From positions 1,536,001 to 1,600,000 of the forward strand of contig OY729426.1 of assembly GCA_963422365.1 (NCBI GenBank): a DNA stretch of 64,000 bases, read 5' to 3'. Made by a program: the position numbers and the translations under genes. The stretch comes from Nitrospirales bacterium. GTDB lineage: Bacteria > Nitrospirota > Nitrospiria > Nitrospirales > UBA8639. Position 1 is the stretch's first letter; each line of letters opens with the position of its first letter. This document shows, piece after piece, positions 1 through 64,000 of the stretch. A model generated the notes under the pieces. That model was not told the origin of the DNA. It was given only the letters and a program-made list of their open reading frames with translations, and searched no databases.

Positions 1-17
1 TCCCGTCGCCCGCTCCA
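1..17 (+). tRNA. 3' end of a tRNA, probably tRNA-Gly (truncated by window edge)
   Basis: TCCCGTCGCCCGCTCCA looks like a T-arm 3' strand, acceptor strand and CCA. It sits before tRNA-Thr(GGT)-tuf, as in the usual Thr-Tyr-Gly-Thr-tuf operon. The anticodon is not visible. Confidence 0.6.
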
Positions 18-106
18 ACGGAAACTTGAAGCGTGAAGAGGCAAGTGTGAGGAGCGATGCAGGATGGGTTTTCAACGGTTTACTTCTCCCATTTCACGCA
101 ATCGTG

Positions 107-182
107 GCCCACGTAGCTCAGTTGGCAGAGCACGTCCTTGGTAAGGACGAGGTCACGCGTTCGATCCGCGTCGTGGGCTCCA
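107..182 (+). tRNA. tRNA-Thr(GGT)
   Basis: 76-nt cloverleaf: acceptor GCCCACG/CGTGGGC, anticodon arm CGTCC-TTGGTAA-GGACG, GTTCGA T-loop, encoded CCA. Confidence 0.97.
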
Positions 183-289
183 TTATCTCAACGAAGTGCC
201 ACTGAAATCTATTCTCTTGTGATGGCCTTTTTACTGTTTTGTCTTGCGTGGAAACTAAGCGGTTCCACATGGGGCGACGAAATTTTTTG

Positions 290-1512
290 GGAGGGGGCAG
301 ATGGCGAAGGCGAAATTTAATCGGAAGAAGCCGCATGTCAACGTGGGGACGATCGGGCATGTGGATCATGGGAAGACGACGTTAACCTCGGCGCTGACGA
401 AGGTGATGGGGCAGGAGGGGAAGGCGACGTTTGTCAGCTATGACGAGGTAGCGAAGGCGAGTGAGTCACAGGGGCGGCGGGATCCGACGAAGATTTTGAC
501 GATTGCGATTTCGCATGTGGAGTATGAGACGGACCAGCGGCATTACGCGCATGTGGACTGTCCGGGGCATGCGGATTACGTGAAGAACATGATTACGGGG
601 GCGGCGCAGATGGACGGGGCGATTCTGGTGGTCTCGGCGGCGGATGGGCCAATGCCGCAGACGCGGGAGCATATTCTGTTAGCGCGGCAGGTAGGGGTGC
701 CCTACATGGTGGTGTTTTTGAACAAAGCGGACAAAGTCGAGGATCCGGAATTGTTGGAGTTAGTGGAATTAGAGGTTCGGGAGTTGTTAGCGAAGTACCA
801 ATTTCCGGGGGACGAGATTCCGATTATTGTGGGATCGGCGACGAAGGCGCTGGAGGGGGATGGCAGTGCCGTGGGGGTGCCGTCGATCAAGAAGTTGCTG
901 GAGGAGGTGGATGCCTACGTTCCGACGCCGGCGCGGGCGATTGACAAACCGTTTTTGATGCCGATTGAGGATGTGTTCACGATCAGTGGGCGGGGGACGG
1001 TGGTGACAGGGCGCGTGGAACGGGGGCAAGTGAAAGTGGGCGATGAGATCGAGATTGTGGGGTTAGGGGAGACGCGGAGCACGGTGGTGACGGGCGTAGA
1101 GATGTTCCGGAAGGTGTTGGATGAAGGGCAGGCGGGGGATAATATTGGGGCGTTGTTGCGCGGGACGAAGAAGGATGACGTAGAGCGGGGGATGGTGTTG
1201 GCGAAACCGAAGAGCATGACGCCGCATACGCGGTTCAAGGCGGAAGTGTATGTATTGACGAAGGAAGAAGGAGGGCGGCATACGCCGTTTTTCAATGGGT
1301 ATCGGCCACAGTTTTATTTTCGGACGACGGATGTGACCGGGGTGGTGCAGTTGGTGGAAGGCGTGGAGATGGTGATGCCGGGGGACAATACGACGTTTAC
1401 GGGGGAATTGATTGCGCCGATTGCGATGGAGCAAGGGGTCCGGTTTGCCGTACGAGAAGGAGGGCGAACGGTGGGAGCCGGCGTCGTCACCGACATTCTC
1501 GCCTGAGGAAGG
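290..1512 (+). repeat. Direct repeat copy A (tuf plus RBS and 6 nt of 3' flank); partner at 16371-17593
   Basis: No differences seen by eye; the ORF track gives the same translations in overlapping frames for both copies. Confidence 0.92.
301..1506 (+). CDS. tuf: Elongation factor Tu (copy 1)
   Basis: GHVDHGKT P-loop, DCPGH, NKAD, C-terminal [10 protein letters not shown]. Confidence 0.99.
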
Positions 1513-1547
1513 TCGATACTTGAGGTCGGCACGAGAGGGGAGGTGTT

Positions 1548-1697
1548 ATGCGGGTCATTATTTCTTTAGCCTGTGGGGAATGTAAGAGGCGTAATTATTC
1601 GACGATGAAGAACAAAAAAAATGATCCTACTCGCTTGGAAGTGAAAAAATATTGCCGGTTCTGCCGAAAACATGTCCCCCATAAGGAAGTAAAATGA
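1548..1697 (+). CDS. rpmG: 50S ribosomal protein L33 (Zn-ribbon type), 49 aa
   Basis: Translated by hand (not in ORF track): [57 protein letters not shown] upstream. Confidence 0.96.
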
Positions 1698-1725
1698 TTG
1701 GGTTCCCCATTGATGAGAGTCATGA

Positions 1726-1801
1726 AGGGGCATGGTGTCAATGGCTAGCATGTCGGTCTCCAAAACCGAAGGTCCGGGTTCGAGTCCTGGTGCCCCTGCC
1801 A
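1726..1801 (+). tRNA. tRNA-Trp(CCA)
   Basis: Acceptor AGGGGCA/TGCCCCT, anticodon arm TCGGT-CTCCAAA-ACCGA, GTTCGAG T-loop, CCA end; usual position before secE. Confidence 0.97.
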
Positions 1802-1846
1802 CCATACGATTGCGTGTTCGAGTAAGGAAGGCGAGATGAAAGCGGC

Positions 1847-2038
1847 ATGAAGATACTCTGGTCGAAAATTACGGAATTTCTCACCGAGGTAAAAGGGGAG
1901 TTGAAGAAGGTTTCGTATCCGACGCGTGATGAAACCATCGGTTCCACCTCGGTGGTGGTCGTGTTTTGTTTTATTATGTCTTTGTACCTCTCGATGGCTG
2001 ATTCCGTTTTAGTGTGGCTGGTCAGTCAAATCCTTTGA
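1847..2038 (+). CDS. secE: Preprotein translocase subunit SecE
   Basis: EVKGELKKVSYPTRDE motif followed by one TM helix; synteny. Confidence 0.95.
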   Translation: MKILWSKITEFLTEVKGELKKVSYPTRDETIGSTSVVVVFCFIMSLYLSMADSVLVWLVSQIL

Positions 2039-2057
2039 AAATTTAAGGTCAGGCTCT

Positions 2058-2597
2058 ATGTCAAAAAATTGGTACGTGATTCACACCTATGCGGGCTATG
2101 AAGGTCGAGTGCGGACTTCCTTGGTTGAGCGAGTAACTCAAATGGGGCTTGAGGAAGAGTTCGGGCAGGTCCTGGTCCCCACTGAGGATGTGATCGAAAT
2201 CAAGGATGGAAAACGTCGCGCGTCCAAGCGAAAGTTTTTCCCCGGGTATGTGCTGGTCGAGTTGCAGTGCCCCGTCAAAGACGCAACGGTGATGATGATA
2301 AAAGAGACTCCCAAGGTCACGGGGTTTGTGGGCGGGGGAGAGGCGAAGCCCATGCCCCTGCCGAGAGAGGAAGCGGATTCTCTTCTGAAGCAAATCGAGT
2401 CTGGTGTTTCTCTTCCTCGAGAGCGAGTCTTTTTTTCCAAAGGCGATAATGTGCGGATCGTTGATGGGCCGTTCATGGGCTTTAACGGCTTAATCGACGA
2501 GGTAGATGACGAGCATAGTCGAGCCAAGGTGTTGGTCAGCATTTTGGGTCGTTCGACTCCGGTCGAATTGGTGTTTACGCAGATAGAGGGGGGATAA
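2058..2597 (+). CDS. nusG: Transcription termination/antitermination factor NusG
   Basis: WYVIHT, FPGYVLV, KOW motif GDNVRIVDGPF. Confidence 0.98.
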   Translation: MSKNWYVIHTYAGYEGRVRTSLVERVTQMGLEEEFGQVLVPTEDVIEIKDGKRRASKRKFFPGYVLVELQCPVKDATVMMIKETPKVTGFVGGGEAKPMPLPREEADSLLKQIESGVSLPRERVFFSKGDNVRIVDGPFMGFNGLIDEVDDEHSRAKVLVSILGRSTPVELVFTQIEGG

Positions 2598-2694
2598 GGT
2601 TGTCGGGAATGCCGTGAATGGTTGTATCCGTGTCGGCAACAGGTGACGTTGTTCGTGAGTCAACGAACTGGCAGAAAAAAAAGAGGATAGAGCG

Positions 2695-3120
2695 ATGGCA
2701 AAAGAGATCATAACGCAAATCAAATTGCAGATTTCCGCGGGGAAGGCCAATCCTGCTCCACCCGTTGGCCCTTCCTTGGGTCAACATGGTCTCAACATTA
2801 TGGATTTCTGCAAGCAATTTAACGCGAAGACCCAAAAGCAGGAAGGAAGCATCATCCCTGTTGTCATTACCGTCTATCGAGACCGGAGTTTTACCTTTAT
2901 TACGAAAACCCCTCCGGCTGCCGACCTCTTGAAGAAAGCGGTGGGGATTATCAAGGGATCCGGGGTTCCGCAGAAGGATAAAGTTGGCGCGATCTCCCGT
3001 GCACAATTACAGGAAATCTCCAAGCAAAAAATGGAAGATTTGAATGCAGTGAATATTGAAGGAGCGATGAAGATTATCGAAGGCACCGCAAGGAGTATGG
3101 GGGTCACGTTGACTGACTAA
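2695..3120 (+). CDS. rplK: 50S ribosomal protein L11
   Basis: [18 protein letters not shown]. Confidence 0.98.
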
Positions 3121-3154
3121 CGTGTTCGTTGGTTTTCAAAGGGGAGTGTGAGTC

Positions 3155-3847
3155 GTGGGAAAGCAATTACAGGGCGCGGCAGCAAAAGTTGAGTCTAAAC
3201 TGTACGGTCTCCAGGAGGCGAGTGAATTCGTGAAGCAGGCGGCCTATGCCAAATTTGACGAGACCGTGGAATTAGCCATTCGGTTAGGCGTTGATCCGAA
3301 ACGCGCAGACCAAATGGTGCGTGGCACGACGGTTTTACCTCATGGCACGGGGAAAAAGGTCAGGATTTTGGTGTTTGCCAAAGGGGAAAAAGAGCAAGAA
3401 GCCAGGCAGGCTGGTGCCGATTTTGTGGGTGTTGATGATTTGTTGGAAAAAATTAAAGGGGGATGGTTGGATTTTGATCAAGCCATTTCCACTCCTGACC
3501 TGATGGCTTCTGTCGGAAAATTGGGAAAAGTGTTGGGGCCACGTGGTCTGATGCCCAACCCCAAGACAGGAACCGTGACATTTGAAGTGGGGAAGGCGAT
3601 CGAGGAAATCCGGAAAGGTCGGGTCGAGTACAAAGTGGATAAGGCCGGGAGCGTCCATGTGCCGATCGGCAAAGTTTCGTTTGCCGTATCGCAAATCACC
3701 GAAAATGCGCAGGCGGTTTTTACGTCGGTGGTGAAGGCAAAGCCCTCCTCAAGTAAGGGGAAGTATCTTAAGGGTGCGACCATGTCGAGCACCATGGGGC
3801 CGGGTGTTCCCTTGGAATGTACGACCCTGGCTCGCCAATTTGATTAG
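3155..3847 (+). CDS. rplA: 50S ribosomal protein L1
   Basis: [30 protein letters not shown] start. Confidence 0.98.
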
Positions 3848-3871
3848 TCGCGGTGTAAAAAGGAGCCGGGC

Positions 3872-4804
3872 ATGAAAAAGGAACAGAAGGCAGGGGTGGT
3901 TTCCGATTTGCACGAGAAGTTTGTTAAGGCCAGGTTGGCCGTGGTGACGGAATGTGGAGGGATGCCGGTTAATCAAGTGACTCAGTTGCGACGTCAACTT
4001 CGTGGATCTCAGGCAGAGTTGAAAGTGGTGAAGAATTCCTTGGCTGCGAGGGCTGCGGTGGGGACCTCGTTATTGCCCGTCGTGTCGTTGCTGAAGGGGC
4101 AAGTCGCGGTGGTCATCGGCTACGATGATCCGATTTTGCCTGCCAAAATTCTTCGGGATTTTATTAAGCGAGAAAAATGCGATGGGAAAATTCTTTGGCG
4201 GGGTGGTGTCATAGAAGGAAAAGCTCTTGAGCCTGCACAACTGCTCGTGACAGCGGATTTGCCTTCCAAAGAGGTTTTGCTATCAACGCTGGTGTCTGCT
4301 ATGCAAGGGCCTCTTCGAGGAATGGTGGGAGTGCTTCAAGGGATTTTACGAGGATTTGCTGCCGTGCTGGTTGCGATTCAAGACAAAAAGAAAGGAGAAG
4401 GAGAAATGGCTGCAACGGAGGCAAAGCTTTCCAAAGATGACATTCTGGGGGCCGTTGAAAGCATGACGGTTTTAGAGTTGTCTGAACTGGTCAAGGGATT
4501 TGAAGAAAAATTCGGCGTGACGGCAGCGGCGCCGGTCGTGGTAGCTGCACCGGCTGCAGGGGATGGTGCGGCTCAGGCTGCCGAAGAAAAAGACTCCTTT
4601 GATGTGGTGTTAGCCAGTGCCCCGGCTGACAAGAAAATTCAAGTCATTAAAGTGGTGCGCGAGATCACCGGGCTTGGGTTGAAAGAAGCCAAAGATTTAG
4701 TGGAAGGGGCACCCAAACCGGTCAAAGAAGGTGCGGCAAAAGATGAGGCGGAAACGCTTAAGAAGAAACTCACGGATGTAGGGGCTACAGTCGAAGTCAA
4801 GTAG
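3872..4804 (+). CDS. rplJ: In-frame fusion ORF: ribosomal protein L10 (aa 1-178) plus L7/L12 (aa 179-310)
   Basis: L10 motifs ([20 protein letters not shown]) read without a stop codon into L12 ([19 protein letters not shown]...[24 protein letters not shown]). Confidence 0.93.
4406..4804 (+). CDS. rplL: 50S ribosomal protein L7/L12 from an internal start inside the fusion ORF
   Basis: In-frame ATG at 4406, AAGGAG at 4392-4397 (8-nt spacing); complete L12 sequence, 132 aa. Confidence 0.9.
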
Positions 4805-4887
4805 TGGGCGAGGTTTGATGCGGGAGCATTTCCCCTGGTTGCTCAGGACAGGTTGTATTACAAGCATAGATGCAGAAGGAGCCGAAT

Positions 4888-7800
4888 ATGCCTCAACCTC
4901 CATTGCCGGGAATCATCAAGCGCACTGATTTTTCGAAAATTCAGTCGACGATTGACATTCCTGACCTCGTCGAAGTTCAAAAACGCTCATACGAGGGGTT
5001 TTTGCAAAAAGATACCGACCCTGAGCGTCGTGCGGAAAAGGGGCTTCAAGCCGCGCTCATGAGTGTCTTTCCCATTGCAGATTTTAATAGTTCAGCCATT
5101 CTGGAATTTTCCAGTTATTCGCTGGGAACGCCCAAGTACGATATGCGAGAATGTTTGGAGCAGGGCATGACCCTTGCCGCCCCGTTAAAGCTACGAATCC
5201 GGCTGGTGGTATTTGATCCGCAGGAAAAGGGGGTAAAGAACAGCAAGGTGCTTGATGTCCGAGAGCAGGAAGTGTACGTGGGCGAGCTTCCTCTGATGAC
5301 GGATCGGGGAACGTTTATTATTAACGGCACGGAGCGGGTGGTGGTGAGTCAGTTGCACCGTTCTCCCGGTGCATCGTTTAGTCATGATAAAGGGCGTACC
5401 CATTCCAGTGGCAAAGTCTTGTTTTCCGCGCGCATCATTCCGTATCGAGGGTCCTGGTTGGATTTCGAGTTTGACGCGCGGGATATTTTGTACGTCCGCA
5501 TCGATCGCCGACGCAAAATGCCCGCCACGATCTTGTTGAAGGCGTTTGGCTCGTCAACGGATGACGTGCTGAAGATGTATTATCCCATTGAGGACATTCG
5601 GGTTTCAGATGGGAAACTGATGCGGAAGGTGGATCCTGAACTTCACGTGGGATTGCGTTCGTCAGTCGAAGTCTTCGAGGGGGACGGTAAGGACCTCATT
5701 GTGCGAGAAGGGACGAGGCTCACCAAGTCGTTAATGGCAAAAGTTCTGGCGGCCGGTGTGAAAGAGATCCAGGTGAAGCCGGAAGAATTGGTTGGGCGAG
5801 CGGTGTTGACGGAAATTCTGGATGTGGAAAAGGGAGAGGTGCTGGTTGAAAAAAATCAACGGTTGACTTTGCCCATGATTGAACGGCTTCTTGCATTGAA
5901 GCCTTTTAGTTTCAAGGTGATTTATTTGGATAGTGCGGCGGCTACACCGATCATTTTAGATACCTTGGATGCTGAACGGACGAATTCTCAAAAGGAAGCC
6001 TGGGTGGAAATCTACAAACGACTTCGACCGGGAGAAATGCCTTCCGTAGATTCGGCCAAGCTCTTGTTTGAAAACTTGTTTGTCAACCCTAAGCGGTATG
6101 ATCTGTCTCCAGTCGGACGGCTGAAGATGAATAACCGTTTTTCGTTGGACCTTCCTCTCCTCCAGCGGGTGCTCACCTCGCAAGATGTGGTGGAAGTGAT
6201 CCGCTGTCTCGTCGAATTAAAAATGGGTAAAGGCGATGTGGATGACATTGATCATTTGGGGAATCGTCGGGTTCGGACCGTCGGAGAATTGCTCGAGAAT
6301 CAGATTCGGTTGGGATTAGCCCGAATGGAGCGTAGCATTAAAGAACGGATGAATCTACTCGACATGGAGACAGTGCTGCCGCACGACTTGATTAATGCCA
6401 AACCCATTGTGGCCGCCATTAAAGAATTTTTTGCCGGCAGTCAGTTGTCGCAGTTTATGGATCAAACGAACCCTTTAGCTGAAATTACCCATAAGCGAAG
6501 ACTGTCTGCCTTGGGGCCTGGCGGGCTTACTCGTGAGCGCGCGGGGTTTGAAGTGCGCGACGTCCATCCGTCCCACTATAGTCGTATTTGCCCTATCGAA
6601 ACCCCTGAAGGGCCGAATATCGGGCTCATCACCTCGTTGGCGACCTATGCGCGAATTAACGAATTCGGGTTCATTGAAGCCCCATTTCGAAAAGTCCAAA
6701 AGGGACGTGTCTTGCGGGATGTCGAATTTCTTTCTCCCTTGGAAGGAGAACGCTACGTCATTGCCCAAGCCAATTCCCAAGTGGATTCAGCCGGTCGCTT
6801 GTTGTCCGATTCGGTGACGGCAAGGTCTGAGGGAGAGTTTATTTCCACGACGCCGGATCGAGTTGATTATGTGGACGTGTCCCCGAAGCAAGTGGTCAGT
6901 GTCGCAACCGCGTTGATACCCTTTCTCGAGCATGACGACGCAAACCGTGCGTTAATGGGGTCGAATATGCAGCGTCAGGCTGTGCCACTCGTGCAGAGTG
7001 AGTCGCCGCTGGTCGGAACCGGCATGGAAGCCGTGGTGGCTCGCGATTCCGGGTACGTTGAACAAGCCAGACGAGATGGGGTCGTGGAAAGCGTGGATGC
7101 CAGACGTATTGTGGTGCGAACTGAGCTTGGCAAGCTGGACGAGGGAAAAAAGAAGGCCGGACGCTTTTGGGATACGTATGACTTAGTGAAATTTCAACGA
7201 ACCAATCAAAATACGTGCGTGACCCAAACCCCGATCGTGAAAGTTGGGCAGCCGGTGAAAAAAGGGCAAGTGTTGGCGGATGGGCCAGCCATCGATCGTG
7301 GAGAGTTGGCTTTAGGAAAAAACATCTTGGTCGGATTCATGCCCTGGGGCGGATACAACTTCGAAGACGCGATTTTGCTGAGCGAGCGACTGGTTCGCGA
7401 AGATACCTTTACGTCTATCCACATTGAAGAGTTTGAGGTTGAAGCCCGTGATACCAAATTAGGGAAGGAAGAGATTACCCGCGATATTCCCAACCTGGGC
7501 GAAGAGGCCCTAAGAAACCTTGATGAAAGCGGGATCGTTCGAATCGGGGCTGAGGTCAAGGCTGGAGACATCCTGGTTGGAAAAGTGACCCCCAAGGGTG
7601 AAACGCAATTGACCCCGGAAGAAAAGTTGCTTCGAGCGATCTTTGGAGAAAAAGCCGGTGATGTCAAAGATACGTCCCTTCAAGTTCCTCCGGGAATTGA
7701 GGGGATTGTGGTGGATGTCAAGATTTTCTCCAGAAAAGGGATTGATAAGGACGAGCGTTCGAAGAATATTGAATCCCAAGATCGCGTGAAAATTGAACGG

Positions 7801-8859
7801 AATTATCAGGATGAACTCCACATCATCGAGGATGAGCGGACTAAAAAAATTCGGAAACTTCTCCTCGGGCAAGTGGTGGGCCGTGACTTGATGGATCCCG
7901 AAAGCGGCGAGGTCCTTTTAAAGAAAAAAGGAAAAATCACGACGGATGTCTTGCGGAAACTTCCTGATGATGACGTACGTCACGTGACGTTAGGTGACGC
8001 GGAAGAGCAACGCAAGCTTGAGGATATTGAGCGGGCGGTCAAGGATCAAATTGAGAGTCTGCAAACCTTCTATGACGAAAAGGTCGGTCGACTTCGGCGT
8101 GGTGACGAGTTGCCCCCGGGCGTCATCAAGTTAGTGAAAGTCTATCTTGCGATTAAGCGGAAAATTTCCGTTGGGGATAAGATGGCCGGACGTCATGGAA
8201 ACAAGGGCGTGGTCTCTCGGATTCTTCCCGAAGAAGACATGCCCTATTTGCCTGATGGGACTCCGATCGAAGTCGTGCTCAATCCGCTTGGGGTTCCGTC
8301 ACGGATGAATGTCGGACAGATTTTGGAAACGCATTTAGGGTGGTCCGCCAGGGCCTTGGGGATCTATGCCGCCAGTCCTGTATTTGATGGAGCGACGGAG
8401 GCGGAGATTAAAGAATTATTAAAGGAAGCGGGATTGCCGGAAAACGGTCAATCGGTGGTGTATGACGGTCGTACTGGTGAGTCGTTTAAAAGTCCGGTGA
8501 CGGTTGGCTATGTCTATATGATGAAGTTGCACCACTTGGTCGATGATAAGATTCATGCCCGATCCATTGGCCCATATTCGTTGGTGACGCAGCAACCACT
8601 GGGTGGAAAGGCCCAGTTCGGCGGTCAGCGTTTGGGCGAAATGGAAGTATGGGCCCTTCAGGCCTATGGAGCGGCCTCCACGCTTCAAGAGTTTTTGACC
8701 GTGAAGTCCGATGACGTGCCGGGACGGTCGAGAATGTATGAAGCGATTGTCAAGGGAGAAAATTTCTTAGAGCCTGGCTTGCCGGAGTCGTTTAACGTGT
8801 TGGTGAAAGAATTACAAAGCCTGGGGTTGGATGTTGAGTTGATGAAATCTGCCGAGTAA
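4888..8859 (+). CDS. rpoB: RNA polymerase beta subunit
   Basis: [30 protein letters not shown]; start placed at ATG 4888 after AGGAG. Confidence 0.99.
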
Positions 8860-8920
8860 CTCAGTCATATGCCACTCATGTCACGAGTGCTTCTCAGTTT
8901 CTTGAGAGGAGGTTAGAGCC

Positions 8921-11900
8921 TTGGAAAGCGTCTATGCTCTGTTTGAAAGACCGCGCGATGCGATGTCCTTCGATGCCATGTGTATTCGAATTGCGTCGCC
9001 AGAAAAAATTCGTTCGTGGTCGTATGGAGAAGTCAAAAAACCGGAAACGATCAATTATCGGTCCTTTAAGCCGGAAAAAGATGGATTGTTTTGTGCGAAA
9101 ATTTTTGGACCGACCAAAGATTGGGAGTGTAATTGCGGAAAATACAAGCGAATGAAGCATCGCGGTATTGTCTGCGACAAGTGCGGAGTCGAGGTCATTC
9201 AATCGAAAGTGCGGCGGGAGCGTATGGGACATATTGAGTTGGCCGCGCCCGTTGCTCACATCTGGTTTTTAAAAGGGGTGCCGAGTCGGATTGGGATCCT
9301 TTTGGATATGAGTCTCAAGCAACTGGAAAAGATTCTCTATTTTGAGGCGTATGTCGTCATTGACCCCCTGGAGACCCCGCTCAAGGAAAAAGATCTGCTC
9401 ACGGAAGAAAAATACCGTGAATGTGTGGATCAGTACGGACCACAGGCCTTTCGTGTCGGCATTGGGGCTGAAGCCATTCGTGAATTGCTGAGAACAGTTG
9501 AGATCGAAGCCCTGTGGGCTGAGCGCCATGAGAAGGTCAGAGTCACGACCTCTGCGGCATTGAGCAAGAAGATTACGAAACGCCTGAAAGTCATCGAGGC
9601 TTTTCATAAGTCAGGCAATAACCCGGAATGGATGATTCTGGACGTCATCCCGGTTCTTCCGCCTGAGCTGAGGCCGCTGGTGCCGTTGGATGGCGGGCGT
9701 TTTGCCACGTCGGACTTAAACGATCTTTATCGACGAGTGATCAATCGCAATAACCGGTTGAAGCGGTTAATGGAATTGAAGGCGCCCGGCGTGATTGTTC
9801 GCAATGAAATGAGAATGTTGCAGGAAGCCGTGGATGCACTTTTTGATAATGGTCGACGAGGGCGGACGATTCGTGGGGCCAATAAGCGACCCTTGAAGTC
9901 CCTCAGTGATATGCTTAAAGGCAAGCAGGGCCGGTTTCGTCAAAATCTCTTGGGAAAACGGGTTGACTACTCGGGTCGTTCGGTGATTGTGGTTGGGCCG
10001 GAACTGAAATTGAATCAATGCGGGTTGCCCAAGAAAATGGCTTTGGAATTATTTAAGCCGTTTATCTTCCACAAGTTGGAAGAGCGTGGAGCGGCGACCA
10101 CCATCAAAAGTGCGAAACGCCTTGTGGAAAAGGAGCGTCCCGAAGTCTGGGATGTGTTGGACGAAGTGATTCGAGAGCACCCGGTTATTCTGAATCGAGC
10201 CCCTACGCTCCATCGTTTGGGCATGCAGGCGTTTGATCCCGTGCTGGTCGAAGGCAAGGCCATTCGCTTGCATCCCTTAGTGTGCGCGGCGTTTAACGCG
10301 GACTTCGATGGTGACCAGATGGCGGTTCACGTTCCGCTGTCGGTTGAGGCGCAAATCGAAGCTCGCGTCTTGATCATGTCCATCAATAACGTCTTGTCGC
10401 CAGCGAATGGCCGCCCACTTGCTGTTCCCTCTCAGGACATGGTGTTGGGTTGTTATTGGTTGACTCAGGAGCGACCGGGAGCGATGGGTGAAGGGAAGAT
10501 GTTGTATTCACCCGAGGAAGTGCGAATTGCCTATGATGCCGGCCAACTGGACGAACAAGCTAAGGTCAAAGTGCGAATTGAAGGGGTCTTAGTCGAAACG
10601 ACCGTCGGTCGCGTGCTGTTTGGGGAAATCCTTCCTGCCTCCATAGAATTTTCACACGTCAATCAAGTCATGACCAAGAAGGAAATGACGAAACTGATCG
10701 ATGCGGTCTATCGTGAAGTCGGGGTGCACGAAACGGTCAGGATGCTCGATAAGCTGAAGGATCTTGGTTTTTACTACGCCACCAAAGCCGGGGTCTCTCT
10801 CTGCATTGACAATATGCATATCCCGACCCAAAAGGAGGTGCTACTGGATAACGCGCAAAAGGAAGTGTCCGAGGTTGAGCGTCAATACAGTGAGGGGCTT
10901 ATCACGAACGGTGAGCGCTACAACAAGGTCATTGATATCTGGGCCCATGTGAGTGAACGGGTTGCCACTGAGATGATGAAGGAAATTAAAGCCGGTGGCG
11001 GGCAAGGACCGGATGATACCTTGAATCCCATCTTTATGATGGCTGATTCCGGCGCGCGAGGGAGTTCACAGCAAATTCGGCAGTTGGGTGGGATGCGGGG
11101 CTTGATGGCGAAGCCGTCTGGTGAAATTATTGAGACCCCCATCACCGCCAACTTCCGGGAAGGGCTCACGGTACTCCAATATTTCATCTCGACACACGGG
11201 GCGCGCAAAGGGTTGGCTGACACGGCTCTCAAAACGGCAAACTCTGGGTACCTCACGAGGCGGCTGGTGGATATTTCACAGGATGTCATCGTGAGTGAAG
11301 AAGATTGCAAGACGGCCGATGGGATTGATGTCTCTGCCTTGGTCGAAGGTGGAGAAGTGATTCAGCCGATTGAAGAACGGATTTTAGGCCGTATTGTGGC
11401 GGAAGATATTCTTGATCCTTTAACCGGTGACGTTGTGGTGGCGGGGAATGAAGAGCTAGATGAAGCGCGCGTGAAGGCCGTGGTTGAAGCAGGCATCGGA
11501 CATGTCCGCATCCGATCGGTGTTGACCTGTCAATCCCGGTGGGGCGTGTGCGTGAAGTGTTACGGTCGGGATTTAGCCAGGGGAAAGTTGGTCGAACTGG
11601 GCGAGCCTGTGGGGGTGACTGCGGCGCAGTCTATCGGGGAGCCCGGTACGCAGTTAACCATGCGGACCTTCCACATTGGAGGGACGGCCAGTAAAGTCGT
11701 GGAACAAAGCGTGGTCGAGTCTCGACACGATGGGGTCTTGAGATACCTCAGTTTTGATGCCAAGAAAAATGCAGATTTTCATAATCGTCACACGGCGGTT
11801 CAGAATAAGCAGGGCGAATGGGTGGTCATGAATCGAAACGCGAAGATTGCCGTCTATGATGACTCCGGACGAGAGCGGGAAAAGTATCCGGTTGTCTCTG

Positions 11901-13099
11901 GTGCGAAAATTATCGTGAAAGATGGTGGTCGGGTGACGGTGGGACAGAAACTTGTGGAATGGGACCCGTATTCGTTGACCATTCTGACGGAAGTGGGTGG
12001 GAAAATTGCCTATGGAGATATCTCCGAAGGTGTTACCATGAAAGAAGAGGTCGACGAAATCACCGGCCTGTCCCGCAAGGTGGTCATTGAGCAAGCGGGC
12101 ACCAATCTTCGTCCACGAATTTCGATCAAAGACGAGGGTGGCAAGACGGCGAAATTGCCAGGTTCTGGATCTCAGGCTCGCTATCTCCTCCCTGTGGGTG
12201 CGCATATTTTCGTGGAAAAAGGAGCGATCGTGTATTCAGGAGATGTCTTGGCGAAAATCCCTCGAGAAACTACGAAGACCAAAGACATTACGGGTGGCCT
12301 GCCAAGGGTGGCAGAGTTGTTTGAGGCGAGAAAGCCCAAGGAGCAAGCAGTGATTAGTGAAATCGACGGGGAGGTTTCCTTTGGGGGATTTGTCAAAGGG
12401 ATGAGGAAGATCGTCGTCGATAACACGATGGGAGACATGAAGGAATATTTCATTCCTCGAGGAAAGCACGTCAATGTGCATGAAGGGGATTGGGTGCGCG
12501 CCGGTGAACCTCTCATGGATGGCTCGGCAAATCCCCATGATATTCTGAATGTATTGGGTCCCCGAGAACTGCAGCGCTACTTGGTGAATCAGGTTCAAGA
12601 AGTGTATCGATTGCAGGGGGTGTGGATTAATGACAAGCATATTGAAATTATTGCGAGGCAGATGTTGAAGAAAGTTCGCATTGAAGACCCTGGAGATACC
12701 AACTTTTTGCCAGGGGCCCAAGTTGGGAAATTTGCTTTCACCGATGAAAATCAACGGGTCCTTGCCGATGGGGGGGGGGCTGCTATCGGCAAGCCGGTGT
12801 TGTTGGGTATTACCAAGGCTTCACTGAATACAGACAGCTTTATTTCTGGGGCTTCGTTCCAAGAGACGACACGAGTGCTCACTGAAGCCGCCATCAATGG
12901 GCGGGTTGATGACCTGCGAGGGCTCAAGGAAAACGTCATTGTGGGACGCCTGATCCCTGCGGGAACGGGATTTTTCCACTACCGCGAAACGTTTGTGCCA
13001 GCCGCGGATCAAGCGTTCTTTATTGAGTCAGGTAGGTATGATGAGGAGGATGGATTAGCCGTGACGCAAGGGAACGAGTTGCAGACGCAATCCACGTAA
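8921..13099 (+). CDS. rpoC: RNA polymerase beta' subunit
   Basis: NADFDGD catalytic motif, Zn-finger cysteines; TTG start after GGAGGT. Confidence 0.99.
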
Positions 13100-13117
13100 G
13101 GCGTGGAGTGTTTTATC

Positions 13118-13146
13118 TTGACACGTTGATATTGCATCACTATAAT
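13118..13146 (+). promoter_or_regulatory. Sigma70 promoter of the str operon
   Basis: Exact consensus TTGACA-17 nt-TATAAT upstream of rpsL. Confidence 0.9.
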
Positions 13147-13202
13147 CGAAAGGTTGCCCAACAGATTCATTCCAACGATATACTTGAAGGAAAGATCGTG
13201 AC

Positions 13203-13574
13203 ATGCCAACGGTGAATCAGCTCATCAGAAAAGGCCGCAAGGCCCCAAAAGCCAAAAGTAAAAGCCCTGCGCTTAATCGATGCCCGCAGCGACGGGGTGT
13301 CTGTTTGCGCGTCTATACCACAACTCCGAAAAAACCGAATTCTGCGTTGCGGAAAGTGGCACGTGTGCGTTTGACCACAGGCGTTGAGGTGACAACCTAC
13401 ATCCCGGGCATGGGGCATAACTTGCAAGAACATTCCATTGTGCTCGTGCGTGGTGGTCGGGTGAAGGACTTGCCTGGCGTGCGTTATCATTTGGTCCGAG
13501 GCGCACTTGATGCGGTAGGCGTGGCGAATCGGAAGCAGGGTCGTTCCAAATACGGAGCCAAACGACCGAAATAG
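13203..13574 (+). CDS. rpsL: 30S ribosomal protein S12
   Basis: [20 protein letters not shown]. Confidence 0.99.
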
Positions 13575-13615
13575 TCAGGATAATGTGTTTGCTGTGGGGA
13601 AGGTAGTTTTACAAT

Positions 13616-14086
13616 ATGTCTCGTAGTCAGAGTGCCGTCACAAGAACTCCCGCTGCTGATCCCAAATATCGTGATCACCTTGTGGGGAAGTTTATCAATA
13701 TTCTTATGGCGCGAGGGAAAAAGAGTACAGCCCAACGTGTGTGTTATGGGGCGTTCGATGCCATTCAAAATAAGACTGGCAGTGATCCTTTGAAAGTATT
13801 TCATTCTGCGCTTGGCAATGTAAAGCCAATGGTGGAAGTGAAATCGAGACGGGTGGGCGGTGCGTCGTACCAGGTCCCCGTTGAAATCCGGCCAGTCAGG
13901 CAAGTTGCCTTGGCCTTTCGATGGATTAAGTCCAGTGCTCAGTCTCGAACGGGAAAAAGTATGCAAGACAAGCTTGCTGCCGAGCTGCTTGATGCAGCCA
14001 ATAATACAGGGGTTGCGGTCAAGAAACGAGATGAGACGCACAGAATGGCCGAGGCTAATCGTGCGTTTGCCCATTACCGTTGGTAG
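13616..14086 (+). CDS. rpsG: 30S ribosomal protein S7
   Basis: SRRVGGASYQVP, MAEANRAFAHYRW. Confidence 0.99.
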   Translation: MSRSQSAVTRTPAADPKYRDHLVGKFINILMARGKKSTAQRVCYGAFDAIQNKTGSDPLKVFHSALGNVKPMVEVKSRRVGGASYQVPVEIRPVRQVALAFRWIKSSAQSRTGKSMQDKLAAELLDAANNTGVAVKKRDETHRMAEANRAFAHYRW

Positions 14087-14198
14087 CGGTCTCTTGTTGC
14101 TGTAGTGGAACCACCCTCCACGTGTAGTGTTATTTTTTTCTCAATCTGTGTTCGGATTGGGTGTCTGGATTTTTGCTGTAGCCCGGTGTGGAGGAGTG

Positions 14199-16280
14199 AT
14201 GCCTAGGGAATATCAATTGGAGCGTACTCGGAATATCGGCATCATGGCCCATATTGATGCAGGGAAAACCACGACGACCGAGCGCATCCTTTTTTATACT
14301 GGTGTCTCTCACCGAATGGGTGAGGTGCATGAAGGTGCGGCTCAAATGGATTGGATGGAGCAGGAGCGGGAACGGGGTATTACGATTACTTCTGCGGCGA
14401 CCACCTGTTTCTGGAAGGATCATCGCATTAATATTATCGATACGCCTGGGCATGTGGATTTTACGGTTGAAGTCGAGCGATCCCTTCGCGTGTTGGACGG
14501 AGCCGTGGCAGTTTTTGACTCGGTACAGGGAGTCGAGCCGCAATCAGAAACGGTCTGGCGTCAGGCCGATAAATATCGAGTCCCTCGAATTGCCTTTCTT
14601 AATAAAATGGATCGGGTGGGTGCAGATTTTTCAGGGAGCATTCAAAGTATTATTGATCGTTTGGAAGCCAATCCCGTTCCGGTCCAGTTGCCAATCGGAA
14701 AAGAGGCTGATTTTCGAGGGGTCATTGATCTTGTCTCGATGAAGTCCTACCTCTTTAATGATGAAACGTTGGGCTCGAGTTTTGTGATCGAAGATGTTGC
14801 GCCGGATCTTCTGCCGATGGCTCGATCCTATCGAGATAAAATGGTAGAGGCTGTTGCTGAATTTGATGAGATGGTGCTTGAACAATATCTAAATGGCGAT
14901 CTGCTGAAACCGGATGACATCAAGCGTGCTGTGCGCGCTGGGACCAATCAAATGCAAATCACGCCGGTCTTATGTGGTTCGGCGTTTAAGAATAAAGGGG
15001 TGCAGCCGTTACTAGATGCTGTGGTGGATTTTCTGCCTTCGCCTTTAGATGTTCCAGAAGTAGAAGGGGTTGATCCGGCTAGTGGCACGAAAATGAACAG
15101 TCTGGCCAGTGATGAAGAGCCGTTTTCTGCGTTAGCCTTCAAGATCATGACCGATCCCTTTGCCGGACAACTCACGTATTTTCGTGTTTATTCCGGGAAA
15201 CTGGGAACGGGCTCGTATGTATATAACGTCACCCAGGGTAAACGAGAACGGATCGGGCGTTTACTTAAAATGCATGCGAATAAGCGTGAAGATATTGATA
15301 CGGTGTATGCCGGAGATATTGCTGCTGCGGTCGGGATGAGGGGCGCGAGAACGGGTGATACCTTAGCGCATGAAAAGCATCAAATATTGTTGGAGGTTAT
15401 TAAATTTCCAGAGCCCGTGATTTCTATGGCGGTTGAACCAAAGACCAAGCAGGATCTTGAAAAGCTTGGTTTTTCTTTGGACAAGCTGTCGCAGGAAGAT
15501 CCGTCCTTTCATGTTCGAACCGATGAGGAGACTGGGCAAACGATCATTTCTGGAATGGGGGAGTTGCATCTGGAAATTATTGTTGATCGTCTGGTCAGGG
15601 AATTTAAGGTTCAGGCGAATGTCGGGAAGCCTGAGGTTGCCTATCGCGAAACGATTCGCGGCAAAGGTGAGGCCGAAGGGAAATATATCAAGCAATCTGG
15701 TGGGCGAGGGCAATATGGGCATGTGGTGTTGCGCGTCGAACCGTCTGAGCCTGGGGTGGGGCTTGAGTTTGTCAATAAGATCGTTGGCGGCATTATTCCC
15801 CGTGAATATATCCCTGCGGTGGAAAAAGGGGTGCGGGAGCGAATGGAGTCCGGCGTGGTGGCAGGGTATGCCATGCGGGATGTTCGGGTGACGTTATTTG
15901 ATGGTTCCTTTCATGAGGTCGATTCGAGTGAAATGGGATTTAAAATCGCGGCGTCGATGGCCTTTGAGGTGGCCTGTCGCAAAGCCAGCCCGATCCTGCT
16001 TGAGCCGGTGATGAAGGTGGAAGTTCTCGTTCCTCAGGACTTTGTAGGTGATGTGATTGGGGATTTGAATTCCCGACGAGGAAAGGTGCAAGGAATCAAG
16101 GCGAGGGGCGGCTCTCAGGCCGTTGATGCCACGGTCCCCCTTGGGGAAATGTTCGGGTATGCCACGAGCCTGCGATCGAAGACGCAGGGGCGTGCAACCT
16201 ATTCAATGGAATTTGCGCAATACGAACCGGTTCCCAGGCAACTGGCCGATCAGATTGTCAGTAAGCAACGTGGAGAATAA
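14199..16280 (+). CDS. fusA: Elongation factor G
   Basis: [23 protein letters not shown]; start at ATG after GGAGGAG. Confidence 0.98.
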
Positions 16281-16370
16281 CGTTGCAGCTTTTTGGAAAG
16301 GCAAGAATGCGACATGACTTTACTCGTTTCTTTCTCGTATAGCCTCAAGCGATTCTCAATCGAAGAGTGA

Positions 16371-17593
16371 GGAGGGGGCAGATGGCGAAGGCGAAATTTA
16401 ATCGGAAGAAGCCGCATGTCAACGTGGGGACGATCGGGCATGTGGATCATGGGAAGACGACGTTAACCTCGGCGCTGACGAAGGTGATGGGGCAGGAGGG
16501 GAAGGCGACGTTTGTCAGCTATGACGAGGTAGCGAAGGCGAGTGAGTCACAGGGGCGGCGGGATCCGACGAAGATTTTGACGATTGCGATTTCGCATGTG
16601 GAGTATGAGACGGACCAGCGGCATTACGCGCATGTGGACTGTCCGGGGCATGCGGATTACGTGAAGAACATGATTACGGGGGCGGCGCAGATGGACGGGG
16701 CGATTCTGGTGGTCTCGGCGGCGGATGGGCCAATGCCGCAGACGCGGGAGCATATTCTGTTAGCGCGGCAGGTAGGGGTGCCCTACATGGTGGTGTTTTT
16801 GAACAAAGCGGACAAAGTCGAGGATCCGGAATTGTTGGAGTTAGTGGAATTAGAGGTTCGGGAGTTGTTAGCGAAGTACCAATTTCCGGGGGACGAGATT
16901 CCGATTATTGTGGGATCGGCGACGAAGGCGCTGGAGGGGGATGGCAGTGCCGTGGGGGTGCCGTCGATCAAGAAGTTGCTGGAGGAGGTGGATGCCTACG
17001 TTCCGACGCCGGCGCGGGCGATTGACAAACCGTTTTTGATGCCGATTGAGGATGTGTTCACGATCAGTGGGCGGGGGACGGTGGTGACAGGGCGCGTGGA
17101 ACGGGGGCAAGTGAAAGTGGGCGATGAGATCGAGATTGTGGGGTTAGGGGAGACGCGGAGCACGGTGGTGACGGGCGTAGAGATGTTCCGGAAGGTGTTG
17201 GATGAAGGGCAGGCGGGGGATAATATTGGGGCGTTGTTGCGCGGGACGAAGAAGGATGACGTAGAGCGGGGGATGGTGTTGGCGAAACCGAAGAGCATGA
17301 CGCCGCATACGCGGTTCAAGGCGGAAGTGTATGTATTGACGAAGGAAGAAGGAGGGCGGCATACGCCGTTTTTCAATGGGTATCGGCCACAGTTTTATTT
17401 TCGGACGACGGATGTGACCGGGGTGGTGCAGTTGGTGGAAGGCGTGGAGATGGTGATGCCGGGGGACAATACGACGTTTACGGGGGAATTGATTGCGCCG
17501 ATTGCGATGGAGCAAGGGGTCCGGTTTGCCGTACGAGAAGGAGGGCGAACGGTGGGAGCCGGCGTCGTCACCGACATTCTCGCCTGAGGAAGG
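16371..17593 (+). repeat. Direct repeat copy B (partner of 290-1512)
   Basis: Apparent identity to copy A, offset 16081 nt. Confidence 0.92.
16382..17587 (+). CDS. tuf: Elongation factor Tu (copy 2)
   Basis: Same protein as 301-1506; follows fusA. Confidence 0.99.
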
Positions 17594-17599
17594 AATCTA

Positions 17600-17917
17600 G
17601 TGGTGGTAGGTGTGGATCAGCGTATTCGTATCCGATTGAAGGCCTTTGATTATCGAATCCTTGATCAATCGGCAAGGGAAATTGTGGATACCGTCAAGCA
17701 AACGGGTGCGCGCGTTGCTGGACCTATTCCGCTTCCCACTCGTATTGAAAAGTTTACCATTCAGCGGTCTACTCATGCGGATAAGAAATCCCGTGAACAG
17801 TTTGAAATCCGAACCCATAAACGCTTGTTGGATATTCTTGAGCCCACCCCGGAAACAATGGATGCACTCATGAAATTAAATCTGGCTGCCGGGGTGGATG
17901 TGGAGATCAAGCTGTAG
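17600..17917 (+). CDS. rpsJ: 30S ribosomal protein S10 (start codon uncertain, several GTGs)
   Basis: [28 protein letters not shown]. Confidence 0.97.
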
Positions 17918-17957
17918 TGTGACGTCATCGTAAAGGATTGGCTTGTAAGGGTGCTGC

Positions 17958-18581
17958 ATGGTTAGTGGGTTAATAGGGAAAAAATTAGGAATGACGCAGA
18001 TTTACGACGAAAATCGTCGTCTCCATCCCGTGACGGTTATTGCAGCGGGTCCTTGTCTGGTCACGGCCGTTAAGACCAAAAATCATCATGGCTATGATGC
18101 GGTGCAGCTTGGTTATTCGGAAGTTCAGGAGCGGAAGCTCTCCAAAGCCCAGGTGGGACATCTTCGTTCTTCCGGGCAAGAGAAGCTTTTTAGGTATTTA
18201 CGAGAGTTTCGCGGTGTGCCGGATCATCAGGTGGGGGACGCCGTGACGGTTCACCTTTTTGAAAAAGGCGAAGTGGTTCATGTGCAGGGGACCTCAAAGG
18301 GAAAAGGGTTTCAGGGGGTCATGAAGCGGCACAATTTCTCTGGTGGTCCAGCCAGTCATGGTTCGATGTTTCATCGTGCGCCGGGGTCGATCGGCAGTAG
18401 TTCGTATCCCTCTCGCGTTTGGAAAAATCAGGCTCTTCCTGGGCAAATGGGGAATGAGCGGGTCACGGTGAAAGGATTGACCGTCATCGAAATTCGACCG
18501 GAAGAAAATCTGGTCCTCATCGCAGGAGCCGTTCCTGGTCCTGTGGGAGGGCTGGTCCTCATCCGGAAGGCAGGAGGATAA
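17958..18581 (+). CDS. rplC: 50S ribosomal protein L3
   Basis: [24 protein letters not shown]. Confidence 0.98.
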
Positions 18582-18589
18582 CCAGTCGC

Positions 18590-19213
18590 ATGGCCTTCAT
18601 GGAAGTCGTGGACCAACACCACAAGGTTGTGGGGACCGTTGAGGTGAACGAGATCGTGTTTGGGGCTCAGCCTCATGGCGTTCTTCTGCATTCCGCAGTG
18701 GTGATGCAGCGTGCCTCGCTCCGACAAGGGACTGCAAGTACGAAGGGCCGGAGTGAGGTGAGTGGAACGGGGAGAAAACCGTGGAAGCAAAAGCATACGG
18801 GGCGGGCTCGATCGGGTTCGAATCGATCTCCGGTATGGCGACATGGCGGAACAGTCTTTGGGCCTCGGCCACGAAAGTATGGTTCTTCTATGTCGAAAAA
18901 AATGTATCGAAAGGCCATGCAGAGTGCCCTTTCTTCTAAGAAGGCAGCCGGAGAGTTGGTGATTCTTGCCGATCTCTCCCTTCCGGAACCAAAAACCAAA
19001 TTGATGGCAGAGACGGTGAGGCAATTAGGGGCAACCGGCACGGTGCTTTTCGTGGTGGGAAAAGACAACCGCGCCGTCTTTAGCGCGACGCGGAATTTGG
19101 CTCGAGTGAAAGCCGTCTCACCACAAGAACTCACGGTTTACGATGTGCTTCGATACGAGACGCTCGTGGTGTTGAAGGGCGAATTGGCAAGCGTTCAGGA
19201 GTTGTGGGCATGA
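18590..19213 (+). CDS. rplD: 50S ribosomal protein L4
   Basis: RKPWKQKHTGRAR, GGTVFGPRPR. Confidence 0.98.
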   Translation: MAFMEVVDQHHKVVGTVEVNEIVFGAQPHGVLLHSAVVMQRASLRQGTASTKGRSEVSGTGRKPWKQKHTGRARSGSNRSPVWRHGGTVFGPRPRKYGSSMSKKMYRKAMQSALSSKKAAGELVILADLSLPEPKTKLMAETVRQLGATGTVLFVVGKDNRAVFSATRNLARVKAVSPQELTVYDVLRYETLVVLKGELASVQELWA

Positions 19214-19503
19214 AACGTGACCCGTTTGACGTCTTAGTGAAGCCGTTGTTGACCGAGAAAATCACGGGGCTTCAGGAATCCGCGAACCGCATCGCCTTTG
19301 TCGTGCAAAATGATGCAAATCGGATCGAGGTTCGTCAGGCGGTGGAGTTGGTTCTCAAAGTAAAAGTGAAGTCTGTGAATATCATGAAGGTCATGGGCAA
19401 GAAGAAGCGTCAAGGGCGCTTTCTTGGAAAACGGTCGGACTGGAAGAAGGCCATCGTCACGCTTCACGAAGGAGAAAGGGTGGATTTGTATGAAAGTGCC
19501 TAG
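19210..19503 (+). CDS. rplW: 50S ribosomal protein L23
   Basis: PLLTEK, DWKKAIVTL; ATGA overlap with rplD stop. Confidence 0.97.
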   Translation: MKRDPFDVLVKPLLTEKITGLQESANRIAFVVQNDANRIEVRQAVELVLKVKVKSVNIMKVMGKKKRQGRFLGKRSDWKKAIVTLHEGERVDLYESA

Positions 19504-19773
19504 TAGGACCTTGGGAAAGGCCGTCAGCGTCCTTCTCTCGGCCAGTTGTCGTGCTCACTATTTCCGTTGCACGCTTCGTGGCGCCAACTGGCCGGTGGCC
19601 TTGCTGGATGGGCCATTTTGAAAGTCATGCCGTACAACTGGTGGTTTGAATGTTGCCTGTAGAAGAAACGAGTTCTGTAAATTGTTGAGTTTTTCAATAG
19701 ACTTCTAGTCGGTCGCTTTTGAAAACGTTTCTTTCGCAAAATCTGGAGCTAGAGGAGAGGAAGGTCGCAGACA

Positions 19774-20601
19774 ATGCCGAATAAACCGTATCGTCCGACA
19801 TCGCCTGGGCGTCGAGGCATGACAGTGCTCAAGGACAAGACGCTGTCGAAAGAGCCGCCTGAAAAACGCTTAACCACGGCCATGTCTCGCTCTGGAGGTC
19901 GAAACAACTTTGGTCGCATTACCACCAGATTTCGAGGTGGAGGTCATAAGCGCCTGTATCGAGTCATTGATTTTAAGAGAGATAAAGTTGGCGTGCCTGG
20001 CAAAGTCGTCAGGATAGAATACGATCCCAATCGTTCGGCTCGCATTGCGTTGATTGCGTATGCCGATGGGGAAAAACGGTATATACTTGCTCCCGTTGGG
20101 TTGTCGGTAGGGGATTCCATTCAGGCAGGTCCTGGTTCGGATATTCGTCCTGGAAATGCGCTTTCCTTGTCGTTGATTCCGCTTGGCACCACCATTCATA
20201 ATATTGAACTCAGGCCAGGGAAAGGTGCCCAAGTGGCGCGGAGCGCTGGAGCTTCGTGTCAGGTCATGGGCCGAGAAGGGCAGTATGTTCAGGTCCGCTT
20301 GGTCTCGGGTGAGATGCGTCGGATTCTTGGAACGTGTATGGCGACTGTGGGACAAATTGGGAATCTTGAACACGAGAATGTCACGGTGGGTAAGGCCGGT
20401 CGTTCGAGGTGGATGGGTAAACGTCCTCATGTACGAGGGGTCGTGATGAATCCGGTTGATCATCCTCATGGCGGTGGGGAAGGGAAGTCCGGGCAGGGTA
20501 ACCCCCATCCCGTTTCCCCTTGGGGTGTCCCGACTAAAGGCTTTAAGACTCGGAAGAAGAAATTGTCATCGCAGTTCATTATTTCTCGGCGGACTAAGTA
20601 A
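19774..20601 (+). CDS. rplB: 50S ribosomal protein L2
   Basis: [25 protein letters not shown]. Confidence 0.99.
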
Positions 20602-20616
20602 GGAGAGCGAACATCG

Positions 20617-20904
20617 ATGCCGCGTTCAATTCATAAGGGGCCGTTTATCGATTCTCACCTCATGGAAAAGGTGGAAAAGATGAATGCGTCTCCTGACCGG
20701 AGGTTAATTAAAACCTGGTCGCGTCGATCAACGATTATTCCTGAAATGATTGGTCATACTTTTGCTGTGCATAACGGGAAAAAGTTTATTCCAGTCTATG
20801 TGACGGAAAATATGGTTGGGCATAAGCTCGGAGAATTTTCTCCTACCCGGTTTTTTAAGGGCCATGGAGCTGCCAAATCGGAAAAAGCCGTTCCATTGAA
20901 GTAG
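20617..20904 (+). CDS. rpsS: 30S ribosomal protein S19
   Basis: [16 protein letters not shown]. Confidence 0.98.
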
Positions 20905-20938
20905 GGTGGTAAGGGTGAAAAACCAGGAAGGGGACCTC

Positions 20939-21286
20939 ATGGCCGAAGCAAAGGCGGTCTTGCGCTACGTCAGAATGACGCCACGAAAAATGCGGATGGT
21001 CATCGATTTAATTCGCGGACGTGATGTGCCTGAGGCCTTGACGCTGCTCAAGTACTTGTCCAGAGCTGCTGCGCCGGTTGTGGCAAAGGTGTTGAATTCC
21101 GCCGTCGCGAATGCCGGCCAGCAGGAGTTGGGAGATCCTGAATCTTTGAAAATCTCAAAAGCCTATGTGGATGGCGGTCCCGTTTTAAAGCGATTTCAGG
21201 CCAGATCTATGGGCAAGGCGAACCCCATCCATAAACGAACGAGTCATGTGACCATTATGGTTTCTCCGGCGAGAAGGGATTCCTGA
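20939..21286 (+). CDS. rplV: 50S ribosomal protein L22
   Basis: TPRKMRMVIDLIRG, SAVANA, KRTSHVT. Confidence 0.97.
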   Translation: MAEAKAVLRYVRMTPRKMRMVIDLIRGRDVPEALTLLKYLSRAAAPVVAKVLNSAVANAGQQELGDPESLKISKAYVDGGPVLKRFQARSMGKANPIHKRTSHVTIMVSPARRDS

Positions 21287-21338
21287 AGAGAAGTGGGTGT
21301 TAACCGTTTCAGTTGACGGAGCGAGGTAAACCGGGTTT

Positions 21339-22004
21339 ATGGGTCAAAAAACACATCCATATGGGTTTCGGCTGGGGTATACCAGGACCTGGACTTCTCG
21401 ATGGTATGCCAGGAAAAATTTTGTAAAGTTGTTGCATGAGGATGTAAAAATTAGGCAAACGGTAAAATCCCGTTTATTTCATGCTGGCATTTCACGAGTG
21501 GAAATTGAACGTTCCGGGAATCAAGTAAAGTTGATCATTTACACGGCCCGCCCTGGCATTATCATCGGAAGAAAAGGTGCCGAAGTTGATAAGTTAAAGG
21601 CTATGCTGGAGCAACGATATGGTCGGGAAGTCTATGTGACGGTCAAGGAAATTAAGAAGCCGGAATTAGACGCGCAGCTTGTTTCTGAAAATATTGCCTT
21701 GCAATTGGAGAAACGCGTTTCCTTTCGTCGTGCCATGAAGCGAAGCGTGGCGTCAGCCCTTCGGTTAGGCGCTCAAGGTGTTCGAGTGTCTTGTGCCGGA
21801 AGGTTGGGCGGAAATGAAATTGCCCGAACGGAATGGTATCGGGAAGGCCGTGTTCCACTTCACACGCTCAGAGCGGATGTGGATTATGGCTTTGCGGAGG
21901 CCCATACGACCATGGGCATTATTGGGGTGAAGGCTTGGATTTATAAGGGCGATGCCGAGTTGCCAAATGCGGCGAAAGACGAAGCTTCGTTGAATTTGCT
22001 CTAG
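21339..22004 (+). CDS. rpsC: 30S ribosomal protein S3
   Basis: [18 protein letters not shown] domain, [11 protein letters not shown]. Confidence 0.98.
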
Positions 22005-22077
22005 AAAGGTGTTGGCATTTATCGGACGCATGCTTGCGTCCGCCATATTCACTCATGACTTTTGATGTTGCCAGAGT

Positions 22078-22497
22078 ATGTTAGCTCCGAAAAAAGTTAA
22101 ATTTCGAAAAGTGCAAAAAGGCCGTATGCGAGGGAAGGCCTACCGTGGCGGTGACGTGTCTTTTGGAGAATTTGGGCTCAAGGTGCTTGAGCCTGGTCGG
22201 ATTACGGCCCGTCAAATCGAGGCGGCGAGGATTGCGATGACGCGTCATGTGAAGCGCGGTGGAAGAATCTGGACTCGGATTTTCCCTGATAAGCCGATCA
22301 CCAAAAAGCCTGCTGAGGTTCGAATGGGGAAAGGAAAAGGAAGCCCTGAATTTTGGGTTGCCGTGGTGAAGCCAGGCCGGATTCTCTATGAAATGGATGA
22401 TGTGTCGAGAAGTGTGGCGGAAGAGGCGTTTCGTTTGGCCGGTCATAAACTGCCGTTGGCGACAAAATTTGTCGTTCGAGGCGCATACTCTGTCTGA
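22078..22497 (+). CDS. rplP: 50S ribosomal protein L16
   Basis: RQIEAAR, RMGKGKG. Confidence 0.98.
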
Positions 22498-22506
22498 GGC
22501 GCATTA

Positions 22507-22737
22507 ATGGATGTCAAGGAATTCCAAGTCATGGAAGCGGAAGAGTTGATAGGAAAAGTGCATGAGTTGAAGCAGGAATTGTTTCACCTTCGATGTCAAC
22601 ATGCGCTTGGACGCATTGAAAATCCAATGAAGATCCGTCAAGCGCGGAGAGACGTGGCTAGGGCCAAGACCGTGCTTCGCGAAAAACAGGTTGGGGCATT
22701 CAAAAAGTTAATCGTAGGGCGGAAAAGCCAACCGTAG
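22507..22737 (+). CDS. rpmC: 50S ribosomal protein L29
   Basis: [22 protein letters not shown]; synteny. Confidence 0.95.
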
Positions 22738-22750
22738 GGGTGAAAAAAGC

Positions 22751-23026
22751 ATGACGGACGCACCAAGGCGACAACGTGCATCGTATGGGCGAGTGATGAG
22801 CGACAAAATGGACAAAACGGTCGTCGTGGCGGTTCCGAGACTGGTGTCGCATGCTTTGTACGGAAAAGTGATGCGACGGCTTACCAAGCTTAAAGCCCAT
22901 GATGAGGCGAATGAGTCTCGCATTGGCGATCGTGTGAAAATTGTGGAGACGCGGCCGCTCAGTAAGGATAAACGTTGGCGGTTGGCAGAAATTATTGAGC
23001 GTGGCGAGCAGAACCCATCGCCGTAA
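22751..23026 (+). CDS. rpsQ: 30S ribosomal protein S17
   Basis: [21 protein letters not shown]. Confidence 0.97.
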
Positions 23027-23076
23027 TTGGTGACGGGGGTTGCGTGTTCGGTGGATGTGTGGAGTACTGACGGACG

Positions 23077-23445
23077 ATGATTCAAAATCATAGCTATCTC
23101 GATGTCGCAGATAATTCAGGCGCCAAAAGTGTGCGGTGCTTTCATGTGCTGGGGGGGACTCGTCGACGGTATGGAGGCATTGGCGACATCGTGGTGGTGT
23201 CGGTTCGAGAGGCTATTCCTAAAGCGTCTGTCAAAAAAGGTGATGTAGTCAAAGCGGTGATTGTTCGAACGAAAAAAAGTCGGCGTCGTGAGGATGGCTC
23301 CTATATTCGATTTGATCGCAATGCCTGTGTGTTGGTGAATAATCAAGGGGACCCTGTGGGTACAAGAATTTTCGGTCCCGTTGCTCGGGAATTGAGGAAA
23401 AAGAAGTTCATGAAAATTATTTCACTGGCTCCTGAGGTGTTATAG
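23077..23445 (+). CDS. rplN: 50S ribosomal protein L14
   Basis: [27 protein letters not shown]. Confidence 0.98.
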
Positions 23446-23480
23446 CGCGTATGGGGACTCGAACTGCAACAGGAGGCCTG

Positions 23481-23813
23481 ATGGTTGCCAAATCCCGTAT
23501 TCGAAAGGGTGACTCGGTGATCGTGATTGCTGGACGGGAGAAGGGGAAGGTTGGGAAGGTTTTGCACGTGAATGTACGGACCAGCCGAGTGACGGTGGAA
23601 AAACTCAACATTATTAAGCGACATACGAAACCCTCTCAAAAAGTCAGACAAGGCGGCATTTTAGAGCGTGAGGCGCCCATGGCGATTTCGAATGTCATGA
23701 TGTACTCCCAGGCTTCGGGGAAATCCTCACGGGTCAAAATCAAGATGTTGGATGATGGGCGTCGGGTGCGGGTCTTACAGAAAAGTCCTGATGACGTCTT
23801 GGATAAGGTGTGA
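23481..23813 (+). CDS. rplX: 50S ribosomal protein L24
   Basis: KOW motif [23 protein letters not shown] before ATG 23481. Confidence 0.96.
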
Positions 23814-24412
23814 TGGGTAAAAAAGAAGCTATAGACAAGCCCGGAACCAAGAGAGAGTCGGCACAGGACGGATCTCCTCCGCGTTTAAAAGATCTCTATC
23901 GAAATGAGGTTATCCCTAAGATGATGAAGGAATTTTCGTATTCCAATCCGATGCAAGTGCCACGTGTAGAGCGGGTCGTCCTGAATGTCGGCATGGGAGA
24001 AGCTATTCAAAACGTCAAACTGTTGGAGAGTGCCGTGGCTGAGTTGGCGTTAATCACCGGTCAGAAGCCTGTCGTGACCCGATCGAAAAAAGCCATCGCC
24101 GGCTTTAAAGTTCGGGAAGGCATGCCGATCGGCACCAAGGTCACGCTTCGCGGAAGCCGGATGTATGAGTTTCTTGATCGCTTGCTGAATATTGGCTTGC
24201 CTCGGATTCGAGACTTCCGAGGAGTGTCGCCCAAGGCGTTTGATGGTCGTGGTAACTATACGTTCGGGTTAAAAGAGCAGTTGACCTTTCCTGAAATTAA
24301 ATATGATGACGTGGCAGCGATTCACGGGATGGATATTACGATTGTGACGAGTGCTCAACGAAACGATGAAGCCCAATCCTTGTTGGCTCATTTGGGAATG
24401 CCGTTTCATTGA
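23813..24412 (+). CDS. rplE: 50S ribosomal protein L5 with about 20 aa N-terminal extension
   Basis: [28 protein letters not shown]. Confidence 0.97.
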
Positions 24413-24444
24413 TACGGTAACCCGCGATTGAGACGGAGGCCATT

Positions 24445-24630
24445 GTGTCAAGAAAAGCATTGCGGAATAAGGCGGCGGTGGAACCGAAGTTTCCCGTCCG
24501 GCACTATAATCGGTGCCCCCTCTGTGGTCGCGTGAGGGCCTTTTTACGACGCTTTCATATGTGCCGAATTTGTTTTCGGCTGCATAGTCTGCGCGGGAAT
24601 ATTCCTGGGGTCACCAAGTCAAGTTGGTAG
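24445..24630 (+). CDS. rpsN: 30S ribosomal protein S14, Zn-binding (type Z)
   Basis: RCPLCGR...MCRICFR...PGVTKSSW, 61 aa. Confidence 0.96.
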
Positions 24631-24667
24631 GCCAGATCTAGGCTATGAATGATGAGGATATGACGTT

Positions 24668-25072
24668 ATGGGTATGACGGATCCAATTGCTGATCTTTTT
24701 GTTCGCGTGATGAATGCCCTTGGACGGGGTCATGCGACGGTGAATGTTCCAGCCTCCAAGCTGAAAGCCAACGTGCTTTCTGTCTTTCAAGCCGAAGGCT
24801 TTATTCAAAATTTCTCATCCACGACACTCGATGGACACCCGGCTCTTCAGGTGGAATTGCGGTACATTCCAGGACGGGAAAAGAAACCCGTGATTGAGCG
24901 AATCAAGCGGGTCAGCAAGCCAGGGAAGCGGGTGTACGTGGGGGCCTCATCTATCCCTCGAGTGCGAGGTGGGTTGGGTGTTGCGGTGCTTTCGACATCG
25001 AAAGGGGTCATGACCGATCGGCAAGCCAGACAGAATAGCATCGGGGGAGAAGTATTGTGCCACGTGTGGTAG
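24668..25072 (+). CDS. rpsH: 30S ribosomal protein S8
   Basis: TDPIAD, SKPGKRVY, LSTSKGVMT. Confidence 0.97.
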   Translation: MGMTDPIADLFVRVMNALGRGHATVNVPASKLKANVLSVFQAEGFIQNFSSTTLDGHPALQVELRYIPGREKKPVIERIKRVSKPGKRVYVGASSIPRVRGGLGVAVLSTSKGVMTDRQARQNSIGGEVLCHVW

Positions 25073-25118
25073 AGCCTGGTCGAACCAGTTTAACCTCAAC
25101 AAGGAAGTCACGTCAACG

Positions 25119-25658
25119 ATGTCTAGGATCGGGATCAAACCAATTGCCATAGCCTCCACCGTCGAGGTGAAGGTTGAAGATCGGTCTGTCTCCGTGAAGG
25201 GACCCTTAGGCCAATTAGGGTGGAATCTTGCCGAAGGAATTGACGTCGAAATCAACGAGAGGACGGTCCATGTGGGAAGGCGTGGAAATTCTCCTCGTGT
25301 CAAAGCCTTACATGGGCTGACCCGCATGGAGCTATCGAATTTGGTTGAAGGAGTGACCAAGGGGTTTCAACGAACATTGGAATTGACGGGGGTAGGGTAT
25401 CGGGCGCAAGTGCAAGGTCAATCGCTGACCTTAAATGTGGGGTTTTCGCATCCTGTGATCTTGTCTGTTCCGCAAGGCGTAGAAGCCTCGGTCGAGAAAC
25501 AAACCATGATCTCCGTCAAAGGTATTGATAAGCGTCTGGTGACCCAGACCGCCGCCAATATTCGACGGGTGCGCCCGCCTGATGTCTATAAACAGAAGGG
25601 CATTAAGTATACTGGTGAAGTCTTAAGGAAGAAAGCCGGGAAGGCCGGCAAGAAATAG
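25119..25658 (+). CDS. rplF: 50S ribosomal protein L6
   Basis: MSRIG, GVGYRA, RPPDVYKQKGI. Confidence 0.97.
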   Translation: MSRIGIKPIAIASTVEVKVEDRSVSVKGPLGQLGWNLAEGIDVEINERTVHVGRRGNSPRVKALHGLTRMELSNLVEGVTKGFQRTLELTGVGYRAQVQGQSLTLNVGFSHPVILSVPQGVEASVEKQTMISVKGIDKRLVTQTAANIRRVRPPDVYKQKGIKYTGEVLRKKAGKAGKK

Positions 25659-25667
25659 CGTGCGAGT

Positions 25668-26033
25668 ATGAATCAAAAAACACAACGTCGCCAATTGGAA
25701 CGGCGAAAAGCGCGAGTCAGAAAAAAAGTTCAGGGAACACCCGTTCGGCCGAGGCTGACGGTGTTTCGAAGCAATGCGCATATTTATGCCCAAGTCATTG
25801 ATGATATCGCGGGTCTTACCTTGGCTGCGGCGTCCTCCAAAGACCTCAGTCTTCGCGAAACCGTGAAGTCTGGTTCTTCGAAGGCGGCGGCACAAGCCGT
25901 CGGGCAATTATTAGCCGAACGAGCAAAGGCCGGGAATGTGACCGATGTCGTGTTTGATCGGAATGGGCGATTGTATCATGGGCGTGTAAAAGCGTTAGCC
26001 GACGCGTCCCGTGAAGGGGGACTTGCCTTTTAA
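25668..26033 (+). CDS. rplR: 50S ribosomal protein L18
   Basis: [25 protein letters not shown]. Confidence 0.97.
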
Positions 26034-26051
26034 CCAAGGGGATGACATTCG

Positions 26052-26546
26052 GTGCAAGTAAATCCAGAAGAATTGAACTTCAAAGATAAATTAATTTCTA
26101 TCAACCGAGTCGCGAAAGTCGTTAAAGGGGGGAAGCGATTTTCCTTTAGCGCGCTGGTCGTGGTCGGAGATGGGCGGGGATGGGTTGGCGTTGGCAAAGG
26201 AAAAGCGACTGAAGTGCCGCCGGCGATTGCCAAAGCCGTCGGGCGGGCCAAGAAGCAACTGCTCCAAGTTCCTTTGAAAAATGGCAGTATCCCGCATGAC
26301 GTGCATGGGCGCTTTTGCGGGGAACATGTGTACATGAAACCGGCGAAAGAAGGGACAGGGATCATCGCAGGAGGAGCAGTCCGTGCTATTTTAGAAATGC
26401 TGGGGGCCCATAATATTATTGCGAAAACATTAGGCCGTGGAAATCCCTATAATGTGGTGCAAGCCACATTGGCTGGATTGTCTCAACTCAAGGGCCCGGA
26501 AGAGTTCAAGCAGATCCGTCATGTCCCCAATGGGGCTTCACTCTAA
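26052..26546 (+). CDS. rpsE: 30S ribosomal protein S5
   Basis: RVAKVVKGGKRFSF, GTGIIAGG. Confidence 0.98.
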   Translation: MQVNPEELNFKDKLISINRVAKVVKGGKRFSFSALVVVGDGRGWVGVGKGKATEVPPAIAKAVGRAKKQLLQVPLKNGSIPHDVHGRFCGEHVYMKPAKEGTGIIAGGAVRAILEMLGAHNIIAKTLGRGNPYNVVQATLAGLSQLKGPEEFKQIRHVPNGASL

Positions 26547-26547
26547 C

Positions 26548-26763
26548 ATGTCGAGGAAAGGTGCCGTGCCTCAATCTCAACGCGAGGATCAGCTTTCCAT
26601 TACGCTGAAGCATAGTCCCGTTGGACGACCCTCTAGGCAACGGTTGTATTTGCAGGGTCTGGGTTTGCGAAGGCTCCATCAAACCGTGCAGCGTCCCAAG
26701 ACGCCGCAGGTATTAGGGTTGATTGAGAAGGTCAGGCATCTCGTTGAGGTCAACTACCCATGA
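26548..26763 (+). CDS. rpmD: 50S ribosomal protein L30
   Basis: ITLKHSPVG, LGLRRLHQTV, KVRHLV; lies between rpsE and rplO. Confidence 0.92.
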   Translation: MSRKGAVPQSQREDQLSITLKHSPVGRPSRQRLYLQGLGLRRLHQTVQRPKTPQVLGLIEKVRHLVEVNYP

Positions 26764-27209
26764 AACTTCATCAGTTGCAGCCCGCACCGGGTTCCAAGAA
26801 ATCGAGAAAACGTTTAGGGCGAGGTCCAGGTTCAGGGTTGGGCAAAACGGCAGGCAAGGGGCATAAAGGAATGCTCGCTCGGTCTGGAAGGGCGAATGTC
26901 GATGGTTTTGAAGGTGGACAAATGCCCCTCGCCAGACGGTTGCCCAAACGAGGATTTCATAATCCTTTTCGTACCGAATTTGCCGTGGTCAATCTCAAAA
27001 CACTTTCCGTCCTTGATCAGGTCACTCACGTGACCCCTCGAGTCTTATATGAGAAAAGGATTGTCAGAAAGCAGTCAAGACCTATAAAAATTCTTGGTGT
27101 AGGAGATCTGGATAAGCCCATGACGATCGAAGCGCATACATTCAGTCAGTCGGCTCTTCGGAAAATCGAACAAGCTGGCGGACAAGCCAAGGTCATCGGC
27201 CGTGCTTGA
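26760..27209 (+). CDS. rplO: 50S ribosomal protein L15
   Basis: [26 protein letters not shown]. Confidence 0.98.
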
Positions 27210-28515
27210 ACGGCTCATTACGAGCTTCCAGAACATCCTCAAAATTCCGGAGTTACGTAGCCGTGTCATTTTTACGGTGGCCATGTTGGCGGTGTACCGG
27301 ATTGGGGCTCATATCCCGACTCCGGGGATTAACAATGATGAGCTGGCGGCATTCTTATTAGATCGAGGCGGAGCCCTCCTCGGGTTTCTGGACATTTTCT
27401 CTGGCGGGTCGCTATCACGGTTAACGATTTTTGCTCTGGGCATTATGCCCTATATCAGTGCTTCGATTATTCTCCAATTATTAACCGTTGTTATTCCGCA
27501 TTTATCGAAGCTCGCCAAGGAGGGTGAACGAGGAAGAAAGACCATCATTCAATATACCCGGTACGGCACCATTGGGATCGCCCTTATTCAGGGGTTTGGG
27601 ATTGCTCTCGGACTTGAAGGTATGAATGGGGGTCAATATGTGTTGGAGCCAGGCTGGCCGTTCCGACTCATGACTGTCATTACGCTGACCGCGGGAACTG
27701 CGTTCCTCATGTGGTTGGGTGAACAAATTACCGAGCGTGGAGTGGGGAACGGAATCTCGCTTATTATTTTCGCCGGAATTGTCGCACGGCTTCCAAGCGC
27801 GGTTGCACAAACCTTTGAAATGTACCGAGTTGGGGAGTTGAGCCTTCTCTTCCTCATCCTGTTAGGCGTAGTCATGATGGCTGTGGTCACGGCCATTGTG
27901 TTCTTGGAAAGCGGGAGACGAAGGGTTCCGGTTCAATATGCTAAACGGGTGGTCGGCCGTAAGATGTATGGAGGGCAAAGTACTCATATTCCATTGAAAA
28001 TTAATACGGCGGGGGTGATTCCGCCAATTTTTGCGTCTTCAATTATTGCGTTCCCTGCCACTATTACCTCCTTTATCCAGGTACCTTGGGTCCAAGCGTT
28101 AGGGGCGCACTTAGCTCCTGGGTCAGTCGTCTATACGTTGTTATATGTGGGTCTTATTATTTTCTTCTGTTTTTTCTATACGGCGGTCGTGTTGAATCCG
28201 GTCGATATGTCGGACAACATGAAGAAATATGGAGGGTTTATTCCTGGCATTCGGCCAGGCCAGCGAACGGCGGATTATATTTACAGAGTCCTCACTCGTA
28301 TCACGTTCGCCGGCGCTCTTTACCTGGCTGTTGTCTGTGTGATTCCGGAATTATTGATTTATAAATTGAACGTTCCCTTTTATTTTGGTGGGACGTCGCT
28401 GCTGATTGTCGTGGGTGTAGGGTTGGATACCGCCCAGCAAATCGAGTCTCATATGCTGATGCGGAATTATGAAGGATTCTTGGCCAAGGGGCGTTTAAAA
28501 GGCCGGAGCGGATAG
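27202..28515 (+). CDS. secY: Preprotein translocase subunit SecY
   Basis: [26 protein letters not shown], multiple TM helices. Confidence 0.99.
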
Positions 28516-28521
28516 CAAGAC

Positions 28522-29169
28522 ATGCGATTGGTTTTTCTTGGTGCGCCTGGGGTGGGCAAGGGCACACAAGCGGAAATGGTGTCAGCCCAACTTGCGATTC
28601 CCAAAATTTCGACGGGAGATTTATTACGAACGGGTGTGGCCCACAAGACGTCGTTGGGCCTTGAAGCACAGCGCTATATGGCGCGAGGGGATCTCGTGCC
28701 CGACAATGTGGTGATCGGTCTCGTAGCGGAAAAAGTCGGTTCTGTAGAATGCGAAAAAGGATTTATTCTTGATGGATTTCCACGAACCATTCTTCAAGCG
28801 GATGCTTTGTCGGGAATTCTTCAGAAGCAGGATGTGGTTCTGGACCGAGTCATTTATTTCATGATCCCCCACGAGGAAGTGGTCAAGCGATTGAGCGGAC
28901 GAAGAAGTTGTTCGATGTGTTCGGCGGTGTATCATGTTGATTACGTTCCGTCTAAGCAAGAGGGGCGCTGTGATGAGTGCGGGGCGGCCCTTGTTCAACG
29001 CAGCGACGACAAACAAGAAACGGTGGAATCACGGCTCACGGTGTATGAAGCGCAAACGTCTCCATTGATTGCCTATTATAAAGAGAAACATGTGTTGGCT
29101 GAATTAGATGGCACGGGCTCCATAGAAGACGTACGGGTGCGGTTACTCGCTTTGTTGTCTAGGTCGTAG
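28522..29169 (+). CDS. adk: Adenylate kinase (Zn-lid type)
   Basis: GAPGVGKGT, LDGFPRT, CxxC...CxxC in the lid. Confidence 0.97.
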   Translation: MRLVFLGAPGVGKGTQAEMVSAQLAIPKISTGDLLRTGVAHKTSLGLEAQRYMARGDLVPDNVVIGLVAEKVGSVECEKGFILDGFPRTILQADALSGILQKQDVVLDRVIYFMIPHEEVVKRLSGRRSCSMCSAVYHVDYVPSKQEGRCDECGAALVQRSDDKQETVESRLTVYEAQTSPLIAYYKEKHVLAELDGTGSIEDVRVRLLALLSRS

Positions 29170-29175
29170 CCTTTC

Positions 29176-29946
29176 ATGATAATGCTCAAGACTGAAGAAG
29201 AAATTGCGCTGATGGCACAAGCTTCGAAGATTGTGGCCGAAGCGCATCAGGCGCTCCAACAAGAGGTCAGGCCCGGGGTCACCACGTTGTATCTGGACGA
29301 ACTCGCTGAAACGTTTATTCGTGACCATGGGGGAATTCCAGCCTTTAAAGGGTATCGCAATTTCCCCAATACCTTGTGCGCCTCGGTGAATCATGAAGTG
29401 GTGCATGGCATTCCCTCCAACCGGGAACTGAAAGAGGGAGACGTTGTCGGGCTTGACTTGGGGGCGATTGTTCAGGGATTTTATGGCGATGGGGCCGTCA
29501 CGGTACCCGTTGGACCCATTTCAGCCCACGCTGAAATCTTGCTCAAGGTGACGGAAGAAGCGATGCATAAGGGGATTGATCAAGCACGGGTGGGGAACCG
29601 GTTGTCCGATATTGGCCATACGATCCAATGCCATGTGGAAGCGCAGGGGTTTTCTGTTGTGAGAGATTTTGTGGGACATGGGATTGGTCGGCAACTCCAT
29701 GAACAACCTCAGGTTCCTAACTATGGTCGTCCTGGGCAAGGCTCACGCCTTCAGTTTGGGATGGTGCTGGCCATTGAGCCCATGGTGAACGTTGGTGGGC
29801 CTCAGGTGAACGTGTTAGACGATCAATGGACTGCCGTCACGAGAGATGGCAGCCTGTCGGCGCATTTTGAACATACCGTGGCGATAGAACCCGAAGGGCC
29901 ACCCACAATTCTGACGATGGTAAAGGAGCGGGTTGGCGTCAATTGA
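29176..29946 (+). CDS. map: Methionine aminopeptidase type I
   Basis: VVHGIP, GHGIG..LHE, AIEPM, SAHFEHT. Confidence 0.97.
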
Positions 29947-29966
29947 TATCGACGCGGTTTAGGCTG

Positions 29967-30185
29967 ATGGCAAAAGAAGATATGATTGAAGTCCAAGGGG
30001 TGATCATGGAAACGTTACCCAATGCCATGTTCCGAGTTACATTAGAGAGTGGACATAAAATTTTGGCCCATATTTCAGGGAAGATGCGGATGCATTTTAT
30101 TCGTATTCTCCCGGGCGATAGAGTGACCGTGGAGTTGTCTCCTTATGATCTCACAAGGGGACGGATAACCTATCGATTCAAATAG
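29967..30185 (+). CDS. infA: Translation initiation factor IF-1
   Basis: [26 protein letters not shown]. Confidence 0.98.
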
Positions 30186-30204
30186 TCAGGAGAGGGATGC
30201 TCTC

Positions 30205-30318
30205 ATGAAAGTCAAATCGTCCGTCAAACCCATATGTTCAAAATGTGTTGTGTTTAGACGACGAGGAATTGTTCGGGTCCGATGTAGTAATCCTCGTCAC
30301 AAGCAGCGACAAGGATAA
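30205..30318 (+). CDS. rpmJ: 50S ribosomal protein L36 (Zn-binding type), 37 aa
   Basis: Translated by hand: [37 protein letters not shown]. Confidence 0.96.
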
Positions 30319-30384
30319 TGGCGTAAAGGGGAACGGCGTCAACGAGTTTTAACCGAAAGCGCATCACGTGAAAAAGGAGGGGCC

Positions 30385-30753
30385 ATGGCTCGGATAGCAG
30401 GCGTTGATCTGCCTGTGGGGAAACGCATTGAGATTGGCTTGACCTATATTTATGGGATCGGGCCGTGGAGTGCGAGGCAGATTTTACGAAAAACCGGCAT
30501 TGATTGTGCCGTGTGCGTCAAAGATCTTCGTGAGGAAGACATTGTCAAACTTCGTGAAGCGATAGATAAAGACTCTACCGTGGAGGGGGATCTCCGAAAA
30601 GAGGTCACTCTCAGTATTCAACGCCTGATCGATACAGGGTCGTACCGAGGCCTTCGTCATCGAAGAGGGCTTCCCGTTCGTGGACAACGGACCAAAACCA
30701 ATTCACGAACCCGAAAAGGGAAACGGGCTTCGATTGGCAGGAGCAAAAAATAA
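30385..30753 (+). CDS. rpsM: 30S ribosomal protein S13
   Basis: [26 protein letters not shown]. Confidence 0.98.
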
Positions 30754-30773
30754 CAAGCCATTCAGGGGACAGC

Positions 30774-31157
30774 ATGAGCGTAAAAAAGGGTCGAAAAAAA
30801 GAGAAAAAGGTCGTGCAAATGGGGATTGCCCATATTCAAGCGTCTTTTAATAACACGCTTGTGACCATTACGGATATGAGTGGCAATACGGTCTCTTGGT
30901 CGAATGCAGGAGGCTTAGGATTCAAAGGGGCCAGAAAAAGTACGCCTTTTGCGGCGACACGTGTGGGGGAGGCGGCGGGACGCAAAGCCATGGAACAAGG
31001 CATGCGCCAAATTGACGTCTATGTCAACGGGCCTGGGTCGGGACGTGAGTCGGCTGTACGAGCGCTACAATCCGTCGGCTTACGGGTGAATTTGATTCGT
31101 GATGTGACCCCTATTCCCCATAATGGATGTCGACCGCCGAAAAGACGACGGGTGTAA
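30774..31157 (+). CDS. rpsK: 30S ribosomal protein S11
   Basis: [23 protein letters not shown]. Confidence 0.98.
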
Positions 31158-31236
31158 GCGGCGATTCATTAAACCTTCAGATGTTGGGAAAACATCAACT
31201 CAGGGTCTGGAGTCTTGCAAGTGAGAGGCTAAAGAC

Positions 31237-31863
31237 GTGGCAAATTATCGTGGGCCAGTATGTAGGATTTGTCGAAGGGAGGGAGTCAAACTGTTCCTGA
31301 AAGGAACACGTTGTATGACCGACAAATGTGCGATTGAACGTCGCAGTTATCCTCCCGGTCAACATGGGCAATCTCGACCTCGTGTGACGGACTATAGTAT
31401 GCAGCTTCGTGAAAAGCAGAAATTGCGTCGGATGTATGTCATTCAAGAGCGTCAGTTTCGGGGAATTTTTGAGCGTGCTGAACGTCAAAAGGGCGTGACG
31501 GGCGAAAATCTTTTGGCTCTGCTTGAGCGACGATTAGATAATGTCGTCTACCGGATTGGATTGGCTTTTTCACGCAAGCAAGCTCGCCAATTCGTGAATC
31601 ATGGACATATTTTGGTCAATGGCAGAAAAACCGATGTTCCCTCTTATACGACGGCTGTTGGGGACGTGATTCAGGTGAGACCACGGAGCCTGGAGTTGCT
31701 CGCAATTAAAGCGGCTGCACAGGTCGCCGATAGCCAGCCAGGGGTGAGCTGGATCGACTGTGACCGGGATGCATTGAAAGGGACGATTCAGGCACTGCCG
31801 ACAAAGGATGATATTGGGGCCCCGGTCAATGAACAGATTATTGTGGAATTATATTCTCGCTAA
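31237..31863 (+). CDS. rpsD: 30S ribosomal protein S4
   Basis: [24 protein letters not shown]; four N-terminal Cys. Confidence 0.98.
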
Positions 31864-31937
31864 AAGTGGAACAATTTGGCCATCATGCGTTGTGGCCAAT
31901 GTTTAGGCTGTGCCGGATCGAGGTGAAAGGGGGCGTA

Positions 31938-32933
31938 ATGATCAAAGGGATAAAGGATTTTCAGTTGCCTATGCGACTGGAGTTGGAAAAAGAAACAGCC
32001 TCGCCCATCTATGGGAAGTTTACGGCAGAGCCATTTGAACGTGGGTTTGGGACAACAGTCGGCAACGCGCTGCGACGCGTGTTGTTGTCCTCGTTAACTG
32101 GTGCAGCCGTAACCTCCGTCAAAATAGAAGGTGCGTTTCATGAATTTTCCACACTCCCTGGCGTCACGGAAGACGTGACCATTATCATTTTGAACGTCAA
32201 AAATCTGCGTCTGAAACTCCATACCGATAAATCGAAAGCGATGCGGTTGAAGAAAAAAGGGCCGAGCGAAGCTCGTGCTGCCGATATTCAGCATGATGCG
32301 GATGTGACGATTTTAAATCCTGAATTGCATATTGCGACATTAGACAAAGATGGTGTGATTGATATAGAGTTCATTGTGAAGCCGGGACGAGGGTATGTTC
32401 CGGCTGAACGGAATAAAGAAGAAGGGTTGCCCATTGGAGTTATTCCGGTCGATTCGGTTTTTTCCCCAATTAAACGGGTGAACTTTCATGTGGAAAACGC
32501 CCGTGTGGGACGTGTGACGGATTATGATAAATTGAATCTTGAGGTTTGGACCGACGGAAGCATGACTCCGCAAGAGGCGGTTTCCTCATCGGCCTTTATT
32601 CTTCGAGAACATTTGTCCATTTGCATGCCCGGTGAAGAAATGAAAGAAGTGGAACATGGTCCCGCTCACGAAGAAACGCAAGCCGAATTGCATAAACATC
32701 TGGCGCGAAGTGTGAATGAGTTGGAACTTTCCGTGCGTGCGGCGAATTGTCTCAAAAATGCGAATATCAAAACCATTGAAGACCTTGTGCAGAAAACAGA
32801 AATGGAGATGCTGAAAACGAAAAATTTTGGAAAAAAATCTCTCAATGAAATCAAAGAAGTTTTAACCGAAATGGGGTTGAACTTAGGTCTCAGAAGAGAG
32901 AGTCTGGTGCAGACCAACAACCAATCGCATTAA
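31938..32933 (+). CDS. rpoA: RNA polymerase alpha subunit
   Basis: [32 protein letters not shown]. Confidence 0.98.
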
Positions 32934-32956
32934 CATTTTAGGAAGAGAGCCGTATT

Positions 32957-33373
32957 GTGCGTCATCGAAAAAAAGGCAGACAGTTAGGGCGAAATACCAA
33001 ACATCGACACGCGATGTTTAGAAACCTTGTGACCGCGTTACTGGAACACGAACGTATCGAGACCACAGAGGCAAAAGCCAAAGAGATCCGCGGCATCACT
33101 GAACAAATGATTACCTTGGGAAAAGATGGCTCTCTTCATGCTCGACGGCGCGCCTTAGATTTTGTTCGGAAAAAAGACGTCGTGTCCAAATTGTTCGGCG
33201 ATGTTGCAGGACGATTTCGTAGCCAGCCCGGGGGCTATATTCGGATCATTCCCACGAGACGCCGACCTGGGGATGCTGCAGAATTGGTGGCTATCGAGTT
33301 GATCGAGCGTGGGCCGGTGGTTGCCTCTGATCTTTCTGAACCCGTGGCTGAAGAGACTCAGAAGGCCTCATAA
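32957..33373 (+). CDS. rplQ: 50S ribosomal protein L17
   Basis: MRHRK.GRQLGR, IETTEAKAKE, GGYIRI. Confidence 0.97.
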   Translation: MRHRKKGRQLGRNTKHRHAMFRNLVTALLEHERIETTEAKAKEIRGITEQMITLGKDGSLHARRRALDFVRKKDVVSKLFGDVAGRFRSQPGGYIRIIPTRRRPGDAAELVAIELIERGPVVASDLSEPVAEETQKAS

Positions 33374-33506
33374 TCTTCTCGCGATTCTCTCCTTTCCGTC
33401 CGTCTAGCCTTGGAAGATTTCCATGACTTGCCGTCCTGCTCCCCATCCGTTGCTCTCAGTCGTAGGCGAACCTTGTTTCAGGAATCTCTTCTCTGCAACC
33501 GTTTAG

Positions 33507-33535
33507 TTTACTTGGTTTGTGGCGTATGGTATTCT
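33507..33535 (+). promoter_or_regulatory. Candidate sigma70 promoter for lptCAB-rpoN
   Basis: TTTACT-17 nt-TATTCT with TGn extended -10. Confidence 0.5.
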
Positions 33536-33542
33536 GTGACAA

Positions 33543-34151
33543 GTGTCTCCCAAGCCGTTCACGTACGCACGTATATCTCACTTATGGATTCGATGGGTTT
33601 TGCGAGGCATGACCCTTGGTCTTGCCGGGTTTCTCGGGTACGTCCTGATTCAGCAAGTGCAGTCCAATCATCCCCTTCCGGTGATGATAGCGCCAGTCTT
33701 TGAAACAACCGATGCCGACATAGAAGGTTTTATCTATCGTCAAACTGAGGAAGGGCAAGTCCAGTGGGAGGTGGAAGCGCAAAAAGCCGAAGTCTATGAA
33801 TCCGAGCAGCACTTGCGGCTTCAACAGGTTCAAGTTCGGTTGTTTAACCGGTACGGTCACGAGCAAGAGATGAAGCTAGAGGCTGAAGAAGGAACGATTA
33901 ATACAGCCAACGGCAATTTTTCTCTTCGAAATCAGGAAGAATTGATCGCGATTGAATTGGCAAATGGGTATACGATCCTTACCCCGCATCTTCACTGGGC
34001 TGATAAGGAGCAGACAATCAGTACGAATAGACCGGTGATCATCCACGGGCATGGACTAACCATTAGGGGTATTGGGTTAATCGCAGAGTTGAAAACAGAA
34101 AAGTTGGGAGTCCTTGATGATGTGCACGTTCAGATTACGTCCTCAATATAA
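33543..34151 (+). CDS. lptC: LPS export protein LptC-like (start uncertain)
   Basis: One N-terminal TM helix plus beta-rich domain (WEVEAQKA, L.W); upstream of lptA/lptB. Confidence 0.8.
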   Translation: MSPKPFTYARISHLWIRWVLRGMTLGLAGFLGYVLIQQVQSNHPLPVMIAPVFETTDADIEGFIYRQTEEGQVQWEVEAQKAEVYESEQHLRLQQVQVRLFNRYGHEQEMKLEAEEGTINTANGNFSLRNQEELIAIELANGYTILTPHLHWADKEQTISTNRPVIIHGHGLTIRGIGLIAELKTEKLGVLDDVHVQITSSI

Positions 34152-34641
34152 CCATCCAATTCCTCTCGCGCTTCTGCTTTGTGGTCTTGTCTGGGTGCAG
34201 ACACTACCGTTCGGTTTTGCTGAAGAAAGAGAGCAAACGACGATTACTTCACAGATGATGACCTTCCAAGGAAAATCCAGCCAGACGATCTTTGAAGGCA
34301 TGGTGGTCCTCGAAAAAGGGGACCTCGTCATGCGATCCGATCATATGATTGTGACGTTTAAAAAAGGCGCACCAGAGGGAAACCAGGAAACGAAAGGAGA
34401 GAGCCCGCATCAGATTGACCACATTGAGGCCAGCGGAAAAGTGGTCATTGAGAAATCAGATGGGAAGGCGACGTGCGGACGCGCGTTCTATTATAAAGAT
34501 GAAGAAAAACTCGTCCTGACTGAGTCGCCGGTGGCCTGGCAAGTTGGGATAAAGGTTGAAGGATCCCAAATGACCATGTTTTTAAAGGAAGATCGAAGCA
34601 TCGTCGAAGGGGGATCCCATGTGCTTATTCTCGAAGAGTAG
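34117..34641 (+). CDS. lptA: LPS transport periplasmic protein LptA (OstA family)
   Basis: Signal peptide; TITS..M, FEG.V, IEASGKVVI, LVLTESP; synteny. Confidence 0.85.
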   Translation: MMCTFRLRPQYNHPIPLALLLCGLVWVQTLPFGFAEEREQTTITSQMMTFQGKSSQTIFEGMVVLEKGDLVMRSDHMIVTFKKGAPEGNQETKGESPHQIDHIEASGKVVIEKSDGKATCGRAFYYKDEEKLVLTESPVAWQVGIKVEGSQMTMFLKEDRSIVEGGSHVLILEE

Positions 34642-34655
34642 GGACCGTACGGCTG

Positions 34656-35414
34656 TTGACCATCGTTGAGCAGTTACAGCCTGTCATGGGGCATTCTCGG
34701 CTTTCTGTCAAGGAACTGCGCAAAAGTTTCAAAGGACGGGATGCCGTTCGTGGCGTCTCGTTAGAAGTTGAATCAGGAGAAATTGTCGGGTTATTGGGGC
34801 CGAATGGAGCAGGAAAAACGACAATTTTCGACATGGTGGTTGGCCTTTGCCAGCCCGATCATGGACAGATTCTCTTAAATCAAGATCCGATCACGGCCTT
34901 GCCGATGTACCAGAGGGCTCGCCGCGGGATTGGGTATCTCCCTCAAGAAGCCTCTGTTTTTCGTCGATTGTCCGTTCAAGATAATATTTGTGCTGTTTTA
35001 GAAACCCTGGACCTTTCTCAGGCTGAGCGGCATGAACGCCTGGAGCGCTTATTGAATGAGCTCAGGTTAGCCAATCTTCGAAAAAGCAAAGCCTTCACCC
35101 TTTCCGGCGGAGAGCGTCGTCGGTTAGAAATCACGAGGGCCCTAGCCACGACCCCTCAATTTTTGTTGTTAGATGAACCATTTGCCAGCATTGATCCCAT
35201 TGCGGTTGTCGACCTTCAAAAAATCATTCACTCTTTGAAAAGAAAAAACATCGGGATTCTCACGACGGATCATAACGTGCAAGAAACGCTTTCCATAACC
35301 GATCGGGCGTATATCATTAATGAAGGAACGATTCTGGCGTCAGGGACTTCGGAAACTATTGTCAGGAGCCCCAAAGTCAGAGAGATCTATTTAGGCGAAC
35401 GCTTTAAACTCTGA
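34656..35414 (+). CDS. lptB: LPS export ABC ATPase LptB
   Basis: GPNGAGKTT, GYLPQEASVFRRL, LSGGERRRLEI, YLGE.FKL. Confidence 0.96.
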   Translation: MTIVEQLQPVMGHSRLSVKELRKSFKGRDAVRGVSLEVESGEIVGLLGPNGAGKTTIFDMVVGLCQPDHGQILLNQDPITALPMYQRARRGIGYLPQEASVFRRLSVQDNICAVLETLDLSQAERHERLERLLNELRLANLRKSKAFTLSGGERRRLEITRALATTPQFLLLDEPFASIDPIAVVDLQKIIHSLKRKNIGILTTDHNVQETLSITDRAYIINEGTILASGTSETIVRSPKVREIYLGERFKL

Positions 35415-35442
35415 ACATTTCAGCCTGGCCTGGCCGACCGTG

Positions 35443-36972
35443 ATGGAACTCAAACTCGATCTTCGCCTGAGTCAGAAGTTGGTGATGACTCCCCAACTTC
35501 AACAAGCCATCAAATTATTGCAGTTATCCAGACTGGAATTACAGCAAGTGCTCTCTCAACATTTGATGGACAATCCACTTCTTGAAGAGGTGGGCGCTGA
35601 TTCGGATGAGGGAGATGGGCCAACGCCGGAAGAGACGGCTCCTGAGAGAAAGGAAGAAGTGGCTGGCCAGACTGATGCCGGCGACAGTGATGCCTCCAGC
35701 GAGGCTGGAGCAGGAGAAACGAATGAACTTTCCGAACCGCTCTCGCCAGAAGGATGGGCAGATTATTATGAAAGTGATTGGCGACCGAGAGGTGGTGATG
35801 GTCAGGCGTTCTCAGACGAAGATTTTCCATCTTATGACCAAACGCTGACGAAACCGACGACACTAGAAGATCACTTGCTATGGCAGTTATGGCTTTCTTC
35901 CGAGGATGAGGAAGAGAAAGCCATCGGCCATATGATCATTGGCAATCTCGATGAAGATGGGTATCTTCGCACATCGATCGAGGAAATTTCCGAAGAAGCT
36001 GGGGTGTCCGTCAAAAAGGTGGATTCTGTTTTATCCTTAGTGCAAACGTTCGATCCCATCGGTGTGGCTGCCCGCGATCTTCAAGAATGTTTGTTGATTC
36101 AACTTTGCCACCTTCATAAAAAACCCGTTGGAAGTGACTATGTTCATGGCGGTGCTCATCAGGAATCATTGCTCGAACTGATTATCAAGAACCATCTTCG
36201 CGACCTCCAGAAAAAACGATATCCCACTGTCGCCAAAGAAGTCGGGAGGTCTGTTGAAGAGATTTTGGAGGCAGTACATATCATTGAAGGCTTAGAGCCA
36301 AAACCTGGACGGCCCTATTTTTCCGACAACAACCAAATCATCGTGCCCGATGTCTTTGTGTTTAAACACGAAGGCGAATGGCAGGTGTCCCTGAATGACG
36401 ATGGGATGCCTCGTGTGCAGATCAACCCTTATTATACGCGGATGTTAGGACCGAACAGCGGAGATGGAGACGCCACGAGGGCTTACGTGGAGGATAAATT
36501 GCGAGGGGCTCAGTGGATCATTCGTAGCCTTGAGCAGAGAAACAAAACGATTCTGAAGGTGGTCAAAAGCCTCATCACATTCCAAGAACTCTTTTTGGAA
36601 AAAGGTGTGCAGGCCTTGAAGCCACTTGTGCTGAAGCAAGTGGCTGAAGATGTGGGCATGCATGAGTCGACCATCAGTCGGGTGACGACGAATAAATATA
36701 TGTATTGCCCCCAGGGCATGCTGGAACTGAAGTTTTTCTTTAACACGGGCATTCAACGGTCGGAACCGGGTACTGAAGAGTTATCTTCGATCACTGTTCG
36801 TGAGTTGATTCGTGAAATGGTGGGGCAAGAAAATCCCAGCAACCCCTTGAAAGATCAAGAAATTGCGTCGAGGTTGCGCGCCAGAGGGATCGTCATTGCG
36901 AGACGGACGATTGCCAAGTATCGGGCCGAACTCAATATCGCGCCGGCCAGTCAGCGAAAACGTCTCTATTGA
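35443..36972 (+). CDS. rpoN: RNA polymerase sigma-54 factor
   Basis: [21 protein letters not shown], RpoN box ARRTIAKYR. Confidence 0.98.
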
Positions 36973-37069
36973 GCGTCGTCCCACCGAGTTCAATGTTTGC
37001 GTCTTCACCTTGCTTTCAAGGAGTGCCTCTCGTGTCGATGAGAAAGACACACGTCCTCTTGAGGCCACT

Positions 37070-37956
37070 GTGAATGATAAAGGATCAGAGCATTCATTTC
37101 GTCTCGTTATTGTCAGTGGTTTGTCCGGCTCAGGAAAAACCCAAGCGCTGAAATGTCTGGAGGATATCGGGTTCTTCTGTGTGGACAATCTCCCTCTGGC
37201 GCTGTTCCTCGCATTTGCAGAATTTTGTGGCCAACGGAGTCACCCTGTGCGAAAGGTTGCCTTGTGTTTTGGTATTCGCGCTCGCGATTTTTTTCGGATT
37301 TTTTTGAAAATCTCAAACGGCTCCAAGCGAGTGCCTCCATCGTGGAATTGTTGTATTTGGAAGCGAATAATGTTGTCTTGACACGTCGTTTTTCTGAATC
37401 CCGTCGTCCCCACCCTCTCCTGCCTCAGCAGTCCGTTCTTGAAGGGATCCGACTCGAACGACAACACCTTGCCGAATTCCGTTCTCGCGCTGACCAGGTG
37501 TTGGATACCTCAGAACTGACCGTGCATGAACTTCGAGAGTGGATGGTGCAACAGTACAGCGATGAGGGCTATCGGCACTCGATGAAGGTATCCGTGATGA
37601 CGTTTGGGTATAAGTTTGGCGTGCCCTACGAAGCCGATTTCGTGTTTGATGTTCGATTTTTGCAAAATCCGCACTTCGTTCCTGCCTTGAAGCCGTTAAC
37701 GGGAAATGACAAAAACATTCAGCGTTATGTTCTCGAAAACAAAAAGGCCCAAGGTTTTCTTGAGCACATGAAGAGTGTTTTTGAATTTCTCCTTCCGCTG
37801 TTTGAACGAGAACAGAGAAGTTATTTGACCATAGCCATCGGCTGTACAGGTGGGAGGCACCGTTCCGTCGCGATTGCGAATGAGGTAAAGAACCTGTTTG
37901 CACGATTAGGTTGCAGGGCCACACTCAGCCACCGAGACGTGGATCGTACCGAATAG
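37070..37956 (+). pseudogene. rapZ: RNase adapter RapZ/YvcJ family, split by a 1-nt frameshift at T7 run 37288-37294
   Basis: SGLSGSGKT and CVDNLP in one frame; RRFSESRRPHPL, FGYKFG, FDVRFL.NP and GCTGGRHRSV in the -1 frame. Confidence 0.88.
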
Positions 37957-38117
37957 TAACGTGACAGTTCTTTGCTCGTTCGGGGCGACGGTTCTTTTTC
38001 CTTCCTTGCGAGCTCTTTTGATTGAGACTGATGCGACTGACTCGTGACGCAAATAGCGACGAGGAAACGCGGTTCTCTTTGCGAAAAATATGGGGCTGTC
38101 AGCCAAATCGCTGTTGT

Positions 38118-38146
38118 TTGACGGTCAATCTAGAACAGTGTAGAGT
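38118..38146 (+). promoter_or_regulatory. Candidate sigma70 promoter for pilM operon
   Basis: TTGACG-17 nt-TAGAGT. Confidence 0.6.
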
Positions 38147-38268
38147 TAAAATCTTTTCAGCGGGAATGTTAGGGATTTTGCCTACATGTCGTGATGCGAA
38201 AAAGAGGGAGGCTCGTCAAACGGCTTTTCCGAGTATGCCTGTCAACCCGACCTCGCAAGTGACAGCCA

Positions 38269-39342
38269 ATGATGAAACGACTCCGGAGGTGGGCCAATGT
38301 GTTTTCGCAACCGCAAACCTGTGTCGGGTTAGACATTGGCTCTTCCACGATCAAGATTATTCAGCTTGAGCAACGTGCCGCCCGGTATCGTCTTAAACGA
38401 TTTGGATTACGCAGCCTCGAATCAGGTGTCGTGGAAGAGGCCGCGAGCCACAACTCTCATCGGCTTAAAGCCGCACTCATTGATCTGATTCAAGAACTGG
38501 AATTGCTCGGCAGCCCCGTTGCGATCTCTTTATCCGGACCATCGGTGATGGTCAAGCGGATACACGTATCTGGCGTCGAGCAAGATGCTCTTGATGAATA
38601 TTTAACATGGGAAGGCCAGCAATACATTCCCTATGCGATGAGTGATATTTATTTTGATTATTGGATTCTTCCTCCCCCTCACCATCGACCAGCCTCTACG
38701 GATATGGATGTGCTGCTTGTAGCTGCCAAGCAACAGGCGGTTGAAAGCCGGAAAACATTGTTGGAAGAGATTGGCGTGCATCCGATTGTGTGTGATGTCG
38801 ATGGTCTTGCGTTGCTGAAGACAATTATGTGGAAAAGTCCAACCTTCCGTGGACGGTCATTCGGCATTGCAAATGTGGGAGCAAGCGGAATGAATATTGT
38901 ATGTGTGGCTAATGAGTATCCCCTCGTGGTCCGAGACGTCAGCTTTGAGGGAACTCCCTCGAGCCGAGCATCTGACGATGCACTAGAGGGCGCGGTCGAA
39001 GACGCCGCTGCTCATGGTTTCCTTCAGGGTGAAATCGGTTACGCGGACCAGCCATGGTTGGTGGCGGAAGTCGTAAGGGAAATCAAACGCTGTTTCGAGT
39101 CTATCTTGGAACGCCATCCAGAACTCAGCGTAGAAAAAATGTTCCTGTGTGGAGGACAATCGAAAAACCCACGATTGCAAAGTGAATTGCAAAAGGCTTT
39201 GGCCATTCCCACTCTAGTATTCAATCCTTTTGACGCAAGCGAATATCTGACCGATCACCAAGAAAGGGACCATCTGTCGGCTTTAGCCCATCTTGGAGGG
39301 GTGGCTATGGGTTTAGCCCTTCATAAGGACAACCATGGTTAG
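38269..39342 (+). CDS. pilM: Type IV pilus assembly protein PilM (actin-like fold)
   Basis: VGLDIGSSTIK, QYIPY, VLLVAAK, LCGG, AMGLAL. Confidence 0.9.
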   Translation: MMKRLRRWANVFSQPQTCVGLDIGSSTIKIIQLEQRAARYRLKRFGLRSLESGVVEEAASHNSHRLKAALIDLIQELELLGSPVAISLSGPSVMVKRIHVSGVEQDALDEYLTWEGQQYIPYAMSDIYFDYWILPPPHHRPASTDMDVLLVAAKQQAVESRKTLLEEIGVHPIVCDVDGLALLKTIMWKSPTFRGRSFGIANVGASGMNIVCVANEYPLVVRDVSFEGTPSSRASDDALEGAVEDAAAHGFLQGEIGYADQPWLVAEVVREIKRCFESILERHPELSVEKMFLCGGQSKNPRLQSELQKALAIPTLVFNPFDASEYLTDHQERDHLSALAHLGGVAMGLALHKDNHG

Positions 39343-39907
39343 CATTAATCTACTGAAAGGCCAACAACCCTATGAGTGCCAAGTACGCCGCCGCTCCAAG
39401 TCAGAGCTGTTCGTAGGGGTCGTTGTCTTGGCAGGTGTCTGTGCGTTTTGGGGATGGATGGTCGTCGATGGGAATCACGCCGTGCAACGGCTTGAACAAG
39501 AAATACAAGAAAAACAGGCACGTGTGGCGTTGCTGCAAAAAACCCATCACCAGGTTCTGGCACTGGAGGAACGACGACAAACCATTTTCACTGAACACGA
39601 CAATCTCAAGGCATTGACACATGAGCTGACTAGACCCATTCGCCTGTTGTCAATAGTCAGCCAAGTGGTTGACCCTTTGGATGTGTGGTTGCTGCATCTT
39701 CAGGCAAAAGATGACAAGATCATATTGTCCGGTTTTGCTCGTTCCCTCAAAGAGATTTTGACACTTGCGAAGGATTTCGAAAAGACCGATATGCTTGGAC
39801 CAGTCAATGTTTTTGAGACTCAGGCCCACGTGGGCCAGTCTGACCTCTTTCAATTTTCGATGAATATATTCATGGACTCAACGGATGATGGTCGAAAGAA
39901 TTCTTGA
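39335..39907 (+). CDS. pilN: Type IV pilus assembly protein PilN
   Basis: N-terminal INLL motif, TM helix, coiled coil, P.DVWL. Confidence 0.85.
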   Translation: MVSINLLKGQQPYECQVRRRSKSELFVGVVVLAGVCAFWGWMVVDGNHAVQRLEQEIQEKQARVALLQKTHHQVLALEERRQTIFTEHDNLKALTHELTRPIRLLSIVSQVVDPLDVWLLHLQAKDDKIILSGFARSLKEILTLAKDFEKTDMLGPVNVFETQAHVGQSDLFQFSMNIFMDSTDDGRKNS

Positions 39908-40508
39908 TTGGGTGGAAGATACGCGTATGACCCAAAAGGTCATCGTCCTGCTTCTCTCGGTAGGGTTAACGTCGATCATCTTGTTTCAATTCGTTGTTGA
40001 ACCGCAGCAGCAACATGTCCAGGGCTTTCAGCAAACCCTCCGATCACTAGACCATCAACTTGCAACGATTGAGCAGAGCCATCAATTAGAGCCGCTCAAA
40101 GATGAAATCGCCAGACTGACTCCCCAACTCGAAGCGCAAAAAAAAGTATTGAGGCTTAAGGTGCCCGTGGAACAAATGCTTACAGACGTCTTAGACAAAG
40201 CGCAATCGGTTGGCGTGGTGCTCACGTCCTGGAAGTCAGAAGAGCCTGTTCCAATTCCGGAAACGGATTTGAATCGAGTCACGCTTCGGCTCTATACAGA
40301 GGGGCGATACCATGCTCTCGCGCACTTTCTTGAAGAACTTCAAACGCTTCCGAACACGTTGATGTTGAGGTCAATGGATTTGCAAGCCCAGGAACGAAGC
40401 GATGAGAGCCCTGAGCGACACATTCAAGCCTCCTTTGAACTGATAGGATTCCAGGCGATTGAGTTTGGAACAAAGGGGCAGCGCGTTCCTGAGAAGAGGG
40501 CAAGTTAA
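39885..40508 (+). CDS. pilO: Type IV pilus assembly protein PilO
   Basis: TM plus coiled coil; G.YH.L..F...L..LP motif; synteny. Confidence 0.82.
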   Translation: MMVERILDWVEDTRMTQKVIVLLLSVGLTSIILFQFVVEPQQQHVQGFQQTLRSLDHQLATIEQSHQLEPLKDEIARLTPQLEAQKKVLRLKVPVEQMLTDVLDKAQSVGVVLTSWKSEEPVPIPETDLNRVTLRLYTEGRYHALAHFLEELQTLPNTLMLRSMDLQAQERSDESPERHIQASFELIGFQAIEFGTKGQRVPEKRAS

Positions 40509-40527
40509 AGGAAAGATTCAGTCAGCC

Positions 40528-41043
40528 ATGATGCGTAGTGTTGCAGCGCTCGTCTCCGTGTTTTTCTTTTTGTTCTGTGGGAGTGCGCGATGGTTCTTTT
40601 CGACTCAAGTCCATGCAGGACCAGGTGAGCCGACGAAGGATCTGTTGTTCACGAATGCTCGCTTGAACGAGACCTCTCGCACATTTCGGTATCGTTCGGA
40701 TCACGATCGTGATCCTTTTTTACCGAAGTCGGTTTTCCAGAACAATGCCGGTTCTTCGTTGCAGAGGCAAGACATGAGCCACCAACCCGTGAAGGTGGTT
40801 GGAATCATGTCCTCCGCTCAAGGCCATTGGGCTGTTTTGGACTTTGAGGACGGGGAGCGACTCATTGTCAGGGTGGGGCAGGTTCTTTCCGCGTATTCCC
40901 AAGTCGTGAAACGTATCACGGATGAAGGGGTGATTCTTTCGGCTGTAGAAGGAAAGGCCCGTGTACGGTCTCAACCGGAGAGGACGTATTTGTTGTACGA
41001 AGAACGGGATTTTTTTGAACCGTATTCCAGAGAGAATTCCTGA
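40528..41043 (+). CDS. pilP: PilP-like protein
   Basis: RDPFLP, VVGIM, IVRVGQ, VKRIT; follows pilO. Confidence 0.75.
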   Translation: MMRSVAALVSVFFFLFCGSARWFFSTQVHAGPGEPTKDLLFTNARLNETSRTFRYRSDHDRDPFLPKSVFQNNAGSSLQRQDMSHQPVKVVGIMSSAQGHWAVLDFEDGERLIVRVGQVLSAYSQVVKRITDEGVILSAVEGKARVRSQPERTYLLYEERDFFEPYSRENS

Positions 41044-41175
41044 CCCTCGGAGCCCTGACAGATGAATGACGGTGGAGAGGGAAAGAAGGAAGGTGGCGAG
41101 CTTTGCGCGTAGCGTTGAGAGGTGACGGTCAGGGATAAAGGCCGATTGGGTGTGTGGTTTGACTGAAGGTGCAAG

Positions 41176-42336
41176 ATGTTACGTTATTTAAATGCGGGTG
41201 AATCCCATGGAAAGGGGCTGATGGCGGTGTTGGAAGGTGTCCCTGCCGGGCTTCCTCTCACTGCAGAAATGATCAATCAAGATTTAGCGAGAAGGCAGGG
41301 CGGGTATGGCCGTGGGGGGCGGATGCGAATTGAAAAGGATCAGATTGAATTTTACTGTGGAATCCGCAAAGGACAAACGTTAGGGAATCCATTAGGATTA
41401 TTGGTTCGTAATCGGGATTGGGAAAATTGGCAAGAGATTATGGCGGCTGAACCAGGCTCCCCATCAACGGAACGAGTGGTGACTCGTCCACGACCTGGTC
41501 ACGCCGATCTCGTGGGAGCGATTAAATATGGACATCAGGACATTCGCAACGTTCTTGAAAAAGCGAGTGCGAGAGAAACGGCCATCCGGGTGGCCCTCGG
41601 TGGCGTGGCCAAGGCGTTATTATCGGAATTTGATATGCGGGTGGTGAGTTATACGACCCGCATTGGATCAGTGGCGGTCCCGTCGCTCGATGATCCCTTG
41701 GCGGCCTATGAACGTGCGGAGCAGTCTCAAGTTCGGTGTCCTGATCCAGAAGCAAATGAAAAGATGATCGAGCAAATCCGATTGGCGAAACATAATGGTG
41801 ACTCATTGGGTGGAGTCTTCGAGGTGGTGGTAACCAACCCTCCCATTGGGTTGGGAAGTTACGTGCAGTGGGATCGACGCTTGAGCGCACGGTTGGCCAT
41901 GGCGGCTCTGAGTATCCAAGCCATGAAAGGTGTGGAAATTGGCATGGGGTTTGAATCTGCTTGTCGATTTGGGTCTGAAGTGCATGACGATATTTACCCT
42001 AGTGAGTCCAACCCGGGATTTGCACGAAAGACCAATCATGCCGGTGGGTTAGAAGGCGGCATGACGAATGGGCAACCCGTTGTCTTGCGGGTCGCCATGA
42101 AACCGATTGCCACCCTGTATCAACCAAAGAACAGTGTGGATATTCAAACGAAAGAACCATTTGAAGCCACGGTGGAACGTTCTGATATCTGTACGGTTCC
42201 TGCCGCTGGCGTGGTCGGGGAAGCCGTCATTGCCTATGAAATGGCCAATGCTATGTTAGAAAAGTTCAGCGGCGATAGCTTGGAGGAAATGAAACGAAAT
42301 TTCGACACCTACCAAGAATATGTAAAGAATTTCTGA
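41176..42336 (+). CDS. aroC: Chorismate synthase
   Basis: AGESHG, RPGHAD, SARET, AMKPIATL, ERSD. Confidence 0.98.
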   Translation: MLRYLNAGESHGKGLMAVLEGVPAGLPLTAEMINQDLARRQGGYGRGGRMRIEKDQIEFYCGIRKGQTLGNPLGLLVRNRDWENWQEIMAAEPGSPSTERVVTRPRPGHADLVGAIKYGHQDIRNVLEKASARETAIRVALGGVAKALLSEFDMRVVSYTTRIGSVAVPSLDDPLAAYERAEQSQVRCPDPEANEKMIEQIRLAKHNGDSLGGVFEVVVTNPPIGLGSYVQWDRRLSARLAMAALSIQAMKGVEIGMGFESACRFGSEVHDDIYPSESNPGFARKTNHAGGLEGGMTNGQPVVLRVAMKPIATLYQPKNSVDIQTKEPFEATVERSDICTVPAAGVVGEAVIAYEMANAMLEKFSGDSLEEMKRNFDTYQEYVKNF

Positions 42337-42427
42337 GTTGTCGTGACCTGGTTTCACAATCCCTTTTCTCAATGACGATGAACCAATTGAATGGCTCAAC
42401 TCGAACAGCTGCGTGCAGGGGCTCAGC

Positions 42428-43537
42428 ATGAGTCGCTCTAATAAACGGCAAACAGTCAAAGTTGGTCTCGGGACGCGAAGCTACGATATCGTGATCGGGC
42501 CTGGCAGCCTTCACCAGATGGGGCAGTATTTACAATCGTTAGGACTTTCCGGAAAAGTCGGAGTCGTGACCAATCCAACGTTGGCGCGTTTGTATGGGGT
42601 ATCGCTCAAAAAGGCGATCGTGAAAGCGGGGTTCACCTACCAGCTGATAAGTATTCCAGAGGGTGAGCGAACCAAAACGCTTCTGTGGGCCTCGTCCATC
42701 GTCGATGAGTTGGTCAAGCATCGATTTGAACGTCGGTCCGCACTCGTGGCGTTGGGTGGAGGGGTGATTGGGGATGTCACTGGTTTTGCCGCGTCAATGT
42801 ATCTTCGGGGTATCCCATTTGTTCAAGTGCCCACCACGCTTGTGGCACAAGTGGATTCCAGCGTGGGGGGGAAAACCGGGGTGAACCATCCCTCAGGAAA
42901 AAATTTGATCGGCGCGTTTTACCAGCCGGCCCTTGTGGTGTCCGATACGAATACGTTGCAGACCCTCCCCAAGCGAGAATGGCTGGCGGGGTTAGCCGAA
43001 GTGATTAAATATGGGGTCATTGCCGACAAAATGTTTTTCACCTTTTTAGAGGACAGAATGGAACATATTCTCGACATGAAGGATGAAGATGTCCAAAAAG
43101 TCGTCACGCGTTGTTGTGAGCTTAAAGCGTGGGTGGTAGCCAAAGATGAACGAGAATCCGGTCTGCGTCGGATCTTGAATTATGGGCATACTATTGGGCA
43201 CGCGTTGGAATCCTTGGGTCGGTACCAACAATATATCCATGGCGAGGCCGTGGGAATTGGAATGGTGCATGAAGCCCTCCTTGCCAATCACTTGAAGTTG
43301 TGCTCCAAAGGCGTCGTCGACAGGCAACGTGCATTGATAACGCGAACGGGCCTTCCTGTACGAATGCCGTCCCATAGTTTTTCGAAATTATGGGGAGCCA
43401 TACGTCATGATAAGAAGGTGGCACAGGGAATCATCCACTGTGTGCTTCCCCAAGCAATCGGGAAAGTCCGGGTCATGCCTCTGGATCCACGTACGGTGAA
43501 ACAGTGGTATCTGCACTGTCATGAGCAGTCCAATTGA
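42428..43537 (+). CDS. aroB: 3-dehydroquinate synthase
   Basis: GGGVIGD, PTTLVAQVDSSVGGKT, LNYGHTIGHALE, HGEAV. Confidence 0.98.
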   Translation: MSRSNKRQTVKVGLGTRSYDIVIGPGSLHQMGQYLQSLGLSGKVGVVTNPTLARLYGVSLKKAIVKAGFTYQLISIPEGERTKTLLWASSIVDELVKHRFERRSALVALGGGVIGDVTGFAASMYLRGIPFVQVPTTLVAQVDSSVGGKTGVNHPSGKNLIGAFYQPALVVSDTNTLQTLPKREWLAGLAEVIKYGVIADKMFFTFLEDRMEHILDMKDEDVQKVVTRCCELKAWVVAKDERESGLRRILNYGHTIGHALESLGRYQQYIHGEAVGIGMVHEALLANHLKLCSKGVVDRQRALITRTGLPVRMPSHSFSKLWGAIRHDKKVAQGIIHCVLPQAIGKVRVMPLDPRTVKQWYLHCHEQSN

Positions 43538-43547
43538 CAATTGTAGC

Positions 43548-43577
43548 GCCTATTCCGGGTCACGGCCCGGGATAGGC
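43548..43577. other. Strong GC-rich hairpin downstream of aroB
   Basis: GCCTATTCCGGGT-CACG-GCCCGGGATAGGC, 13-bp stem with G:U pairs; no U tract. Confidence 0.6.
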
Positions 43578-43657
43578 CTCATGCGGCGGAGCATGCGTCA
43601 GGCGACCTGAGCCGTCATTGATGTGTCGCGAGTTGTGGACTGAGAGGCACATTCATC

Positions 43658-43681
43658 TGTAGGGCCGCATCTCATGCGGCC
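43658..43681 (+). repeat. GTAG-type REP-like palindrome
   Basis: TGTAG-GGCCGCAT-CTC-ATGCGGCC; copy with one mismatch at 58511-58534. Confidence 0.75.
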
Positions 43682-43698
43682 AAACAAACATTATTGAA

Positions 43699-44967
43699 AT
43701 GACTCCGATAAAGCAATCCCCTAAGCGGCCCAAGCAAGATGTCAAAGCCGTCCTTCGCGAACGAACGCGCGAAGTGGAAATTCTGTATCGTATTAGTGAA
43801 TCGATTAGCAGTACGCTCGATTTGGAATCGGTCCTCAAGCACATCGTAGACGTGGTTGTCGAAGTGACGAAGGCCGATTCCTGTTTGTTGTATCTTGTCT
43901 CCACGAATCGGGATGAACTCGTGTTGCGAGCGTCCAAAAATCCTCATCCTAAGCTCATCGGCCGAACCTCCGTGGGGTTGGGAGAGGGGATTACGGGTTG
44001 GGTGGCACAAGAAAAGGTGACGGTGGTTATTCCTCGTCATGCGAGTGATGACCCACGGTTTAGATTTTTTCATAATTTACCTGAGGACCGATACCAAGCG
44101 TTTGTGTCACTTCCCGTCGTGACGAAGGGCAACGTCATCGGGGTCATTAATGTACAGCACAAACGGATGAAACGTTATCAGGGTGGCGAACTTGCGCTGT
44201 TATCGACGATCGCGAATCAGGTCGGCGGCGCCATTGAAAATGCCCGATTGTATGAAGAAATGAGGCGGCAAACGTTACAACTGGATACCCTGTCTCAGGT
44301 TTCGGAAACCGTTGCGTCCAACCGCGTGATTGAGGACGTGCTTCAGTTGATCGTGATGACGACGGCTCAGATGATGGATTCGACAATCTGTTCTCTCATG
44401 CTCGTTGACGAGGAGAATGAGGGGTTGCGTATTGCGGCGACTCAGAGCCTGAGCGACGCCTATCGTCGGAAGCCCCCGCTCAAGATTGGCCAGAGCATCA
44501 GCGGACGGGCGGTGAAAGAACAACGGCCGATTTATGTTGCCGACGTGAAGAAGGAGAAAGAGTTTTTCTACCAGGATTTAGCCAAACGGGAGTCGCTGTG
44601 CTCGTTATTGTCGGTACCCATGATGATTAAGGAAAAGGTCATTGGCGTGATTAATACCTATACCTCCACAGTGCATGCGTTTGACGATAAGGAAATCAAG
44701 ATCATGCAAACCATTGCCAACCAGGCAGCAGTGGCTATCGAGCATACTCGTCTCCTTGAAAAGTCATTTGAAATGCAAGAAGCCCTAGCCGTCAGAAAAC
44801 TTGTCGAACGGGCTAAGGGCTATCTCATGCATTCTCGCAAATTATCAGAAGCCGATGCGTTTAGGGTGATTCAGCGTCAAAGCATGAATATGAGAAAGTC
44901 CATGCGGGAAATTGCCGAGGCCATTATTTTGGCTGGAGAATTGGAAGGTGGATCAATGGAGCAGTGA
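43699..44967 (+). CDS. GAF-GAF-ANTAR RNA-binding antiterminator
   Basis: Two GAF repeats (GEGITGWVA / GQSISGRAV, P...KG.VIGVIN) and C-terminal ANTAR (RKLVERAKGYLM...EADAFRVIQRQSMNMRKSMREIAEAII). Confidence 0.92.
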   Translation: MTPIKQSPKRPKQDVKAVLRERTREVEILYRISESISSTLDLESVLKHIVDVVVEVTKADSCLLYLVSTNRDELVLRASKNPHPKLIGRTSVGLGEGITGWVAQEKVTVVIPRHASDDPRFRFFHNLPEDRYQAFVSLPVVTKGNVIGVINVQHKRMKRYQGGELALLSTIANQVGGAIENARLYEEMRRQTLQLDTLSQVSETVASNRVIEDVLQLIVMTTAQMMDSTICSLMLVDEENEGLRIAATQSLSDAYRRKPPLKIGQSISGRAVKEQRPIYVADVKKEKEFFYQDLAKRESLCSLLSVPMMIKEKVIGVINTYTSTVHAFDDKEIKIMQTIANQAAVAIEHTRLLEKSFEMQEALAVRKLVERAKGYLMHSRKLSEADAFRVIQRQSMNMRKSMREIAEAIILAGELEGGSMEQ

Positions 44968-45002
44968 AAATCGTTCGTGTGTTCCGTGGCGCTTGAACTC
45001 CC

Positions 45003-45032
45003 TTGACAGGCCGTCAGGATCGCTGATACAAG
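45003..45032 (+). promoter_or_regulatory. Candidate sigma70 promoter of the nadE leader
   Basis: TTGACA at 45003, TGn-TACAAG 18 nt downstream. Confidence 0.5.
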
Positions 45033-45062
45033 CTGAAAATTCTACTGGTGCACGTTTGATCC

Positions 45063-45122
45063 TTGGAAGGTGTTAGGACAAAGGCGTCCTCCATTCCCTG
45101 ACGGGAAGAGGACGTTTTTTTT
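45063..45122 (+). terminator. ANTAR-type attenuator: hexaloop hairpin overlapping an intrinsic terminator
   Basis: GGAC-AAAGGC-GTCC (45076-45089) overlaps the 5' arm of terminator CGTCCTC..TTCCC-TGAC-GGGAA-GAGGACG-T8, directly before the nadE start. Confidence 0.8.
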
Positions 45123-45125
45123 GTG

Positions 45126-46901
45126 ATGCGAACTTGCCGAATGGCCATGGTTCAGATGAACCCTGTCGTGGGGGACGTGGATGGGAATGTGCGTGCGATG
45201 GGCAAATGGGTCAAACAAGCGCGGCAGGTCGGAGCAGAGATTGTCGTCTTTCCAGAATTAGCGATCACCGGCTATCCTCCTGAAGATCTGGTCTTACAAC
45301 CAAGTTTTCTCCACGCCACCAAGCAAGCTCTCCAACAGTTGACTAAGCAGTGTCGTGGCCTCACCGTCGTCGTCGGTTATCTTGAAGAGCAGGTGGCACG
45401 GGATTCGACTCCTTTCGTCGTCCCTTCAGGACCCCGGCATGTGTTGAATGCAGCGGCGGTGATTCATGACCGGCAAGTCGTGGCTACCTGCCAGAAAATC
45501 TTCTTGCCTAATTATGGAGTGTTTGACGAAAGCCGATATTTTTCACCAGGCAAAAAGGCCTTAGTCTGTCAAGTCCAAGGGGTGCGGTTTGGCGTGAATA
45601 TCTGTGAGGACATTTGGTATGCCGATGGGCCCACTCGCGATCAGGTCGCCGTCGGGCGCGCGCAACTCATTCTGAACATCAATGCATCTCCCTATCATAG
45701 GGGAAAGTCAAAAACGCGGGAGCACATGTTGGCGCAACGTGCCAGAGAGAATGACGTGGTGGTGAGTTACACCAACATGGTTGGAGGGCAGGACGAAGTC
45801 GTATTCGATGGAAACAGTATGATTGTCGATCGAATGGGAAAGGTCATCACCCGTGCCAGGGCGTTTGAAGAAGAGCTGCTTGTGGCGGATCTGTCTTTCA
45901 ATGGCCCACGGGAGACGCGCTCCGTGGTTCGAGAGAAACAGGCCAAGCAGCGGTATCCCGTCAAGCGAGTGCAACTTTCTCCGGTTGGGCAACGGAAACC
46001 GAACAAGCCCGTGCCGTTGAAAAATCCAACTTTGCCTTGCCATTTAGAAGAAATCTATCAAGCATTGGTGACAGGCGTGCGTGACTACGTCAGGAAGAAC
46101 CATTTCCAGCGAGTGTTGATTGCCATCAGCGGAGGGATTGATTCAGCCCTGACGGCAGTGATTGCCACCGATGCCCTTGGGCCGGACCAAGTGATGGGGG
46201 TGTTCATGTCCTCACCGTTTACCTCACGGGAAAGCCGCGTTGATGCCAAAGCCTTGACGAAGGCGCTGAACATTCGTTTGTTGACCATTCCGATTACGCG
46301 CCTTTGGAAGCAATACTCCCGGACCTTGTCTTCGACTTTCGGAGCATGCGTTCCTGATATCACGGAAGAAAATCTTCAAGCTCGCATCCGTGGCACCATT
46401 GTGATGGCTCTATCCAACAAGTTTGGCCATTTAGTCTTGACGACCGGCAATAAGAGCGAAATGAGCGTCGGCTATGCCACCTTGTATGGAGATATGGCTG
46501 GTGGCTTTGCCGTGATGAAAGACGTACCCAAAACCCTGGTCTATGGACTGGTGCGTTATCGGAATCTCAAAGCCGTTGACGACCATGGTGCAGCGGTGAT
46601 TCCTCAACGGATGATCGACCGACCGCCTTCGGCTGAGCTCAAGCCCGATCAAACGGATCAAGACACCTTGCCGTCCTATGAAGTCCTCGACCCCATCCTG
46701 GAGGCCTATGTCGAAGGAGACTCTTCCCTTCAAGAAATTGTCGAAAAAGGATTTTCTCCGCAACTCGTCAAACGCGTGATGGCCATGGTGGATCGCAGTG
46801 AATATAAACGACGTCAGGCTCCCATCGGGATCAAAATCACACGCAAGGCGCTTGGGAAAGATCGACGCATGCCAATTACCAATCGATATGTGAAGCATTG
46901 A
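45126..46901 (+). CDS. nadE: Glutamine-dependent NAD+ synthetase
   Basis: Nitrilase-like domain (FPEL..TGYPPEDL, K..LPNYGVFDE, ICEDIW) plus SGGIDS, ENLQARIRG, GNKSE. Confidence 0.97.
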   Translation: MRTCRMAMVQMNPVVGDVDGNVRAMGKWVKQARQVGAEIVVFPELAITGYPPEDLVLQPSFLHATKQALQQLTKQCRGLTVVVGYLEEQVARDSTPFVVPSGPRHVLNAAAVIHDRQVVATCQKIFLPNYGVFDESRYFSPGKKALVCQVQGVRFGVNICEDIWYADGPTRDQVAVGRAQLILNINASPYHRGKSKTREHMLAQRARENDVVVSYTNMVGGQDEVVFDGNSMIVDRMGKVITRARAFEEELLVADLSFNGPRETRSVVREKQAKQRYPVKRVQLSPVGQRKPNKPVPLKNPTLPCHLEEIYQALVTGVRDYVRKNHFQRVLIAISGGIDSALTAVIATDALGPDQVMGVFMSSPFTSRESRVDAKALTKALNIRLLTIPITRLWKQYSRTLSSTFGACVPDITEENLQARIRGTIVMALSNKFGHLVLTTGNKSEMSVGYATLYGDMAGGFAVMKDVPKTLVYGLVRYRNLKAVDDHGAAVIPQRMIDRPPSAELKPDQTDQDTLPSYEVLDPILEAYVEGDSSLQEIVEKGFSPQLVKRVMAMVDRSEYKRRQAPIGIKITRKALGKDRRMPITNRYVKH

Positions 46902-46975
46902 CGAACAATGTCCAAGTCAGCCTACTCACCCATACGAGTGACGGAGGATAAGAAGAACGTCACCGGCGGAGGTTT

Positions 46976-49708
46976 GTGAATCACGAATGTAAACAATCGG
47001 GGACTCCGCCTATCGACTCATCTCAGTCGAGTGTGTCCTCAACACAAGCCGTACTCCAGGCGCGACGCGAAGGCATTCGCCAACGATTACGGGATGGCGC
47101 GTCAGGGACGGAGGTCGTGTCGGATTTTGCCGCTCTCGTTGATGCGGTCTTGATCGGTCGTTATCGAAACGTGATCAGACGGCAGGGCAGCAGTGCGGCT
47201 GCGGGCATGCCGCATTGTTGTCTCGTGGCGGTGGGGGGATATGGTCGACGCGAACTTGCCCCCTATTCCGACATCGACATCATGATGCTCTATCGTGCCG
47301 GTGGCGAAAAGGCAGTTCAGGATCTTTCAAAGCAGGTGTTTCACCATTTGTGGGATTTGGGTTTTCAGGTGGGGCATAGTGTTCGATCGATTCACGACTG
47401 CGTGGTCGTCGCAGAAGGGGATTTGTCGGCCAAAACCGCGCTCATGGAGTCGAGGTTTTTAGTCGGAAGTCCGGCGGTCTTTCAAGAATTTCGGCAACGT
47501 TTTGCCAAGCGCGTTCTTGGAAGACGAGTGGAGAGTTTTATCCGTGAAAAGCTTGAAGAGCGGCATCAGGACTATGCCAAATTCGGCGAGACCGTGTTTC
47601 TCTTGGAACCGAATATGAAGAAGACCAAAGGCGGATTGAGAGATGTCCATTTGCTCCAATGGATCGGGATGGCCCGGTATCAGGCCTCCACATTGCAGGA
47701 GTTAGCCAATCGTGGAGTCTTGGTGCACCACGATTATCAGGCGTTGCTTGAGGCAAGAGAGTTCTTATTCAAGGTACGTGCCTTGCTCCATTTAGAGGCG
47801 GGCCGTGCCCAGGAAATATTGTCGTTCGATGAACAAGTGCGCATGGCTCAAGAGTTTGGCTATCGAGATGAACCGCATATGCTGGGTGTCGAACAGTTCA
47901 TGCAGCAATATTATCGTCTGACCATGGGCATTCATCATTGTGCCATGCGATTTGTGGAGCGTGCACGCTCCGTGTCTCTCTGGACTCGCCTCAAAAAACT
48001 TTGGCCTTCTCCTTTGATCAATGGTTTTTTCCAGGTCGTCGATGGGAGACTGTCCATACGTGAAGAGAAACTCATTCAGGTCTTGGATGATCCGGAGTAC
48101 CTCGTGAGTCTCTTTCAGGTTGCTCAAAAACAAAGGGTGACGATCGACGGACGGGTGCTGGAAGAGATTCACCGCCACATGGGAAGCATGCCAGACCATC
48201 TGTTTGCTTCCCCAGCCGTGAATCGGCGGTTTCGAGAATTGTTGTCGGGACCTGAGGCCGTTGCCGAGACGTTAATGCTGATGCACCAAGCTCGTGTTTT
48301 GGAAAAACTGGTCCCGGCCTTTGGCCGTGTACGGGGACTCATGCAATTTAATCAGTACCACAAATATACGGTGGATGAGCATAGCCTGCTGGCCGTGACG
48401 CAAGTTGAGTCTTTAGGGAAGCAGTCTGGAATGTTGGGAAAGGTGTACCAAGACATTCAACAGAAGGATCTTCTGCACTTGGCCGTGCTGCTTCATGATG
48501 TGGGGAAAGGCCTCCCTGAGGACCACAGCGAAGTCGGCAAAAAGATTGCTCAAGACATGTCCGTCAGATTAGGACTTGACGCACCAGAATCGCAGACCCT
48601 GGAGTTTCTTGTACACGCACACCTGCTGATGGCGAATACGGCCTTTCGACGGGACCCCAGTGATGAAAAAGTGCTTCTGATGTTTTGTCGGGCCGTGAGC
48701 ACTCCCCATCGATTAAAACAACTCTTGCTCCTGACTGCTGCAGACATTGCGGCGGTAGGTCCGGACATGCTGACAAGGTGGAAAGAAACGTTGCTGATCG
48801 AATTATATTTACGGGCACTCCCTGAAGTTTCCGGAGAAAGTGAACGGGGGGAATCCACCCGTGACGTCGAGCATCTCACCAACGAGGTGTTGGCTGTCTG
48901 GCAGTCGCAAGCTCTACGCGTTGAAGGACGTGGCCCAGCAACCCAGGGGCGGTCTCTTCCGACCCGTGAGTGGGTCAAGAGCCAGTTAGAAGCCTTTCCG
49001 GTGCGCTATCTTTTCGGAACGGCCCAGGATCGCATCATAGCCCACCTGTCTGCCATTCAATGCTTGACTCCGGAACATCCCAGGGTCGAATCCACCTATA
49101 ATCAGGAACTCAAGGTGTGTGAGTATTCGTTAATTGCCTTTGATTCCGTGGCGTCCGGGATGTTTATGAAGATGACGGGCGTGTTGGCTGCGAAAGGCCT
49201 GCTTGTGCTTGAGGCCCAGATTGTGACAAGACCAGACGGTATTGTGGTGGATACGTTTTTGGTCAAGGACCCTGATTTCAACGGCGCGCCGACGCCGGCA
49301 CGGTTGGAAAAAGTGGGGAAGGCAATCGTCAGTGTGTTGAAGGGAGAATTCTCGGTCGAAGCGTTTATGGAACAGAATCAACGCGTGTCATTTCGTAGCC
49401 AAATGCCGATTCGCCAGCATCGCACCGAAGTCAAAATCGATAATGAGACGTCTGACCAGTTTACCATGATTGACGTGTTTGCCGATGACAAGCAGGGCCT
49501 GTTGCATGAAATAGCCAAAACCTTGTATGACCTCGGTCTCTCGATTCATGCGGCCAAAATCGGGACGCGGCTTGATCAAGTCGTGGACGTGTTTCACGTC
49601 ACGGAACGGAATGGCAAAAAGGTCGAAGACGCCCACACATGTGCATCCATTCAAAAGAGATTAGAAGAAACAGTCGATCGATTTTTGCAATATGACAACT
49701 CACAGTGA
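46976..49708 (+). CDS. glnD: [Protein-PII] uridylyltransferase / uridylyl-removing enzyme
   Basis: GGYGRRELAPYSDID, HKYTVDEH, LLHDVGKG (HD domain), two C-terminal ACT domains. Confidence 0.97.
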   Translation: MNHECKQSGTPPIDSSQSSVSSTQAVLQARREGIRQRLRDGASGTEVVSDFAALVDAVLIGRYRNVIRRQGSSAAAGMPHCCLVAVGGYGRRELAPYSDIDIMMLYRAGGEKAVQDLSKQVFHHLWDLGFQVGHSVRSIHDCVVVAEGDLSAKTALMESRFLVGSPAVFQEFRQRFAKRVLGRRVESFIREKLEERHQDYAKFGETVFLLEPNMKKTKGGLRDVHLLQWIGMARYQASTLQELANRGVLVHHDYQALLEAREFLFKVRALLHLEAGRAQEILSFDEQVRMAQEFGYRDEPHMLGVEQFMQQYYRLTMGIHHCAMRFVERARSVSLWTRLKKLWPSPLINGFFQVVDGRLSIREEKLIQVLDDPEYLVSLFQVAQKQRVTIDGRVLEEIHRHMGSMPDHLFASPAVNRRFRELLSGPEAVAETLMLMHQARVLEKLVPAFGRVRGLMQFNQYHKYTVDEHSLLAVTQVESLGKQSGMLGKVYQDIQQKDLLHLAVLLHDVGKGLPEDHSEVGKKIAQDMSVRLGLDAPESQTLEFLVHAHLLMANTAFRRDPSDEKVLLMFCRAVSTPHRLKQLLLLTAADIAAVGPDMLTRWKETLLIELYLRALPEVSGESERGESTRDVEHLTNEVLAVWQSQALRVEGRGPATQGRSLPTREWVKSQLEAFPVRYLFGTAQDRIIAHLSAIQCLTPEHPRVESTYNQELKVCEYSLIAFDSVASGMFMKMTGVLAAKGLLVLEAQIVTRPDGIVVDTFLVKDPDFNGAPTPARLEKVGKAIVSVLKGEFSVEAFMEQNQRVSFRSQMPIRQHRTEVKIDNETSDQFTMIDVFADDKQGLLHEIAKTLYDLGLSIHAAKIGTRLDQVVDVFHVTERNGKKVEDAHTCASIQKRLEETVDRFLQYDNSQ

Positions 49709-50155
49709 AGAATGCTGTTGTTGCAATATTTGCACTTGATCAATAATGGTTTGCATCATACGTAGATTAATGTCGTGGATCAGTCGACACTGTAAGTGGC
49801 CTTTGGGATTCACAATAAGCGTTTCGCACCGATAGGCAGGAAGGGGAACGGCCAAGCTGAGTGTGCGACTCAGACGGCCCAACGGATCGACCAACAAGGT
49901 CAGATTGATGTTTTTGACCCGTTGATGCGGCAGCATGGAAGGGGCGATCATGTTGAATGAGAACGAAAAACGTTGCGGGCAGAGAATGAAATCGAGTGTG
50001 TTGACGATCGAAAAAATGGCTTCGACTTCACTAAAATGAAAGACGCTATTCAGGATGACCCATTGACCCTGAAAATCTCCCAAGGAAGAGCTTGTGAAGG
50101 TGCCATTGACTAAAGCAGGCATACGGTATCGGGGCATGGGATCTCCAATGTTCAT
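49700..50155 (-). pseudogene. Peroxiredoxin/AhpC-like protein lacking the catalytic Cys, with a probable out-of-frame internal segment
   Basis: IGD.MP...PAL.NG, L.DF.GQW, LL.DP.G.LSR, T.IV.PKG resemble the AhpC fold; middle part fits better in the -1 frame. Confidence 0.6.
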
Positions 50156-50203
50156 CGAGGCGCGCTCCTTATTTGTGAAAGTTAAGAAATGGTTGTCGGC
50201 CTA

Positions 50204-51223
50204 TCAGCCAGAACTTGCTTGCAAGCGAGGCGTTCCTTCCCGAAGGCTGGAGAAGATCATTCGACCGGCATTTGTTTGAATGACACTGGTAACCACCACC
50301 TCGACGCGTTTCCCAATCCATCGTCTGGCATGATCGACGACAACCATGGTCCCATCATCCAAGTGCGCCACGCCCTGTCCCGCTTCTTTCCCTTCTCTCA
50401 ACAGAAAGACCTTTAAGGATTCGCCAGGCAGTACGGCTGGTCGAATCGCGTTCGACAATTCGTGAGTATTTAAAATCTGTATGCCTTGCACGGAGGCAAC
50501 CTTATTGAGATTCATATCGGTGGTCACGATTTTTGCTTTTTGGAGTTTTGCCAATTCCATCAATTTGGGGTCGACATCGGAAAATTGAGGAAAGTCGGCA
50601 TCAATAATATGGACATCAATGGTCTCCATATTCATGAGGTCCTGGAGGATGTCCAGGCCGCGTTTCCCCCGAATGCGTTTATGGCCGTCTGAGGAATCCG
50701 AGATGCGTTGGAGTTCGCGAAGGACGAATTGCGGTACAATGAGCGGACCTTCAAAAAACCCAGTCCGGGATAAGTCTGCAATACGTCCGTCGATAATAGC
50801 GCTCGTATCCAAAATTTTAGGTTGCTGGCTTTGTGATGCGGAGTCGGCACCATATGAGACAGGAACAAAAGAGAACGTTCTTCCCATTCGGATCCCCAGA
50901 AAGGTGCCGATATAGCAAAAACCGACTACGGTAGCGACGGTTAAAAAAGAGGTGATCTCAGGACGCTGGAGGAAAATCTGTTGGCTGATGAAACTTGCCA
51001 TTCCACTCAAACAGACTCCAATCGAAAAACCGGCGAGACCACCTAACATCTCACTCGGCCGCAGAGGAAACACCAGACGTTCAAGCCAGATCAACCCTAC
51101 GCTGAGCCCTCCCATTAAGAGGCCACCAAAGAGGCCGTGTGTAGACGTTTCCGATCCTCGACTTGATCCAAACGCAAATCCTGCCAGAACACTGCCAATG
51201 ATGAAGAGGGTTCGCACAACCAT
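50204..51223 (-). CDS. Membrane PIN/TRAM domain protein (YacL-like)
   Basis: N-terminal TMs; ILDTSAIIDGRI, RGKRGLDIL, TTD.NL.KVA; TRAM-like GKE.GQGV..LDDGTMVVV. Confidence 0.93.
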   Translation of the reverse strand: MVVRTLFIIGSVLAGFAFGSSRGSETSTHGLFGGLLMGGLSVGLIWLERLVFPLRPSEMLGGLAGFSIGVCLSGMASFISQQIFLQRPEITSFLTVATVVGFCYIGTFLGIRMGRTFSFVPVSYGADSASQSQQPKILDTSAIIDGRIADLSRTGFFEGPLIVPQFVLRELQRISDSSDGHKRIRGKRGLDILQDLMNMETIDVHIIDADFPQFSDVDPKLMELAKLQKAKIVTTDMNLNKVASVQGIQILNTHELSNAIRPAVLPGESLKVFLLREGKEAGQGVAHLDDGTMVVVDHARRWIGKRVEVVVTSVIQTNAGRMIFSSLREGTPRLQASSG

Positions 51224-51330
51224 AAAACGTATCCTTTCTTAGGCATTCGTGAGAGGTAAAAAAGTATGTCCGAGATGGGCAATGCAAAAATTCTTTCTAC
51301 ATGGTGCCGTGTAAGGGCTTTGTGGACTAT

Positions 51331-51588
51331 TCAAAGCGTCGGGATTGCCGAATAGCCACAGGGGCGTGGCGTCAAGACGTTCCTCTCGGTACGATGGTTG
51401 ATCTGCCCTGTCCGTATCGGAGGTCCGTTCGAGAGGCTGGGTCTGTGCTGGCCTGCCCCTGGCGTTGTACTCGGCCACATGGACCAGATCCAAAATACCA
51501 GAATCGTCATGATGATCAATGCTAAGGAAACAGCAACACTAATGAGTGCAGCCTTTTCCTCAGAATGGAAGTCAGAGGGATTCAGCAT
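51331..51588 (-). CDS. Small hypothetical protein with one TM helix
   Basis: ATG start; hydrophobic stretch ALISVAVSLALIIMTILVFWIW; no family recognised. Confidence 0.45.
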   Translation of the reverse strand: MLNPSDFHSEEKAALISVAVSLALIIMTILVFWIWSMWPSTTPGAGQHRPSLSNGPPIRTGQINHRTERNVLTPRPCGYSAIPTL

Positions 51589-51727
51589 AAGAATTTCCGA
51601 ATTCTCGGTGACGCCGTTGCATGGACAATGACGATTTCTGCTGAGTACTACCTACGTCCCTGCGCTGGCACGATGACCGATTCTCTTTTCGCAGGCCATC
51701 TTCGTGTCTGTAAGACCGCCATAACCC

Positions 51728-51775
51728 ATATTATGATTTTAATTATGGATATCAATATCATAATAATAATCTATC
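51728..51775. promoter_or_regulatory. AT-rich operator-like tract with overlapping Fur-family-like 19-mers
   Basis: Inverted repeat ATTATGAT...ATCATAAT; several 12-13/19 matches to GATAATGATAATCATTATC. Confidence 0.4.
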
Positions 51776-51944
51776 ACAATGGACCTGTCTCCACCATGTT
51801 GATTTTCCGGTGAAACATGTCGATCTGCCGGTTTTTGGGGAAAATGGACAAAAGGCCCCAAAATGGCAAATGGCTGCCCAATCCCCCATGCAGGCTTGCG
51901 TTTCACCAAGAGATGAAAAGAGATGAAAGTGGGGCACTCTCTAT

Positions 51945-52030
51945 CATCCCCGACGGGTATCATCGTGGGGCGGGAATTGTCAGCGAACGCCTGTCCCCGA
52001 CGTTTTTAATTGGGGAACTGAACCATACAG
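51945..52030 (+). repeat. Composite palindromic repeat sharing modules with 58476-58504 and 58785-58844
   Basis: CCCGACGGGT.TCATCG module and 27-nt CCTGTCCCCGACGTTTTTAATTGGGGA (51990-52016). Confidence 0.75.
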
Positions 52031-52110
52031 AAATGACGGGATTGGAGGGACGATCCTGAGCCTTTCTGTCGTCGGCAGGACCGGTCGGAAGGGTGGCTTT
52101 CGCTCATCCG

Positions 52111-52392
52111 TTATCGCACACTTTTCAATTTCCCTGTCACGAATTTGTGTAATGTGCTCGAGATGAGGGTTTGGTAGGGCATCCCTTCCTTTGCTGCTCT
52201 TTTTTGAATGTTTGCTAAATCGCGTGACGAGATCCGAATATTAATGCGCTTGTCCTTCTGAAGGAAATTGTGCGCGGCCTCTTCTAATTCGCGCTTCGCT
52301 TCTTTGAAGTTGTTGATGCTTGTAAATTCCCCGTGTTCAAAATCCTGAAGGAGCTTCACTTCTTCTCTGTCTAAGTTGAGAGGGTTTTTCAT
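52111..52392 (-). CDS. Putative antitoxin (CopG/RHH-like, BrnA-type)
   Basis: KDKRINIRIS..DL..IQ..A..EGMPYQTLISS.LH; overlaps the toxin stop codon. Confidence 0.85.
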   Translation of the reverse strand: MKNPLNLDREEVKLLQDFEHGEFTSINNFKEAKRELEEAAHNFLQKDKRINIRISSRDLANIQKRAAKEGMPYQTLISSTLHKFVTGKLKSVR

Positions 52393-52658
52393 TTGAGATA
52401 CTCCTTTGTCGCTTTCCTGCTCGGGATGATGGTTTTGAGAAATCGTGTTCCTTTCTGCTTCACGTATGGGACTAAGTACACGTACCCTTCCATGTTCAGA
52501 ACAATGATTCTCTGATTCGGATACTGGGACTCATTGGGATGCCTGATGATATCCAGGACATCGCCGCTCTGAATGTGAAAGACGACATCTTCAAAACTTA
52601 CGCCCCGTGTCTTCTCAAGAATCTCATTCTTTTTGTTATCCCAGTCAAATTCATGCAT
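52389..52658 (-). CDS. Putative BrnT-like type II toxin
   Basis: FDWD..KN..L...RGVSFE...FLKTIIPSRKATK.Y; 89 aa, toxin-first order. Confidence 0.85.
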   Translation of the reverse strand: MHEFDWDNKKNEILEKTRGVSFEDVVFHIQSGDVLDIIRHPNESQYPNQRIIVLNMEGYVYLVPYVKQKGTRFLKTIIPSRKATKEYLK

Positions 52659-52818
52659 GCATGAAACCATCTCATGTTGTGTGCCTTTTGTCAACATTTC
52701 GCACAATGGAGGGCCGTTGATGGCTCTTGATTGATCCTCCTGAGACCGCGCTTGGACCAAGGAGCGGTTCAGTTCCTGAAACAAGCAAAGGAAATCGAAA
52801 ACCTCGACTCCGCCGGGC

Positions 52819-53019
52819 CTATCGTTCCTTCTTCTTGTTATCTTTAGGGGAGTTATTTGTTCGGGTGTTTGGGAAAAGCGAGGAAAGAATCTGAATACGC
52901 TTGCAGCGCTTGCATTTTAATTGCAATCCTCGAGGCCCTAACGTCGCAATCAGTTGCCCGCAGAGACAGCGTGCTTCATGGATAGGGGTTGGCGGGTCTG
53001 GGTCCTTTTTCGTCATCAC
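52819..53019 (-). CDS. Small Com-like zinc-finger protein
   Basis: RCLCGQLIA-x7-LKCKRCKRI pattern resembles the Mu Com family. Confidence 0.55.
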   Translation of the reverse strand: MMTKKDPDPPTPIHEARCLCGQLIATLGPRGLQLKCKRCKRIQILSSLFPNTRTNNSPKDNKKKER

Positions 53020-53148
53020 CTGATACCTGGGGAATTGATGGTTGTGATCATGTGCGCGGATATTTTGCCCACAGCCTCCGGCAAGACAAAAAGCTCACGA
53101 TTCAGGAGTTCGCGGAGAAGAGCTCTCAAGCATAGAAAAAATCAGGGC

Positions 53149-53343
53149 TCATTGGTCCCTTTCTTTTAAGCCTAAGATCGATTTTGAAAATGAACCGTTT
53201 CTGGAGGAAGGTCGGGAAGGAAGGCGATATTCCCTGCGGAGCGCGTGTGGGATGATGGCAATGTCGCAATTCGTACAACGCCAAAACGTCCCAGCGGAAA
53301 CGAGTGTAGTCTGACGACAACTAGGACAACCTGGTGTATCCAT
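53149..53343 (-). CDS. Small zinc-ribbon protein
   Basis: CPSC-x12-CTNC; ATG start; same strand as neighbours. Confidence 0.5.
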   Translation of the reverse strand: MDTPGCPSCRQTTLVSAGTFWRCTNCDIAIIPHALRREYRLPSRPSSRNGSFSKSILGLKERDQ

Positions 53344-53465
53344 ACGGATTTCTCTCTCGATAACGAGGTCTTGATGAAAAACATACGGTCCATGTCGACC
53401 GTGAACGCGTTTATGCTTATCAGACGAGCACCGAAGAATGTCGTTCTTGAAGAACGTATAGCGCT

Positions 53466-55124
53466 CTAGCCTTGCTTAGCCACCCTTGTCGGACCTTTTA
53501 GCTGTTCGGCGACTTGCTGAATGGATTTGTCGAGCCATTGCTCGATGACCGGAGAGAGAAATCCTTTTCCATTGAGTTCGAAGTCAAGGCCGGCCAACAT
53601 TTTGGAATACGGTCCCGGGCCATAGAGGCGATTCGAGATGACCAGCACTCTGCCGGGTTTATTGCCTTCTTCAATGAATTCGCGCACTTCCTTTACTGCT
53701 TTCTTCCGTAACTTAGGCCAATCTTCCCGGACGGTCATGGCCTTGATGGCTTTCAGTTTCGCGCAATGCGGATCCTGTCGGAGTTTCTCGATATTGGCGT
53801 TCATCACCGACAACCAGTGTTGATTGCTTTCGTCGGATCCCGTACCATGAGCAAGAAGAATGACGGTTTCCTCTGAAGGGTTTTGACTGATCTCCATAAT
53901 CCGTTCATGCAACACCTGCGCCACGTTGGCCTCTTCTTCGTATCCTCCGAAAGTGGAAAAAATTGCGGCGCTTCGAATCTGTTGGGGTGGAGTGCGGCCT
54001 TGTTTTAATTCATCGAGATACTCGTCGGAAAGCCCAAGGATGTAATCCGTTCTGGGTTTCATGGTATTGATGAGCCCGTACATTCTTCCGAACACGATTT
54101 TCTTGACACCTCATTGTTCAAGACGAGATACGGCATCTTGAATGATAGCCGTATCTCCCATGCCATACGCCAGTTCAATTTGATAGCGGCGCGTAAGGGG
54201 TGCGATGATCTTTTCCACGGCGTCATTGTAAGGCTGGGTGGAACCGTGAGGCATAATGACGACCCCAATTTCACTTGCAGATGCCTCTAGATACTGATTC
54301 GCGGTTTTCTTGAGCCACAAGAGCAGATTGGGATGAGGAGCGATCTCCGATGGTTGAAAAACCACATTCAGCTTCTGAAATCTACGTTGTATCCAGTTCG
54401 TCATGGCCATCATGTGATCGAACTTGACCCCAATGAATGCCGGGACCACCAAGGTGCGCCCTTGCATGGCAGCCTGTTCCGTGATGTGCGTGGTAATCTC
54501 TTTATTTTTTCCACGGGCTTGTTCCGCTTCACGGTGATAGTAGATGACGACTTCACTGTCTTGGAACGACTTATATCGTTGGATATACTGAATCAACGGT
54601 GTTAAGTCGTCCTTAATGGCCTGTTCGCTTTTTTCGTCACGGGCCCCGATTCCCACCAAAATGAGTCGTTCGTTTTGAGTCGATTGGCTGATTTCTTCAA
54701 CCCGATCGAGAAGGATCTGACCGATCAGGTAGCTCCCTGCCATCGCCGGAGCCCATTCGATACTTAGATCGTCGGCATGAGTAGGCAAGAGGTCACGGAC
54801 CGCATGTAGTTGCGGATCGGCAGCGGAAAGAAACAACGGAACAGCGACGACAGATGTCGCGTTCAGTGACCGTAATTGGTTCAGAGCTTGTTTGATGTAG
54901 GCCGTATACGCTGTCTTATGACTTCCATACTTATTGCCGACAAAAGCCAGGGACGCAGGATAATGAAGCTGAAATTCCTCGACCAGTTTCTTGGTTTCTT
55001 GATTCCCCAGAAACCCCCGGTCCGGCGCTATGACCAGAAAGCCGGGATGCGATTGTGCCGAAACGGCGAGGGGACCGAGACTTATCATCGTAAGGATAAA
55101 TAGAGCAGTCCACAGGTGTTTCAT
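53466..55124 (-). pseudogene. Secreted multi-domain CbiX/SirB-like (class II chelatase fold) protein interrupted by an in-frame TGA at 54111-54113
   Basis: Signal peptide; VVAVPLFLS, VIMPHGS, LLAHGTGSD motifs; the two ORFs share a frame: ...SRLEQ*GVKKIVFGRMYG... Confidence 0.75.
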
Positions 55125-55141
55125 TGTAGCCCTCCTTATTT

Positions 55142-55164
55142 TTGAAATAGCGACTCAATTTCAA
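55142..55164. promoter_or_regulatory. Fur-like palindromic operator upstream of the chelatase-like gene
   Basis: TTGAAAT-N9-ATTTCAA next to the AGGAGG RBS; resembles the box at 61447-61469. Confidence 0.6.
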
Positions 55165-55299
55165 TTTTGGAGAGAACATGGTATCAGGTGGGGGTAATGG
55201 TCGTACATGTTCATTCACCTGAAAAAGATGTTCAATGACCGGCCATAGTGAAGAATGCGGCCATACAGAGAACGGGGTGTCTGCTCAATCGGCGCAGCA

Positions 55300-58200
55300 T
55301 CATGGTTGCTCGTTATCACGTTCAATCCAGGCAAGGATTTCCTTGAGATTCGCCTTGGCTTCTTGATAGTCAGGGGCGATTTTCAAGACGTCTTGATAAT
55401 GCGTGATGGCTTCTTGGTATTCCCCGGATTGAGCCAGGCTATTGGCTAAATTGAATCGAGCGCCAAGTGAGGTGGGTTCGCGCGTCAGTACTTCGCGGAA
55501 CAACGTTGCCGCGGATTGATAGAGCCCCATTTGATAGCGGGTTAACCCCAAGTTGAACCAAACGGATGTGATCTGGGGCCATCCGGGATTCAGGCGAATG
55601 ATGGACTCATAGAAATCCGCCGCCAGCGGATCGTTTCCCTGCCGTGATTGGCTCAAGGCAAGGTCGAACCGCACATTGAGGTTCTGTGGGTTGATCTGCA
55701 GCGCTTTATGCAACAAAGGAATGGCAGCGTCGTATTGTTCTTCGAGAACCAGTTCATGCCCTTTGGCTGTCCAGATCTGTTCAAGAAAGGTTCGGGTTTG
55801 ATAATTCGAAGGATGCAGTTCCCATGATTGAGCGTACAGCTCAGTGGCCTCCTCTATGCGATTGTCGGCACGGGTCACGATGCCCTCGGTCAGGAGTTGC
55901 GCCGCGGTGGAGACCCGAGCTAATCGCTCGAGCATGTCGTCGTTCGAGGACGGGTCGACATGCACGATGTCGGTGAGGGGACGGAAGTGGGGGAGGAGGC
56001 TTGCCAATGTTTCTGCGGCCAGGGTCACCGTATTCAAGGCGTTGAAGGCAAGCGGCGTCGAGTATTCAATGAAGCGGTTGTCATCGGTATTCAGCGGCGC
56101 ATCGTGCGTCCAATTCCGGATTGCCGAGCCGTGGCTCATAAACAGGCCTAACAGATTGTAGGGATCGGAATCGAGCTGACGCATGCCGCCCAATGGATCG
56201 TGGACTGCGTATCGTTCTAGGAAGCGTTGCAAATCAATGTGGAGGGGATCGAGTCCGCCCAAGATCAACAGGTATCCGCCGTTCAACCACAGGGAAGTCT
56301 CCGGAAACACGGATTGGAAGGTACGGACCAGGGTCCGCAAATCGTCCGTACTCAACTGATTGATGGTGATCCATTGGGCCATGAGGCCGCCAGGAGCCAA
56401 TTTGGCGCGACATTGCCGATAATGTTCTTGGGTGTACAGACTGCCGACTCCGGTTTGGTAGGGGAAGAACAGTTCTTGTACGATGAGGTCGTACGTGTTG
56501 CGCGTTAACTTGATAAAGTTGCGTCCGTCTTGTTCGACGACCCGGACCTTGGGATGCTCAAGCACCTGAGCATTCGCCTGAGCAAAGAAGCGTTTTGCCG
56601 CGTCAATGACGCCCAGAGAGATTTCGACCACCGTGACCTGTTCGACGTCCTCCCGTAAGGTCGGTGAAAGGGTAATGCCTGTCCCTAATCCCACCACCAG
56701 CACGCGTTGAGGATCGGGATGCAGGAAAAGCGGCAAATAGCCTTGAATACGCTGAACGCGAACCTCTTTGGCGCCGCTGCCCCCTTCCTGTCGCAGCCGG
56801 CTGGTCAGTAGCGTGCGGGCCAGGGTTTTTCGGTCTTCAAAGACCTCCGTGACTCCCAAGGCATCTTCATGATGATACAGCACCGCCTGGGAAGTCCCTG
56901 CCGCAGCGTGCCGGAATGTAAGGTCTGCGTTCGTTGCAAGCCAGGCAAGCACTCCGAGAAGAAAAAAGAAGGCGAGCCCCTTGCCCCATAAGTTGGGAAT
57001 CGTGGACCGGTGTTGCACGGGCTTGCCCCCTGCGGATGACAAGGGAAGGCGCCAGACAAGCAACGCCAGCGTGCAAACCAGACAGGCTGAGAGCACAAGC
57101 CAGGCATGGGTGAGCCCTAAAAAGATAAGAAACCCAAAGGTCGTGAGCACGGCTCCGATCACGGCTCCCCAATTATGCCACGCATACAATCGCCCTAGAG
57201 GAGAAATAACGCCTGCATGAGGCTGATTGGGTGATGAGACTGTCGCAAGGTCGCAGAGGCTGCAAAAGGCCATGCCCAATCCAAACATGGGTACACCGAG
57301 AATCGTCACGGTTAATAACGCGTCGCTCAGAAGAAACTGCAGGATCGTCAACTCCTGCGGGCGTAGCTCTTGGAAGATTCGATCAAACAGAGAAGCAATA
57401 TTACCCGCAATGGGCACAACCGTGAGTTGAGCGATAAGGGCGATGAAGAGCCCCCATAGGAACAGCCCGGGCTGGTTCTGCACCTTTCCCCTGAGCCAGA
57501 GGTAGATTCCGGAGCCGAATCCCATCATGAGCAGCACCGTGGTTAAGAGGATGCCCTCCGCATAGGCAGTGATATTGACAATGAGCCAGACGTACTGCGC
57601 CCCGATGATCTCTAACGAAATAATGAGAAACCCAACGACGGCCCCTAGCGTTTGAAGGACGGATAACGACAGCATCCCGCTCGCGACGTTTGCGAGTTGT
57701 GGCTGTCTCTCCAGGGCTAGATGGGCACGGTCGGACGCCCGGTAGCTTCCGACAAAGGCGGCCAAGGCGAGAACAAGGTTCGTCATCCCGAGTGCCAGGG
57801 AGGTGCTCTTCAATCCTAGAGAGGGAATCAAAGCGAGCGAAGCGAGCGCCCCCAATCCTGAGGCCAGGAGGCCGATACAGTAAAGCAGACCGGGTTTGGT
57901 CGTGTGTGAACGAGCAAAGAATTGTGTGAGCAAGGAAGCCAGCACGGGAAAGTTCATCCCGTGCAGGGTGGTGATAGGAAGAAGAAGTAAACCTACATAA
58001 AGACCTCTCACCAAAAGATGCCGGAGCCCTTCGGTTTCCGGTGCCATCAGTACATAGAGGTGGTCTCCCCAGGTCAATAAAAAAGGAAAGGCTATTCCCA
58101 AGAGACCCATCAGGGTTTGAAAGAGGGCGACGAGGCGATAGGTGACGCGTCCGGCAGGTTCGTGCTGGTCTTGAGGCGTACCTTTCCATCGAGCGATCAC

Positions 58201-58380
58201 GTAACTGCCGAGGCCCAACCCTGCCATGAACGTGGCTAAGACGATGCCGAAGGCGGTCACCGTCATGCCGATAGACGCGGTCAACAGCTTGATCCATACG
58301 ACCTCATAGGCAATGCCCACGAAAGAATGAAGAGCGTATAACAGCAGAATCAGCGTGCTCATGGAAAAAAGGGCTGGCAT
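55300..58380 (-). CDS. Fused multi-TM membrane domain / spermidine-synthase-like SAM-binding domain / TPR repeats
   Basis: About 12-13 TM segments (YEVVW, FMAGLGLGS); VLVVGLGTG, VEIS, DGR, LAPGG, NTDDN..IEY; C-terminal TPRs. Confidence 0.88.
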   Translation of the reverse strand: MPALFSMSTLILLLYALHSFVGIAYEVVWIKLLTASIGMTVTAFGIVLATFMAGLGLGSYVIARWKGTPQDQHEPAGRVTYRLVALFQTLMGLLGIAFPFLLTWGDHLYVLMAPETEGLRHLLVRGLYVGLLLLPITTLHGMNFPVLASLLTQFFARSHTTKPGLLYCIGLLASGLGALASLALIPSLGLKSTSLALGMTNLVLALAAFVGSYRASDRAHLALERQPQLANVASGMLSLSVLQTLGAVVGFLIISLEIIGAQYVWLIVNITAYAEGILLTTVLLMMGFGSGIYLWLRGKVQNQPGLFLWGLFIALIAQLTVVPIAGNIASLFDRIFQELRPQELTILQFLLSDALLTVTILGVPMFGLGMAFCSLCDLATVSSPNQPHAGVISPLGRLYAWHNWGAVIGAVLTTFGFLIFLGLTHAWLVLSACLVCTLALLVWRLPLSSAGGKPVQHRSTIPNLWGKGLAFFFLLGVLAWLATNADLTFRHAAAGTSQAVLYHHEDALGVTEVFEDRKTLARTLLTSRLRQEGGSGAKEVRVQRIQGYLPLFLHPDPQRVLVVGLGTGITLSPTLREDVEQVTVVEISLGVIDAAKRFFAQANAQVLEHPKVRVVEQDGRNFIKLTRNTYDLIVQELFFPYQTGVGSLYTQEHYRQCRAKLAPGGLMAQWITINQLSTDDLRTLVRTFQSVFPETSLWLNGGYLLILGGLDPLHIDLQRFLERYAVHDPLGGMRQLDSDPYNLLGLFMSHGSAIRNWTHDAPLNTDDNRFIEYSTPLAFNALNTVTLAAETLASLLPHFRPLTDIVHVDPSSNDDMLERLARVSTAAQLLTEGIVTRADNRIEEATELYAQSWELHPSNYQTRTFLEQIWTAKGHELVLEEQYDAAIPLLHKALQINPQNLNVRFDLALSQSRQGNDPLAADFYESIIRLNPGWPQITSVWFNLGLTRYQMGLYQSAATLFREVLTREPTSLGARFNLANSLAQSGEYQEAITHYQDVLKIAPDYQEAKANLKEILAWIERDNEQP

Positions 58381-58444
58381 CGCGTCATTCCTGTATGTGT
58401 TCAGTAATTCGTTGACAAGATTCGTCCATGTATTTGGGAGAGAT

Positions 58445-58915
58445 TCCGGTCATCCCCGGCAGTTTCCTCTCTGTCCTTCCCGACGGGTGTCATCGGGAAT
58501 CCAGTCCCGGTGTAGGGCCGCATCTTATGCGGCCAAGAAGAAGAAGGCGCCATGAGATGGCGCCGCTACAACAGAAGGAGAAGAGAGACGGCCTCTTCGT
58601 TCTGTCAACGAATGAGTGAATATTTACAATCCTGAGCAACAACGCGCCTATCCTGCTTGCCCTGAACATAGTGAAGGGAGCGACAGCGAAGGAAAGGATC
58701 TGCTTTTATAGGCAGTTGCTGTTGCAACGACGAGATTCTTCACTTCGTTCAGAATGACAATCATCGTGTGGCCGGGGCCCCGCATTCTGTTAACGAATGC
58801 CTGTCCCCGACGTTTTTAATCGGGGAAGTGAACATTTACAATCCCGACGCTTGTCCCCGATCCCCGATCGAGTCGAGGACAAGCTCTGTTCGGGGATCTA
58901 ATCGGGGATCCATTT
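58445..58915. repeat. Cluster of nested short palindromic (REP/MITE-like) elements
   Basis: GTAG REP pair at 58511-58570; direct repeat 58600-58632 vs 58785-58844 with a 27-nt insert; ATCCTGAG...GAAGGA..AGATTCTTCACTTCGTTCAGAATGACA element; TCCCCGA...TCGGGGA nests. Confidence 0.8.
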
Positions 58916-59071
58916 TTTGATGAGGACCGTCGGAGACATGCTTGCTTTTACTGCGCTTGTCCTCACAAAAGTGACAGGCTGTAATTTTATCTGACATTAT
59001 CCGAAAGACAAATTACAAATTCTTGCAAATTAACACATGAAATTGCACGTGGAGATTCGCCAAATATTCAG

Positions 59072-59104
59072 AAAAAAAGAGAGGCCGACTAGGGTCGGCC
59101 TCTC
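59072..59104 (-). terminator. Rho-independent terminator after the TonB-dependent receptor
   Basis: 11-bp perfect stem GAGAGGCCGAC/GTCGGCCTCTC, 4-nt loop, U7 on the minus strand. Confidence 0.9.
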
Positions 59105-59172
59105 GGACGTGACTCCCGCAACGGGGGGAAGGAGCAGCAGCAGAGAGTTACGACTCGGGGAGCTTTGACATA

Positions 59173-61356
59173 TTAGGGAAGGTTGATGGAGTGCCACACC
59201 GACACCTTGGGATTGATCCCTGCCTCGGGAAGAAATGATAAGTGTCGACGGTAGTTTCGATCCGTCAGGTTATCGACTCCGAGATTGACTTGGAATCCTT
59301 GACCCCAGGATTTCGGAAGGTCGGGGAGCAGCACTTCAACGGGTTTCAAGGTGGCGTAGATATCGAAGAGCACATAGCCTCCGGTTGGTTGCACAGCAGA
59401 GCCTGGGACCACCACGGTTCGGTCCTGGTCGCCCGTAATTTGTGTCCTCCCCCCAATGGTTAATCCCCAGGCAGGGTATTGATAGTCAATGCCCAGCACC
59501 GCTCGTTTTTGAGGAATGTTTGTCAAGGGCAGTTCATTGGTTTCATCGGTCCCGTGCGACTGACTGTAGTTTCCAGACAGGGTGACATTCTCAAGCGTGC
59601 GCCATTCGAATTCTGCTTCCCACCCCTGAATTAAGGCATTTGTGATATTGACAGGGGTAAAAAAGAATTCCACGGTCCTTGGTGGAGTGAATATAGTAGC
59701 AATTTCAAGGGAAATTAAATTCCTGAGCTTGTTTCTGAAGTAGGCTCCCTTAAAAATGAATTGATCGTTATTGGAAAGCACTTTTGGTAATTTCACGCGG
59801 AACCCCGCGTCGATGTTCCGGCTACGTTCTGGGCTCAGGTCTGGATTGGCAACAAAAACGCCACCAGGAAAATGAGTGCCTGCGATAAAGAGGTCACCGA
59901 ACGTGGGTTGACGGAATCCATGGGCATAGTTCGCTTCAAGGAACAGGAAGTCTGTGACCTGAATCACCGCGCCGACTTTCGGGTTGAGGACGCCTACGGA
60001 TTTGGTTGATTCGCCGGATGTTTCATTTCTCCAATGATCCCAGCGAATGGCGGGAATGAGGGTAATGCGATCGAAGAGCGTGATTTCATCCTGCAGATAC
60101 AGGGCGAAGACATCAGACTTCGCATCCGGGAAATACAGGCGGCTCCCTGTAGGGGGGAAAATAGGTCCACTCCTCCCAAAACCTATGGGAAAAGAGGCAG
60201 TGCGACTTCCTCCGCTCCTTTGAGTATTCCGGAAAAATTCAGACCCGAAGGTTACAATATGATGGTGCGTGGAAAGATTGCCGAAATTCATGGAATTTCT
60301 GAGATCATACCCAAACGTATCGAAACTGATATCGTCTCTTTTCCGATTATTAACCTGAGTTTCCGTGATATCCAATGTTGTGAGATAGACAAATCCTTGA
60401 AGATTCAAGTACGGATTCGCCGGATTGTTATGCGTGTATCCTAAGCGGTACGTGATTTGATGATTCACTCGGTCGGCGATACGAGACGTTGCAGGCACAG
60501 TAACCAGACCCGTATCAGGATCAATGTCAGGAACAGCAATAGAGTTGGTGTCGAAGGGGATCTGCGCGGCTTGTCGAGTGGCTTGAATGGAAAATTTGGC
60601 TTCGTCATGCGGAGTCGGTTTCCACACGAGCTTGCTCAAATTGGCTGCGGTATCTTGCGCGGAGTTGGCTAACCGCCCCAAATCGCCGCCCAGGCGAACG
60701 TTTTCTCCGGCCCGAAAGGTCCCGCTGGCCATGACTTCCAATTGGTTGGTGAGGCGAGCCGATAAAGTGGTCGTGGAGAGGAGTTCTTCATTCTGGTATT
60801 GGTAGCCGAATTTTTGCCGCATGCCGTACCGCATGTCCGGAGCCAGATAATCGGATGGGTCCTTGGTCACCATGGCCACGACCCCGCCCAAGGCTTGGCT
60901 GCCGTACAAGGCCGAGCCCGGTCCGCGAATCACCTCCACCTGTTTGAGTTGATCCATGTCGAAAAAGATGCGACCTTTGTGCCCAGATTGGAAGTTGAGT
61001 CTGACGCCATCCACCAACGTGAGTACTCGCGCACCTGCCAACCCTCGAATATTCGGTCCCTCTCCCATGGTTCGTGGGCCGTCCCCCGAAGCAACGCCTG
61101 GTTCATAGCGCAACACGTCGTCCAGACTTTGCGCTTGACGTTGTTGAAAATAGTCTTGAGTCAGGACGCTGACTTCGCCTGGCGTGGTCAACGGGTCCCG
61201 TTCGGTTTTGGTTGCGCTGACCGTCACTTGCGCAAGTCGTAGCTTGACTTTCTTGGGTTGCGAGTCTTCGGCGTCTTCAGCATCTTGTCCATAGACCTGT
61301 GCTGAGGAAAGCCAGAAGAGCACAAGGACAGCCAAGAGACAAAATTTCTTTGTCAT
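59173..61356 (-). CDS. TonB-dependent heme/hemoglobin-family outer membrane receptor
   Basis: Signal peptide, TonB box (VTVSATK), plug motif VEVIRGPGSALYGS.ALGGV, FRQP...H...NPDL (FRAP/NPNL motifs). Confidence 0.92.
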   Translation of the reverse strand: MTKKFCLLAVLVLFWLSSAQVYGQDAEDAEDSQPKKVKLRLAQVTVSATKTERDPLTTPGEVSVLTQDYFQQRQAQSLDDVLRYEPGVASGDGPRTMGEGPNIRGLAGARVLTLVDGVRLNFQSGHKGRIFFDMDQLKQVEVIRGPGSALYGSQALGGVVAMVTKDPSDYLAPDMRYGMRQKFGYQYQNEELLSTTTLSARLTNQLEVMASGTFRAGENVRLGGDLGRLANSAQDTAANLSKLVWKPTPHDEAKFSIQATRQAAQIPFDTNSIAVPDIDPDTGLVTVPATSRIADRVNHQITYRLGYTHNNPANPYLNLQGFVYLTTLDITETQVNNRKRDDISFDTFGYDLRNSMNFGNLSTHHHIVTFGSEFFRNTQRSGGSRTASFPIGFGRSGPIFPPTGSRLYFPDAKSDVFALYLQDEITLFDRITLIPAIRWDHWRNETSGESTKSVGVLNPKVGAVIQVTDFLFLEANYAHGFRQPTFGDLFIAGTHFPGGVFVANPDLSPERSRNIDAGFRVKLPKVLSNNDQFIFKGAYFRNKLRNLISLEIATIFTPPRTVEFFFTPVNITNALIQGWEAEFEWRTLENVTLSGNYSQSHGTDETNELPLTNIPQKRAVLGIDYQYPAWGLTIGGRTQITGDQDRTVVVPGSAVQPTGGYVLFDIYATLKPVEVLLPDLPKSWGQGFQVNLGVDNLTDRNYRRHLSFLPEAGINPKVSVWHSINLP

Positions 61357-61446
61357 GCCTATCTCCTTTTGTTCCGATTATGAGCACGTAGGGTATGGCT
61401 TGTGGCCTCCTGCTGCTATCCGGCGAAAGACAAACCGCTACAAATT

Positions 61447-61469
61447 TTGATATGCATACTCATTTTCAA
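61447..61469. promoter_or_regulatory. Fur box upstream of the heme receptor
   Basis: GATATGCATACTCATTTTC (61449-61467) matches the Fur consensus at 14/19, in an AT-rich promoter region. Confidence 0.65.
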
Positions 61470-61613
61470 TTGACAATTATAGCAATAAATAGGGCCTTTC
61501 AAAATGTTCATTGACCGGAAATTTATGTCGATCCACCGGAAAAAAGCCTTTTGACCTATGATTCAGTCGTAGACAGCTTACTTGCGGGTGCCGACAGGCT
61601 GGCGCCCGTTGTT

Positions 61614-62090
61614 TTAATATTGCAAAGAAATGGTCAATGATAATCCGCGTGCTGGAAGCTCGAAGGAGGTTTCTTGAAAGGTAGGAGGGCCCATGACAAG
61701 CGGGTTCAGACTCAGACCATAGCCTTCCGACGGCCACATGCCCAAGACTCGATTGAGCCTGGTGTCTCCGTTCTCATCATGGTATGCCATGATCGCGTAG
61801 GGGCCAGGGTCGAGGTCTGTAAACTCGACAACGGCCGTCCCTTGTGTGGCTTTTGTTGCCTGAACTGTAAAGCATTGTTCTTCATCAGGAAACGAATCGG
61901 GTGAATTGAAAAGAACGACCCGAACGGGTTGGGCGCTGTTATGGATTCCTTCCACCGTGACATGGAGTGTGGCCGCGCTGCCGGGGGCGCTGGCTAACAG
62001 GCTGAACCCAAGGGGCCAGCAAATGATCCACAGCCATTTGATCATGCCGCGGAATTCACAAGAACGGATGCCTGCTTCTCCGGTCATCAT
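61614..62090 (-). CDS. DUF2141-like secreted protein
   Basis: Signal peptide; L.PG.YAI..YHDENG...L.....G.P.EGYG.S.NP...GPP.F pattern. Confidence 0.8.
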   Translation of the reverse strand: MMTGEAGIRSCEFRGMIKWLWIICWPLGFSLLASAPGSAATLHVTVEGIHNSAQPVRVVLFNSPDSFPDEEQCFTVQATKATQGTAVVEFTDLDPGPYAIMAYHDENGDTRLNRVLGMWPSEGYGLSLNPLVMGPPTFQETSFELPARGLSLTISLQY

Positions 62091-62461
62091 TTGTGTTCCA
62101 CGGCGAGGCTGATTTTGGTTAACCCTGCGCCTCTCACGTCATCCACGACGTCAACGAATCGCTCGAACTGAATAACGCGGTCGGCTCGAACGAGCACCAA
62201 CGTTTCCGGCGGGAACCGCTGCAATTCACTGAGCACCGCTTCTTGTGGAAGGGGAGTACCATCCAAGAAGATGTCCCCTGAGGATGTCATCGTGATCGTA
62301 ATCGGCTCGCTCGGTGCGGCGCTTGTTGCGTTGGCTTGAGCGAGATCCACGGGAATTTGTCCGGTCGAGATAAAGGTCGCCGTGGTTAAGACAATGACCA
62401 GCAAGACCAACATCACGTCGACCAGGGGGATGACGTTGATTTGATTCAGTTCATGATCCAT
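62087..62461 (-). CDS. exbD: Biopolymer transport protein ExbD
   Basis: INVIPLVDVMLVLL, VRAD. Confidence 0.93.
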   Translation of the reverse strand: MDHELNQINVIPLVDVMLVLLVIVLTTATFISTGQIPVDLAQANATSAAPSEPITITMTSSGDIFLDGTPLPQEAVLSELQRFPPETLVLVRADRVIQFERFVDVVDDVRGAGLTKISLAVEHK

Positions 62462-62876
62462 GGCTAACCTTATACTGCGTCAGCAACTCCGCCACCCGCC
62501 GCCGCAGTGCATTATTCATGACGACACAAGGAATGGCGACCAGCAGGCCGACTGCCGTGGCTTTCAGGGCCAAGCTTAACCCGACCATGATCGCGCTCAC
62601 TTCGATCGTCTTGGTCGTGCCCATGGTATGAAAGGTCACCATGATCCCGAGGACGGTTCCGAGAAGCCCGATATAGGGCGCATTTGCGGCAACGGTGCCG
62701 ATCACGACGAGTCGTTTGGTCAATGAAATTTCCAATTGCTGCGAATCGGCAAACTGAGCTAGGGACGCGCGCCGGTAAAAGATCCAGCGCTCCAGGGCCA
62801 CGGCAACGGCCCACATGCTCAACAGCAGAAGGAGCCCGATAATTCCATAATCAATGATGGTGTGTAAGGTGGTCAT
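62451..62876 (-). CDS. exbB: TonB-system energizer ExbB (short form)
   Basis: APYIGLLGTVLGIM.TF, ALKATAVGLLVAIP. Confidence 0.93.
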   Translation of the reverse strand: MTTLHTIIDYGIIGLLLLLSMWAVAVALERWIFYRRASLAQFADSQQLEISLTKRLVVIGTVAANAPYIGLLGTVLGIMVTFHTMGTTKTIEVSAIMVGLSLALKATAVGLLVAIPCVVMNNALRRRVAELLTQYKVSHGS

Positions 62877-62910
62877 GCGGTCACGTTCTCCTTTGTTTTG
62901 CCTTCATGCC

Positions 62911-63372
62911 TCAGGGGGCTTGTGTCGATCGTTGAGTATGGAGTTTCTCGGAAAAGGAAAGGGACCGAAGGCCCTTCATGGGAAGGCGGATCTCGCCGAA
63001 GTCGGACTGTCCAATAAGCGTGACCTCCTTCGCCAGAGGAAATTCACCGGATTTGCCGTTTAACAGCTTGATGGTCAGAGCCTGACGACCCTTCATCGGG
63101 TGATCGGGTTTAACCTGAATTTTCGCGATCTGTTGAAATTTGACGTTGATCGTGGCGGCTCCGTGTTTGACCGGAATATGCGTGATTTCATGTGGGACGA
63201 ATGTCGTCTCATCAATTTTTTCTTCCCAGTAAAGCCGGGCGTTGGAGACCGACATCTGGACGCCTTCGGCATCGATGGTTTTAGCCGTAAACGTACTGTT
63301 TTGAGCGAGGGCATACGCGGGAAACACGATCGTCAGAGCCAGCAGTAAGGCAAAGAAATTGGCGCGGATCAT
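62911..63372 (-). CDS. Hypothetical secreted protein
   Basis: AAGGAG RBS, signal peptide ending AYALA; lies within the tonB-exbBD operon. Confidence 0.7.
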   Translation of the reverse strand: MIRANFFALLLALTIVFPAYALAQNSTFTAKTIDAEGVQMSVSNARLYWEEKIDETTFVPHEITHIPVKHGAATINVKFQQIAKIQVKPDHPMKGRQALTIKLLNGKSGEFPLAKEVTLIGQSDFGEIRLPMKGLRSLSFSEKLHTQRSTQAP

Positions 63373-63410
63373 GATGTATTCTCCTTTGTGATGGGATGTC
63401 TTCTGAGTAC

Positions 63411-64000
63411 TCAACTCTTCTTTAAATTGAAGGCAATGGGAACGACGAGCCGTTCAATTTCGATGGATTCAGGCGGTTTCGTTGTTTGGAGAACCTTTTT
63501 CAACGTGGCAACGGCTGCCTTATCCAAGATGTCATAGCCTGATGGTTGCGAGATTTTTAAGGCTCGCACGGTTCCGGTCCTTGATAGAGAAATCGCGATG
63601 TGGGTGATCCCGGAATATCCAAGGCGTTTAGCGAGACGCGGGAATTCAAGGGTTTGGGAGATTCTCTCGCGCAGGCGCTTGCTAAAGGCCAAGAGTTCCG
63701 GAGAAAACCCGTTCGTCGAAACAGACCTGGAAATGGTTGTAGGACGGGCTTTTCTCATTTGGCGGGCATAATTGATCGTTGTCCGTGCCTGCATGACGGG
63801 CCTTCCTGATAAGAGTGCGGCAGGTTGACGCGCGGGCCTCGACAAAGTAGGCCTCACCGCTGGTTGAGACCCCCTGCGGGAGACGTGTTGTGTGTGTTTC
63901 ATAACTTCCATTGCCGGAGCACGGGTTATCTTCTCGTCATGAGACGATAGGCTATTAACGGATTGCTGCCGGGGTGATGAGCTGACGGAGGCGACGACTG
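63411..64000 (-). CDS. tonB: Energy transducer TonB, C-terminal part (5' end beyond the window)
   Basis: FP.LA.RLG.SG, G.V....I..PSG..ILDKAA, VPI.F.L; the frame stays open to the window edge. Confidence 0.85.
   Translation of the reverse strand, partial: VVASVSSSPRQQSVNSLSSHDEKITRAPAMEVMKHTQHVSRRGSQPAVRPTLSRPARQPAALLSGRPVMQARTTINYARQMRKARPTTISRSVSTNGFSPELLAFSKRLRERISQTLEFPRLAKRLGYSGITHIAISLSRTGTVRALKISQPSGYDILDKAAVATLKKVLQTTKPPESIEIERLVVPIAFNLKKS

Follow-up and report, generated by a model that had tools for sequence, protein, structure and literature searches.

The window analysed here, a 64,000-nucleotide stretch of DNA from a Nitrospirales bacterium, carries the usual gene cluster tuf-rpmG-secE-nusG-rplK-rplA-rplJ-rplL-rpoB-rpoC, in which rplJ and rplL are present as a single frame. 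This open reading frame, at 3872-4804 on the plus strand, encodes 310 amino acids without an internal stop. The features of the locus, with the evidence for each, are the following.

3155-3847, plus strand: rplA (uL1), the upstream neighbour of rplJ (ORF list)
3860-3865, plus strand: Shine-Dalgarno (SD) sequence of rplJ, AAGGAG (sequence; pairing with the 16S tail of -8.1 kcal/mol)
3872-4804, plus strand: rplJL, 310 codons, uL10 (residues 1-178) running into bL12 (residues 179-310) (ORF list and Pfam; open in 70/70 loci of the order)
3872-4255, plus strand: uL10 rRNA-binding domain, residues ~1-128 (PF00466, E 7.8e-26; model pLDDT 83-91; Foldseek matches to L10 chains)
4268-4396, plus strand: uL10 C-terminal helix, residues 133-175, with three predicted bL12-dimer sites (model; 1ZAV alignment)
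4385-4405, plus strand: linker KKKGEGE, the former rplL ribosome-binding region read as codons (comparison with the relative G316; low pLDDT at 175-188)
4392-4397, plus strand: internal SD sequence AAGGAG, 8 nt upstream of the ATG, likely the working one (-9.0 kcal/mol; codon conservation)
4398-4403, plus strand: second AAGGAG, 2 nt upstream of the ATG, less conserved and probably non-working (sequence and conservation)
4406-4804, plus strand: nested rplL (bL12, 132 codons) from the internal ATG (ATG in 70/70 loci; single PF00542 match in the genome)
4433-4573, plus strand: bL12 N-terminal dimerisation domain and hinge, residues 188-234 (PF16320, E 5e-19)
4598-4801, plus strand: bL12 C-terminal factor-binding domain, residues 243-310 (PF00542, E 1.4e-29)

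Within the frame, Pfam assigns residues 1-98 to L10, 188-234 to the L12 dimerisation domain and 243-310 to the L12 C-terminal domain. The bL12 part is complete, with its dimerisation domain, Ala-rich hinge and C-terminal domain. The junction reads AAA AAG AAA GGA GAA GGA GAA ATG (4385-4408), with codon 179 being the ATG at 4406. The genome, one contig at 98.6% completeness, contains a single PF00542 match, which lies inside the rplJL frame, and a second rplL elsewhere in the genome is thereby ruled out. Contigs of four out of four sequencing runs, from three studies, bridge the junction with 0 differences and 0 gaps, although the best of the four may be the source of this DNA. The first-pass annotation had described an rplJ that reads without a stop codon through KKKGEGE into a complete L12; the frame, the Pfam domains and the contigs of the four runs bear this out, with neither a stop nor an indel at the junction.

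The fused frame is fixed throughout the order Nitrospirales. Examined locus by locus, 70 of 70 Nitrospirales loci, belonging to four families, are fused, while a stop is present in 10 of 10 genomes from other orders of the same class. A single full-length, stop-free match was obtained in 40 of 41 genomes, and the 41st (G028) gave two contig-end pieces, both of which run across the junction. In a 301-genome draw of the phylum, 84 of 85 other genomes of the order are stop-free across the junction and one is without a match; outside the order, among the matches listed, every full-length single match has stops, and most genomes give two matches. Identity among the fused proteins of the four families goes down to 56%, and the N. 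defluvii protein CBK41052.1 is one of them. Whether the arrangement was already known in relatives had been left open at first. The comparison of loci answers the question: the genes of these relatives are not separate, and the order-wide frame is named in both GenBank and UniProt.

The GenBank name, 'Fused 50S ribosomal proteins L10 and L7/L12 (modular protein)', dates from the N. defluvii genome (CBK41052.1 / D8PCU3). Further annotated fusions are N. nitrificans CUS32203.1, N. japonica SLM48502.1 and N. moscoviensis rplJL A0A0K2G9H7, and the UniProt label is 'Multifunctional fusion protein', rplJL. In some annotations only a 133-aa L12 is called. Annotation pipelines thus call a 310-aa 'L7/L12' or 'L10', or the short L12 alone, and in consequence L10 looks missing and proteome searches never seek the free L12. 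A full-text search, with most subscription journals outside it, returned no study of an L10-L12 fusion, and a look-up of terms for the fusion found nothing in PMC3353972 and in the available portion of PMC7203096. The fusion is annotated, yet apparently unstudied. The present analysis adds tests of whether the internal start works, together with DNA-level evidence of repeated origins outside Nitrospirales.

In the nearest relative without the fusion, G316, the corresponding position holds AAAGGAG, followed by a separate rplL starting MATATKLSK; the linker of the fused protein is thus the former rplL ribosome-binding region, now translated as codons. Several properties of the junction are consistent with a start site that has kept its function. 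The junction ATG is kept in 70/70 loci, and the residue after the junction Met is A, S, P, T or V in all 70, versus 200 of 409 cases after other internal Met residues. A small residue after Met is expected for an N-terminus that loses its Met. When anti-SD pairing is computed against the genome's own 16S tail, values of <= -7 kcal/mol are reached at 70/70 junctions versus 8% of the 409 other internal ATGs. Four codons before the Met, Gly is encoded by GGA or GGG in 64/64 cases (53% elsewhere in these frames), and the Lys codon before that Gly is AAA in 64/65 (33% elsewhere in these frames). In all 36 distinct junctions the pairing is stronger than the average over synonymous resamplings (means of -9.6 and -7.9), with most single junctions at p 0.1-0.35, few of them significant alone, and related genomes not being independent; the resampling is weak for a single junction because codons for K-G-E are purine-rich anyway. 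In family f3, the linker is PKEDSM and the SD sequence lies in a different codon frame (AAG GAG GA): what is kept is the DNA signal rather than the peptide.

The messenger around the ATG is also open. When 43 loci thinned to <88% identity are compared with synonymous permutations, 42 of them show less mRNA structure in the 40-nt window centred on the ATG (+2.7 kcal/mol), and this window is the highest of 50 along the Nitrospirales frame. In this genome, the SD pairing (-9.0) and the local folding (-2.3) of the internal site fall inside the range of nine ordinary nearby starts. The first-pass annotation had pointed to tandem AAGGAG motifs before the L12 ATG; both are present, but only the first stands at a working distance (8 nt). 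The second leaves a spacing of only 2 nt and has lost its GGR codon in 16/70 loci, so the first is likely the working site, and the second was rejected as a working SD on grounds of spacing and poor conservation. An internal promoter for rplL was rejected by a weak scan, which returned one sigma-70-like site in 2500-5000 against 1.2 expected and none before 4406. The internal start at codon 179 looks used. Since the frame keeps the start signal of L12 itself, cells likely make both tethered and free L12.

The structural model of the fusion contains a confident L10 domain, a continuous helix at residues 133-175, a disordered linker at 175-188 and a poorly resolved L12 part, and the AlphaFold monomer (pTM 0.46, linker pLDDT <50) is uninformative on docking. 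The Foldseek top matches include the T. maritima L10-L12(NTD) complexes 1ZAX and 1ZAV. Residues 128-174 align gap-free to residues 133-179 of T. maritima L10 (1ZAV); L10 chains of 166 aa, the B. subtilis type, match no further than the first 27 of these residues. In the parts of the two reports available, the T. maritima L10 helix is described as binding three L12 dimers (PMC1635324, PMC10931766), and stalks as having 2-4 L12 dimers each (PMC10931766). The length of the uL10 helix accordingly predicts three bL12-dimer sites, and the three segments previously noticed in the L10 C-terminal helix are confirmed by the gapless T. maritima alignment. The distance from the Gln of the helix QGP motif to the first hydrophobic residue of the L12 helix is 46-48 residues in 70/70 loci and never <46. 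By precomputed Pfam, PF27436 lies between the L10 and L12 domains in P0190 and in many Nitrospirales fusions.

Fused genes also occur outside Nitrospirales. Representatives at 50% identity contain 22 further full-length L10-L12 proteins, one of them from Nitrospirales. At least 307 fused proteins, a set which drew also on two profile searches (best 120 matches of each), fall into 27 groups below 60% identity; one group is junk (P0089), and 11 of the non-junk groups are single proteins and possible errors. By source names only, fused protein records come from Armatimonadota, Ca. Fervidibacter, Bipolaricaulia and Chloroflexota/Dehalococcoidia. At the DNA level, stop-free L10-L12 frames are present in Chloroflexota and Acidobacteriota: fused loci were found in at least 3/151 genomes of the class of a Dehalococcoidia record, at least 12/401 of the phylum of a Chloroflexia record and at least 3/401 of the phylum of an Acidobacteria record, all of these being lower bounds because strict E-value cut-offs were set. 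A metagenome lineage (L170-L183) is fused in 14/14 classable loci (15 fetched). The arrangement is rare: among the best 80 loci from 599 sampled genomes, 79 were classed and 3 are fused, all labelled Nitrospira/Nitrospirae. Loci L167 and L184 were not classable, and the junction Met of L032 was set by hand at position 181, not 188.

Some of the collected proteins depart from the simple design. P0003, P0004, P0009, P0018, P0021 and P0028, with lengths of 322-1056 aa, bear 4-8 tandem L12-head-like repeats, and P0003 and P0021, the two inspected, are without the L12 dimerisation domain. In P0017 and its 16-member cluster, which are fusions, the dimerisation helix of the L12 part is preceded by a charged N-terminal extension of ~20 residues.

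An SD sequence (-6.4 to -12.1) and an L12 start codon are present in 32/32 fused loci outside Nitrospirales, a count from which L215 (fused junction, upstream broken) and L233 (out-of-frame overlap) were excluded. The start codons are ATG in 17, GTG in 14 and TTG in 1. The lineage L170-L183 lacks a junction Met: what follows its AGGAGG or AGGAGGT is GTG (13 loci) or TTG (1), and a swap of Val and Leu at this position makes sense only as a swap between putative start codons. The same lineage has a longer tether, and its L12 would start one residue before the first helix, from the GTG or TTG. The dip in mRNA structure reappears outside Nitrospirales: of 29 distinct loci, 26 show it (+2.8 kcal/mol), and the window is again the highest, here of 18.

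A tree was built from 91 hand-picked rows (43 fused, 48 unfused) with the junction left out. Fused and unfused genes require 14 changes on it, of which at least 7 are forced by well-supported branches; the tree is unrooted, and gains and losses are therefore not told apart. An AU test on 38 of the 91 rows rejects one clade of fused genes (p 2e-62). A single origin of the fusion is thus rejected and, judging from these gene sequences, the arrangement arose separately in several bacterial groups. Four unfused Chloroflexota loci, L194, L198, L206 and L228 (genomes G408, G356, G392 and G625), have the rplL SD within the last rplJ codons, where it is read as EGG or QGG, and rplJ ends at an in-frame stop that lies 0-9 nt upstream of the rplL start; they are plausible pre-fusion intermediates. 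In L233 (G815:C8:153890-154450, minus strand), rplJ stops while overlapping rplL out of frame; the locus is a 71% relative of a fused Chloroflexota clade, and could represent a reversion or an assembly error.

We consider that the locus makes two products, an L10-L12 fusion and, by initiation at the internal start, free L12, likely in a proportion of one tethered to five free L12, and we place the probability of this reading at about 0.78. The first-pass annotation had proposed the fusion and the free L12 from an internal start; the sequence tests support that proposal, which is still one that we infer. As to its origin, the spacer between rplJ and rplL may have shrunk until the rplL SD sat in the last rplJ codons, after which the rplJ stop would have been lost and the frame would run into rplL with the SD and start codon retained inside. 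The read-through product would have been tolerated, because the L10 C-terminus lies where the L12 N-terminus binds, and fixed repeatedly. One mRNA would then give the 310-aa fusion (start 3872) and a free 131-aa L12 (start 4406), the internal start presumably being used several times more often than the first. The fusion would remain uncut, and its tethered L12 N-terminal domain would pair with one free L12 and, held by a flexible tether of ~15 residues, dock on the last segment of the helix. Such a stalk would contain one covalently tethered and probably five free L12, with one of the three helix sites filled by the tethered pair.

The upstream region would leave little space for regulation by a leader. 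The rplA stop and the rplJ start are separated by 24 nt (3848-3871), a gap that seems too short for an L10 autoregulatory leader; across loci the gap is 10-133 nt in the 70 fused loci and 20-289 nt in the 10 outgroup genomes. An Rfam leader search gave no match in 2 fused and 10 outgroup loci alike, and so does not distinguish the two groups.

Published Nitrospira proteomes show expression of rplJL, in tables that report per protein and not per peptide. A look-up of recorded sequencing runs returned none of RNA that contains this stretch. In the available part of the N. moscoviensis proteome (PMC9381531, Table S1), rplJL (312 aa) has 69-90 spectra. By iBAQ in the first sample it ranks 3 of 47 ribosomal proteins, at 2.2x the median and below two single-copy ribosomal proteins, a ranking for which 28 of the 46 others are seen and the remainder are lower in the sorted table. 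In the available part of the N. marina data (PMC8115632), the NSAF of the 311-aa fused protein is 1.5x the median of the 29 other ribosomal proteins seen (of ~47); 6 of these 29 exceed it, and single-copy proteins spread 8-fold. The predicted multiples are 1.0 for the fusion only, 2.2 with three free copies and 3.0 with five. The observed 1.5-2.2x, as far as these tables go, fall between the models and slightly below one plus five, with the scatter of single-copy proteins larger than the effect.

The alternative that survives best accepts internal initiation and supposes that the fusion is then cleaved at the linker, either while the stalk assembles or afterwards, to give an ordinary non-covalent L10(L12)6. 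The linker is predicted to be disordered and is Lys-rich, hence it would be protease-accessible, and the per-protein proteome tables are silent on an intact 310-aa chain. Yet the linkers share no motif, being KKGEGEM, PKEDSM and KKGMGEM in the order and SSGGEM, ATGGSV and QEGTGM elsewhere; they track the SD in the DNA rather than a peptide motif, and each of the many separate origins would need its own protease site. We regard cleavage as unlikely.

A quite improbable alternative is that only the fusion is made in quantity, the internal signals being a relic and one (or two) L12 heads being affordable for a slow-growing nitrifier. The modest excess in N. marina and the single-copy proteins of equal abundance, in the parts of the tables available, agree with it. 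However, a relic would decay, whereas all four families still have the start codon, the SD and the unstructured window, and the start swaps among ATG, GTG and TTG in other lineages. The three-site helix is also kept at full length, and free L12 would therefore be needed to cover it.

It is also conceivable that a programmed frameshift or drop-off at the junction purine run frees L10, with read-through as the minor product. The junction is an A-rich run beside an SD-like motif, a combination typical of dnaX-type frameshift sites, and A AAA AAG occurs in 5/43 loci. This explanation is very hard to maintain. Of the 43 thinned loci, 38, this one among them, have no heptamer of the form X XXY YYZ; a ribosome shifted to the -1 frame would meet its first stop at a point that ranges from 25 nt upstream to 407 nt downstream of the ATG, and in the +1 frame this point is scattered from -23 to +61. 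Lastly, erasure of a stop codon by an assembly or sequencing error, in favour of which nothing speaks beyond the general rarity of the arrangement, is refuted by four runs identical base for base, by the 70 fused loci of the order and by the same fused annotation in isolate genomes.

Returning to the fusion with free L12 from an internal start, its interest lies in the fact that L12 is the textbook multi-copy, non-covalently bound ribosomal protein with its own gene. Here it stands in frame with L10 throughout an order of nitrifiers of global importance, with nitrite oxidisers and comammox among them, and in small clades of several other phyla. If the fusion stays intact, these bacteria would provide ribosomes in which one L12 arm is naturally fixed and the free copies are odd in number, and with them a convenient way to ask whether factor recruitment depends on L12 exchange, dimer symmetry and copy number. 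They would equally test by what means a single mRNA, lacking both a stop codon between the genes and an L10 leader, holds the two products at 1:5.

A bolder proposal, which we put forward as tentative, is that this is a second stalk design that evolved many times, with a non-exchangeable L12 arm fixed to L10 and the rest supplied from a nested start, in which the tether is selected and not merely tolerated. A selected tether could guarantee one factor-binding head per ribosome, nucleate stalk assembly or add an extra dimer. The last variant would imply one tethered and seven free L12, beyond the three helix sites, with a helix that is not lengthened.

Among known systems, the annotated Nitrospira fusions are the closest. 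They are the orthologous frame, 63-65% identical to this gene and sharing the junction Met 179; the records seen name the fusion and are without mention of the internal start, free L12, tethering or recurrence. The canonical rplJ-rplL operon, with its uL10(bL12)4-8 stalk, has the same domains, the gene order rplK-rplA-rplJ-rplL-rpoB and an rplL with its own SD and start, which are retained here at the sequence level. It differs in that here no stop separates the genes (in all 70 loci of the order), one L12 would be covalent with the free copies odd in number, and there seems to be no space for an L10 leader (24 nt). The T. maritima L10(L12)6 complex, as described in the available parts of its reports, shares the three-dimer helix length (1ZAV-1ZAX; PMC1635324, PMC10931766). 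Unlike the -1 frameshift of the dnaX type, this junction has neither a conserved slippery heptamer nor a conserved shifted-frame stop.

Genes with in-frame internal starts that give long and short isoforms include infB (IF2 alpha/beta), clpB and cheA. What marks such isoforms, a conserved in-frame start, an SD and open mRNA structure inside the ORF, is found here as well; the likeness extends to a nested start with its own SD and to two products predicted in one complex. In contrast to these genes, the short product here would be the ancestral separate gene, nested by loss of a stop codon, and would have to outnumber the long one about five to one. Finally, archaeal and eukaryotic uL10 (P0) bears its own C-terminal factor-binding tail. 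By analogy, rplJL would place one covalent factor-recruiting tail on the stalk base beside free stalk dimers and, if the tether is indeed selected, would be the bacterial counterpart of the P0 tail, with the difference that a whole bL12, comprising dimerisation domain, hinge and globular head, is attached.
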